This document shows, piece by piece, positions 1 through 44,653 of a stretch of 44,653 bases of DNA (position 1 is its first letter; every line of letters begins with the position of its first letter). The DNA is from a virus. A program made the translations under genes and the position numbers. Location of the stretch: the IMG/VR virus record IMGVR_UViG_3300013179_000001; one strand, 5' to 3'. The notes below the pieces were generated by a model. The model was not told where the DNA came from and ran no database searches. It saw only the letters and a list, made by a program, of their open reading frames with translations.

Positions 1-107
1 TCGTAGTACGCCCACAACCCACTAAATACCCCCTCGACCAGCACGAACACTGTCTCTAGACCCCTCATCATCGCCCGAAATCCCGCACAAATCCCGCACC
101 TGCGGCA
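1..107. repeat. Window-terminal direct repeat, copy 1 (identical to 44547-44653); marks closure of circular/terminally redundant phage genome
   Basis: Exact identity of first 107 nt with last 107 nt of window read directly from sequence; repeat runs to window edge so true length unknown. Confidence 0.9.
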
Positions 108-1188
108 CCATCCCACGCAACCCCTCACCGGCACCAGGAAACAGGTGCGAGTACACATTCAGAGTCATCGACGCCGAAGCATGCCCCAGCGCCCGCTGCA
201 CCATCACCACCGACGCCCCGGAAGCAATCAACGACGAAGCATAAAAATGCCGTAAAGCATGAAATGTCGTATCCACACCCGCCCGCCGGGAAAGCCTGCG
301 AAATTGCGCCGACAAACTCGAAGAAGAAAGCGGCCTGCCCTCCCTCGTGCAAAATACAGTCTCCTCTGGCGCCCGCGGCACCCGCTGTAGCTGCTCCTCA
401 ATAACCTGCACCGTCCCCGGCCCAATCGGCACTACACGCCGCGAGGACTCAGTCTTCAACGGGGCAAAATCACCACTGCGCTGACTGATCTGCTCCACCA
501 CATGCACCTCACCACGCAGAAAATTCACATTCCGAACTCGCAGCCCACACAACTCACCAGCGCGCAAGCCAGTCTCCGCCGCGACTTGAATCATCACCGC
601 CAACGTCAGGTTAGGGGCACGACCCACACCGGTTCCCCGCGCTGCACGAAGCAGCGCTTGCACATCCTCGACCGTGGGAATGTCCGCACGCTCGGCGCCT
701 ACCTCCGTCCGCGGAATCTTCACCCCGCGCATTGGGTGACGCCCCACCACATCATCCAGCACCGCCTGCGAAAATACCCCGTGAAGAATGGAAGCCAACA
801 TGTTAATAGTCGACGTGGCCAGTGGCTTATCACCAGCCCAGCGGCGCGGCTTCTCGAGAGATGTCATCCACGCCCTGACATGCGCCGGCTTCACACTCTG
901 CACGGGCATATTCCTCAAATCCCCCAGATTCGCAAGAAGCGATCGGCGCGAATTGCGGGTAGAAGTATTACCCGCCTCGTCAACGCGGGCCTGGACTAAA
1001 TCCTCTACCGTGACATCGCTCGGCTCAATGTATTCCCCGCGGCGTACAGCCCTTTCCATTTCTTGGAGGTGTGCCTTTGCCGCCTTCTCGCGGGAAAAAC
1101 TTTTAGACCTCTCCTTGCCGGACGGGTCCCGCCAGCGGGCAACGTAGATCTTCTTCCCGGCTTTGTTAAGCCGTTTCTGAATAGCCAT
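22..1188 (-). CDS. int: Tyrosine integrase (site-specific recombinase, phage integrase family)
   Basis: N-terminal arm-binding-like motif (KRLNKAGKKIYVARWRDPSGKERSKSF), catalytic-box motifs HALRH and LGHASASMTLNVYSHL near C-terminus; ATG at 1188 preceded by AGGAGAAG RBS; track ORF extends upstream to 1410 without a plausible start context. Confidence 0.85.
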   Translation of the reverse strand: MAIQKRLNKAGKKIYVARWRDPSGKERSKSFSREKAAKAHLQEMERAVRRGEYIEPSDVTVEDLVQARVDEAGNTSTRNSRRSLLANLGDLRNMPVQSVKPAHVRAWMTSLEKPRRWAGDKPLATSTINMLASILHGVFSQAVLDDVVGRHPMRGVKIPRTEVGAERADIPTVEDVQALLRAARGTGVGRAPNLTLAVMIQVAAETGLRAGELCGLRVRNVNFLRGEVHVVEQISQRSGDFAPLKTESSRRVVPIGPGTVQVIEEQLQRVPRAPEETVFCTREGRPLSSSSLSAQFRRLSRRAGVDTTFHALRHFYASSLIASGASVVMVQRALGHASASMTLNVYSHLFPGAGEGLRGMVPQVRDLCGISGDDEGSRDSVRAGRGGI

Positions 1189-1366
1189 CAGATACACTTC
1201 TCCTGTCAGGTCATTTTTTGGCTTGATGTCCCCGCCCTTGGTGCTGCACTTCCACATATCGAGCGCCAAGGGCGGTCTTGTCTTATACTGCTGGTGGCCC
1301 ACATCCCCCCGTGGGCCCAGGGTGGTCCCGTGTATTGAGCTCAGCTCCACGGGGCCACCCCCAGTT

Positions 1367-1918
1367 TTACAGGCCAAGCGCCTTAGCTTTAGCTGCCGCA
1401 AACTCTTCATCAGTCAGCACGCCGGCCGAATGCAGTTCGGCGAGACGCTCAACCTCGGAAATACCGATACCCACATTTGATGATCGGCGAGTTTCTCGGG
1501 ATCGTGACCTGATCTCTTCGGTGACTTCTTTCATCGTATTCGTGACGCATCGTTTGAGCTCAATAGTGTGAGAGCCGTGCCTCAGAATAAACGAACCCCC
1601 GTCAGCGCCTACCTCTGAAACGTCCTCGTAGCGCAATTCACGCACTGTTGATCGGATTCCAGAGAGACCAGCAATGAGGATGCGGTTGTCGGTGGGGATA
1701 ATGAAGGTTTTAATCCCATTTAGCTCACCTGCCATAGGTTGAGTGTAGGATTCACCTTCTTTCAGTTGAGCACCCCCTACGCGAGCCGCCATCATGTACC
1801 TACGGCGAATCAGTTTCGGCAAGTGCTCAAGTAACGCAGACTGTCGCTCCTTGATGAGAGCTTCCTGAGCTTTCTTGTCGTCTGCTTTTTTATCTTTATC
1901 TTTCTTGAAAATGCCCAT
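1367..1918 (-). CDS. PH-like domain protein with C-terminal SHOCT motif (lysogeny-module accessory protein)
   Basis: C-terminus ISEVERLAELHSAGVLTDEEFAAAKAKALGL matches SHOCT consensus; start ATG at 1918 (MGIFKK) overlaps stop of upstream peptidase gene (TAATG); N-terminal 33 codons of track ORF lack start support. Confidence 0.6.
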   Translation of the reverse strand: MGIFKKDKDKKADDKKAQEALIKERQSALLEHLPKLIRRRYMMAARVGGAQLKEGESYTQPMAGELNGIKTFIIPTDNRILIAGLSGIRSTVRELRYEDVSEVGADGGSFILRHGSHTIELKRCVTNTMKEVTEEIRSRSRETRRSSNVGIGISEVERLAELHSAGVLTDEEFAAAKAKALGL

Positions 1919-2316
1919 TATGCTGCTTGTCTTTCGTGTAGGGTTTGCCAGGTTTTGAGGATGTGTTGTGTGACTTCGAGTTCGTCGGCGATGGCGGGGA
2001 GGTGGCCGTGGTGCCATATGGCGGCAGCTTCGAAGTCGGTGGGGGTGATGAGGAGGCGGGCGGCGTATTCGTCGGCGCGACGCTCTTGGCGTTGGTCAAA
2101 ATGACCGTTACCAGTTGGGGTGTCACCGTGGGCGGCGTGTCCTAGTTCGTGGGCTAGGACGCTTTTGTATTGGCCGATGGATTGACCACGCCTTGTGCTG
2201 ATTATCCGCCTGTGGTGGTCATACCAGCCGGGGCACCCGCCGGTGTGGCGCTGTAGCTGCACGCCCATGCTTTCCGCTAGGAGGTGCAGCTCTACCGCGC
2301 TAATCGTCATCGGCAT
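1918..2316 (-). CDS. ImmA/IrrE-family zinc metallopeptidase (HEXXH)
   Basis: HELGHAAHGD motif with downstream E; directly follows XRE repressor gene in the same operon (ImmR/ImmA-like pair); several in-frame Met candidates at 2310-2319 just after upstream stop. Confidence 0.7.
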   Translation of the reverse strand: MPMTISAVELHLLAESMGVQLQRHTGGCPGWYDHHRRIISTRRGQSIGQYKSVLAHELGHAAHGDTPTGNGHFDQRQERRADEYAARLLITPTDFEAAAIWHHGHLPAIADELEVTQHILKTWQTLHERQAA

Positions 2317-2740
2317 CATTCCTTTCTGCATCTTCATCCGGGCCGCTGTATGCAACCGCGCCTTCTGGCATTGAACCAGACGGGTTGGACATACGGGCCT
2401 TCTTGCGACGTTCAGCCAACTGATCCACTGGTTCATCTTCGATGAGCCGCAGGCGGCGGAGTAGTTCGTCGGTCAGTTCTTCATCGCTTGCTCGAGTTAG
2501 CGCGGTTGTCGTGCCGACTTCCTGCATCCACCTGGCGCTGATGAATCCGAGGTCAACGAGAGCCACAACGGGGGACTCATCGTAAGCCTGGGCAATTTTG
2601 ATGATGAGGTCTGCGCTTAGCTCGTTAGCTTTCAACTGGCGGCCAAGGGTCGCATCGGAGATGTTCGCTCGGCTTGATACATGCCTGTTGGAGTCGCCAC
2701 GAGTAACGCGCTTGTACCAATCGGTGTGCGTTTCTTTCAT
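2300..2740 (-). CDS. XRE-family HTH transcriptional repressor (CI/ImmR-like)
   Basis: HTH motif ATLGRQLKANELSADLIIKIAQAY; divergent from cro-like gene; acidic C-terminal tail; ATG at 2738-2740 with promoter immediately upstream (leaderless). Confidence 0.75.
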   Translation of the reverse strand: MKETHTDWYKRVTRGDSNRHVSSRANISDATLGRQLKANELSADLIIKIAQAYDESPVVALVDLGFISARWMQEVGTTTALTRASDEELTDELLRRLRLIEDEPVDQLAERRKKARMSNPSGSMPEGAVAYSGPDEDAERNDADDD

Positions 2741-2743
2741 GCT

Positions 2744-2775
2744 TACAACGTATCAGATATACGGAAGTGCGTCAA
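2744..2775 (-). promoter_or_regulatory. Putative repressor promoter, minus strand (TTGACG -17 nt- TACGTT), leaderless transcript
   Basis: Reverse complement of 2741-2776 reads TTGACG cacttccgtatatctga TACGTT tgtaagc ATG. Confidence 0.4.
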
Positions 2776-2824
2776 TGTGATAACCCTTTTACGCAGGCAG
2801 TTTGTAGCACTTTTGTAATTCGAC

Positions 2825-2853
2825 TTGCGTAATTACGTGCAGTGCAGCATAAT
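2825..2853 (+). promoter_or_regulatory. Putative early promoter (TTGCGT -17 nt- CATAAT) with overlapping 10-bp palindromic operator CGTAATTACG (2827-2836)
   Basis: Hexamers and spacing read directly; palindrome overlaps -35/spacer; a second GTAATT half-site and a CGTAT-n5-ATACG inverted repeat lie upstream (2751-2820). Confidence 0.5.
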
Positions 2854-2899
2854 GATGAATGTGCAGCGAAACGATGCACTTATTTCAGAAGGAGCCACA

Positions 2900-3130
2900 A
2901 TGACCGCAAAGTTAGACCCCACGGTTATCGACCAGCTCCGCGAACAGTACAACTTCACCAACTTTGAGCAAGTAGGGCAAAAGTTGGGCCGCACCTCGCA
3001 CACCGTGCGCAAGTGGTACCGCGGACAGACTGTGCCCAGCACTCAAGACCTGGTGAAACTTCAATTTCTCACTGGTCGACCGTACGGCACCATGCTCGTC
3101 ATTCAGAACACTGCCGAGCGCGCCGCATAG
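2900..3130 (+). CDS. Cro-like HTH regulator
   Basis: HTH QVGQKLGRTSHTVRKWYRG; ATG 2900 with GAAGGAGCC RBS; first gene of rightward operon divergent from repressor. Confidence 0.65.
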   Translation: MTAKLDPTVIDQLREQYNFTNFEQVGQKLGRTSHTVRKWYRGQTVPSTQDLVKLQFLTGRPYGTMLVIQNTAERAA

Positions 3131-3182
3131 AAAAAGCCCCGCACGAAGCGGGGCCACCAAACCAGTAAGGAGATTATATCAC

Positions 3183-3968
3183 ATGAATATTCAACCGTTC
3201 GACTTTCAGGGCCATGAGGTCCGAGTCATTGCGGAGGACCCGGAGAAGCCGCTTTGGGTTGCTCGTGACGTCGCCACCGCCCTCGGATACAAAGACCCAA
3301 CAAGTGCTATCAAGGCTCATTGTCGTGGGGTGGCGAATCACCACCCCATCCAAGACCGGTTAGGCCGCACCCAAAATGCCCGTGTTATCGCGGAGCCTGA
3401 CCTTTACCGACTCATCGTTGGTAGCGACCTGGAGACCGCGCAGGAATTTGAGCGCGTCGTATTCGAGGAAGTCTTGCCGTCGATTCGTAAGCGTGGTGGG
3501 TATCTGACGCCGGAAGCGGCGGAGCAGGCATTGACGGACCCGGATTTCATCATCCGCTTGGCTACCGACCTTAAGGAAGAGCGGGCTGCCCGCGCCGAGC
3601 TGGAAGCTCAGGCTGAAACCAACCGCCCAAAGGTGTTGTTCGCCGACGCCGTGTCTACGTCTAAGTCGCACATCCTGGTTGGCGACCTGGCGAAGATTCT
3701 CCGCGGTAACGGCATCCAAGTAGGCGGGACACGCCTGTTCAAGTGGCTACGTGAAAAAGGCTTCCTGATTAACCGCAAAGGCACCGACTGGAACATGCCA
3801 ACTCAACGGTCAATGGAACTTGGGCTTTTCAAGGTTAAAGAAACCACCGTCGTTCATTCCGATGGTCACACCTCGTTGTCAAAAACTCCGAAGGTGACGG
3901 GCAAAGGCCAGGAGTACTTCATCAGCCGGTTTATGGATGGCCGCTTCCAAATCGACGAAGTGGCTTAA
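3183..3968 (+). CDS. Phage antirepressor (Bro-N N-terminal domain + KilA-C C-terminal domain)
   Basis: N-terminus FDFQGHEVRVIAEDPEKPLWVARDVATALGY is Bro-N-like; C-terminal half matches the KilA-C-type organisation. Confidence 0.75.
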   Translation: MNIQPFDFQGHEVRVIAEDPEKPLWVARDVATALGYKDPTSAIKAHCRGVANHHPIQDRLGRTQNARVIAEPDLYRLIVGSDLETAQEFERVVFEEVLPSIRKRGGYLTPEAAEQALTDPDFIIRLATDLKEERAARAELEAQAETNRPKVLFADAVSTSKSHILVGDLAKILRGNGIQVGGTRLFKWLREKGFLINRKGTDWNMPTQRSMELGLFKVKETTVVHSDGHTSLSKTPKVTGKGQEYFISRFMDGRFQIDEVA

Positions 3969-4002
3969 ACGGTTACTCACTCACAAAAAGAAAGGCCCCA
4001 CC

Positions 4003-4158
4003 ATGAGCACCACCAACACCGCATACATCGACGCCTACACACTCGGCTACCTCAAAGCCGCACTCAAAGAACACCTCAAACCAAGCATTGTTGAAGAACT
4101 CTTTACCGAAGCAGAGCAGGCCGCTCTCGACGCTGCCATCGCAAGGGCAGGACATTAA
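4003..4158 (+). CDS. Hypothetical small protein
   Basis: ATG 4003 with AAAGAAAGG RBS; last ORF before structured non-coding region. Confidence 0.4.
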   Translation: MSTTNTAYIDAYTLGYLKAALKEHLKPSIVEELFTEAEQAALDAAIARAGH

Positions 4159-4476
4159 GCACCTAAAAACAGAAACTTAGCCCGACGAGCAGGCAGGGGA
4201 GTGCGAGCCTCCCCACGGGCACTGGGACTCGTGTGTCCTGAATTTTCGTCAAAGTGACTTAACCCCGAGGGGTTAGGTCTAGGCGGAAAACGTTGTATCG
4301 AGAACTGAATTAGTGGATCAGCGCCACCAGCCCTTGTGGTGCCTGTGTTGACGGTGTAGCGACCTCGCACGGGCGTAAATGGTGGCGCGCATATAAATAC
4401 CAGGCCTGAATGGACCAATCACTTTTCTTTTACACCTACAACAGTGGCAAGGGGAATTGTGCTTACAAAAGACTAC

Positions 4477-4501
4477 TGGGGTTCGATTCCCCAGCGGGCT
4501 A
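4477..4501 (+). other. tRNA 3'-half-like fragment: T-arm (TGGGG-TTCGATT-CCCCA) + 7-nt acceptor 3' strand GCGGGCT + discriminator A; no matching 5' acceptor strand
   Basis: Canonical G53/TTCGATT/C61 T-loop read directly; complement AGCCCGC absent within 300 nt upstream, so not a complete tRNA. Confidence 0.4.
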
Positions 4502-4504
4502 CTG

Positions 4505-4602
4505 GGGGAGTAGAGAGACCCGGCCGCTTCGCCTAGCGGGTCTCGTAAGCAAGCCACTATGCGCGGCCTGGCCGTCGGCTGCGTTGGCGCGCTCTACTCC
4601 CC
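4505..4602 (+). ncRNA. Structured RNA element: 11-bp long-range helix (4505-4515 / 4592-4602) enclosing 8-bp hairpin (4515-4522 / 4537-4544) and GC palindromes
   Basis: Perfect complementarity read directly (GGGGAGTAGAG / CTCTACTCCCC; GAGACCCG / CGGGTCTC); non-coding, transcribed ahead of terminator at 4613-4660. Confidence 0.4.
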
Positions 4603-4612
4603 ATCCATGAGT

Positions 4613-4660
4613 AAAGCCCCGTGCAGTAGCTGTGCGCGGGGCTTTCTCAATCTATTTTCA
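4613..4660 (+). terminator. Rho-independent terminator (11-bp stem AAAGCCCCGUGC / GCGCGGGGCUUU, loop AGUAGCUGU, U-rich tail)
   Basis: Stem-loop and CTTTCTCAATCTATTTTC tail read directly; ends first early operon. Confidence 0.6.
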
Positions 4661-4692
4661 ATCCACCTCATCACCACAATAAGGAGGACACG

Positions 4693-4884
4693 ATGAAGCC
4701 TACCAAAACGCAGGCCTATTCAGTCCAAGAAGTCGCCGCCCTGCTAGGGATCGCCCCGTCGACACTGTATGACCACGTGCGCGCCGGAAAAGTAGCCCAC
4801 CTGCATCCCATCACGGTTGGTACTCGCACTGTATTCCCTAAGAAGGTTATCGACGCTCTCCTAGACCCGGCGGTGAGCGCATGA
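4693..4884 (+). CDS. Excisionase/AlpA-family HTH DNA-binding protein
   Basis: YSVQEVAALLGIAPSTLYDHVRAGKV...TVGTRTVFPKKVIDALL matches Xis-family HTH; strong RBS AAGGAGGACACG. Confidence 0.7.
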   Translation: MKPTKTQAYSVQEVAALLGIAPSTLYDHVRAGKVAHLHPITVGTRTVFPKKVIDALLDPAVSA

Positions 4885-4967
4885 GCCACCTCAAGGATTA
4901 CGCACTCGGCTGCGTCTTCGGCTCGTTTGTATTCGCCGGCATTCTGATTGGGGGAATCGCGCTATGA
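4881..4967 (+). CDS. Tiny hydrophobic peptide (28 aa), translationally coupled
   Basis: ATGA overlaps at both ends (4881 and 4964); MSHLKDYALGCVFGSFVFAGILIGGIAL. Confidence 0.3.
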   Translation: MSHLKDYALGCVFGSFVFAGILIGGIAL

Positions 4968-5239
4968 CCACCTGGATTACTGCTATGAGCGCCATCGTCT
5001 TGATTAACCTGCTGGGCACTATGGCCCTGTCGGTGGTGGTTAACCACCGCATTAAGCAAATCGAAGATGACGCCACCCGCGCCTATTACCGTGACCGCGC
5101 TTTATCTGACGCTATAAGCAACCTGAATAAGCGCATGAACCACCACCTCGGGATTGCGCCGTCGGAGGCCCCTAACGCGGAAGAAGCAAGCCGCATTGAC
5201 GATCTCCTGCGCGACCACACACCGAGGAGCAAGCAATGA
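4964..5239 (+). CDS. Small membrane protein
   Basis: N-terminal hydrophobic segment AMSAIVLINLLGTMALSVVV; coupled starts. Confidence 0.5.
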   Translation: MTTWITAMSAIVLINLLGTMALSVVVNHRIKQIEDDATRAYYRDRALSDAISNLNKRMNHHLGIAPSEAPNAEEASRIDDLLRDHTPRSKQ

Positions 5240-5445
5240 CCCCACGGAAAAGCATTACCCACATACGCATCATTCAAGAAGAGTTTGACCACTTCACCCG
5301 CTGCGGCATCTCTCGGCCCCTGGCCGTGGCCCGCCTATCTCATGTCTATGGCACGCCGCCGTCGGCTATCGAGGGCTACCTGACGCCGCATAAACGTCGA
5401 AAAGAAGAAGAAAAGATGAGGAAGTATGAGCTCCAAAATTCTTAA
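5236..5445 (+). CDS. Hypothetical protein
   Basis: ATGA-coupled ORF with RBS GAGGAGCAAGCA. Confidence 0.45.
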   Translation: MTPRKSITHIRIIQEEFDHFTRCGISRPLAVARLSHVYGTPPSAIEGYLTPHKRRKEEEKMRKYELQNS

Positions 5446-6367
5446 ACACCCACCACGCCCCGGAACTGACGAGTGGCGCCGCACCATGTCAGGCTCAAAG
5501 ATTGCCACTATTTTGGGCCTGTCTCGATTCCAGTCACCGTTCTCGCTGTGGCATGAAATGGCCGGAAACGTTGAGCCGGAACCGTTTGATGAGGAGACTG
5601 GCGCGTGGGGCCATATCGCAGAGCACTCGCTGGCCGAATGGTGGAAGCACCACAACCCCGGCTGGCAGTTGAATGCCGGCAAGCCGGGGGAGACGGAGAT
5701 CACCTACAGCCGTGACGATCTCCCATTCCCGAATCTTGCCACCTTGGACCGCCGCGCCATGAACCGTGCCTTTGGTGTGCGTGACCCGCGGCGCTTCCAC
5801 ATCATCGAATGCAAGACCGCCCGAGACCTCGCAGACTGGGGCCGCCCAGGGGAGGATAACGCCGTACCCGCCGACTACTACGCCCAAGTTCTTTGGGGCA
5901 TGGGTATTAGCGGTATTCACCAAGCCAGTATCTGTGTTCTGGGGCCTTTCGGTGCGCCGGAAATCCACACTGTGGAGTGGAGCCAGCCGGTGTTTGAGGG
6001 CATGGTCGCCAAAGCCGCCGAATGGATGCAATCCCTCGAGGACGGGGAAGAGCCGGAGCTTAGCGACTCGAAGCGCGACTACACCGTTATTCGCGGACTA
6101 CACCCTGATATTGATGCCCACGAGTCCGTAGATGTTGACCGTGGCCAGGCCGTTGCGTGGCTGGACGCAATCACGGCCGAAACGGAAGCAAAGAAGCAAG
6201 CCCAGTCGGCAAAAACGCAGCTTGCCAAGCTCATGGGAAACGCGAAATACGCCACCGTGAACATCCCGGGGCGTGACAAGCCCGTGAAGCTAGCCGACCG
6301 CCGCGCCAAAAATGGCGGCACACCCTACGTTCAATTCAACAAGAAAGCCAACCTCGCCGATGCCTAA
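5426..6367 (+). CDS. YqaJ-like viral recombinase-domain exonuclease (PD-(D/E)XK)
   Basis: GSKIATILGLSRFQSPFSLW N-terminal motif typical of YqaJ/lambda-exo-like proteins; adjacent to RecT-like gene. Confidence 0.75.
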   Translation: MSSKILKHPPRPGTDEWRRTMSGSKIATILGLSRFQSPFSLWHEMAGNVEPEPFDEETGAWGHIAEHSLAEWWKHHNPGWQLNAGKPGETEITYSRDDLPFPNLATLDRRAMNRAFGVRDPRRFHIIECKTARDLADWGRPGEDNAVPADYYAQVLWGMGISGIHQASICVLGPFGAPEIHTVEWSQPVFEGMVAKAAEWMQSLEDGEEPELSDSKRDYTVIRGLHPDIDAHESVDVDRGQAVAWLDAITAETEAKKQAQSAKTQLAKLMGNAKYATVNIPGRDKPVKLADRRAKNGGTPYVQFNKKANLADA

Positions 6368-6536
6368 CCCCGCAGACATGCCGGCACACACCACGGAAGT
6401 CTTCCAAGGCCTCGCCCTCCTCGCGCAGGAAGCGACCTTCCTAATGAAGCGGTTCCTCTCACACGGCTATACCGAAGACACCGCTGTCACCCTCACAGAA
6501 ATCACCCTCGACCGACACGACACCAAGGAGAACTAA
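6361..6536 (+). CDS. Hypothetical small protein
   Basis: ATG overlapping exonuclease stop; fills gap before recT-like gene. Confidence 0.3.
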
Positions 6537-6538
6537 CC

Positions 6539-7390
6539 ATGACTGAAGTTGAAACCTACACCGCACCAGCCACCCCGGCCTCCCCGGACACCAGCCAAAC
6601 CCTCATGGAAAAAGGCGTTGCCAAACTCCGCCAGCATGCCGAGCTTAAAGCCATGGCGTTCGACTATGCGGATTTCATCACCAAGACCGGCGCATGCCCA
6701 TCTATTTACAAGGGCAAGCCGATGGACGCCGCTGCAGCCATCATCCGCGGCACCGCTTTGGGCTTCGACCCGGACGGTGCGCTGGAAGCTTTCTTTGTCA
6801 TCAACGGCAAGACCGGAATGTACGCCCGCGCCATGGTCGCCGTTGCTGAAAACGCCGGCTGCGAACTCTGGGAGGTGGAAGCCTCCGATAATTCTGTTAC
6901 GTGGGCAGGCCGCAAGCCCGGCGGGCACGAACAGCAAGTCACCTGGACTATGGACCGCGCCAAGAAAGCCGGCTACACGAGCAACAAACGCTACGGCACC
7001 AACCCGCAGGAGATGCTGCGCTCCAAGTGCCAGGCAGAATTAGCCCGCATGATTGCCGCAGGCCCACTCATGGGCCTGTACTCAGAGACCGAGGAAGCAG
7101 CCTTCGAGCCAAAGCCGGTTAAAGCAACGGCTACTCGTCAGCAGCCGCAGCAGTCGCGTGGACTGTCTGCGATTGCCGCAGCAACGAATACCGCGCCGCA
7201 GGAGGAGACGGTAGATGCTGAAGTCGACGGTGACGATGAGTTCCTGGCCGACATTAAAAACACCGTGGCCGGCATGTCCACCACGACGGAAATTAATGAG
7301 TTTGCCGACGCACTAAAAGCAGACGGTGACGTGCCGGAAGCCGCTAAGCAGATCATCATGGACCGCTACAACCAGCTAAAGGAGAAGTAA
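6539..7390 (+). CDS. recT: RecT-family single-strand annealing protein
   Basis: Conserved block GKPMDAAAAIIRGTALGFDPDGALEAFFVINGKTGMYARAMVAVAENAGCELW typical of RecT; RBS AAGGAGAA. Confidence 0.75.
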   Translation: MTEVETYTAPATPASPDTSQTLMEKGVAKLRQHAELKAMAFDYADFITKTGACPSIYKGKPMDAAAAIIRGTALGFDPDGALEAFFVINGKTGMYARAMVAVAENAGCELWEVEASDNSVTWAGRKPGGHEQQVTWTMDRAKKAGYTSNKRYGTNPQEMLRSKCQAELARMIAAGPLMGLYSETEEAAFEPKPVKATATRQQPQQSRGLSAIAAATNTAPQEETVDAEVDGDDEFLADIKNTVAGMSTTTEINEFADALKADGDVPEAAKQIIMDRYNQLKEK

Positions 7391-7711
7391 ATGGACTTCG
7401 TATTCGTAGACGAACTGCCACCAATTCAAGGCAGGACCACGATTGACAATGAGCGTGCCGAGGAGCTTATCGACGAAATGCTGGCTAACCCCGGCAAGTG
7501 GGCAAAGGTTCCTTACGTTTGGCTCTACCCGGACGCCGAGGGGCAGGCGGAAAAGAAGCTGATTGGTCGTGCGCGGAATCTCTCGAACCGTATTCACCGA
7601 GGCGAAATCCGACCGTTCAGTGACTACCCGTGCGAGTCCAGGGCTCGCAAGACCGACTGTTACATCCGTATTAGTGCCACCAAGCGACAACTCAAGGAGA
7701 TGGGCTTTTAA
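7391..7711 (+). CDS. Hypothetical protein
   Basis: RBS AAGGAGAAG; coupled to downstream ssb (TAATG). Confidence 0.5.
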   Translation: MDFVFVDELPPIQGRTTIDNERAEELIDEMLANPGKWAKVPYVWLYPDAEGQAEKKLIGRARNLSNRIHRGEIRPFSDYPCESRARKTDCYIRISATKRQLKEMGF

Positions 7712-8193
7712 TGATTGACGTAATTACCCTGACTGGCGGACTACCTAGGGACGCGGAGCTACGCTTCACGCCTAATGGTGCCGCGGTGGCTAACTTCACC
7801 CTCGCTAATTCGGATAACAGGTTCGACCAAGAGCAGAATCAGTGGGTAAAGACTCGCAGCATGTACCTAGATGTGACCATCTGGAACGAGCAGGGCAATA
7901 AGCAGAATCCCACCCCGTGGGCTGAGATGGCCGCCGATTTGAAAAAGGGCGACCAGGTAGCCGTCACCGGCAAGCTGATTACGCGCACGTGGGAAACCAA
8001 AGAGGGGGAGAAGCGCAGCAAGGTGGAGTTTAACGCCATGCGCTACTACGTACTTCCCGCGGCACCACAACAGCAGCCCAGCCAGGCACAGCAGCAGTGG
8101 AACAACGCCGCACAGAACGGGCAGACAGCCACCAGCGGCGCATGGTCCACTCCACCAGCCCAGGCAGGCCAAGACCAAGCCCCTCCGTTCTAA
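7711..8193 (+). CDS. ssb: Single-stranded DNA-binding protein
   Basis: OB-fold signature LTGGLPRDAELRFTPNGAAVANFTLA, Q/G-rich linker, acidic/aromatic C-terminal tip QDQAPPF. Confidence 0.85.
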   Translation: MIDVITLTGGLPRDAELRFTPNGAAVANFTLANSDNRFDQEQNQWVKTRSMYLDVTIWNEQGNKQNPTPWAEMAADLKKGDQVAVTGKLITRTWETKEGEKRSKVEFNAMRYYVLPAAPQQQPSQAQQQWNNAAQNGQTATSGAWSTPPAQAGQDQAPPF

Positions 8194-8399
8194 TGGGCTA
8201 CATCGAGATTAAGGCCGCAGACCTCCCCAACTACAAAGGCAAACGCGTGGCCTTATTCCCCGCCGCCTTCGACCCGGACTCAATACCCGACCGCATCACC
8301 TACGCCGCCGAATACGACGGCACAGTTCACGGGGCCACCAGAGACGGACGCTTCGCCCTCAAAGCAACTTCAACCGTCCTCGTCGACCCCACAGCATAA
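8193..8399 (+). CDS. Hypothetical protein
   Basis: ATG overlapping ssb stop (TAATG). Confidence 0.45.
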   Translation: MGYIEIKAADLPNYKGKRVALFPAAFDPDSIPDRITYAAEYDGTVHGATRDGRFALKATSTVLVDPTA

Positions 8400-8461
8400 C
8401 CCCGCTGTTTAGGACCTCCACAGTCCACACGCGGGGCCTTTTCGTATGAAAGGAACCCAAA

Positions 8462-8881
8462 TTGCTTTATTACTCATTAGATAAGGATGCGCATCAGCCT
8501 CGGTTTGCTTATGAGGGTGATGCTGGCATGGACCTCGCCCTGAAACACGACCTGACGGTGCCCGTGGGCGCCCACAGGGTAGGCGATACCGGCGTGCATG
8601 TTGCTGTGCCCCGCGGGCATGTGGGCATGGTGTTTGTGCGCAGCTCCACCGGTATTAAGAGGCATCTGGTGCTTAGTAACGGCACCGGCATCATCGACTC
8701 CGGGTATCGCGGCCCCATCAAAGTCAGCCTGCACAACACCGGCAACGAGACCCAGCACATCACCGCCGGCGACTACATCGCACAACTCGTAGTAGTCCCC
8801 ATCGCCACCAACAACATCGCCGAAGTACCCCAACTCCCACACAGCGAACGCGGCACCAACGGCATCGGAAGCAGCAAATGA
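8462..8881 (+). CDS. dut: dUTP diphosphatase (dUTPase)
   Basis: Motifs AGMDLA, GIIDSGYRGP, RGTNGIGSS; TTG start with AAAGGAA RBS. Confidence 0.8.
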   Translation: MLYYSLDKDAHQPRFAYEGDAGMDLALKHDLTVPVGAHRVGDTGVHVAVPRGHVGMVFVRSSTGIKRHLVLSNGTGIIDSGYRGPIKVSLHNTGNETQHITAGDYIAQLVVVPIATNNIAEVPQLPHSERGTNGIGSSK

Positions 8882-9549
8882 ACCCCTACTACCAAGACGA
8901 CTACATCACCCTCTACCACGCAGACTGCCTACAGCATTTGGACATGCTCAACCAAGCAGACGTAATGGTCACAGACCCACCGTATGGAGTTAAAAACAGT
9001 TCCAGAAAAGGCGGATACAGAGGAGCAGGGTCACAAATCTACAATGCCTCTCCAATCGCAGGGGATACGACCCTAGAGGCTAGGGACAAAGTACTAGCAG
9101 CCTGGGGGACTGGCCCGGCAATAGTATTCGGAGTCTGGTCCCGGCCACGACCAACAGGAACTAAAAGCCGTCTTATCTGGTGGAAAAAAGGGTCTGCCCC
9201 CGGCCCCACATGTTCGGCTTTTATGACCCAAGATGAAGAAATCTACGTTCTGGGCAAGGGGTTTATTGCTACCTCGCCGCCGCAACGTTCCGTTATCGAA
9301 ACGTCGGAACCCCGGTCTATTGAAGTCGCAAAGATTGGGCATCCGACACCAAAGCCAGTTGGCCTTATGGAGACATTGATTAACCGCTGCCCCGAACACT
9401 GGGTGATTGTTGACCCGTTTGCGGGGTCTGGTTCCACGCTACGTGCCGCTAAGAACCTAGGGCGCAAGGCGATTGGGTTTGAGATTGAGGAAAAGTACTG
9501 CGAAATCACCGCGCAACGCCTGGCCCAAGAAACACTAGGAATCTTCTAA
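8878..9549 (+). CDS. DNA N6-adenine/N4-cytosine methyltransferase (beta-class, orphan)
   Basis: DPPYG (motif IV) preceding FAGSGST (motif I); no cognate restriction gene nearby. Confidence 0.8.
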   Translation: MNPYYQDDYITLYHADCLQHLDMLNQADVMVTDPPYGVKNSSRKGGYRGAGSQIYNASPIAGDTTLEARDKVLAAWGTGPAIVFGVWSRPRPTGTKSRLIWWKKGSAPGPTCSAFMTQDEEIYVLGKGFIATSPPQRSVIETSEPRSIEVAKIGHPTPKPVGLMETLINRCPEHWVIVDPFAGSGSTLRAAKNLGRKAIGFEIEEKYCEITAQRLAQETLGIF

Positions 9550-9695
9550 TGCCCACCCATCAGCAGCGTGAGGATATGCGGGCGTGGTTGGAATCGCAGG
9601 ACATTTACTGCGCCCGGCCCGCATTCCTCGACGCACTCATCCAGTTGTTCCAATCCATAGAGAAAGGAGGAGAAGACAATGCCAGTAAGTAAATC
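9549..9695 (+). CDS. Hypothetical small protein (48 aa)
   Basis: TAATG-coupled to methylase; overlaps start of HNH gene. Confidence 0.3.
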
Positions 9696-10236
9696 TTTGC
9701 GCTTTGAAGTTCTACGCCGAGACCAATTCACTTGCCGCTACTGCGGCTCAAAAGCCCCAGATGTGCAACTACACGTAGACCACGTTGTCCCCGCAGCGCT
9801 AGGCGGCCCTGACACCCCAGAAAACCTAGTAACAGCCTGCGTTGACTGCAACGCCGGGAAAGCGAACCGCATCCTAGACGAGGACACAGTATCTGACATT
9901 GCGGAAGATATTGAGAAATGGCAAAAGGCAAAAGACCTTGCCGCCCAAAAACGTCAAAACACCATTAAGAACGTAGCCGCAGTAGGAGAGTACTTCCTGT
10001 CGGTATGGCCGCAGCACCTTGATTACAGCCTGCCATTCAACTATCCGAAAATCATTTACAACTACATCGCCCAAGGAATCAGCCAAGACGAAATTGAACA
10101 CTTGGTCACGGTGGCCGTGAACTCGAATGCCCCGGCCGGTAGGAAGTTTCAATACTTCTGCGGCTGTTGCAGGAACGTCATTCGAGAAATTGAAGATTCC
10201 GCTCGCACCATAGAAGGAGGTGCCGATGATGCGTGA
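9679..10236 (+). CDS. HNH endonuclease (early-region copy)
   Basis: CRYCG...HVDHVVPAALGGPDTPENLVTACVDCN zinc-finger HNH motif; RBS GAAAGGAGGAGAAG. Confidence 0.75.
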   Translation: MPVSKSLRFEVLRRDQFTCRYCGSKAPDVQLHVDHVVPAALGGPDTPENLVTACVDCNAGKANRILDEDTVSDIAEDIEKWQKAKDLAAQKRQNTIKNVAAVGEYFLSVWPQHLDYSLPFNYPKIIYNYIAQGISQDEIEHLVTVAVNSNAPAGRKFQYFCGCCRNVIREIEDSARTIEGGADDA

Positions 10237-11326
10237 TTTTGCTCAGATTAAGTTGTCTATCTGGAATGACGATTCGTTCCTTGATTTAAGCAGTGATGCG
10301 CAGCTTCTCTACTTTGTGCTCATCTCGCACCCCACCATGAACCGCGCCGGGGTGGGGACGTGGCACGCTGGCCGACTGTCTGGGCTGTGTGCGTCGTGGT
10401 CCCGCCCGGTGGTGGAGGCCGCAGCCCGTGAACTCATTGATGGTCGTTTCATCGTGATTGATGAGGACACGGATGAGTTTCTGGTGCGTACTTTTGTGCG
10501 GCATGACGGGTTGATGAAGCAGCGGAATCTGGCGACGACTATGGCGCGTGAGTTTGCTGCGGTGGGGTCGCGGTCGATTAAGGGTGTTGTTGTGTGGGAG
10601 CTTCGGAGGCTGCATGAGGAGCACCCGGAGTTTAAGGGTTGGGAGTCTGATGAGGCGTTGGCGTTGTTGAAGAAACGCGCCATTGACCCTTCCAGTGACC
10701 CCTCGGTTGACCCCTCCATTCACCCTAAGGTTGACCCTAGCGTTGACCCCTCGGTTGACCCCTCCATTCACCCTAAGGTTGACCCTAGCGTTGACCCCTC
10801 GGCTGACCCTTACGTTAAGGGTGCCATTGACCCTAAGGTTCACCCCTCCATTGACCCTAGCGTTAAGGGTGAACCCAAGGGTTCGGTTGACCCTAGCGTT
10901 GACCCTAGCCCTACAACCGCAACCACAACCACAACCAATCTAAGACGATTTCAGGAGGGGGGAACGTCGGAAGGGGTTAAGGGGGTTCGGGGGAAAAGGG
11001 GAAACCAGGCAGCCGCCAACGACAGCTCGGAGTCGGAAGCATCGAACCCCCAACCTCAAAATCTGGACGAGTTAGCGGCGGCTCACGCCGCACGCACTCG
11101 ATGCCCCAAGCATCAACACATCCCGGCCGGCGAGTGGGTGGAGGAGGATTGCCGCGAATGCCAGAAACTCCGCCAGGGTGCTGAAGCAGAAGCGGAGCGT
11201 GAACGCGAAGCCACCCTTAAAGCTCGCCAAGAATGCGACCTGTGCGACCCCAACGGAATGCGCTACGAAGACGGCCAAGCATGGCGCTGTGACCACAAGC
11301 CACCAAGGAAGAAACCCCCATTCTGA
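10226..11326 (+). CDS. Replication initiator / replisome-organizer-like protein with internal DPSV tandem-repeat linker and C-terminal Cys-rich region
   Basis: N-terminus FAQIKLSIWNDDSFLDLSSDAQLLYFVLISH resembles phage replisome-organizer N-domain; ATG 10226 is 6 nt after GAAGGAGG (track GTG 10220 abuts RBS); CxxC...CxxC pairs at C-terminus. Confidence 0.55.
   Translation: MMRDFAQIKLSIWNDDSFLDLSSDAQLLYFVLISHPTMNRAGVGTWHAGRLSGLCASWSRPVVEAAARELIDGRFIVIDEDTDEFLVRTFVRHDGLMKQRNLATTMAREFAAVGSRSIKGVVVWELRRLHEEHPEFKGWESDEALALLKKRAIDPSSDPSVDPSIHPKVDPSVDPSVDPSIHPKVDPSVDPSADPYVKGAIDPKVHPSIDPSVKGEPKGSVDPSVDPSPTTATTTTTNLRRFQEGGTSEGVKGVRGKRGNQAAANDSSESEASNPQPQNLDELAAAHAARTRCPKHQHIPAGEWVEEDCRECQKLRQGAEAEAEREREATLKARQECDLCDPNGMRYEDGQAWRCDHKPPRKKPPF
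10685..10912 (+). repeat. Intragenic tandem repeat: 12-bp periodic units (~19 copies) including a perfect 48-bp unit duplicated at 10697-10744 and 10745-10792; iteron-like candidate origin
   Basis: Units GACCCCTCGGTT/GACCCCTCCATT/CACCCTAAGGTT/GACCCTAGCGTT read directly; encode DPSV/DPSI/HPKV peptide repeats. Confidence 0.8.
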
Positions 11327-11487
11327 TGAACCGAAAACTGTCTGCCGTCTACGCCCTGCTCGTGGTCTACATCGCCGCGCTCTGCGGGTGGGACCTCCAC
11401 GCCAACCACGACCCCATCAACATCCTGCTTAATGCCATCTCCCTCATCACAGTCACAATCCTCGTGTACGGCTTCGCCAGGGAATGA
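11327..11487 (+). CDS. Small membrane protein (52 aa)
   Basis: TGATG coupling to upstream gene; hydrophobic LSAVYALLVVYIAALCGW...ISLITVTILVYGF. Confidence 0.35.
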
Positions 11488-11543
11488 AAGAACCAACCCC
11501 AGAACGATAAACCAGCCCGCCAGAAGCCAAAGGAGCCACCATT

Positions 11544-11996
11544 TTGAGCAACACCAACTTTTTCACCACCGGAACACAACACAACAACCCCACCCGCTCC
11601 CTCGACCAAAAGCTTCGAGAACTACTTATCGGCCAAAAAGTCACCAAAGCCGACAACAACACCCTCACCCTCAACAACGGAGTAATCCTCGAACTCTACG
11701 AATCCGACCAAGACTGCTGCGCCCACGCCTACGGCACCTGGAAAATCACCAACCCCAACAACCTCGAAGCCGGAATCACCGACATCACCTACGAGCACGA
11801 CGCTGAAGAACACTCGGATGAGTCACAGACCAACACCCTCACCATCAGTCTTCTTCACAATCAAAACCCAATCGCCCAAGCCCACTGCCAAGCAGATGAC
11901 GGGAATGGTGGCTACTACTTCTCGGTGCTGTCCATGCGCGTCGCCATCAAAGGGCAAGAAAACAACCCCGACATCTTTCAGGTGCTAGAAGCATGA
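11544..11996 (+). CDS. Hypothetical protein
   Basis: TTG start with AAAGGAG RBS; 150 aa. Confidence 0.5.
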   Translation: MSNTNFFTTGTQHNNPTRSLDQKLRELLIGQKVTKADNNTLTLNNGVILELYESDQDCCAHAYGTWKITNPNNLEAGITDITYEHDAEEHSDESQTNTLTISLLHNQNPIAQAHCQADDGNGGYYFSVLSMRVAIKGQENNPDIFQVLEA

Positions 11997-12397
11997 CCAA
12001 CACCATCACTTTCCGCGTCTTTGGGGAACCCGCGCCCAAAGGTAGTAAACGTCACGTGGGTAACGGCAGGCTCATTGAGTCCTCGAAGAAACTCCCCGCC
12101 TGGATGCGAGCCGTCAAACAAGAAGCCGCCAAAAACCGGCCCAGCGAGCCGATAGACGGCCCCGCAACCATCCTCATGCACTTCTACCTACCCCGGCCTA
12201 AACGGCCCCGCTATGACGCCCCGGCAGTCAAGCCGGATGCCGACAAACTAGCCCGCTCAATTCTTGATGGCTTAGAAGCCGGAGGAATCCTCAAAAACGA
12301 CTCCCGCGTAACCCACCTCGAAGCCACCAAACACTACGCCACCAACGACACCCCACCCGGCGCCCACATCACCATCACATGGAAGGACACCCAATGA
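11993..12397 (+). CDS. rusA: RusA-like Holliday-junction resolvase (copy 1)
   Basis: FGEPAPKGSKRHV N-terminal motif and conserved acidic core D-x3-K/D; ends PPGAHITITW; ATGA coupling. Confidence 0.65.
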   Translation: MTNTITFRVFGEPAPKGSKRHVGNGRLIESSKKLPAWMRAVKQEAAKNRPSEPIDGPATILMHFYLPRPKRPRYDAPAVKPDADKLARSILDGLEAGGILKNDSRVTHLEATKHYATNDTPPGAHITITWKDTQ

Positions 12398-12532
12398 TTT
12401 ACCCCTGGCCCTTTGATGACACAGACGAACCCAACCCAGACGAACTCGAAGAACTCGAAGACGACTCCTGGAAAGACCGCGCCTACGACCTCTGGGCAGA
12501 CAGGTAAACACCAACCACCGAAAGGACACACC

Positions 12533-12922
12533 ATGACCAACCCATTCGACTGCATCGCTAACAACACCGCCCGCTACTTCACTCACCAGGGCATCAACTG
12601 CATGACACAGATGGGGCCGTTCACCATCAATGGGTATATCGAGCTTCCAGAAAACCACCCGTGGCTGGATTTCCCCGACATGATCGAGGTGCACCCCGAC
12701 ATCGAAGTTCACGGCGGAATCACCTACCACGAGGGCCGCGTAATCGGCTTCGACACCAACCATCTTGGGGACGGGCACCACCCCAGCGCAGAGCTTGCCT
12801 ACCAAACAGGAGGGATTGCAGAACTAAGCATGTTTGGGGAAATACCCCACATCTGGACGTGGGAAGAAGTCGAAGTAGAAACCCGCCGCCTAGCAGACCA
12901 AGCAAAGGACGCCACCAAATGA
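12533..12922 (+). CDS. Hypothetical protein
   Basis: ATG 12533 with GAAAGGACACACC RBS (track ORF starts earlier at low-complexity Met). Confidence 0.5.
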   Translation: MTNPFDCIANNTARYFTHQGINCMTQMGPFTINGYIELPENHPWLDFPDMIEVHPDIEVHGGITYHEGRVIGFDTNHLGDGHHPSAELAYQTGGIAELSMFGEIPHIWTWEEVEVETRRLADQAKDATK

Positions 12923-13296
12923 GCACACCAACCCGCCTAGACATCATCCGTGCACATCAAACGCTTAATGACCTCAGAATCTTCCTAAACGCTAAGGGAG
13001 AGCTTGACTCTGACACCATTAAATACACCATGAGCGTCATCAAAAAGGCCCTCCCGCCTAAGCCGGAGCCCACAATGGCCGACGTCGAATGGGACGACGA
13101 TAAGCACTACCTCGCAGAAGCAGAGAGTGCCCGATTCGGCAAAGTGGTCATGCTCGGTGAATCTTCTCCATCTACACAGATAGACATCTTGGTCAACAAT
13201 GACCAGGGGATAGGCTTTCAGCTCGAACACCCCGCAGACCTCACCCCGACCGGCAAGCGCTACACACTCACGGAGGTCGAAACCCATGCCAGCTAG
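12919..13296 (+). CDS. Hypothetical protein
   Basis: ATGA overlap with upstream gene. Confidence 0.5.
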   Translation: MSTPTRLDIIRAHQTLNDLRIFLNAKGELDSDTIKYTMSVIKKALPPKPEPTMADVEWDDDKHYLAEAESARFGKVVMLGESSPSTQIDILVNNDQGIGFQLEHPADLTPTGKRYTLTEVETHAS

Positions 13297-13423
13297 TCCA
13301 CACCCAACAAATGAGTTCGCATTCTTCCCAGACCCGTCGTGGACAATTCTCACCCCAGAAAATCTAGCCGCAATGGCTGAAGAAGCGGACCAAGAAAGCA
13401 GCCATCAAGGAGACCACAATGAC
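13286..13423 (+). CDS. Hypothetical small protein (45 aa)
   Basis: Overlapping ORF ending in ATGA with 13419 gene. Confidence 0.25.
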
Positions 13424-13769
13424 TGACCTCACCACCACCCACCTGAAATGCCTACTCGACCAATCCACACCAGGGCCGTGGGAAACGATAGAAGCGTACC
13501 CCGACGGAACACCCCGCTCGGACACGTCACGTCAGATAAGAAGCGCCGATGGCGAGTATTTGGGAATCATGTACGAGCTGGACGTGCGTCTAGCCGCCCT
13601 CGCCCCGGAACTCGCACAAGAAGTAATCCGTCTACGCGACGCACTCGGATACCTCGTAGAAGAAACACGGCTCGCCGCCGAAAATAGCGACGATGTAGTA
13701 GTCCAAAAGCGAGTAGCCGATGCCATAAAAACCACCGTCGCAAAAATCCAAGGAGACCACGATGAGTAA
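13419..13769 (+). CDS. Hypothetical protein
   Basis: RBS CAAGGAGACCACA-ATG. Confidence 0.5.
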   Translation: MTDLTTTHLKCLLDQSTPGPWETIEAYPDGTPRSDTSRQIRSADGEYLGIMYELDVRLAALAPELAQEVIRLRDALGYLVEETRLAAENSDDVVVQKRVADAIKTTVAKIQGDHDE

Positions 13770-14100
13770 GCAAGACCGGGCGGCAAAAGCAATCAAGTTT
13801 GGGATTGCACGCGGCTACACCCCCGAACAGATCGCCACGCTGCTAAACGAACTTAACCTACTTGCCGAAGACCTACTCGAACCGTCATACATCGTTACGG
13901 TGTACGAGCAGGAACACCGTGTATGGGACGCCACACTTGGATTCACAGCGGAGGCGCAAACCGGCAGCAGCGACATCAAAATCTGGTGTTACTACGAGCC
14001 GGGGGAGTCGCTCACCCTCGCGCAAGCGCGCACAATACGCCAAGCACTCCACGCCGCAGAAAACTACGCAGAAAACTACGCAGGAGACCACGATGGATAA
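13762..14100 (+). CDS. Hypothetical protein, member 1 of tandem paralogue trio (C-terminal T-x-AQAR-x-I/L-x-ALxAA motif)
   Basis: Same RBS context AGGAGACCACG-ATG as neighbours; C-terminal motif shared with 14093 and 14449 genes. Confidence 0.5.
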   Translation: MSKQDRAAKAIKFGIARGYTPEQIATLLNELNLLAEDLLEPSYIVTVYEQEHRVWDATLGFTAEAQTGSSDIKIWCYYEPGESLTLAQARTIRQALHAAENYAENYAGDHDG

Positions 14101-14452
14101 CCAAGTCCAAGCAGCGCAGGTAATCCGCACATGGCAGAAGCGGCACAAGAACGTGATGGATGATAATCCTGATTGGGCCGCGCAAAACCTCGCAATCGAC
14201 CTACACCAAGCAGGACTACTCGCGCCCGAGCGAATGATCCCACACCCGTACCCACCCAAGGACGTACACCAGCCCGCATGGGCACTACGAGACGCGGAAG
14301 ATTACCACTCCCGCAGTTGGGTATCCGTACTAGGCAAAAGAATCTGGATAACTGACAGTCACGGCTGGGGTAAATCCATGACCACCGACCAGGCCCGTGA
14401 CCTCGCCCACGCACTCCTAGCGGCCGCAAACCATGCGAAAGAGGAAGTATGA
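14093..14452 (+). CDS. Hypothetical protein, paralogue 2
   Basis: ATG 14093 overlapping upstream stop; GLLAPERMIPHP and TTDQARDLAHALLAAANHAKEE motifs. Confidence 0.5.
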   Translation: MDNQVQAAQVIRTWQKRHKNVMDDNPDWAAQNLAIDLHQAGLLAPERMIPHPYPPKDVHQPAWALRDAEDYHSRSWVSVLGKRIWITDSHGWGKSMTTDQARDLAHALLAAANHAKEEV

Positions 14453-14793
14453 GTATCGCAGACCGGGCAGCAGAGGTCATAGAGAAAGTGGCGCGAGAAT
14501 CAGAGACACCGGCCTTAACAGGCGCTTACGCAGCGTCTGCGCTTAAACAGGGAAACCTGCTTGCCCCAGACCTCCCTAAGCCAGACCGTATTAAACACAA
14601 GGCCATAACAGGGTGGTGGGGCGCAGCAGAACACGAGGGCGACACCAACCTAAAAGTAGACATCGTGGACGGTGAAATCTACGTCTGTACAGACATCCGG
14701 TCGTTCCCCGAAACACCAGACCAAGCCCGCCGCCTTGCCCTCGCATTGCTCGCAGCAGCTCAATACGCCGAAGAGGAGACCACCAATGACTGA
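14449..14793 (+). CDS. Hypothetical protein, paralogue 3
   Basis: GNLLAPDLPKPD and TPDQARRLALALLAAAQYAEEE motifs parallel to 14093 gene. Confidence 0.5.
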   Translation: MSIADRAAEVIEKVARESETPALTGAYAASALKQGNLLAPDLPKPDRIKHKAITGWWGAAEHEGDTNLKVDIVDGEIYVCTDIRSFPETPDQARRLALALLAAAQYAEEETTND

Positions 14794-15220
14794 AACTATT
14801 GAAGTACCTATCTCGCTCATCAAGGCGGGCGACCTCGACGCAATCCGCGAACTACTACCCACGCCGGAGACACTATTCGGCCGGTGGGCAACACACGTCG
14901 AGTATGGACGCGGAATCATTATCAGCGAATATCCAGACGAGGGCGATCTAGTCCGCTTTGCTTACAAAAATAAGTGCTTTAGCGGCGGAACAGACTGGGA
15001 ATGCGCATACCTTGAAGACCTCACCCTCGACCCGGTAGAACTCATCACCGTTGAGGACTTCGAGAACGCACCAGCAGGCACCATCGTGGCGAATGGCGGG
15101 CGCTCCCCTTATGTGAAGCGGGTGCCGGGTGATTGGGAGGACACATTTAACGGTGTGCACTCCGCCGTGAAACTAGCAGGTATCTCTCTCAAGGTGCTCC
15201 GCTGGGGGTGGGGCGAATGA
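14786..15220 (+). CDS. Hypothetical protein
   Basis: ATGA coupling; 144 aa. Confidence 0.5.
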   Translation: MTETIEVPISLIKAGDLDAIRELLPTPETLFGRWATHVEYGRGIIISEYPDEGDLVRFAYKNKCFSGGTDWECAYLEDLTLDPVELITVEDFENAPAGTIVANGGRSPYVKRVPGDWEDTFNGVHSAVKLAGISLKVLRWGWGE

Positions 15221-15411
15221 GCAAGCGTTACAAAGTCTTCACTACCAAGGGGACAGCAAGGACTTGGACATATGCGGGCGTGTATTGCACCTTCGACGAA
15301 GCCCTAGAAGCAGTAAACCAGCTCGCACAAGATAACCCCGGGCATGACCGACGGATCGTCAAAATAGTCACAACCGAGGTTTACCACTCCGCGGAGGACA
15401 CCAATGACTAA
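15217..15411 (+). CDS. Hypothetical small protein
   Basis: ATGA coupling. Confidence 0.45.
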   Translation: MSKRYKVFTTKGTARTWTYAGVYCTFDEALEAVNQLAQDNPGHDRRIVKIVTTEVYHSAEDTND

Positions 15412-15757
15412 GACACTCGCAGACCTCGCGCCCCACGAACGTGACGAACATGTAGGCACATGGGTAGACGTGCCGTACAAACCGCACCCCGTCATCTACA
15501 TGGGTGATTTCGAAAGCACAGGCGCTATCAAGTACGGCGCAGTAATCCTCGACCCACGCTACGGCACCAACTACGAGCGGCTCGACGACTGCACACTACG
15601 CCCCGACCTACCCCGCGCATGGAACCCAAACGGCACCCCAACCGCAGGCATGTGGGAATACGACACCCTACCCGCAGACGACGCAGCAAACCCCACAGGC
15701 AAAGAGATAGTAGACCGTCGCTGGGTCGGAGAATGGGAGGAAGCCCCCAATGACTAA
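15404..15757 (+). CDS. Hypothetical protein
   Basis: RBS GAGGACACCA-ATG. Confidence 0.5.
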   Translation: MTKTLADLAPHERDEHVGTWVDVPYKPHPVIYMGDFESTGAIKYGAVILDPRYGTNYERLDDCTLRPDLPRAWNPNGTPTAGMWEYDTLPADDAANPTGKEIVDRRWVGEWEEAPND

Positions 15758-15896
15758 CATGACCCCAGAAGAAGCACGACGCTGGCTAAAAGAGGGAATG
15801 GAAAACGGCAGCGTCCCACAACTTCACGCCCGCCGCGCCCTCGAAACCATCGCAGCGATGGGAGAAAAAGACAGCTCCGAAACGCCGCCACAATAG
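15750..15896 (+). CDS. Hypothetical small protein (48 aa)
   Basis: RBS GGGAGGAAG; followed by intrinsic terminator. Confidence 0.35.
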   Translation: MTNMTPEEARRWLKEGMENGSVPQLHARRALETIAAMGEKDSSETPPQ

Positions 15897-15908
15897 ACCT
15901 GACCACCA

Positions 15909-15937
15909 GACCCCGCCACACAGCGGGGTCTTTTCTT
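15909..15937 (+). terminator. Rho-independent terminator (GACCCCGC-CACACA-GCGGGGTC + TTTTCTT)
   Basis: 8-bp perfect stem, 6-nt loop, T-tract read directly. Confidence 0.55.
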
Positions 15938-15957
15938 ATGCCCAAAGGAGAAACACA

Positions 15958-16080
15958 TGAAGAAACCACGCCACTATCGACACAACCTCCACATGCCACG
16001 CCCAGCACGCGAACTCATCAAAAAATACCGCCACGAAAAGAACACCAACCGTCCACGACCCACAATTCTCTACCGCTAAG
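15958..16080 (+). CDS. Small highly basic protein (40 aa)
   Basis: AAAGGAG RBS 7 nt before ATG; the overlapping track ORF at 15938 lacks an RBS. Confidence 0.4.
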
Positions 16081-16089
16081 GAAACCACC

Positions 16090-16284
16090 ATGGGCCACCT
16101 ACACGCCCCAGCAGGCACACCATTCATCGCCAGCGTTTGTGGCGGCATACCCCAACTCGTAGTGCGCACCCACCACGCCACCGAGCACCAGGCTTGGTGG
16201 TACCTCAACGGCACCCAATGGCTCCAAACCGACCACCAAGACCTGGACTACATCATCCCACTAGAGGTAACCCCGCATGTTTAA
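16090..16284 (+). CDS. Hypothetical small protein
   Basis: RBS CTAAGGAAACCACC-ATG. Confidence 0.45.
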   Translation: MGHLHAPAGTPFIASVCGGIPQLVVRTHHATEHQAWWYLNGTQWLQTDHQDLDYIIPLEVTPHV

Positions 16285-16522
16285 ACCCAAAGTCTGCAAA
16301 GCCCAACCACTCGCGTCCACCAGCGGACCCACGTGGGGAGTGGTAGCCGGCGCATACTTCTACCCCCTAGGTGACCACACAGCCGCCCTATGCGCCGCAC
16401 ACATCGTCGCCCTCCACCCGCGAGCCCTCACCGTCCTAGGAATCGACCGCTACTGGGCAGACCGCATCACCCTCACACGCGACCTACCTGCCACCACCCT
16501 CACCCACAGAGGCTGGCTATGA
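16277..16522 (+). CDS. Hypothetical protein
   Basis: Overlapping coupled start. Confidence 0.45.
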   Translation: MFKPKVCKAQPLASTSGPTWGVVAGAYFYPLGDHTAALCAAHIVALHPRALTVLGIDRYWADRITLTRDLPATTLTHRGWL

Positions 16523-16941
16523 CCCCAACCTTCCAAACATTCGTACCCGGCACACCACGACCACAAGGCTCCAAACGCCACGTCGGAGGCGGCCGCATGG
16601 TGGAATCCTCCAAATACGTAAAAGCCTGGCGCACAAAAGTCTCCCAAATCTCCAAACACGCCCACCACGGCCAACCCCCACTCACCGGACCACAACGCCT
16701 AGACCTCGTACTCGTCATGCCCGCCCGCAAAAAAGAACCACACCCCGGCGGCTGGCACACCGTAAAACCCGACCTCGACAAACTAATCCGCGCCATAGAC
16801 GACGCACTCACCACCGCCGGTATAATCACCGACGACTCAACAATCACCGCAATCACAGCACTCAAACGCCGAGCCAAAAAAGACGAGCCACCCGGCGCCC
16901 ACATCACCATCACCCCTCTAGGCGAAACCCAACCCCACTAG
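16519..16941 (+). CDS. rusA: RusA-like Holliday-junction resolvase (copy 2, paralogue of 11993-12397)
   Basis: VPGTPRPQGSKRHV and EPPGAHITITPL parallel motifs of copy 1; ATGA coupling. Confidence 0.65.
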   Translation: MTPTFQTFVPGTPRPQGSKRHVGGGRMVESSKYVKAWRTKVSQISKHAHHGQPPLTGPQRLDLVLVMPARKKEPHPGGWHTVKPDLDKLIRAIDDALTTAGIITDDSTITAITALKRRAKKDEPPGAHITITPLGETQPH

Positions 16942-16952
16942 AGGAAACCCCA

Positions 16953-17534
16953 TTGGACACCACTGAACTCACCCACAAAATAAACCACCTCCACACCGCC
17001 TACCACCACCTCGAAGAAGCCAAATACGCCACCGGACAAACCCGCGACGAACGCACCATGCGACCAGGCGGACGCCTCGGCCCCCAAACCCCAGGACACA
17101 CCAAACCCGTCAACCTCTGCCTAGAACTAGAAACCAGACTCTACGACTACGTTTGCGACGCCAAACGCTACATCACACCCACCCGCATGCTCGCCAAGAA
17201 CTGGGATACCATGCTGCCCTGGCTCAAATTCAACGCCGAACAAATAACCACCCTCGACCCCGGATACGTAGACGAACTCGCCCTAGAACTCGACTACCAA
17301 ACCCGCCGCATCAACCGCCTAATCCAACCCACCGCACCACGCACCGACAGGCCCGAACCCTGGCACCCAGCCCGCACCGTCATCACCCTATGCGCCGGAC
17401 AAGGCCACCGCGTCACCCAAGGACAACTACGCCAGCTCGCGCACCGCGGCATCATCGAAGCCCAATCCTCCGGCAACCGCAACCTCTACCGCACCAGCCA
17501 AGTACTCCAACACCTCAAAGGCCAGCACCAATAG
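16953..17534 (+). CDS. Hypothetical protein (last early gene; possible late regulator)
   Basis: TTG start with GAGGAAACCCCA RBS; position immediately before late region. Confidence 0.45.
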   Translation: MDTTELTHKINHLHTAYHHLEEAKYATGQTRDERTMRPGGRLGPQTPGHTKPVNLCLELETRLYDYVCDAKRYITPTRMLAKNWDTMLPWLKFNAEQITTLDPGYVDELALELDYQTRRINRLIQPTAPRTDRPEPWHPARTVITLCAGQGHRVTQGQLRQLAHRGIIEAQSSGNRNLYRTSQVLQHLKGQHQ

Positions 17535-17546
17535 CCGCAGCTCTTG

Positions 17547-17576
17547 CGGCCGTGTCACGCCAACTGCTATAATCGA
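17547..17576 (+). promoter_or_regulatory. Sigma70-like promoter TTGCGG -18 nt- TATAAT driving the AT-rich moron
   Basis: Hexamers and spacing read directly. Confidence 0.5.
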
Positions 17577-17724
17577 CGCGACGACTTAGTGCGCTTAGAT
17601 TAAAATAGACGCTAGGTGCTTACATAGGTTTCTCAAGTTAACCTAAAGTTCATCTTCCTCTATGGCCTTTCCTAAATAGAGGGCATAATTTGAGTACCAC
17701 CCAATAAGAAGTAGGAGGTACTCG

Positions 17725-17916
17725 ATGGCTAGACTCAGGTTCAACACAGGCCGCGTTGAAGAAGAAATCAACAAGAAGCTCAACGAGCTTCAATTCCAAA
17801 AAGGGGAATCGGTCAAACAAACCGAGCACAATATAGAGCGTGAGCTAAAACGTTCTGGCATATCGCCGAATATGCAGAACGTCAGAAAGCTCGCTAAAAA
17901 GATGCACGACGAATAG
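17725..17916 (+). CDS. Moron-encoded small charged helical protein (63 aa), AT-rich
   Basis: Strong RBS GTAGGAGGTACTCG-ATG; markedly lower GC than flanks; own promoter and terminator. Confidence 0.55.
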   Translation: MARLRFNTGRVEEEINKKLNELQFQKGESVKQTEHNIERELKRSGISPNMQNVRKLAKKMHDE

Positions 17917-17930
17917 TCGTCAAGAGAATA

Positions 17931-17963
17931 CCCTCAACACACGTTGGGGGTTTTCGTCGTTTT
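17931..17963 (+). terminator. Rho-independent terminator (CCCTCAAC-ACAC-GTTGGGGG + TTTTCGTCGTTTT)
   Basis: Read directly; tail identical to terminator at 43762-43774. Confidence 0.6.
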
Positions 17964-18104
17964 AACCAGGCCTTGTAGCCACCTCACCTTGCAACTAACC
18001 ATCACGCATTGAAACGTTAGAGCAACTCTGAGCAACAACACCGAGGCGCAGGCCGCTGGCTCACGACCAGAACAAGGCACAAAGAAAAAAGGGGGAGTGG
18101 GAGC

Positions 18105-18470
18105 ATGCCCGCGAAAGGAACAACCACCGAGCGCGGCTACGATAACGGACACAAAGTGAACCGCGCCCGCATGCTCTACAACCTCATGGATGGCACTAAG
18201 TGCACCTACTGTGGGAAGCCGATGTACCGCGAAGCGGCACTGAACTTCGACCAGGCACCGCTAGAAGCAGACCACAAGCACGGCGATAAATCGAGTCCTG
18301 CCTACAGGCTGATTCACCGTCGGTGTAATCGGTCGATTGCCAACCACTGGGTTGAGCACGGCCCAGGCTGGTACGGCATCGAGGAGCCGCAGGACAGACC
18401 GAAAAGGCCGAAAAAGCCCGAAAAGGCGCGTGACATGCGAAAACGATTCGTTATAGAATGGTCGTTCTAA
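18105..18470 (+). CDS. HNH endonuclease (terminase-associated copy)
   Basis: CTYCGKPM...LEADHKHGD...IHRRCNRS HNH motif; immediately upstream of terminase small and large subunits. Confidence 0.8.
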   Translation: MPAKGTTTERGYDNGHKVNRARMLYNLMDGTKCTYCGKPMYREAALNFDQAPLEADHKHGDKSSPAYRLIHRRCNRSIANHWVEHGPGWYGIEEPQDRPKRPKKPEKARDMRKRFVIEWSF

Positions 18471-18591
18471 TAATTAGTGGGGTGGCCCAATTATCTCGGG
18501 GTTTCCGCTCGACTCCCCCTTCCGGCCCTTGCTCGCGAGCTTTTCTTCAGGCATTCGAAAAGTTGTGTGTTTGACCAGCTAGGAGGCGGGA

Positions 18592-18927
18592 ATGGAACGT
18601 TCACCAATTGAAGAATTCAGCGCTGGCGGGCAAGTGCTCTACCAGCACCTGACGAACTCCCACAATGACGCTTCGACGCAGGCGTTGATTGTCGAGGCGG
18701 CGCGCACAAAAGACCGCTTAGACCGTTTGAACCGGATTACGAACGGTGATGAGGACACGTGGTGCCGCATTTTTCACGGTGAGGGCGAGATTGTTCTGAA
18801 GATGGATACTGCGGTGTCGGAGCAGCGGCAGTTGGCGACGGTTTTTCGCCAGTTGTTAGCAGAGATTCAGAGGAGGCAAGGTGACCATGGCTCTGGTGAT
18901 GAAGAGGACGGATTCGCTGGACTCTGA
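18592..18927 (+). CDS. Putative terminase small subunit
   Basis: Size (111 aa) and position between HNH and large terminase; RBS CTAGGAGGCGGGA. Confidence 0.45.
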   Translation: MERSPIEEFSAGGQVLYQHLTNSHNDASTQALIVEAARTKDRLDRLNRITNGDEDTWCRIFHGEGEIVLKMDTAVSEQRQLATVFRQLLAEIQRRQGDHGSGDEEDGFAGL

Positions 18928-20482
18928 TTTCAACGCTGATTACCGCTCCGAGCTTGAAATGGAGTTCCCGAGTCTCGAGGGGCGCCAGGCGCCGCAGGCA
19001 TTGGTGCGATGCGAGGGCGGGGACTTCACTCACGGTAGGAAAGCTATCGAGCTGGCCCGCCGCTTCGGTGTTACTTTGATGCCGTGGCAGCGTGAGCAGG
19101 TGCTTTGGGCGCTAGCCGTCGACGAGCATGGCCGGTGGCTGCACGCTGACGTAGTTTTGCTGTGCCCACGGCAGAACGGCAAGTCTTTGATTCTTGAGGT
19201 AATCATGCTTTACCGCATGTTTGTACTCAATCACCAGATTGTATTCTCGGCGCACCAGTGGCGTACGGCGAAGTCGATCCGCAATCGTCTCTGGCGGCGT
19301 ATTAAGTCGCGTAAGTGGGCGGAGCGCCGCATTGTTCGCAATACCGCGTCGGCGGGTGAAGCTGAAATGGAAACCGCCGAGGGCGGCAAGCTTCAGTTCA
19401 CGACACGGTCGAACGACATGGGCCGTGGTTTCGATGAGATTGACCTACTGTTGCTGGACGAGGCGTACAACCTTGAGTCTGGAGAGTTGGATGCGGTCGC
19501 TCCGACTCAGCTGGCGGCAGAAGACCCGCAAACTTTTTATACTTCGTCGGCGGTGAATCGGGATAAGCACCCGAAAGGTGCGGAGTTGTCTCGTATTCGT
19601 TACCGAGCGTTGAGCGGCGCCGCTGAGGGAATGCTGTTCTCGGAATTCTGCGCCCCGCCCGACGTGGACCGTGACGACCCGCGGACGTGGAAGCTGGCGA
19701 ACCCGTCGTATGGGTTTCCGAAGCTGGTTGACGCGAAGAAGATGCGGTCGATGCGTTCCAAGCTGACGGACAACGGTTTTGATGTTGAGATGCTTGGTTG
19801 GGGTCGGTGGTACGAGTTCGGGTCGTCTGGCGATGAGGATCTGATTGTGCCGCGTGAGGCGATGCGGGCACTCGTTACCCCGGAGCCTGTGCCGGTCGCT
19901 GATTGTGTCCTGGCGGTTGAGGTGTCGCCGGATGCTGACCGGGTTGGTCTGGTGGCGGCTGGGGAGGCTGCTGGTGGTATTCATCTGCAGCCGCGGCCGG
20001 CTTCGGAGGCCGTGTTCTCAGTTGATGACACGGTGGAGGTCGTGGCTGAGTTTGTGGACCGGTACCGGCCGGCTGCGGTGGTTCTGGACAAGGATGCTAC
20101 GGCGGGTGTGCTGGTTCCTGCTTTGCAGACGGTGGGGATTGACCCGGTATTGATGAACGGTTCTGCGGTGTCTTTAGCGTACCGCGAGTTCAAGCAAGCT
20201 GTGCTGGATGGGTCTATTTCGTTGGACTCGTCTGAGCTGTGGATGGAGCAGTTGGAGGTTGCCCGCGGCCGTCAGGAGGGCGGTAAGTATCCGGCGATTG
20301 ACCGGTATTCGGGGGATGTGTCGGAGCTGGTGGCTGCCACGTTCGCACTGTGGGGGCTGCAGCGGTGGCTGGTGGAGTCCCGTGAGGGGGCTGGTCGTCC
20401 GGTTGAGGAGAAGAAGATGAATCCGCATGGTGTGTTGCCGATGTGGTCGAAGCGGAAGCAGGGAGGTGTTCTAGTTGCCTGA
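18881..20482 (+). CDS. Terminase large subunit
   Basis: Walker A-like LLCPRQNGKSLILEV, Walker B-like IDLLLLDEAY, nuclease-domain acidic residues; 533 aa. Confidence 0.85.
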   Translation: MTMALVMKRTDSLDSDFNADYRSELEMEFPSLEGRQAPQALVRCEGGDFTHGRKAIELARRFGVTLMPWQREQVLWALAVDEHGRWLHADVVLLCPRQNGKSLILEVIMLYRMFVLNHQIVFSAHQWRTAKSIRNRLWRRIKSRKWAERRIVRNTASAGEAEMETAEGGKLQFTTRSNDMGRGFDEIDLLLLDEAYNLESGELDAVAPTQLAAEDPQTFYTSSAVNRDKHPKGAELSRIRYRALSGAAEGMLFSEFCAPPDVDRDDPRTWKLANPSYGFPKLVDAKKMRSMRSKLTDNGFDVEMLGWGRWYEFGSSGDEDLIVPREAMRALVTPEPVPVADCVLAVEVSPDADRVGLVAAGEAAGGIHLQPRPASEAVFSVDDTVEVVAEFVDRYRPAAVVLDKDATAGVLVPALQTVGIDPVLMNGSAVSLAYREFKQAVLDGSISLDSSELWMEQLEVARGRQEGGKYPAIDRYSGDVSELVAATFALWGLQRWLVESREGAGRPVEEKKMNPHGVLPMWSKRKQGGVLVA

Positions 20483-21812
20483 TAGTTCCCAGATGGTTCG
20501 TGAGGTGGGGCATGCCGCCGTGCCGCGCTTCAATAAGCGTGTGGCACGCCCCGAGGGGATGACGTGGGAAGCCTTTCAGCGTGAGCTCGTGCAGATGCGT
20601 TTGACGGCGAAAATTGCTCAGGTTGAGAGTGCGATTCGTAAGCCGATTGAGCAGGCCACGTGGTCGGTGGCGCCGAACGGTGCCCCGCAGGAAATTGTCG
20701 ACTTAGTCTCGCATGACCTTCGTCTACCGGTCGAAGGCGAGGAGGGGCAGCAGCCGCGGCGTACGGGGCGCGTGTCCTGGGACGAGCACCTGAAGTCTGC
20801 CCTGGAGTCGATCTTTACCGGTGTGGCGTTCTTTGAGCAGGTGTACGAGGTAGGCGCGGATGGGCGTAATCATCTGCGTAAGCTCGCACCGCGGCCGAAC
20901 TTGTCGATTCGAAGTATTGAGACCGCCGATGATGGTGGCCTGGTTGGTATCCGGCAGCGTGGGATTAACGGCCACGAGGAGGTCTTCATCCCGGTTAATC
21001 GTCTTGTGGCTTACCGTCATGGGCGCCGTGACGGCACGTGGGAGGGCGCGAGTGTGTTCGCGCCAGCCCGTGATAATTGGTTGGAGTTGCAGAAGCTGCA
21101 GGCGCTGAACTCGCTGGTTCTCCAGCGCAACGGCATGGGCATTCCGAAGTACAAGGCTTCTCAGCTGACTGACCGCAGTGAGGTCAAGGCAGAGATGGAG
21201 TCCGGTCAGCAACTTGCCGAGGAGTACGCGGCCGGGTCAGTTACCGGCTACTCGCTGCCCCCTGGCGCTGAGATGCCGGTGGAAGGCGTCACCGGCCAGT
21301 TGCCGGACATTCCGGCGTCGATGGAGTACCACGCCAACCAAATCGCTATCGCCTGCAATGCAACGCACCTGAACTTGACCGGCGGCGGTGGCTCCTACGC
21401 GCTTGCGTCCGTGCAGCTTGGAGAGTTCATCCAAGGGCTGCAGTCGATGGCGGAATGGATTGCCGATACTGCTTCGCAGCACATCGTGGAGGACTTGGTG
21501 CGAGTGGCATTCCCTGAGTACGAGGGGCCAACACCGTTTATTACGTCCACCAGGATTCAGGTTCAGAAGGACCTGACGCCAGGTGATATTTCGCAGCTGG
21601 CGGCGCAGGGTGTGTTAACGAAGGAGCCGAACCTGGAGCAGTGGGTGCGTTCGTCGTTCCGTATCCCGAAGGCCCGGTCGTTGTTCGAAGCGCTGAAAGA
21701 CAAAAAGGTTCTTACCGACGCTGAGGAGAAACTCGGGGTGTCGCTGAATCCAGATAACGAGAATTCCCCGAGTTCAGGTGGGGAAGATAGTGAGGAGGTA
21801 GCGGATGAATGA
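20475..21812 (+). CDS. Portal protein
   Basis: 445 aa ORF between terminase and prohead protease; TTG start with AGGGAGG RBS. Confidence 0.7.
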   Translation: MPDSSQMVREVGHAAVPRFNKRVARPEGMTWEAFQRELVQMRLTAKIAQVESAIRKPIEQATWSVAPNGAPQEIVDLVSHDLRLPVEGEEGQQPRRTGRVSWDEHLKSALESIFTGVAFFEQVYEVGADGRNHLRKLAPRPNLSIRSIETADDGGLVGIRQRGINGHEEVFIPVNRLVAYRHGRRDGTWEGASVFAPARDNWLELQKLQALNSLVLQRNGMGIPKYKASQLTDRSEVKAEMESGQQLAEEYAAGSVTGYSLPPGAEMPVEGVTGQLPDIPASMEYHANQIAIACNATHLNLTGGGGSYALASVQLGEFIQGLQSMAEWIADTASQHIVEDLVRVAFPEYEGPTPFITSTRIQVQKDLTPGDISQLAAQGVLTKEPNLEQWVRSSFRIPKARSLFEALKDKKVLTDAEEKLGVSLNPDNENSPSSGGEDSEEVADE

Positions 21813-23217
21813 CCTACTGATTTACGGCGATATTGGTTGGGAGAATACAGCCAAGCAAGTTCAGGAGAAGCTCAACGAGTTCGACGGCGGCCCGGTGAGG
21901 GTCCGCATTAACTCTGGTGGTGGCGATGTTTATGAGGGCATCGCCATTTTGAATACTCTGCGGGCTTATAGCGGTGATATCACCGTGGTGATTGAGTCGC
22001 TGGCGGCGTCTGCCGCGTCGTTCATTGCTGTCGGTACAGGCGGGCGGGTTGTGATTCGCCCGAATGCAGAAGTGATGATTCACAAAGCGTGGGCGATGCT
22101 TTCCGGTAACGCCGACGATATTGACAAAATGCGCGCCGACCTGGCTCGCCAAGACGTGAAGCTGGCGAAGATTTACGCCGACCGAGCTGGCGGCGCCCCC
22201 GACGATTGGTTGTCGGTTATGGCCGCGGAGACCTGGTACACCGCCGACGAAGCTCTGGCTGCCGGGTTGGTGGATGAGATTGAGGATGCTAAGCAGCCTG
22301 CGATGGCGTCGCTGGGGGCGATGCGTGCCCAATTTAAGTTTGCTAACCGGGCTGCGGCTCCGCCGCCGCCTGTCACCCGGTCGGAATCGGGGGACGCAAC
22401 TACTACGCCCAGTGATGGGCAGAAAGGGGATACTGTGAGTATTCTTAATCAGCTTGCCCAGGAGCTGGGCAAGAAGCCGGAGGACGTGAAGAACGCGCTC
22501 TCCGGCTTTTTCAATGAGACGGTCGAGGTCTCTGGCCAGGTTGACGTGACCTACCCGGAGGAAACCGCCGTGGCCCCAACCGAGCGTGTAACGGTTGAGC
22601 CGACCGTTGCAAACACTGACGGTGAAGCCGGCGGCTCCCTAGGACTAGCGTTCGCCGTATCCAACACCCCGGATGGTTGGGACATTACCGTGGACGAATC
22701 CACTGGCGCAGTAACAGCCAAGACTCCCGCCGGAGTAGAGCCAGGAGACACGGCCACCGCGACCGTCACGGTGAATGAGTCCACCGAGGTGCCGGTTGCC
22801 TTTAAGGTGCGAGCCCTCGCAGACGATGATGAGCAGCCGACCAGCACCGAAGGCGTGGACGCTCCGGCTGGGGAGGAGTCGACCACTACCGTGACCCTCG
22901 ACCGTGACACCTATAACCTGCTGGTATCGCAGGCTAAGCAGGGCGCACAAGCAGCGTCCGATAAAGCCCGTGAGGCCCGCATCGCTGAGGTGGACAACTG
23001 GATTTCCGAGGGCCGTATTGCTGCGGCTCAGCGCGACAAGGTGCTGTCCGTGATGCACGAGAATGAGGCCCTTGCGCGTGAAGTGTACGGGTCTAACCCG
23101 AAGAACACCGTCCCGATGGCGGAGGTAGGCCACGTTGGAGATGGCATGCCGAAGTCGAAGGCGGAAGAACTGTTGGCAAAAGCCGACAGTATCCGTAACA
23201 ACAAGAAAGGATCGTAA
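21805..23217 (+). CDS. Prohead protease (ClpP/S14-like) fused to scaffold-like C-terminal domain
   Basis: N-terminal ~190 aa ClpP-like (INSGGGDVYEGIAILNTL...ASAASFIAVG...IHKAWA); C-terminal 280 aa acidic/T-rich then helical, scaffold-like. Confidence 0.7.
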   Translation: MNDLLIYGDIGWENTAKQVQEKLNEFDGGPVRVRINSGGGDVYEGIAILNTLRAYSGDITVVIESLAASAASFIAVGTGGRVVIRPNAEVMIHKAWAMLSGNADDIDKMRADLARQDVKLAKIYADRAGGAPDDWLSVMAAETWYTADEALAAGLVDEIEDAKQPAMASLGAMRAQFKFANRAAAPPPPVTRSESGDATTTPSDGQKGDTVSILNQLAQELGKKPEDVKNALSGFFNETVEVSGQVDVTYPEETAVAPTERVTVEPTVANTDGEAGGSLGLAFAVSNTPDGWDITVDESTGAVTAKTPAGVEPGDTATATVTVNESTEVPVAFKVRALADDDEQPTSTEGVDAPAGEESTTTVTLDRDTYNLLVSQAKQGAQAASDKAREARIAEVDNWISEGRIAAAQRDKVLSVMHENEALAREVYGSNPKNTVPMAEVGHVGDGMPKSKAEELLAKADSIRNNKKGS

Positions 23218-23603
23218 TGTCTAATCCGACTTTCAAGCATGGCCCGATTGGCTTTGATATTGCTACCGACCTCGACAAGTTCCGCGTCGTCGCCCTCAAC
23301 GAGGAAGGCAAGATAGCCTACGCCAACGGAACGGGCGGCGCCCTAGGCGTTGTCACCGAGACCGGACGCCTTGAGGAGAAGGAGCCAGGCGCGAAAAACA
23401 TCGCCGTCCACTACGGCACTGCTGCCGTGAAGGTCGAGACCGACGGTGAGATTAAGGCCGGTGCTGCGGTGTATACCGCCGCTGACGGCAAGGTATCCGC
23501 CACCGGCACCGTCAAGATTGGTGTGGCAATCCGCCCCACCGCTGATGGTAAGACCCTGACCATTCTTAACGGCCTGCCGACCGCAGGCCCTGATGCGGCC
23601 TAG
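23217..23603 (+). CDS. Putative head decoration/cement protein
   Basis: Gly/Ala/Thr-rich beta-type 128-aa protein immediately upstream of the major capsid gene. Confidence 0.35.
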   Translation: MSNPTFKHGPIGFDIATDLDKFRVVALNEEGKIAYANGTGGALGVVTETGRLEEKEPGAKNIAVHYGTAAVKVETDGEIKAGAAVYTAADGKVSATGTVKIGVAIRPTADGKTLTILNGLPTAGPDAA

Positions 23604-23617
23604 AAGGAGCACCAATA

Positions 23618-24550
23618 ATGGCTACGAATAACTCTTACTTTGACGCCCTCGAGGTGCTGCCGGTCGAGGACATTCTGACCTCTTCCGAGCTTCTTGAGGC
23701 TGCAGCCTCCGAGCTGCTTGTTGGCACGCAGGCATACGACCTGCTCTTCAACGCACATAACGTTGACCACCTCACCATCGGGTACAACACCGATGTGGCG
23801 CCGGGCCTGGACGAGGCCGTGCAGACTGTTCCGGAATTCGGTGAGATTCCGGTTGGTGACCCAGACGCAGGCGAGCGTAAGTACGCTGACCTGACGAAGA
23901 AGGCTATCGGTCTTCGCATCTCCAAGGAACAGCGCGATTACGGTACTGGTGCTGATATTCAGCGCGAGCTCGTCGGCCGCGTAGCGGAGATTCGCCGCAG
24001 TAATTCTACTGATGCCATGGCTGCGCTTGAAGCAGCTGGCATCGAGGAGTTACCGGTGGCGAAGAAGTGGAACACCGCTGATGCGCAGGCCGTGGATGAC
24101 CTGTGGGCTGCCGATGACCTCCTCGCCGGTGCGAAGGACACTCGCGGAAACCTGTTCAACTACTCGGCTGGCTACGTGTGGGCTAACCGTAAGACGCTAA
24201 ACGCTCTGAAGCGTAATAAGCAGACTTCCAGCTTCTACATCGGCGACATGGCGCACGCTAACCCGCTGTTTGCCGGCATTAGTGAGCAGCCACTCGTGGC
24301 TGAGCAGTTCAAACTGGTAGCTGACCAGGCACTGCCGGACGGCGTGGCCTATGTGTTCGCCGACTCCGAGTACGGCACCGTGGGTACGCGCTTCCAGACT
24401 GGTGAGCCGATTTTCACCCCGTTCTATGAGGAACATGGCCAGTCTGGTCATGGTGGTTCTACCATGTCCTGGCGTTCTGACTATGCGCACTGGCGTGCTT
24501 TGGCGGTGCGCGCTCCGAAGGCTGCGGTGAAGCTCACCGGCGCTATTTAG
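23618..24550 (+). CDS. Major capsid protein (HK97-fold)
   Basis: 310 aa; position after protease and decoration genes; strong RBS GAAGGAGCACC. Confidence 0.75.
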   Translation: MATNNSYFDALEVLPVEDILTSSELLEAAASELLVGTQAYDLLFNAHNVDHLTIGYNTDVAPGLDEAVQTVPEFGEIPVGDPDAGERKYADLTKKAIGLRISKEQRDYGTGADIQRELVGRVAEIRRSNSTDAMAALEAAGIEELPVAKKWNTADAQAVDDLWAADDLLAGAKDTRGNLFNYSAGYVWANRKTLNALKRNKQTSSFYIGDMAHANPLFAGISEQPLVAEQFKLVADQALPDGVAYVFADSEYGTVGTRFQTGEPIFTPFYEEHGQSGHGGSTMSWRSDYAHWRALAVRAPKAAVKLTGAI

Positions 24551-24564
24551 GCCGGGTGGAAGTT

Positions 24565-24924
24565 ATGCCGCAGATTGTGCTGAAGAAGGCGGCGTTCTAT
24601 CCGCTGGATTCACGGGTGGTACACCCGTCGGGTACGGCCCTTGAAGTAACTGAGGAGGAGGCGGCAGTGCTGCGTGAGCGTGGCGTTGTCGCCGACGATG
24701 CGCCCGCCCAGGAGCCGCCGAAGCCGGACGATAAGGAATCTAAGACGAAACCTGTAGGGGATCCGAAGGCCGCTCCGTCTGGCGCATACCCTCCTCTACC
24801 AAAGCGCACCGAGCCGGTAGCCCGCTGGAAGGAGTACGCCCGCACCAACGGCATCAAGCTGACTGGTCTGACGCGGCGTAACGAAATCATGGGCTACATC
24901 AACAAGGTCGTTAACGCCCAATAG
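24565..24924 (+). CDS. Hypothetical head-associated protein with Pro/Lys-rich linker and C-terminal HeH/Rho-N-like motif
   Basis: C-terminus ARWKEYARTNGIKLTGLTRRNEIMGYI; alternative GTG start at 24556. Confidence 0.45.
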   Translation: MPQIVLKKAAFYPLDSRVVHPSGTALEVTEEEAAVLRERGVVADDAPAQEPPKPDDKESKTKPVGDPKAAPSGAYPPLPKRTEPVARWKEYARTNGIKLTGLTRRNEIMGYINKVVNAQ

Positions 24925-24936
24925 AAAGGGGGTGTC

Positions 24937-25401
24937 GTGCCCATGGAGGTCACTGTTGATGACATCCTTTCGGTATTTCCCCGCCCACTAACCAAGGATG
25001 AGCAGCAGCGCGCCCAGGGGCTTATTGCTCAGTCTCTGGAGCTTATCGCCATGGAGTTCGCCCGCCGTGGCCGTGACCTCACGGCTGAAATTGAGTCGGA
25101 GCCGTGGCGTGCAGTTGCTGTGAAGCAGGCTGTGCGCGTCATGGTGTCGCAAGCCGTGCTCGTCGGCGACAATGTGGGGCGTGCGTCTGTCTCATCGACG
25201 ACCGGACCTCAGTCCGATTCGGTGTCCTACTCACAAGGGGTCGGGATTCACTGGGGCGGTGTGGGCCTCGATGATGCAATCCTTGACTTGCTGGGTTTGG
25301 GCGTACGTGCGGTTCCACTGGGGCGCGGTGGCCGGGTAATTCCATTCGGCCATCGTTGGCCACGTAGTGGGGCTGAATTCAGCGAGCGGAGGCGGTGCTA
25401 A
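24937..25401 (+). CDS. Head-tail connector (adaptor) protein
   Basis: LTKDEQQRAQGLIAQSLELIAME resembles gp6-type head-tail connector N-terminus; GTG 24937 with AAGGGGG RBS. Confidence 0.5.
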   Translation: MPMEVTVDDILSVFPRPLTKDEQQRAQGLIAQSLELIAMEFARRGRDLTAEIESEPWRAVAVKQAVRVMVSQAVLVGDNVGRASVSSTTGPQSDSVSYSQGVGIHWGGVGLDDAILDLLGLGVRAVPLGRGGRVIPFGHRWPRSGAEFSERRRC

Positions 25402-25772
25402 TGGCATGGCGCCCCGATGAATTTGGAGAGCCCATCACCATCAAGGGAGGACTGATTGGGCGTGACCATCGTGGCCGGCCGGAGTACGCGCCGGGCCGTG
25501 TGATTGAGCACTGTGTAGTGTCCCCCGCAGGTGATCAGGTCGTTAAAGGCGACGGGTTTACTCATGGGGATATTACGAAGCTGCAGGTGCTTGCTCCACC
25601 AGGGACGGTGGTGGCCGATGGGGATACGGTCACCATTCGTGGTGAGGACTATACGGTGCAGCAGCGTCGGTCGTTTGATTACTCGGTAGGTCGACGGCCC
25701 GTAGTCAGCTGGCATCAGCCGAAGGTTGTGTTCATCGTGGAGCGTGGGGAGGTGTCTGACGGTGTCGCTTAA
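25401..25772 (+). CDS. Head-tail joining (head closure) protein
   Basis: Size and order; ATG 25401 with GGAGG RBS 8 nt upstream. Confidence 0.45.
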   Translation: MAWRPDEFGEPITIKGGLIGRDHRGRPEYAPGRVIEHCVVSPAGDQVVKGDGFTHGDITKLQVLAPPGTVVADGDTVTIRGEDYTVQQRRSFDYSVGRRPVVSWHQPKVVFIVERGEVSDGVA

Positions 25773-26061
25773 CTATCACGAATTGTTTAAGCAGATAGCG
25801 GCGGCGCCGCAGGTGCAAGAAGCCTCTCGGAAGAAGGCGGAGCAGGTGAAAAAGTACATTGAACTTCGCTGGCCCGAAGTCAATGAGCTTTCCTCTCGCG
25901 ATAAAGCCTTCCTCCATGAAAGCGGGGACGTTGTGAAAATCACCCGCGCTACTCGCGGCACGAATCGCCCTACGCATGTGGTGACGGTTCGTCATCCTGG
26001 TGCGGTGGCAAAGCAGGCGAAGGACGGTTTCGTGACGAAGGCGGTGAAGGATGCATCCTGA
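25762..26061 (+). CDS. Putative tail-completion/neck protein
   Basis: GTG 25762 in frame of track ORF, overlaps upstream stop; gene order. Confidence 0.35.
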   Translation: MSLNYHELFKQIAAAPQVQEASRKKAEQVKKYIELRWPEVNELSSRDKAFLHESGDVVKITRATRGTNRPTHVVTVRHPGAVAKQAKDGFVTKAVKDAS

Positions 26062-26482
26062 GTTTGGCCTAACCCCTGACCCGCCCGCCCTGGTACACAA
26101 GCACGTTCTAAGGCTCATCCCGGAAGCGGACCATGACATGGTTCATTTTCATTTCTTGCCGGATGGTTACAACTGTCACCAGGATGGTTTAGCCATCGTG
26201 GTCAGTAGTGACGTGCAAGATGTAGATGATTCCGCCCACTCGCGTGACCTCGTGAAGGTCAGCGTGTACGGGCCGGATCATATGATGGTTCGTCGCTATG
26301 GGAGGAGCCTTTACACAGCCTTGACACAGGGCATGACAGGAATTGGTCTTGGCGTGTCTCGGTCTGACTCGAAGTTCTTCGGTTCGGGCCCGTCGTATCA
26401 GCCAACTGGGTTCGTGTCGACGATGAGTTTGTCGGTCGGTATCGGCAAGCTTTTCTTCCAGTCGCCGGCGCGAACAAATTAA
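26051..26482 (+). CDS. Putative tail terminator/neck protein
   Basis: ATG with GAAGG RBS; gene order before major tail protein. Confidence 0.4.
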   Translation: MHPEFGLTPDPPALVHKHVLRLIPEADHDMVHFHFLPDGYNCHQDGLAIVVSSDVQDVDDSAHSRDLVKVSVYGPDHMMVRRYGRSLYTALTQGMTGIGLGVSRSDSKFFGSGPSYQPTGFVSTMSLSVGIGKLFFQSPARTN

Positions 26483-26554
26483 TCCGCACATTTTTCTTTT
26501 GCCACCTCGAAGGTCGGGGTGGTTATTTTTATGTCCTTTTGAAAGGGGATAACA

Positions 26555-27379
26555 ATGGCTAAGAATCGTAGCGTTGGCCTTGACCTGCGCGTCCTGGAGG
26601 ACCGTGAGGTACTGGTCAACTTCTCCGATGATCCGATTATCGACAAGAAGACCGGCGCGTTTGTCGGCGAGTGGGAATCCCTCGGCCTAGAGCCGACCGA
26701 TTCTCAGCATGGACACACTCGCGAGGTTTCCTCCAATACCACCAACCTGACCGGTGGTCAGTCTTCTACCTCCTACACCGCTGGTGCTATCACCGGCGCT
26801 GTGGACGGTATCGCTGGCTCCCCGGTCATGCGCTACATCGAGAACCCGGGCGCGGTGGTCCAGGATGGCACCACCTACGGCAAGCACTCCGATGAGGTGG
26901 CCAAGGGTTACGTGGCCTTCGTTCACAAGTTCACCTCTGGCCTGGTGCGTATCTGGGTGTCTCGCGAGAAGGCCGACCTGGTGGTTAACGAGCGCGTTAC
27001 CGCTAAGGACCCGCAGGCCCGCCCAGTTCAGATTACGTTCAACAACGGTGACGATGAGCGCTACTACGAGGAGCGTTTCTACATCGTCGGAGAGGATGGC
27101 TCTGTGGTCCGCGTTGAGGAAAAGGTCTTCCGGGATGTTGCAGATGTGCAGGCCCAGATTGAGGCCGGCACTGCATTCCACCCGCAGGCTTCCGCCAATG
27201 GCCTTACCGCCATGGTTGTTACGGATGACGAGTCCGGCGACGTGACCTTGCATGAGTATAAGGACCCGGAGACTGGTGAGACTGCGGAGAACGACAATGA
27301 AGGCGTTCGCCCGTCGGATGAGCCGTCTGCTCCGTCTGACTCCGGTGAGACTACCGGTGAGGCTGGCGCCGAAGCGTAG
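26555..27379 (+). CDS. Major tail protein
   Basis: 274 aa; strong RBS GAAAGGGGATAACA; precedes chaperones and tape measure; acidic C-terminal extension. Confidence 0.6.
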   Translation: MAKNRSVGLDLRVLEDREVLVNFSDDPIIDKKTGAFVGEWESLGLEPTDSQHGHTREVSSNTTNLTGGQSSTSYTAGAITGAVDGIAGSPVMRYIENPGAVVQDGTTYGKHSDEVAKGYVAFVHKFTSGLVRIWVSREKADLVVNERVTAKDPQARPVQITFNNGDDERYYEERFYIVGEDGSVVRVEEKVFRDVADVQAQIEAGTAFHPQASANGLTAMVVTDDESGDVTLHEYKDPETGETAENDNEGVRPSDEPSAPSDSGETTGEAGAEA

Positions 27380-27513
27380 TTAATTCGGATGGGCCTTGCG
27401 TCTTTCGTGGTGATTCCGCGTAAGGCCCTACCTAAGACTTTTGTCTAGGAATCACCGCCCAGTTTGGCCCCGTAGAGTGCGGGGCCGTATTTAATTCCAT
27501 AGGAGGAATCACC

Positions 27514-27852
27514 ATGGCACAGAAGAAGAACACTGACCAGGTTGAGGTCGTGAAGAACGAGACCAACAAGAATGCTGGCGGTGAGGGCCAGATTGCTGAC
27601 GGTATTTACACCGAGCGTGAAGTTGAGCTGCTTAATGGTGTGAAGGTGGATATTGAGGTCATTGTTGACCGCGATATGCTGCCGGCCTCTGTATCGTCCC
27701 TGGCGCATGAGGGCAATATTGAGGGAATGCTGATGGCTCAGCTGACCGCTAAGACCCGTAAGTTGCTGGATTGGACTGGCGCTACACGTAAGGACCTGCA
27801 TGAGGTTATTGCGCCGGTTGTTCAGCGTGGCACGGAGTTGGCTGATAAGTAG
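27514..27852 (+). CDS. Tail assembly chaperone
   Basis: 112 aa acidic protein in canonical position; RBS TAGGAGGAATCACC. Confidence 0.5.
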   Translation: MAQKKNTDQVEVVKNETNKNAGGEGQIADGIYTEREVELLNGVKVDIEVIVDRDMLPASVSSLAHEGNIEGMLMAQLTAKTRKLLDWTGATRKDLHEVIAPVVQRGTELADK

Positions 27853-28550
27853 TGTCTGCCCGGCTGATTCTTGAGGATGAGCCGGGTGCTTGGGTGGAAT
27901 TCACCTGCGGTGGGGTTCGTTATAGGGCGTGTCGTGACCCGATGTTTCTCGGGTTTGAGGACTTGGGGCAGATGTTGGAGAATCCGCGTTTGTTGTGGCG
28001 TCTTTTTGATGAATCATCGCGGGTGAAGTCCATGACCGCAGCCATGATTTCCGGAGGCCTTACTGAGCAGTTGAAGGCTTATCTCCAGGCCTGCGGGTTG
28101 AGTATTTTTAAGCTCGCCCTGGCTGCTCACGCGGTGGAAGATATTGACCTTCTTGAGGTTGATTTACTGCGCATTGGTTTGGATGTTCGGGATTGGCTGG
28201 ACCCTGAGGGGCCGTTGTCTACGCGCCGGGTTGTGGCCTTGTATCAGGACTTGCTGGACCGGCCGGAGTCTCGCGTTGGGGCTAAGCGCATGGATATTAA
28301 GCCGGCTGATAAGGCTGCTTTGGCTGTGGCGTTGTTCCAGTCGAGTCAGATGGATAAGGGCTTTGAGCACCCGTTTTTGAAGTCTCCTACTGATTTGGAG
28401 CAGGAGGCGGAGCAGGCGCGTATCGCCGCGGAGAAGCGTGAGCGTATGGGGCAGGACCGGCGTCGTGTGTTGTCGGATGGTTCTGGTCGTTCGTTTAAGT
28501 CGTCGCAGGCGGAGTCTTTGCGCATGCTTGAGGATTTGAGACCCACCTAG
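27852..28550 (+). CDS. Second tail assembly chaperone-like protein (separate ORF, GTG start overlapping upstream TAG)
   Basis: Position before tape measure; -1 frame relative to upstream gene but closed by TAA two codons upstream of GTG. Confidence 0.4.
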   Translation: MSARLILEDEPGAWVEFTCGGVRYRACRDPMFLGFEDLGQMLENPRLLWRLFDESSRVKSMTAAMISGGLTEQLKAYLQACGLSIFKLALAAHAVEDIDLLEVDLLRIGLDVRDWLDPEGPLSTRRVVALYQDLLDRPESRVGAKRMDIKPADKAALAVALFQSSQMDKGFEHPFLKSPTDLEQEAEQARIAAEKRERMGQDRRRVLSDGSGRSFKSSQAESLRMLEDLRPT

Positions 28551-28577
28551 TTCGTGGGGGGATGAGAGGTTTTTAAT

Positions 28578-31500
28578 ATGGCTGCTGGTTTCGTATCAGT
28601 CCCGGTTATCCCAACGTTCAAAGGCATGTCTAAGGAGTTTGCTGAGCGTTTGGAGAAGCCGGCTAAGGCTTCCGGTGAGCGTGCCGGTAAAGCCATGTCC
28701 GAGGGCATGGAATCAGCGGTTGAGAATCTTGAGCGCCAGGTTAAGGCGTCCTCCTCTAAGCTGCAGGACCTGGACCGCGCTTATGAGAAGTCTGCATCCA
28801 AGCAAGCAGCCCAGAAGGAAAAGCTGGAGGCCGCAACCCTGAAACTTCAGGACGCCGAGGATAAGTACCAGGCGGCTTTGGAAAAGGGCGATAAGGGTCT
28901 AGCCGAGTTGGCGAAGGTCAAGGAGGCTAAGGCTCGTGTTATCGGCGAGACTGAGAAGATGGAGCAGGCTGAGATTGATGTCCGTGTTGCCGAGCAAAAG
29001 CACAAGGACCAGCTCGATGACCTGAACTCCACTCTGGCGAAGCTGCAGGATTCGCAGTCTGACCTGAACCGTGAATTGGAGAAGTCCGGCGGTGCTTTTG
29101 GTAGCGCTAAGGACCGTATCCAGTCGATGGCTGATTCTGCGAAGAATGGCGCCGTGAAGTTTGGTGAGTTCGCACAGAAGTATAAGTTCCATGCGTCTGC
29201 CGCTTTGGGCGGCATTGGTCTGCTTGCTAAGCAGTCGATGGAGTATGCCTCTGAGGCGGAGCAATCGTATGGCGCGGTTGAGTCTATTTTTGCCGACCAT
29301 GCGCAGGGCATTATTGATAATTCGAAGCGTGCCGCTACTGAGGTCGGGGTCTCGGGCCGTGAGTATCGTGAGCTGGCGGCAAATATGGGCGCGATGCTCA
29401 AAAATATGGGCATGCCCATGGATGAGGTCGCGGACAAGTCCGAGAATCTTGTGGGCGTGGCCGCTGACCTGGCCGCCACTTTCGGCGGTACTACTAAGGA
29501 AGCCGTGGAGTCGGTGACTTCGCTGCTGCGCGGCGAGACTGACCCTATCGAGAAGTACGGCGTCTCGATTAAGCAGGCAGACATTAACGCCCGCATGGCC
29601 GCAGACGGTCTAGACGATTTAACCGGTGAGGCAGAGAAGCAGGCGAAAGCACAGACCCTGTTGAAGCTGTTGACTGAGCAGACCGCTAGTGCGCAGGGCC
29701 AATTCGCTCGTGAGACGGATACGGCGGCTCATAAGCAGCAGGTTGCGACCGCAAAATACAACGACGCTAAAGAAGCTATTGGTACGGCACTGCTGCCACT
29801 AATGGCGGAGTTCGCTGATAAGGCCGCTAATGTGGCGAAAGTGGTGGGGGAGCACCCGAAGATATTTCTTGCTGTGGCGGGCGCTATCGGTACTTTCTCT
29901 GCCGCCGTGGTTACCGCTGCTACTGTGGCTCCAATTTTCCAATGGATTGGTGGAACGTCTGCTTTCGCCGCGGGCGGTCTATCTGGTTTCGCTGCTGCCG
30001 CCTGGGCAGTTATCGCCCCTATCGCTGCTGTGGTGGCCGCGGTCGGTGCAGTAGGTGTCGCCCTGTGGGCTTTCTTCACTAAGACCGAGGTAGGCCGTGA
30101 CCTGTGGGATAAATTCGTGGGCGCCCTGAAGGACGGCTGGGACTGGATTTCTGGCGTGTTCGCTGCTGGCTGGGATTGGCTGGCCGATAAGATTGGCGGC
30201 TTTTTTGGCTGGTTCAGTGACGCCTGGAATGGACTATGGGACCTGTTTGTCAACCGTGACTACACGTCGGTCCTCAAGGATGTCTTCGGCTGGGATGAAG
30301 ACTCCGCCGCGGTGGACTACATCTTCCGTGTGCGTGATGCCTTCACTGGGCTGATGGATAAGGTGTCCTACGTCAAGAGCACCGTCGTGTCTGCCTGGGG
30401 TGAGATGGTTTCCGCTTTCAAGGGCGGCGACGACGGCTACGTTGGCATAGCCCGAATCGTGGGCGCGGATAAGGCCGAATGGATAGTAGGCAAGCTCCAC
30501 GAAGTGGGAGACGCACTATCCAAACTGCCTGACCTGGCATCCGGCGTTTGGGACATCCTTTTCAAGGGCGACTACACCGGCTTGCCATTCGGTCTGGAAG
30601 AGGACTCGGGCGTGGTCGACTTCCTATTCGACATCCGCGAAGCCGTGCAGGGCCTGTGGGACTTCTTGCAGGAGAAGCGCGACCAACTGGCCGCTTTATT
30701 GCAGCCCGTGGTTCAGTTCATGGCCGGGGCTATGCGCGACGTAATTTCTTCGCTCGGCGATATTTTCAAGTCGTTGTGGGATTCCCTGAAATCGGTAGGT
30801 GAGTCGCTAGGGTCCGCCCTGGGCAGCGTTGCTGTTTCCTTGTTTGAGTCGCTAGTTTCTGTCATCCAGTCTTTGTGGAAGGCCTTCCAATCCCTGTGGG
30901 AGGCGGTAAAGCCAATTGGTGAGTTCTTCATCAAACTCCTGCTGCCTATTTTGAAGGTCGTGGGTGCGGTCATCGGCGGCGTTGTTGTCGGTGCCGTGTT
31001 CCTCTTCATTGAGGCGTTGAAGATTGTGGCTGAGGTTCTTGCGTGGGTTGCGGATAAGTTTGCGTGGCTCATGGAGAATGTTCTTGGCCCGTTTATTGAG
31101 ATTCTGGGCCAGGTCGCCGCATTCATTATCGATACTGTTGTGTCGGCGTTTACGTGGCTGGCCGAGAAGGTCATGGCTGTATTCACGACCGTTTTGGAGT
31201 GGATTGGTTCGTTCCTGACCTTTATGCAGGAGAATTTCTGGCCTGTTGTTGAAGCCATTCTGGGCTTCGTGGGTGATGCTTTCACAGCCTTGTGGGACGG
31301 TTTGTCTTGGGCTTGGGAGAACGTTATTCAGCCGGTGTTTAACGGGATTTTGGAGCTGGCGAAAATCACGATTGGTGTTATCGCCACCATTATTCTGACG
31401 CCGCTGCTTATCGCCTGGAATCTTCTTTCGTCTGCTATTCAGTGGGCGTGGGAGAACGTTATCCAGCCGGTGTGGCAGGCACTATCGGACTTCGCCATGA

Positions 31501-34500
31501 ATACCCTGTGGCCCGCTCTGCAAAGCGTGTTCCAGTGGATTGGTGATGCGTGGCAGTGGCTGTCGGATAAGTTCTCCGAGGTATGGGGCTGGATTCGAGA
31601 CAACGTCCTAAACCCCATGGTGGACTTCTTCCAGAACACTCTGTGGCCTGCTATCCAGTCCGTGATTGATTGGATTGTCGATAAGTGGAACTGGCTGTCC
31701 GAGACCCTGTCCACGATGTGGGGCTGGATTTACGACAACGTCATCCAGAATGTCATTGATGGCTTCCACGCCATCTGGGACGCAGTATCCGCTGTTGCCG
31801 GGTGGATTGCCGACAAGTGGAACTGGCTCTACGGCGTTCTGCTTAACATCTGGAACTGGCTGAATGAGAACGTCATCCAGCGTCAGATTCGTGGGTTCCA
31901 CCGCATTTGGGAAGCCGTCTTGTCTGTCGCTGGTTGGATTGCTGACAAGTGGCAGTGGATGTCCGACCGTCTGCACGCCGGGTGGGTATGGGTCGATGAG
32001 AATGTACTCGGCCCGTTCAAGCGCGGCCTGGACGTGCTCAAGGGCTGGTTCCGCTCCACGGTTGACAACATCGGCCGAATTTGGGATGGCATCAAGGAAA
32101 AGACCAAGGCCCCGGTCCAGTTCGTTGTGGATGTGGTCTACAACGGCGGTATCCGTAAGGCATGGAATGCTGTTGCTGGTCTTGTCGGTCTGGATAAGCT
32201 CAAGGAGATTAAGTTCGCCACTGGCGGTGTGCTGCCTGGCTATACCCCGGGTCGTGACCCGTACACCTTTGTGGACCCACGCACTGGCATGCGTATTGGC
32301 CTGTCCGGTGGTGAGGCAATCATGCGTCCAGAGTGGACTCGCGCCATGGGTGGCCCCAAGGCCATCGAACGGATGAATCGGGCCGCGACCCGTGGTGAGT
32401 TCGCCTCCCCAGATTTCTGGGGAGGCAAGATGCCCGCCACTTATGGGGACCCGCGCCTGGATTCCATGAGCAACATTCCTAACCCCGAGGCCCACCACCC
32501 GGTGAGCCGGTCTAACCTGCAGAAGGCTATGCAGGCGCATAGGGAGGCGCTGCTGCGTCAGCAGTTCGCGTCTGGCGGTATCTACACTCCGACGCCACAG
32601 GAGAACAGCCAGTTGGGTGGAGCGGCGGTCAACCGCTCGTTGTGGATTGCGGCCAAGACCGCATTCCCGAATGCTCACCTGAACGCGGCCAAGACTGACC
32701 ACCAGGACGATGGCGGCTACCACCCACGCGGTCAGGCCATCGACTTGGGTGGTCCGATGCAGCAGATGGCTAACTGGATCTTCTCCAAGTGGCCAAAGAC
32801 TGCACAGTTGATTTACGGCCCAGGTCCCCTTGCCTTATGGGGTCGAACTGGTCACGTGGACCCGAAGGATCAGGCGGCCATCCGCTCCGCGTACGGCCCG
32901 GGCACCATAGCCGGTCACTACGACCACGTGCACTGGGCATCCGATGGCATCGTAACTTCCGACGGCCTGATGGTCTCGGATGATGGTGCGTCGGACGGTG
33001 GCTTCAACATCATGAACGCCATCAAGGGGCTGTGGGACCGGGCCATCGAGAAGATTGGCAAGTTCCCAGGCGCTGAGAACTTTGGAGAGTTCGGTAAGTT
33101 GCCCGCAGCCATGGCCAAGAAGATGATCGACGCCGCCTGGAAGTTCGTATCTGACAAGGCGGGTAAGTTCGATGGCGCGTCTGGTACCTCGGGCAACGTC
33201 GAGTCCTGGCGCGAAATGGCCATGGCAGCGATGCGTCGCAACGGTTTCAACGCGGACGACCCGGCCCAGGTGAATGCGATGATGGCCCAGATTCAGTCCG
33301 AATCAGGTGGTAATCCGGGCATCATGCAGAACGGGTACGTGGACGTGAACACCGGCGGCAATGAAGCCGTGGGTCTCCTGCAGATTGTCCCCGGCACGTT
33401 CGAGTCGCACCGTGACCCCACGTTGCCAAATGATCGCACGGACCCGTGGGCGAATATGAACGCGGCCCTGCGTTATTACCGGTCTAAGTACGGTGACGAC
33501 CTGACCACTATGTGGGGCCATGGTCATGGCTACGCCTCTGGTGGTGTGGTTGAGCTGCCTAAGTTGTATGACCAGGGCGGCTGGCTGCCGCATGGTGGGT
33601 TCGCGCAGAACCTGTCTGGTAAGCCGGAGCCGGTGTTCACCGCGTCGCAATGGTCTAGCCTTTCGGACATGATCCGCACGCTGGGCGACCTGGTCCCAGC
33701 AATTAAGGGCCAGGCTGATGTGATTGCTAAGGCTGTCGATGATGCGCAAGCATGGTTGGCGAAGGCCGGCGATTACAACAGCATCGAGGGGATTAACGCC
33801 CGCCAGGGTGTGCGCCGTGTCCTTGATTTGGGCCTGGACTTGCCGGGCTCTGACATCGTCAAGATGGTTCTTGATGGTGAGGACACTTTGTGGGAGTCTC
33901 GCGCCCGCGCTGCTAAAAATATGGACACCATCGTCGAGAAAGAAAAGGCGTTAGAAGAAGCCCGGAAGGCTGTCGCTGATTTAAACGACAAGCCGGAAGG
34001 CGTGTCCGAAGATGACCAGAAGAAAATCGACGAGGCACAAAAAGCCCTCGATGACGCTAAGGCCGAAAAGGCTAAGGCAGAATCGGACGATGACCGTGCT
34101 AAGGCTGCGGACAAGGTCACCGAAGCGGAAAAGAAACTCAAGGATGTTCGTGAGGAGGTGGACAAGAACTCCGAGGAGAACGCCAAGAAACACGCCGAAG
34201 AAGTCACTAAGGCTAACGAGGCTGTTTCCAAGGCGGAGCAGGAGTTAGCGGACGCCCGTAAGAAGCAGGCCATGGACCTAGACAACGTTGTGTTGCTGTC
34301 CCAGGGACAGATTAAGGGCATGATTCCGCAGGCTAAGCAGCTGGCTGACCAGTTGATTGGTATGGGTGCTCCGGCTCAGGCGGTCAACGCTGGTTTGGGC
34401 CAGGTGACGGGGCAGCTTATGCAGTTGGCTGGTTTTGCTGGCCCGGCGGGTATCACCCTGGGCATGGCTATGGACATGCTCAAGGTGGGCATTGGGATTA

Positions 34501-35906
34501 TCAAGGCGATTGTTGGTGCGATTGAGGACCTTATCGCCAAGATTCGCAAGGCCCGCCTGGACGCGCTGAAGGCTTTGTCCGATGGGTGGTCTGTGATTGC
34601 GGATTACGCGAAGCTGATAGTTGACCTGCAGGGCAAGGTCACTACTTTGCAGCAGGCGTTGATTCGTGGTGCGAATGCGCAGCGTGAAGCCGAGTACAAC
34701 CTCATGCTGGCGCAGCATGACCGCTACATTGCGGAAGCAGAAGGGGCACTGAAGGTGGCAGAGGCCCGCCTTGCCCTAGATGCGGAAATTAAGCGCGGCG
34801 CCACAATCGCCCAGCTGAAGATGATGGGACTGCACGAGGACTGGGATTCCTACATGGCTTACCAGGCCTTGGAAGCTCAGGGCGTGCTGCAGGAATGGTC
34901 GGATGCGGCTATTTCTGCGCTGTTTACGTACGAGAAGGCGCGTGCTGAAGCCCTGAAGGGTGAGGTTACTGCCCGTCTTGAACAGATTAAGGCAGAGGCC
35001 GCTTTGGCTGAGGCGCAGCGTGAGAATGTGCGTAATCAGCAGGACCTGTTGAAGGCGCAGGAGCGTCTGATTCGTATGTCTGCGAAGGTCGCCGGCGTTG
35101 ACCTTGTTGATGCTACTGGTACGGCCCAGGTGGCGAAGCTCATGGCTGAAATGGCTGAGGTCAAGCAGGCCATGGACAAGAACACCTTTGGCCGGTGGGG
35201 TGCCGCCTTGGGTGCTCGTGGTAGTTATGCGAATGAGTACCGTGGCCAGCAGGCGCAGTACGATTCGCTGCAGCAGGCGCTCGATGCGGTGCTTGCAGAA
35301 ACTGGCGTGCAGATTGACCGCGGCAATCTTGACCGTGTTCTGAAGTTGATGGGTCGTGCTGCTTACCGTGGCGGTGACCCGACGGCGGTTCTTCGCGCCC
35401 AGCTGCCGGAGCTCGCGCAGGCGGAAACAGCACTCAAGATTAACGAGTCGCTGAAACCGGTGTATGAGGCCCGAGACCAGCGGGACGATTTAGCCCGCAA
35501 GGTTGAGGACTTCACCGCCGAGATTGACCTGTACGAGAAGACCACCCCGTTGGAGCACACGCTTAAGGGGCTGGACTACACGATTAAATCGTTGGAGCAG
35601 TCCTCGCAAGCATGGGCTGAGGGTAACGAGGAGCTACGCGGCGAGTACTTGGCCGCGGCTAAGGCGAATCGTGACGCAGCTGAATCGGCTGGTGTGAATT
35701 GGAAACTGGACTCGAAGTACGCGAATGCGGGTGTTCGGGACCAGATTCGTCGCGAGACGACGATTCACCTTGATGGGGAGAAGATGTACACGGCGGACCA
35801 GATTGACCAGTTGTTGGCTGAGGTTACGGCTGGAACTAATGGTTCGTATCGGATTGTGCGTTCGGCTAGTGAGGTTGCTGTGTCTCGTAGGAAGGAGCGG
35901 GTCTAA
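28578..35906 (+). CDS. Tape measure protein (2442 aa) with TM segment, W-rich tandem repeats, LAS/M15-like zinc-peptidase motif, SLT lytic-transglycosylase motif and long C-terminal coiled coil
   Basis: N-terminal coiled coil; hydrophobic block ~29860-30075; repeats 31300-32040; HPRGQAIDLGG + GHYDHVHWAS (~32711-32943); QIQSESGGNPGIMQNG...VGLLQIVPGTF (~33286-33400); K/E-rich coiled coil 33890-35900. Confidence 0.85.
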   Translation: MAAGFVSVPVIPTFKGMSKEFAERLEKPAKASGERAGKAMSEGMESAVENLERQVKASSSKLQDLDRAYEKSASKQAAQKEKLEAATLKLQDAEDKYQAALEKGDKGLAELAKVKEAKARVIGETEKMEQAEIDVRVAEQKHKDQLDDLNSTLAKLQDSQSDLNRELEKSGGAFGSAKDRIQSMADSAKNGAVKFGEFAQKYKFHASAALGGIGLLAKQSMEYASEAEQSYGAVESIFADHAQGIIDNSKRAATEVGVSGREYRELAANMGAMLKNMGMPMDEVADKSENLVGVAADLAATFGGTTKEAVESVTSLLRGETDPIEKYGVSIKQADINARMAADGLDDLTGEAEKQAKAQTLLKLLTEQTASAQGQFARETDTAAHKQQVATAKYNDAKEAIGTALLPLMAEFADKAANVAKVVGEHPKIFLAVAGAIGTFSAAVVTAATVAPIFQWIGGTSAFAAGGLSGFAAAAWAVIAPIAAVVAAVGAVGVALWAFFTKTEVGRDLWDKFVGALKDGWDWISGVFAAGWDWLADKIGGFFGWFSDAWNGLWDLFVNRDYTSVLKDVFGWDEDSAAVDYIFRVRDAFTGLMDKVSYVKSTVVSAWGEMVSAFKGGDDGYVGIARIVGADKAEWIVGKLHEVGDALSKLPDLASGVWDILFKGDYTGLPFGLEEDSGVVDFLFDIREAVQGLWDFLQEKRDQLAALLQPVVQFMAGAMRDVISSLGDIFKSLWDSLKSVGESLGSALGSVAVSLFESLVSVIQSLWKAFQSLWEAVKPIGEFFIKLLLPILKVVGAVIGGVVVGAVFLFIEALKIVAEVLAWVADKFAWLMENVLGPFIEILGQVAAFIIDTVVSAFTWLAEKVMAVFTTVLEWIGSFLTFMQENFWPVVEAILGFVGDAFTALWDGLSWAWENVIQPVFNGILELAKITIGVIATIILTPLLIAWNLLSSAIQWAWENVIQPVWQALSDFAMNTLWPALQSVFQWIGDAWQWLSDKFSEVWGWIRDNVLNPMVDFFQNTLWPAIQSVIDWIVDKWNWLSETLSTMWGWIYDNVIQNVIDGFHAIWDAVSAVAGWIADKWNWLYGVLLNIWNWLNENVIQRQIRGFHRIWEAVLSVAGWIADKWQWMSDRLHAGWVWVDENVLGPFKRGLDVLKGWFRSTVDNIGRIWDGIKEKTKAPVQFVVDVVYNGGIRKAWNAVAGLVGLDKLKEIKFATGGVLPGYTPGRDPYTFVDPRTGMRIGLSGGEAIMRPEWTRAMGGPKAIERMNRAATRGEFASPDFWGGKMPATYGDPRLDSMSNIPNPEAHHPVSRSNLQKAMQAHREALLRQQFASGGIYTPTPQENSQLGGAAVNRSLWIAAKTAFPNAHLNAAKTDHQDDGGYHPRGQAIDLGGPMQQMANWIFSKWPKTAQLIYGPGPLALWGRTGHVDPKDQAAIRSAYGPGTIAGHYDHVHWASDGIVTSDGLMVSDDGASDGGFNIMNAIKGLWDRAIEKIGKFPGAENFGEFGKLPAAMAKKMIDAAWKFVSDKAGKFDGASGTSGNVESWREMAMAAMRRNGFNADDPAQVNAMMAQIQSESGGNPGIMQNGYVDVNTGGNEAVGLLQIVPGTFESHRDPTLPNDRTDPWANMNAALRYYRSKYGDDLTTMWGHGHGYASGGVVELPKLYDQGGWLPHGGFAQNLSGKPEPVFTASQWSSLSDMIRTLGDLVPAIKGQADVIAKAVDDAQAWLAKAGDYNSIEGINARQGVRRVLDLGLDLPGSDIVKMVLDGEDTLWESRARAAKNMDTIVEKEKALEEARKAVADLNDKPEGVSEDDQKKIDEAQKALDDAKAEKAKAESDDDRAKAADKVTEAEKKLKDVREEVDKNSEENAKKHAEEVTKANEAVSKAEQELADARKKQAMDLDNVVLLSQGQIKGMIPQAKQLADQLIGMGAPAQAVNAGLGQVTGQLMQLAGFAGPAGITLGMAMDMLKVGIGIIKAIVGAIEDLIAKIRKARLDALKALSDGWSVIADYAKLIVDLQGKVTTLQQALIRGANAQREAEYNLMLAQHDRYIAEAEGALKVAEARLALDAEIKRGATIAQLKMMGLHEDWDSYMAYQALEAQGVLQEWSDAAISALFTYEKARAEALKGEVTARLEQIKAEAALAEAQRENVRNQQDLLKAQERLIRMSAKVAGVDLVDATGTAQVAKLMAEMAEVKQAMDKNTFGRWGAALGARGSYANEYRGQQAQYDSLQQALDAVLAETGVQIDRGNLDRVLKLMGRAAYRGGDPTAVLRAQLPELAQAETALKINESLKPVYEARDQRDDLARKVEDFTAEIDLYEKTTPLEHTLKGLDYTIKSLEQSSQAWAEGNEELRGEYLAAAKANRDAAESAGVNWKLDSKYANAGVRDQIRRETTIHLDGEKMYTADQIDQLLAEVTAGTNGSYRIVRSASEVAVSRRKERV

Positions 35907-36641
35907 TTGCTGAATGTGGTGTTGATTACCGCTCTGGGTGATAAGTGGCGACTGTCTGGCACGGACCGGGATTCGGAAGTCTTGTCTCCGTATGGGTCTT
36001 TGGTGGAGCTTCGGGCTAATGCGTCTCGGTCTGATTTGCCGGTCCCCGGTGGTGCTGGTGTGCTGCCGGGGGTGCGGCGTTTCGGCCCGATTTCTACAGA
36101 GCTCGAGTTCTATCTGAAGGCTCGTGATGGTGAGGACCTGGAAGACGTGCACCGGCGTCTCCGGCAGGGATGGGCGGCAGCGACGCCGGACAACCCTTGC
36201 GTCATCATTATCGAGTCGGATAATCCATTGTCGCCGTTGACGTTTGAGCTTGTGGTGGACGGTGTGTTGCCGGGTGTTGCGGTGGATATGCGGCGCCGGT
36301 CGGCGGAGACGTTGACGGTTCCGGTGGTGTGTTTTGATGGTGTGGCTAAATCTTCGGTGATGACCGGAAAAGAAACTGTCACAGTGACGAATTACGGTGA
36401 TGTTTCTGTATGGCCAAAAATCCGCCACGAGGGCGCTGGGGGAGTGGTAACTAACCCTTCTGGGGCGAAGTTCACTCTTCCTCGCGCCACGGAGGAAACC
36501 ATCATCGACTTAGACCCTCGTGTGCTCCGTCTGGAGGGCGCATTCCCTGAGAGCGTTCCTCCGGGCGCCACGGGGGTGTGGGTGTTGCCTGCGGGTGCGC
36601 AACTCGAGTGGACGCTCGGGTTTGCCGACCCGTGGAGCTAA
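35907..36641 (+). CDS. Distal tail protein (Dit-like) / minor tail protein
   Basis: Immediately follows tape measure; 244 aa; TTG start after GGAAGGAG RBS. Confidence 0.45.
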   Translation: MLNVVLITALGDKWRLSGTDRDSEVLSPYGSLVELRANASRSDLPVPGGAGVLPGVRRFGPISTELEFYLKARDGEDLEDVHRRLRQGWAAATPDNPCVIIIESDNPLSPLTFELVVDGVLPGVAVDMRRRSAETLTVPVVCFDGVAKSSVMTGKETVTVTNYGDVSVWPKIRHEGAGGVVTNPSGAKFTLPRATEETIIDLDPRVLRLEGAFPESVPPGATGVWVLPAGAQLEWTLGFADPWS

Positions 36642-36668
36642 ACCCCAAAAAGGGACCTTAAACAAATT

Positions 36669-36698
36669 GGAGGTGTGGTCCTGCCTCCCCTTTTTTAT
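36669..36698 (+). terminator. Putative intrinsic terminator inside tail operon (GGAGG...CCTCC + CCCTTTTTTAT)
   Basis: Short imperfect stem but uninterrupted T6 tract. Confidence 0.4.
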
Positions 36699-36720
36699 GA
36701 CTAACTGAATTTTGTGAGGT

Positions 36721-37698
36721 GTGAGCGTGGTTGATTGGGCATCGTGGAAAAAGACCGTCGACTACACCGTAAAAACCCAGGGCCGCTGGTATGGGATTGG
36801 TGACGCGGACGGCAATCCGCTGTTTACTTTGCCGATGCCGTCGGAGCCGGACACGCCAGACCAGTGGATGGACTCGGCTGACCTACAGGTTACGTTTCCG
36901 GCCCGTGAACCTGATGGAAGCGTGAGCCGCGCCGCGGAACTCCTAGTGATGGACGCGCTGGACAAGTTCGACCCGTCTGGCCGGCTGCCTACCGCCGAGG
37001 GGGACTACATGCTACTGGCAGCATTCCCCGGTCCTGGTGGGCAAGTAGTGCGCCGCGGCGGTGCAATTGTGCATACAACCGCAAACGATGAGGATAACGA
37101 TGGTATCCCGTCTGAAATCACAATCCACGCCCTGAATTGTATGGACGTGTGGCAAACCATCCCAGCGGTGTCGTGGCCGGTGTCCTGGTGGAAGGCCCGG
37201 CCCTACGAGGTCAAGACCGACGAGTCTGGGATAAAGTACAAGCAGCCGCGACACCTGGCGCGCGTGGAGATGGCCACCCGGTCGATGTTTACCTGGAAGA
37301 ATGGCCCGGCGGCGTTCGTGATCCGTCGACTGGCTCAGGAGTCGCTGGACGTGTCGATGGCGTCCCAGTCGGACCCGGACGGTCCCCGGTGGGTAGATGA
37401 TCCTTACCACGTGGTGGAACTTCCTGCGGTCGACAATTCGCCTGAGATTTCCCTGGAGGCCCGGGACGGGTTCCTGTGGGAGACGGTCTCGGAGCAGGCG
37501 GAGAACGCGGGCGTGATCCTTGGGGCTTATCTTTGGTGGCCAGGGGACCCGCCGGTCCGCTGCTGGTCCCAGGCCCGTTCGGACATGAACCCCCGGGACG
37601 TGGACATCACCCCGAGCGAGGGTGAGTCCGCGCGCCACCCGGTGAAGCTTGAGTTCCCCCACGCCATGGTGGTCATGACAGTGAAGGAGGTGGCCTAA
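36721..37698 (+). CDS. Minor tail protein
   Basis: 325 aa, gene order; GTG start. Confidence 0.5.
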   Translation: MSVVDWASWKKTVDYTVKTQGRWYGIGDADGNPLFTLPMPSEPDTPDQWMDSADLQVTFPAREPDGSVSRAAELLVMDALDKFDPSGRLPTAEGDYMLLAAFPGPGGQVVRRGGAIVHTTANDEDNDGIPSEITIHALNCMDVWQTIPAVSWPVSWWKARPYEVKTDESGIKYKQPRHLARVEMATRSMFTWKNGPAAFVIRRLAQESLDVSMASQSDPDGPRWVDDPYHVVELPAVDNSPEISLEARDGFLWETVSEQAENAGVILGAYLWWPGDPPVRCWSQARSDMNPRDVDITPSEGESARHPVKLEFPHAMVVMTVKEVA

Positions 37699-39014
37699 TG
37701 CCTACGCCTTATTTGATTGCTGACGCGGCCCAGGTGACCGTCCTGCGGTCCTTGGCCTCCACGGCCTTCGGTAGATACGATTTGAAACCGCCGGAAGGCG
37801 TGGATGTGGAGGAAATCTACCCCCCTTCCGCTCCGGACAACGAGGTGGCCTACGTGTCCGCGCTGAACCCCAAGCGGCGGGTGGGTGGCATGTTCCGCCG
37901 GTTCGTTCGCGCGGATGTGAAGATTCAGGCCCCGGACGACGAGGAGGACTCCGCCCGCAGTAACGTCGAGGAGGTCCTGGACGAGGTGGCCAACCGCACT
38001 TCCGGGGACTTCTTCCTGGAGTCGGACATCAGCCAAGCGGGGCTGGGTCCCTGGGTCCCGTTCGTGGACTTCACCGTGGGTGATATGGCCAACGTGGAGA
38101 TTTGGGGGCGCGTGGTCCGGCTACCGGTGGTCCGGATTAACCCCAAGGACTGGTCCGTGCACGTGGGTGGCCAGATCATCTCGGACCGAGACGCGCTGCT
38201 GGCTCAGAACGCCGAGATTCACGACGCCCTAATCGACGACCAGCGAGACCTAGCGGGGTTAGACCGCCGGGTGCGTTCCGAGTCCTCCGCGCGCCGCCGT
38301 GCAGACACCCGGATCACTGGACAACTGGGGGAGCTTCGACAGGAGTTCCTGGACTACAGTGAGGAGACCACGCGCCGCCTCAAGGAGCAGTCCGGCCGGA
38401 TTGACGACGCGTCGAACTCGGTGGACCAGGCCACGCGCGACGTGGTCAAGTTCTGGTCCCCGGAGAACCAGAACAAGTTCAACCAGACGGTTCAGTTGTT
38501 CACCGCTGCCACGCGTGGCTATGTGGATGTCAACGACATTAAATGGACTACGCAGGACGAGTGGAACCGGCGGATGCAGGAGCAGTCGGACTTGCAACAG
38601 CAGCAGATGAACCTGCAGCAGGAGTACGCCCGCGTAACGCGTCAACTGGCGGAGGCGAACCAGCGGGCCTCGGACGCGAACGCTCGTGCCCTGCGGGTCG
38701 AGAAGGAGTACCGCCGCCGGTTGCCGCGCCTGGTGTTCGCCAAGTTCTCCGACTACAAGAACATGTACCGCGACTCGGAGAACTTCGTGCGCCTGGAGGC
38801 GTACGGACCGGGCGACCGTGGGTTCAAGATCACTGCCCTGGGCAGCTGGACCGGGGACATGGTGGTGCGCGCCACCGCTATCGGTCCGCTGTCCGCGAAC
38901 TCTATCGACTCGGTCCGAGCGCGCGTGACCAGTGGCAGCCGCGTGTTTAACGGCGTACCTGAGGCGGCCCAGATGTCGTACAACACGCTAGACATCACCA
39001 TTTATCCAGACTAG
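37698..39014 (+). CDS. Minor tail protein with central coiled coil
   Basis: 438 aa; strong RBS GTGAAGGAGGTGGCC; Q-rich coiled-coil segment. Confidence 0.5.
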   Translation: MPTPYLIADAAQVTVLRSLASTAFGRYDLKPPEGVDVEEIYPPSAPDNEVAYVSALNPKRRVGGMFRRFVRADVKIQAPDDEEDSARSNVEEVLDEVANRTSGDFFLESDISQAGLGPWVPFVDFTVGDMANVEIWGRVVRLPVVRINPKDWSVHVGGQIISDRDALLAQNAEIHDALIDDQRDLAGLDRRVRSESSARRRADTRITGQLGELRQEFLDYSEETTRRLKEQSGRIDDASNSVDQATRDVVKFWSPENQNKFNQTVQLFTAATRGYVDVNDIKWTTQDEWNRRMQEQSDLQQQQMNLQQEYARVTRQLAEANQRASDANARALRVEKEYRRRLPRLVFAKFSDYKNMYRDSENFVRLEAYGPGDRGFKITALGSWTGDMVVRATAIGPLSANSIDSVRARVTSGSRVFNGVPEAAQMSYNTLDITIYPD

Positions 39015-39022
39015 GAGGACTA

Positions 39023-40462
39023 ATGCCAACGATCAGTGGTGAATTAAACTTCGTGTCGTCCAGGGCGGCGCACGTCAACGAGATATGGGTCCGCGCGCCC
39101 CACGTGCGCACCAGCACCGGGGGAGTGGTGGTCACCCAGAACGACCGGTTCCCGGTGAAGGACGGGAAGGTGGAGTTTACCTGCCTGGCTGGACCGGCGA
39201 TTCTTTCCCTGGTGTCGGACGGCCGGGCCGTAGACACCGTCCCAATAGTGGTGGGGGAGTCCAGTTCCCAGGCTTTGCGCCAGGTGGTGGCTGCTGCCCA
39301 GGTGGCGGACGAGGCCACACAGAGCGAGATTGAGAAGCTGGCGGCCCAGGCCGTCCACCTGATCGACACGTCCGTGGAGTCTGCCACCCGGGCCGAGTCC
39401 GCGCGAGACCGGGCGGAGACGGCGGCTAGTGGTGCCTCCCAGTCCGCGAAGAAGTCCGCCGAGTCTGCAGACAAGTCGGGCAAGTCCGCGAAGTCCTCGT
39501 CTGACTCTGCCTCGGCTGCGTCGAAGTCCGCGGGCGACGCCTCGTCGTCCGCTACCGCGGCCAAGACCGCCGAGACTAAAGCGAGTTCCCAGGCCTCGGC
39601 GGCCGCCAAGTCTGCCACTGCTGCGAAGAAGGACGCGGACCGCGCGGCCGGGGTGGCGGACTCCACCAGCTGGAAGGGCGACCAGCTCACCGTCAACGGG
39701 AAGACCAGCCCGCACCTGACCGGCCCGAAGGGCGACCGTGGCCCGGCGGGCGAAAGTGGTAAGTGGTCGGACCTCACTAACGTCCCCAAGAAGTTCCCGC
39801 CCGAGGACCACAAACATCAGATGGCTGATATTTCGGACATGCCTGAAGTTTCCGCCAACGCTAAAAGTGGAGCCATCGTCAAACGGTGGTTCTCGGGGCA
39901 AATTACTGTCCCAGAAGTTCCAGATAATGATACGGTAGCCGTTTCAAAGAAGTACGTGGACACCACCGCGTTCCCGCTGGCCATCCAGTCAATTCCCGGG
40001 TCTAAGGACCTAGACACCTACACGACCACGGGCGTTTATCACCAGAGTCTGGACAAGGACGCGCGGTCTGGAACTAACTACCCGCCTGACGCGGGGGCTG
40101 GCCTCCTTGAGGTGTTCAACCCGGACGGCGGGATGACCTATCAGCGCTACACCCGGTACGGTAACAACAACCGAGTGTGGACACGTGGCCTATATAACGG
40201 TAGTTGGTCGCCGTGGAAAATGAGTGCTCAGGACGGACACAAGCACACCGTCTCCGAGATTAGCGACCTCCCGAAGATTGACAAGAACGTGTCGGGCGAC
40301 TCTCTGGTTCAGCGCTACGGTAACGGGGCCATCCTGGTGTCGGACCCGCCACCCACGTCCACGTCCGCGACCTCCAAGTCGTACGTGGACGCGCGGATTC
40401 AGCTGGTCTCCTCGTTACCGTCCAAACCAGATTCAGACGTCCTCTACGTGATTGCGGAGTAG
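39023..40462 (+). CDS. Tail fibre / receptor-binding protein
   Basis: Ser/Ala/Lys-rich stalk, collagen-like GPKGDRGPAGESG, repeated HKH-x-S/A-D/E-ISD motifs, C-terminal knob. Confidence 0.65.
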   Translation: MPTISGELNFVSSRAAHVNEIWVRAPHVRTSTGGVVVTQNDRFPVKDGKVEFTCLAGPAILSLVSDGRAVDTVPIVVGESSSQALRQVVAAAQVADEATQSEIEKLAAQAVHLIDTSVESATRAESARDRAETAASGASQSAKKSAESADKSGKSAKSSSDSASAASKSAGDASSSATAAKTAETKASSQASAAAKSATAAKKDADRAAGVADSTSWKGDQLTVNGKTSPHLTGPKGDRGPAGESGKWSDLTNVPKKFPPEDHKHQMADISDMPEVSANAKSGAIVKRWFSGQITVPEVPDNDTVAVSKKYVDTTAFPLAIQSIPGSKDLDTYTTTGVYHQSLDKDARSGTNYPPDAGAGLLEVFNPDGGMTYQRYTRYGNNNRVWTRGLYNGSWSPWKMSAQDGHKHTVSEISDLPKIDKNVSGDSLVQRYGNGAILVSDPPPTSTSATSKSYVDARIQLVSSLPSKPDSDVLYVIAE

Positions 40463-40464
40463 TC

Positions 40465-41181
40465 ATGCCAGTTCACTTTGGAGGCCGCAAAATCAAGGAG
40501 CTGTACTTGGGCGGCCGCAAGATTAAAGAAGCCTGGTACGGCGGCAAGAAGGTCTACTCGCTAGCCCCAGCGGTCAAGCCGGGGGTTTACCCCTGGCACG
40601 ACAAGCAGGAGTACCGCCGGGGCGACCTGGTCTATATCCAAGGCATCGTTTATAAGTGCATCCAGGACCACCAGGCGGACCGTGGCACCAGCAAGCCGGG
40701 TGAAGGCTGGGACCAGTACTCCTACTGGACTCAGGTTGGGTACGTCTCCGAGCGCGACGACATCAGGCACGACCCCTGGGATAGTTCTAAGTACTATTAC
40801 TCCGGGGACATAGTCTCAGTGATGTTTAACGGCGAAGAACGAGACTTTGAGTGTACCCAGAGACATAAGGCGGGCATCAGCAACGAGCCGGGCAGTTCAG
40901 GTGGCTACCAGTATTGGAAACTGCTTCCTAAGTCTGGTGACACCGGCGGGTCCACCCCTGAACCTAGCCAGCCCAGCCAGCCCACGGAACCACCAACGTC
41001 GTCTGTTTCCGCCTGGCGCACTGGAGTTAACTATAAGAAGGGCGACCTAGTGACTGTTGATGTTTACGGTGACGTCTACAGGTACACAGCCCTGGTGGAC
41101 CATTACTCTATGACGGACAACAAGCCCTTTTATGGGTCCGTGGAAAACATCTACTGGGGTAACCCCACTAAGGTTAATTAA
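40465..41181 (+). CDS. Minor tail protein with three CBM5/12-like carbohydrate-binding repeats
   Basis: Three W-x-G/Y-x-K-GD-V-Y repeats with spaced aromatic residues; N-terminal GGRKIKE duplication. Confidence 0.55.
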   Translation: MPVHFGGRKIKELYLGGRKIKEAWYGGKKVYSLAPAVKPGVYPWHDKQEYRRGDLVYIQGIVYKCIQDHQADRGTSKPGEGWDQYSYWTQVGYVSERDDIRHDPWDSSKYYYSGDIVSVMFNGEERDFECTQRHKAGISNEPGSSGGYQYWKLLPKSGDTGGSTPEPSQPSQPTEPPTSSVSAWRTGVNYKKGDLVTVDVYGDVYRYTALVDHYSMTDNKPFYGSVENIYWGNPTKVN

Positions 41182-41190
41182 GGAGGAACT

Positions 41191-42588
41191 ATGGTCACTT
41201 ACCCAATGAAGCCTGGGACCTACCAGGTCTCTAGTGGCTACGGCCCCCGTTGGGGCACGTTCCACGCGGGGCTAGACTTCGCCGCGCCAATCGGCACGCC
41301 AATCTACGCGGCCGCGGATGGAGTGGTGGTCGAGGGACGAGAGCGCTATAACGTCTCTGGCTTCGGCTCCTGGATATGGTTGGACTGCCAACAGTCCGCG
41401 GGACGAGACTTCATCTATGGCCACGTGAAGCATGACGACATCCAGGTGAAGGCGGGCGACCGAGTCCGCGCGGGCCAACAGATTGGCGTAGTCGGCAACG
41501 AGGGCGAGTCCACCGGCCCCCACCTCCACCTTGAGGTGTGGGGCGCGCCCGGAAGGCTCGGAGGAGCGCACGAGGACCCGGCCCGCTACCTGAGCCGGGC
41601 CACCACTCCTCAGGGCGCGGGAGATACCACCGAGCGCCGCGGAGACACTATCTTCGGCATCGACATCAGCGAACACAACAACGGCCTAAGCTGCGTTCAG
41701 GCCAAGCAGTCCGGAGTGGAGTTCGCCATCATCCGACTGTGCGACGGCACCTACGTCGACCCGGTATTTCACTCGCACCTGGAGGACGCCGAGCAGGCCG
41801 GGCTGCTGGTGGCGACCTACTGGTACCTTCGCGCCCCCTCGGAGGGCACCACCATAGCCCAGCAAGTGGATGTGGTAGACCGCCAGATGGGCGGACGCCG
41901 AGACCTGCCGGTGTGGATTGACGTCGAGAGCATCGACGAGCGGTTCCCGCCGGGCGACCCGCGCCACTATCTGCTGCGCGGCGAGGACGTTTGGGAAGCC
42001 AAACGAGAACTTGAGCGGCGTGGATACCGTGTCCCCGGCGTGTATTCCGGCGCGTGGTACTGGGAGCACATGCCGGGCGGCGAGCCGTCCATGCAGGGAC
42101 TCGGCGCACTCTGGTGCTCCAACTACGGGGACAATAACGGGGTTGGTCAGCCGCGTGCCTTGTACGCGAGCGAGGGCGGCGACCACCACCCCGGCTGGGA
42201 CTACCCGCTGGGTGACCGGAAACCAGACCTTTTGCAGTTCGGGTCGCGTGGCACCGTCGCGGGCCACCCCAACGTGGACATCAATGCCTACCGGGGCAGC
42301 AAGGCGCAACTACAGGCATTATTCACCGGGAAACCAGCACCTAATGAGGAACCATCGGAGGAAGAAATGAACAAGCTCTACAGGCAGATTACGACATTCA
42401 TCAGCGGCTACCTTGGCCCGCAGATTGACGCTATCCAAGAAATCTGGAAACAACTAAGGGGGCCATCGGGCAACGGCTGGGAGCAACTAGGGCAGAACAG
42501 CAAGGGGCAGAATCTCACCCTCGTGGACGCAGTAGCCGCAATCCGCCAAGACCTTGCCCGCATCGAGAAGAAGCTGGAGGAACGCTAA
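41191..42588 (+). CDS. Modular endolysin: M23 peptidase + GH25 muramidase + C-terminal domain
   Basis: M23: FHAGLDFAAPIGTPIYAAADG...GPHLHLEV; GH25: IFGIDISEHNNG...IIRLCDGTY; RBS TAAGGAGGAACT. Confidence 0.85.
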   Translation: MVTYPMKPGTYQVSSGYGPRWGTFHAGLDFAAPIGTPIYAAADGVVVEGRERYNVSGFGSWIWLDCQQSAGRDFIYGHVKHDDIQVKAGDRVRAGQQIGVVGNEGESTGPHLHLEVWGAPGRLGGAHEDPARYLSRATTPQGAGDTTERRGDTIFGIDISEHNNGLSCVQAKQSGVEFAIIRLCDGTYVDPVFHSHLEDAEQAGLLVATYWYLRAPSEGTTIAQQVDVVDRQMGGRRDLPVWIDVESIDERFPPGDPRHYLLRGEDVWEAKRELERRGYRVPGVYSGAWYWEHMPGGEPSMQGLGALWCSNYGDNNGVGQPRALYASEGGDHHPGWDYPLGDRKPDLLQFGSRGTVAGHPNVDINAYRGSKAQLQALFTGKPAPNEEPSEEEMNKLYRQITTFISGYLGPQIDAIQEIWKQLRGPSGNGWEQLGQNSKGQNLTLVDAVAAIRQDLARIEKKLEER

Positions 42589-42917
42589 TGGCCAAGCATC
42601 ACACCAATCCCGCACCAAAGCCCCGCGCCGTCATCGGCACCCCATGGTGGATACGCCTAGCCGTGTACGTCGTGGTCGCCGCCGTAGGCCTGGCCCTCGT
42701 CGCCTTCGGCATCGTCAGCCCTGACGAAGTAGACGGTTGGCTTGGCCAAACCGGCGGATTAGCCGCACTCATTGGTGGTTTCCTCGCCGCGGTGAATACG
42801 GGCCGTGAATCCGATGAAGCCCCCGTAGGCGTAGTCATCGAGCAGCCCGCCACACCAGAGCCGGAGGATGCGCCCACCCTGCCGGTCTACACCGGGCCAA
42901 CCACAGCAGGGGAGTAG
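42588..42917 (+). CDS. Holin-like membrane protein (2 TM)
   Basis: Two hydrophobic helices; directly downstream of endolysin; coupled start. Confidence 0.5.
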   Translation: MAKHHTNPAPKPRAVIGTPWWIRLAVYVVVAAVGLALVAFGIVSPDEVDGWLGQTGGLAALIGGFLAAVNTGRESDEAPVGVVIEQPATPEPEDAPTLPVYTGPTTAGE

Positions 42918-42919
42918 TC

Positions 42920-43348
42920 GTGAGATGGGAAGAATGTAAACGCCGTCTCGCTCGGTGGATGGTGTCAGATGCTGCGGGCCTGCTAATTCTCGGCAGTATT
43001 TCTATAGCCCGCGGCATGTCCTATACACCTCTGCTAGTAGACCCGGAGCGTAAGCCTACGCACTTTATGGAGAGTGTTCTTAACCCTCCCTCGTGGGCTG
43101 TGGTGTGGCTTCTCATGGGCGCGCTCTGTCTTTGTGCAGTTAAGTGGCACAGGTTTGTCCCCGCCGCCGTTGGTGCTGTTGTGGGCCTGCATTCCATGTG
43201 GGCGCTCAGCTTCATTTTCGCTACGATTCTCGGCGACCTGGGCCGCGCTTGGGTGTCCTCCCTTGGCTATATCGGCATCGCCGCCATGACCCTCTACGCC
43301 TACGGACGGGGGCAGAGTAATGAGATGAAGCTGGTCGATGGGAGGTGA
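42920..43348 (+). CDS. Membrane protein (4 predicted TM), holin-like
   Basis: Hydrophobic segments; GTG start with GGGGAG RBS. Confidence 0.45.
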   Translation: MRWEECKRRLARWMVSDAAGLLILGSISIARGMSYTPLLVDPERKPTHFMESVLNPPSWAVVWLLMGALCLCAVKWHRFVPAAVGAVVGLHSMWALSFIFATILGDLGRAWVSSLGYIGIAAMTLYAYGRGQSNEMKLVDGR

Positions 43349-43710
43349 CGGGCATGCCCGTAGACGGGCCGCTGGCAACCATCATCGTCGGTGTGATTGG
43401 CGTGCTCGGCACCCTCATAGGTACTCACCTGACGGAGAAAAGCCAGAAGAGAAAGACGGAAATCGAGGCCCGAGGGCCCGAGTGGGAATCGTTTACTAAA
43501 AGCATTCGTGAGTGGACGAATGAGCAGCTGGAAGCCCGCGACAAATCGATTGCGGAGATGCGGGGCGAAATTGCGGAGCTACGCGACAAGCTGGAGGTCT
43601 GGAAAAGCCGGTATTTTATAGCGGTGAATCATATTAGGCAGTGGCGACTGAAGCACCCGGAGAGCGTGGCTGATATGCCTATTCCTGACGAGCTGGAAAA
43701 CGACTTTTGA
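43345..43710 (+). CDS. Membrane-anchored coiled-coil protein (N-terminal TM + helical C-terminus)
   Basis: ATIIVGVIGVLGTLIGTHL TM then charged helical region; last gene of lysis cassette. Confidence 0.5.
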   Translation: MTGMPVDGPLATIIVGVIGVLGTLIGTHLTEKSQKRKTEIEARGPEWESFTKSIREWTNEQLEARDKSIAEMRGEIAELRDKLEVWKSRYFIAVNHIRQWRLKHPESVADMPIPDELENDF

Positions 43711-43734
43711 AAGTCTTTGAAGTTTAGGAAGTTT

Positions 43735-43772
43735 GACCCTCACCCCTCGTGGGTGGGGGTCTTTTCGTCGTT

Positions 43773-43774
<2 letters not shown>
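43735..43774 (+). terminator. Rho-independent terminator of late operon (11-bp stem, loop CTCGT, TTTTCGTCGTTTT)
   Basis: GACCCTCACCC / GGGTGGGGGTC read directly; tail identical to 17951-17963. Confidence 0.65.
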
Positions 43775-44359
<585 letters not shown>

Positions 44360-44367
44360 CTAACACC

Positions 44368-44396
44368 ATTATATGCCGTAGTTTACGACATTGCAA
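44368..44396 (-). promoter_or_regulatory. Near-consensus sigma70 promoter on minus strand (TTGCAA -17 nt- TATAAT) for accessory cassette
   Basis: Reverse complement of 44368-44396 reads TTGCAA tgtcgtaaactacggca TATAAT. Confidence 0.55.
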
Positions 44397-44410
44397 TTTG
44401 TGGGGATTGC

Positions 44411-44443
44411 GTCCCGCGATCCCGCAAAAATCCCGCAATTCGC
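44411..44443. repeat. Direct repeats of (A)TCCCGC(A) motif (3 copies) - candidate integrase arm-type sites; 2 further copies at 79-99 (=44625-44645)
   Basis: gTCCCGCgATCCCGCAaaaATCCCGCAatt and cgaaATCCCGCAcaaATCCCGCAcc read directly; same orientation, flanking ~180 bp. Confidence 0.4.
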
Positions 44444-44491
44444 TTTGTAACCCCCGTAATTACCGGAATTGTTGGAAGTATCGAAACCCTA

Positions 44492-44522
44492 TGACCTGCG
44501 TTGATAAGTAAACCGCAGGTCA
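44492..44522. repeat. Inverted repeat hairpin TGACCTGCG-n13-CGCAGGTCA between arm-type repeat clusters, ~45 nt downstream of int stop
   Basis: 9-bp perfect inverted repeat read directly. Confidence 0.5.
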
Positions 44523-44546
44523 GTCTTAGGGCCCAATAACTAGCAG

Positions 44547-44653
44547 TCGTAGTACGCCCACAACCCACTAAATACCCCCTCGACCAGCACGAACACTGTC
44601 TCTAGACCCCTCATCATCGCCCGAAATCCCGCACAAATCCCGCACCTGCGGCA
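44547..44653. repeat. Window-terminal direct repeat, copy 2 (identical to 1-107)
   Basis: Same as copy 1; includes 3' end of integrase coding sequence, arguing for genome wrap-around rather than attL/attR. Confidence 0.9.

Follow-up and report, generated by a model that had tools for sequence, protein, structure and literature searches.

In a 44,653-nucleotide stretch of DNA from a Corynebacterium phage (IMG/VR record IMGVR_UViG_3300013179_000001, hereafter the window), positions 4180-4656 form a non-coding RNA module with the order TLD0, middle domain, TLD1, 3' domain and terminator. TLD0 and TLD1 are complete tRNA-like domains and belong to a modular family whose slot can also be filled by real tRNAs. 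Their structures, covariation, positions and interchangeability with real tRNAs are directly observed, and we infer, with a probability of roughly 0.55, that they are cleaved as signals for host RNase P and the 3' tRNA-processing enzymes, that is, as a phage form of tRNA punctuation.

Architecture of the RNA module

The module very likely forms the 3' portion of the early transcript that carries cro and the antirepressor (Table 1). One of two options in the initial annotation, a structured phage RNA with a tRNA-like element in this operon, is supported and now extends to two complete TLDs and a modular family. Its description of the surroundings also held up: the 501-nt stretch taken to be structured folds more stably than all 100 of 100 dinucleotide shuffles (z = -5.56), the strong intrinsic terminator is present as a 13-bp hairpin with a U-rich tail, and the Xis-like HTH gene said to follow the element is an HTH_17 gene of the excisionase type starting at 4693. 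In relatives too the locus closes with this conserved terminator hairpin, and the HTH_17 gene also lies 3' of the RNA locus in L032 and L041. Rfam 15 gave no match at the gathering threshold across the whole window; its tRNA model, c4, GOLLD, ROOL and other families gave none even at E-values up to 10, the terminator region matching a terminator-like sRNA model weakly and nothing else. On the relatives the Rfam matches were confined to tRNA and RNase P RNA, which are real genes. The locus defines at least two RNA families missing from Rfam. A promoter scan of the window with the E. coli sigma-70 consensus, which is not informative for this host, found none, and a search for antisense targets elsewhere in the window returned scattered 11-12-mers alone, at chance level.

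Table 1. Features of the RNA locus and its neighbours, with positions in the window
Feature	Position	Strand	Sequence	Basis or remark
Bro-N/KilAC antirepressor	3183-3968	+		Pfam; upstream gene, same transcription direction
Small ORF	ends 4158	+		ORF list; 21 nt before TLD0
TLD0, mini tRNA-like domain	4180-4222	+		43 nt; covariance model R1
TLD0 acceptor-like stem	4180-4184 / 4216-4220	+	GCCCG / CGGGC	
TLD0 D-loop-like linker	4185-4195	+		
TLD0 T-like stem	4196-4201 / 4209-4214	+	GGGGAG / CUCCCC	
TLD0 T loop	4202-4208	+	UGCGAGC	
TLD0 discriminator and next base	4221, 4222	+	A, C	
Middle structured domain	4223-4402	+		homologous in >40 loci
Middle-domain hairpin	4224-4228 / 4235-4239	+		
Middle-domain compound hairpin	~4243-4288	+		
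Middle-domain conserved single-stranded junction	4300-4317	+	GAGAACUGAAUUAGUGGA	
Middle-domain closing helix	4321-4328 / 4381-4388	+	GCGCCACC / GGUGGCGC	encloses variable hairpins
Conserved A-rich linker	4389-4402	+		end of middle domain
TLD1, tRNA-like domain	4403-4501	+		99 nt; alignment A1, RNAalifold
TLD1 acceptor stem	4403-4408 / 4495-4500	+	GGCCUG / CGGGCU	
TLD1 D-loop analogue	4409-4415	+	AAUGGAC	unpaired, D-loop-like GG
TLD1 long irregular arm	~4420-4458	+		~40 nt, replaces anticodon arm
TLD1 linker	4459-4475	+		
TLD1 T stem	4476-4481 / 4489-4494	+	CUGGGG / CCCCAG	
TLD1 T loop	4482-4488	+	UUCGAUU	
TLD1 discriminator	4501	+	A	3' acceptor strand ends U4500
3' structured domain, type b	4504-4602	+		alignment of 7 type-b domains
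P1 long-range helix	4505-4515 / 4592-4602	+	GGGGAGUAGAG / CUCUACUCCCC	11 bp
P2 hairpin	4517-4522 / 4537-4542	+		
Conserved segment	within 3' domain (type b)	+	GUAAGCAAGCC	
Extra helix	4548-4554 / 4585-4589	+	GC-AA-GCC / GGCGC	
P3 hairpin	4561-4568 / 4577-4584	+	GCGCGGCC / GGCUGCGU	8 bp
Intrinsic terminator-like hairpin, U-rich tail	4613-4656 (4613-4625 / 4633-4645)	+		13 bp; minimum-free-energy and centroid folds
HTH_17 (excisionase/MerR-type) gene	4693-4884	+		Pfam PF12728, E 1.2e-10; downstream of RNA

TLD1, the element flagged originally, combines an acceptor/T-arm stack with a D-loop-like GG in the absence of a cloverleaf. The canonical T-arm recognized in the initial annotation (there with a 5-bp stem, 4477-4481 / 4489-4493) is confirmed, together with the 3' acceptor strand and its discriminator. 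The supposed lack of a 5' acceptor partner proved wrong: GGCCUG pairs with CGGGCU through four Watson-Crick pairs plus G4403.U4500 and U4407.G4496. Nor is the locus a "3'-half mimic", since it holds two complete tRNA-like domains with a structured domain after each. In an alignment of 17 homologues all 6 acceptor pairs are kept in every sequence, with compensatory double changes at 3 of the 6 (variants GGCCUG/CAGGCC, GCCCAG/CUGGGC, GCGCAG/CUGCGC and GGCCAG/CUGGCC); the acceptor and T stems covary with no broken pair, and individual folds of each of the 17 return the same layout. Tertiary contacts are predicted for G4412.U4483 and G4413:C4484, and among the homologues GG accompanies UUC loops (13/13) and AG accompanies UGC loops (4/4). 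Of the full tRNA for which the initial annotation had allowed, the cloverleaf is missing: ARAGORN found no tRNA or tmRNA gene in the window, Rfam did not call TLD1 a tRNA either, and neither TLD has a D stem or a 5-bp anticodon stem with a 7-nt loop. What is present is a complete acceptor/T-arm/elbow mimic, both TLDs having the acceptor on the T-arm, G53:C61, U54, C56, R57, A58, a G19:C56 contact and the discriminator; these tRNA-type features are conserved or covarying in 46 homologues of TLD0 and 17 of TLD1.

TLD0, which the initial annotation overlooked, is the sole match of covariance model R1 in the window (65.7 bits, E 3e-13) and has no arm at all at the anticodon position. A minimum-free-energy fold had offered AGCCCGA (4179-4185) as the acceptor partner of TLD1, suggesting a tmRNA-like closed RNA of ~320 nt; this pairing was rejected, as GCCCG pairs locally, and with covariation, with CGGGC at 4216-4220. 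The TLD0-type (mini-TLD) family comprises 46 distinct members, in which 99.8% of cells are paired and double changes occur at 12 of 14 pairs; its 12 T-stem and 8 acceptor-stem variants are all perfectly complementary. A non-circular test based on the sequence pattern alone recovered perfect stems in 19 of 123 matches, against ~0.3 expected. The T loop matches the tRNA consensus, with the G53:C61 closing pair, U54, C56, R57 and A58 invariant (n=46). The 19:56-like pair is G:C in 46/46; at the 18:55-like position 33 members have A:G and the other 13 G:U, these two states being the only ones seen across the 46 mini-TLDs and the 17 TLD1 homologues. Both tertiary contacts were absent from the search model, yet they covary, and they agree with the anatomy of the tRNA elbow (PMC4810234). 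In TLD0 itself they would correspond to A4188.G4203 (18:55-like) and G4189:C4204 (19:56-like), with further predicted contacts G4193:C4208 and C4194:G4207. Mini-TLDs conserve a pairing, foreign to tRNA, between the linker and T-loop positions 59/60, and their stack measures 11 bp (5 + 6), or 12 layers counting the A.A of the Corynebacterium form, where tRNA has 12 bp. A serves as discriminator in 43/46 and C follows in 45/46, frequently as ACCA, which fits the RCCA contact made by bacterial RNase P. A self-cleaving ribozyme (HDV-like, hatchet or pistol) was considered for the mini element and rejected, because the conserved bases are those of the T loop and elbow; the strand topology is also unfit and Rfam gave no match.

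The middle domain swaps modules among its >40 homologous loci and contains no conserved ORF. RNAalifold on 10 of its sequences retains the hairpins with A:U to G:C changes, and the closing helix, as read from alignments of loci, varies as GCGCCG/CGGCGC, GCGCCACC/GGUGGCGC and GUCCU/AGGAC. In the 3' domain the 11-bp long-range helix enclosing an 8-bp hairpin, described in the initial annotation, was recovered as P1 and P3. P1, P2 and P3 differ in sequence yet stay complementary in L011b/L014b and L032b, as judged by eye from alignment A4, whose MAFFT columns are imperfect for P1/P2. The extra helix shows one G:C to U:A change, and G.U variants of the type-b domain fit the plus-strand sense only. 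This domain always begins 3-4 nt after a tRNA or TLD, and each TLD of the window is followed 2-4 nt downstream by a closed structured domain.

Distribution in actinobacterial phages

TLD1 occurs at the same early-operon position in dozens of related phages. In related Corynebacterium phages its slot holds a real tRNA-Leu(CAA/CAG/UAA), and in L032 a tRNA-Lys(UUU) precedes the 3' domain. Insertions of HNH homing endonucleases into the locus bring their own replacement 3' part and mini-TLD, which implies that an intact RNA is selected for. The middle and 3' domains are conserved structured RNAs that homing endonucleases avoid destroying. Corynebacterium phage phi16 had no mini-TLD in the regions examined.

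Elsewhere, TLD0-type elements form same-strand arrays between early genes, with 8 copies in Streptomyces phage Joe and 4-7 per contig in uncultured actinophages. The layout of these arrays is stereotyped: stop codon, ~8 nt, TLD, hairpin, RBS and start, with medians of 8 nt past the stop codon and 39 nt to the next start, and a closed helix lies within a few nt 3' of the mini-TLD in 39/41 cases. The element is absent from phiC31 and from the examined regions of Streptomyces phage Manuel, and BLAST at the DNA or protein level matched no named relative of the array-bearing contig L152. The mini-TLD appears to be previously undescribed, no earlier account having been found in the literature searched, whose coverage left out subscription journals.

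Proposed processing and competing explanations

Both TLDs copy the parts that processing enzymes read, namely the coaxial acceptor/T-arm helix, the T loop, the elbow-building GG/AG and the discriminator A followed by C, and both lack the decoding anticodon arm. As expected of a processing signal, structure, covariation and position place a tRNA-like fold within a longer transcript. Host RNase P would cut directly 5' of G4180 and G4403, with trimming after A4221 and A4501 by RNase Z or 3' exonucleases, to give a ~180-nt middle-domain RNA, the 99-nt TLD1 and a ~150-nt piece comprising the 3' domain and terminator, each predicted to start or end with a stable helix. In other actinophages the 42-nt mimic between consecutive early genes would likewise separate the cistrons, and the downstream messages would carry at their 5' end a structure that resists nucleases. 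Where exactly RNase P would cut is uncertain because the TLD0-type stack is 11 bp rather than 12. Covarying stems and elbow contacts, tRNAs in the same slot, inter-gene arrays and mascRNA/menRNA-like scores all favour processing. The linker pairing with T-loop 59/60 could point to a different fold or partner, and the helix 2-4 nt past the discriminator could hinder rather than help 3' processing. The conserved, covarying middle and 3' domains are left unexplained by a pure processing role. More tentatively still, and with odds slightly against it, the 42-nt tRNA-elbow mimic could be a general punctuation mark of actinobacterial phages, which would split early polycistronic transcripts, through host RNase P and RNase Z, into individually stabilized messages and release structured RNAs, and the processed mimics may also act as decoys against tRNA-directed defence.

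A decoy function might also stand on its own, many copies of the mimic on abundant early transcripts titrating host factors that damage or modify the acceptor end or elbow of tRNAs. Proposed targets are nucleotidyltransferase toxins of the MenT/AbiEii type, tRNA 3'-end pyrophosphokinases and other tRNA-directed defence nucleases, against which the host tRNA pool would be protected for the phage. Such toxins are common defence systems in Actinobacteria, and the multi-copy arrays in early operons, the strict conservation of acceptor end, discriminator and C74-like base with a dispensable anticodon part, and the co-occurrence or alternation with real phage tRNAs all suit a sponge. However, the loci examined show no defence or anti-defence gene linked to the elements, a decoy would not require a position exactly between stop codon and following RBS, and one for 3'-end enzymes still needs processing to expose its 3' end, so that this reading, improbable by itself, builds on processing and does not replace it. 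Alternatively, uncut elements might act in cis, as mRNA stabilizers, exonuclease barriers or ribosome-contacting elements that couple termination to the next initiation. The ribosome reads the tRNA elbow at its L1 stalk and its A and P sites. In favour of cis action, the spacing is fixed, with a hairpin and RBS in between, and tRNA elbows are recognized by the ribosome (PMC4810234). We nevertheless regard cis action as unlikely. In the window and in Corynebacterium relatives the neighbours of TLD1 are structured non-coding RNA and not genes, which rules out translational coupling as its role there; moreover, the conserved discriminator and following C point to end-processing enzymes, and real tRNAs, which are certainly excised, fill the same slot.

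The remaining explanations are much weaker. Functionless, decaying pseudogenes from a phage tRNA cluster might be suspected from the real tRNAs in the same slot of relatives and from the failure of ARAGORN and Rfam to recognize TLDs as tRNAs, but this very unlikely origin is already contradicted by dozens of divergent copies whose two stems and two tertiary contacts show perfect compensatory changes; under it, neither the loss of the same parts (D stem and anticodon arm) everywhere nor 4-8 copies per genome at fixed positions would be expected. A role of the 42-nt element as DNA, either as a repressor stoperator (R4-like or L5-like) or as a replication or recombination site, is highly unlikely as well. 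Many same-orientation copies in short intergenic gaps do resemble a stoperator distribution, R4-like phages have been reported with at least 8 stoperators in intergenic regions (PMC10276819), and recombination between two T-arms apparently produced the arrangement of the window. Stoperators are short, asymmetric conserved DNA motifs bound by the immunity repressor (TGTGCAAGTGTNGC in R4, GGTGGCTGTCAAG in L5). Against this role, the published R4 motif differs from the mini-TLD consensus, and its exact form does not occur in the scanned early region of phage Joe. A protein site would keep sequence and not pairing, contrary to the perfectly complementary stem variants, and the conserved bases coincide exactly with those of the T loop and elbow of a tRNA, on the sense strand alone.

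The other option of the initial annotation was that the T-arm and acceptor strand are a host tRNA or tmRNA 3' fragment captured at attP. Temperate phages often integrate at tRNA or tmRNA 3' ends and carry the segment, and the segment here is a perfect T-arm, but capture is now contradicted and we consider it extremely unlikely. The locus has more than a 3' part, as the 5' partner strand of TLD1 is present and covaries, and TLD1 lies 3 kb from int in the window. In prophage L024, in a C. kefirresidentii genome, phage genes flank the RNA locus collinearly on either side; in prophage L032 it is likewise internal, and the host RNase P RNA gene (rnpB) lies ~66 nt past the estimated int stop. Integration therefore adjoins int and not the RNA locus. 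Phage IME1320_01 agrees, its annotated attP-L standing at the genome end beside int, 3.3 kb from the homologous RNA locus, and the exact 26-mer of T-arm plus acceptor strand recurs in one other viral contig only, a close relative. A search of the window for an rnpB fragment as attP gave no match.

Relation to known tRNA-like RNAs

The closest parallels to the processing signals proposed here are the mascRNA/menRNA elements (MALAT1, MEN-beta; RF01684), which share a tRNA-like fold, embedded in a longer transcript, that keeps acceptor stem, T-arm and elbow and does no decoding, and which are RNase P and RNase Z cleavage signals setting the ends of the neighbouring RNA. In the phage Joe region all Rfam matches were sub-threshold, the best being to this family, at 26.2, 18.6 and 18.4 bits where the gathering score is 42.5; the mini-TLDs are thus not members of RF01684, and they share no sequence homology with it. 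The two also differ in setting, mascRNA/menRNA being cloverleaf-like with a small anticodon stem and present once per transcript in eukaryotic nuclear lncRNAs, whereas the mini-TLDs are 42 nt long, lack an anticodon stem, pair their linker with T-loop 59/60 and form arrays between bacterial-type cistrons. The t-elements of plant mitochondria resemble the inter-cistronic mini-TLDs as tRNA-like structures beside protein-coding genes in polycistronic or long transcripts, but they are degenerate, individually different copies of particular organellar tRNAs, whereas viruses of Actinobacteria carry in their genomes one conserved, highly stereotyped family that has a consensus of its own. For t-elements RNase P and RNase Z were proposed to make mRNA 3' and 5' ends (Forner et al. 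2007, PMC1920247), and the mini-TLDs are proposed here to work by that logic.

For the T4, C4, M3, GOLLD and ROOL RNAs, neither the order TLD, domain, TLD, domain, terminator nor arrays between cistrons are known. Host RNase P matures several phage RNAs, among them species 1 and 2 of the T4 tRNA cluster, the C4 antisense RNA of P1/P7, which is located in an antirepressor immunity operon, and M3 RNA of phi80. Phage ncRNAs may be co-transcribed with tRNAs or shaped as acceptor/T minihelices, and GOLLD and ROOL lie beside tRNAs. With tmRNA, TLD1 shares the acceptor/T-arm stack, a D-loop analogue in place of a D stem, a long helix at the position of the anticodon arm and discriminator A. It differs in having C:G or G:C at the 3:70 position and no G3:U70 alanine identity pair, and its tRNA-like domain is formed locally and not from two RNA ends. 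A tmRNA, standard or permuted, was rejected on the lack of the identity pair, on the silence of ARAGORN and Rfam, and on the tag reading frame, which is not conserved: the junction AAU(U)AGUG, itself conserved, has 1-nt indels between relatives.

If the TLDs are processing signals, temperate phages of Corynebacterium (human skin species), R4-like phages of Streptomyces and many uncultured actinophages would organize early expression via host tRNA-maturation enzymes, a so far undescribed layer of phage operon control. Bacterial viruses would then have their own counterpart of mitochondrial tRNA punctuation, the long "gaps" left unannotated in such genomes would be accounted for, and a compact, portable 42-nt transcript-cutting element for Actinobacteria would be at hand. 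The covarying 18:55 pair and the linker:T-loop pairs also show how little RNA is needed to form a tRNA elbow.

A complete tRNA-like domain within a non-coding locus

No credible gene is present in the ORF list between positions 4160 and 4692, and the 501 nt folded from this region are much more stably structured than their shuffled counterparts (z = -5.56). The initial annotation had recognized a T stem and loop, a 3' acceptor strand with its discriminator, an 11-bp long-range helix, an 8-bp hairpin and a terminator here, and we recovered all of them (Table). Its further claim, that the T-arm has no 5' acceptor partner nearby and is a mimic of only the 3' half of a tRNA, proved to be wrong. 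Relatives were collected by BLAST, which gave Corynebacterium phage IME1320_01, and by scanning genomes, metagenomes and viral contigs for sequence patterns, which yielded 51 distinct loci including prophages of C. yonathiae, C. hiratae and C. kefirresidentii. In all full-length relatives a 6-nt complement of the 3' acceptor strand lies 40-100 nt upstream of the T-arm, and the two strands co-vary (GGCCUG/CAGGCC, GCCCAG/CUGGGC, GCGCAG/CUGCGC, GGCCAG/CUGGCC, GCCGUG/CACGGC and GUUGCG/CGCAAC). RNAalifold applied to 17 aligned long-type elements recovered both acceptor and T stems, with compensatory changes in three of the six acceptor pairs and none broken; folded individually, all share one layout, in which a 6-bp acceptor and about 10 unpaired nucleotides precede a long irregular hairpin that a linker joins to the 6-bp T stem. 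Given the co-varying 5' strand and the common fold of each homologue, TLD1 is a complete tRNA-like domain of 99 nt with a 12-bp acceptor/T stack, which lacks a D stem and an anticodon-type arm.

ARAGORN found no tRNA or tmRNA in the window. The Rfam scan proposed in the initial annotation gave no match for the region above gathering thresholds, and relaxing the cut-off to E 10 added only noise. The start codon of a 66-codon ORF, ATG 4410, belongs to the D-loop analogue and is missing from relatives, where CAG, ACG or GUA stands instead. The exact repeat of 107 bases at the two ends of the window implies that the assembly closes into a circle of about 44,546 bp and is not a linear fragment with distinct ends.

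Features of the RNA locus, its surroundings and selected relatives (window coordinates unless another genome is named)
Feature	Position	Strand	Description
Small ORF	ends 4158		left border of non-coding region
TLD0, mini tRNA-like domain	4180-4222	+	43 nt; 5-bp acceptor-like stem; 11-nt linker; 6-bp stem, G:C-closed, loop UGCGAGC; 3' strand then A, C
Middle domain	4223-4402	+	
TLD1, tRNA-like domain	4403-4501	+	discriminator A4501
TLD1 acceptor stem	4403-4408 / 4495-4500	+	GGCCUG with CGGGCU; four Watson-Crick and two G.U pairs
TLD1 T stem and loop	4476-4494	+	
3' domain (type b)	4504-4602	+	
Long-range helix	4505-4515 / 4592-4602	+	11 bp
Hairpin	4561-4568 / 4577-4584	+	8 bp
Terminator	4613-4656	+	13-bp hairpin, 4613-4645
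HTH_17 (excisionase-type) gene	starts 4693		right border of non-coding region
cro-like HTH gene, Bro-N/KilAC antirepressor	upstream of RNA locus		same strand as RNA locus
Tyrosine integrase, SHOCT protein, ImmA/IrrE peptidase			opposite strand to RNA locus
End repeat	1-107 and 44547-44653		exact
R1 copies, Streptomyces phage Joe (L193, KX815338)	7056-11676	-	eight, unannotated, in gaps between early genes gp65-gp79
HNH insertion in L009	from ~300 nt after TLD0		
Host RNase P RNA gene in L032	8730-9169	-	Rfam 285.9 bits; ~66 nt past estimated int stop

A minimal elbow mimic between phage cistrons

TLD0, at the highly conserved 5' end of the locus, is a smaller version of the TLD1 design, and a relative fetched via a neighbouring protein (L072) shows four compensatory pair changes in it. 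A sequence-only scan of viral contigs, with the conserved linker and loop as query and the stems not required, returned 123 new matches; 19 have a perfect 6-bp stem, as against about 0.3 expected by chance, and all 19 also have a perfect 5-bp acceptor stem. A covariance model (R1) built from 19 sequences finds exactly one copy in the window (65.7 bits). Across 46 distinct TLD0-type members 99.8% of cells are paired and 12 of the 14 pairs show both-sided changes, while in slid controls pairing collapses to 26-49%.

The conserved bases of the family match the tRNA T-loop consensus: in the 46 members the loop-closing pair is always G:C, as is tRNA 53:61, the loop itself follows the sequence U, G/U, C, purine, A, N, N, and an invariant linker G, equivalent to G19 of G19:C56, pairs with the loop C in every member. 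The base preceding this G and the second loop base co-vary without exception, as G and U in 13 members and as A and G in 33; this position corresponds to the G18:psi55 contact. TLD1-type elements obey the rule too, with UUC loops accompanied by GG (13/13) and UGC loops by AG (4/4). These contacts agree with described tRNA elbow anatomy (PMC4810234). Two extra pairs, which lie outside the search model, join the last linker bases, which immediately precede the T-like stem, to loop positions 6-7 (columns 16-17 with 31-32 of the family alignment A3; G4193:C4208 and C4194:G4207 in the window), with 13 double changes among the variants GC/GC, CC/GG, GG/CC, AC/GU and UC/GA. Such pairing is foreign to tRNAs and would form a small pseudoknot across the T stem. 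Judging from the T-loop match and the elbow contacts, the TLD0-type element is an elbow mimic and more than a hairpin.

R1 further detected copies in several uncultured viral contigs of 60-63% G+C (L086, L098, L140, L152, L159 and L160), with 4-7 per contig, all on one strand, as well as the copies in phage Joe, each followed by a hairpin and RBS. BLAST revealed homologous copies in other R4-like Streptomyces phages, including phiCAM, Amela, Verse, Endor1/2, the phiScoe phages, Sitrop and Kamino; none was found in phiC31 or in the examined regions of phi16 and Manuel. Among 41 copies the upstream stop codon lies a median of 8 nt away, a hairpin begins no more than 3 nt from the "AC" in 39 and is followed by an RBS, and the next start codon is a median of 39 nt downstream. 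The small mimic is thus a general inter-cistronic element. The text of the phage Joe genome paper mentions neither tRNA nor mini-TLD elements, and identity with the published R4 stoperator was rejected, as that motif is different. In L152, L160, L140, L098 and L086 the hairpin directly after the mini-TLD is a near-palindrome, GAYUGACAnnnnnUGUCAA, with a 3' half similar to TGTCAAG, the core of the L5-type stoperator; this hairpin might double as a DNA operator.

Modular organization of the Corynebacterium loci

The Corynebacterium loci are mosaics of swappable units. TLD0 comes first, then one of two types of hairpin domain, a single-stranded junction that is conserved (GAGAACUGAAU(U)AGUGRA) and a variable domain of several hairpins with a co-varying closing helix; after these come a tRNA-like domain or real tRNA, a closed 3' domain and terminators. 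The 3' domain has four types, which have CGUAAG and CCUGCA motifs in common. The TLD1 slot is occupied by a genuine tRNA-Leu(CAA) or tRNA-Leu(CAG) in L030, L040, L049, L053 and L063, by tRNA-Leu(UAA) in the more distant L168, and by a 41-44-nt mini-TLD in L008, L009, L011, L014 and L022. A long TLD directly follows the tRNA-Leu in L049 and L053, and in L032 a tRNA-Lys(UUU) lies directly 5' of a type-b 3' domain. The helices of the window's type-b domain are kept in L011b/L014b and L032b despite sequence differences, its extra helix with one G:C to U:A change. Short loci (L010, L012, L034, L050, L052, L054, L059 and L071) are limited to TLD0, a single hairpin, an RBS and a gene. The window carries one hairpin type after TLD0; the other, type 2 (e.g. 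L001 3360-3400, L005, L008), has a conserved apical loop GGGGAUAG(G) resembling the "start-associated sequence" GGGATAGGAGCCC of cluster K mycobacteriophages.

In five loci (L009, L022, L042, L046 and L062) an HNH homing-endonuclease gene is inserted. It comes with its own variant replacing the 3' part of the middle domain, which lies ahead of it together with a mini-TLD, a hairpin and an RBS, and the original 3' part survives as a remnant after it; the arrangement has the look of intron-less homing into the gene of a non-coding RNA. L066 and L006 contain two units of TLD plus 3' domain with an HTH_17 gene between them. The window corresponds to the L066 arrangement minus about 468 nt between the two T-arms, leaving one chimeric unit at TLD1 with flank identities of 95% (left) and 96% (right), which is consistent with deletion through recombination between T-arms.

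Proposed processing signals, alternatives and the attachment site

The TLDs keep the elbow, the acceptor/T stack and a discriminator followed by C (ACCA in many), and have lost all parts needed for decoding. The retained features are exactly those read by RNase P, RNase Z and the CCA-adding enzyme, for all of which minihelices of acceptor and T-arm suffice. Because of this selective retention, and because real tRNAs, which must be excised, are interchangeable with TLDs, the best-supported reading is that they are processing signals, whose cleavage itself we infer. RNase P would cut immediately 5' of G4180 and G4403, 3' enzymes would trim after A4221 and A4501, and the downstream RNA would gain a protected 5' end from the helix after each mimic. 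The conserved middle and 3' domains are likely to be functional RNAs released by this processing; no convincing antisense target was found for the RNA in the phage genome. That tRNA-like structures can act as end-forming signals is already known from mascRNA, plant mitochondrial t-elements and RNase P-matured phage RNAs, and the only Rfam near-matches of the phage Joe copies, below threshold, are mascRNA/menRNA, the tRNA-like signal for RNase P/Z processing in MALAT1. A minimal 42-nt elbow mimic that is conserved and recurs between phage cistrons, the larger RNA locus of Corynebacterium phages in which it is the central element, and the co-varying 18:55 alternative appear to be new: Rfam 15 lacks all three, and no prior description was found in the literature outside subscription journals.

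Rival readings cast the TLDs as decoys for tRNA-directed defence or as uncleaved stabilising or coupling elements, or as pseudogenes or DNA sites. On the last point, G.U pairs are seen, A.C pairs are absent and all copies are oriented like the genes, and selection therefore acts on the sense-strand RNA. The initial annotation had also offered an attP-borne tRNA fragment, to be checked at prophage junctions. This was rejected: prophages L024, L023 and L032 carry the locus internally, with both flanks collinear with the window, the position of rnpB beyond the estimated int stop places the L032 junction next to int, and IME1320_01 has an annotated attP-L at the int end. No rnpB fragment was found in the window. 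L032 is a metagenomic Corynebacterium contig in which a prophage with a related RNA locus lies directly beside rnpB, and this prophage may have integrated at the rnpB 3' end.
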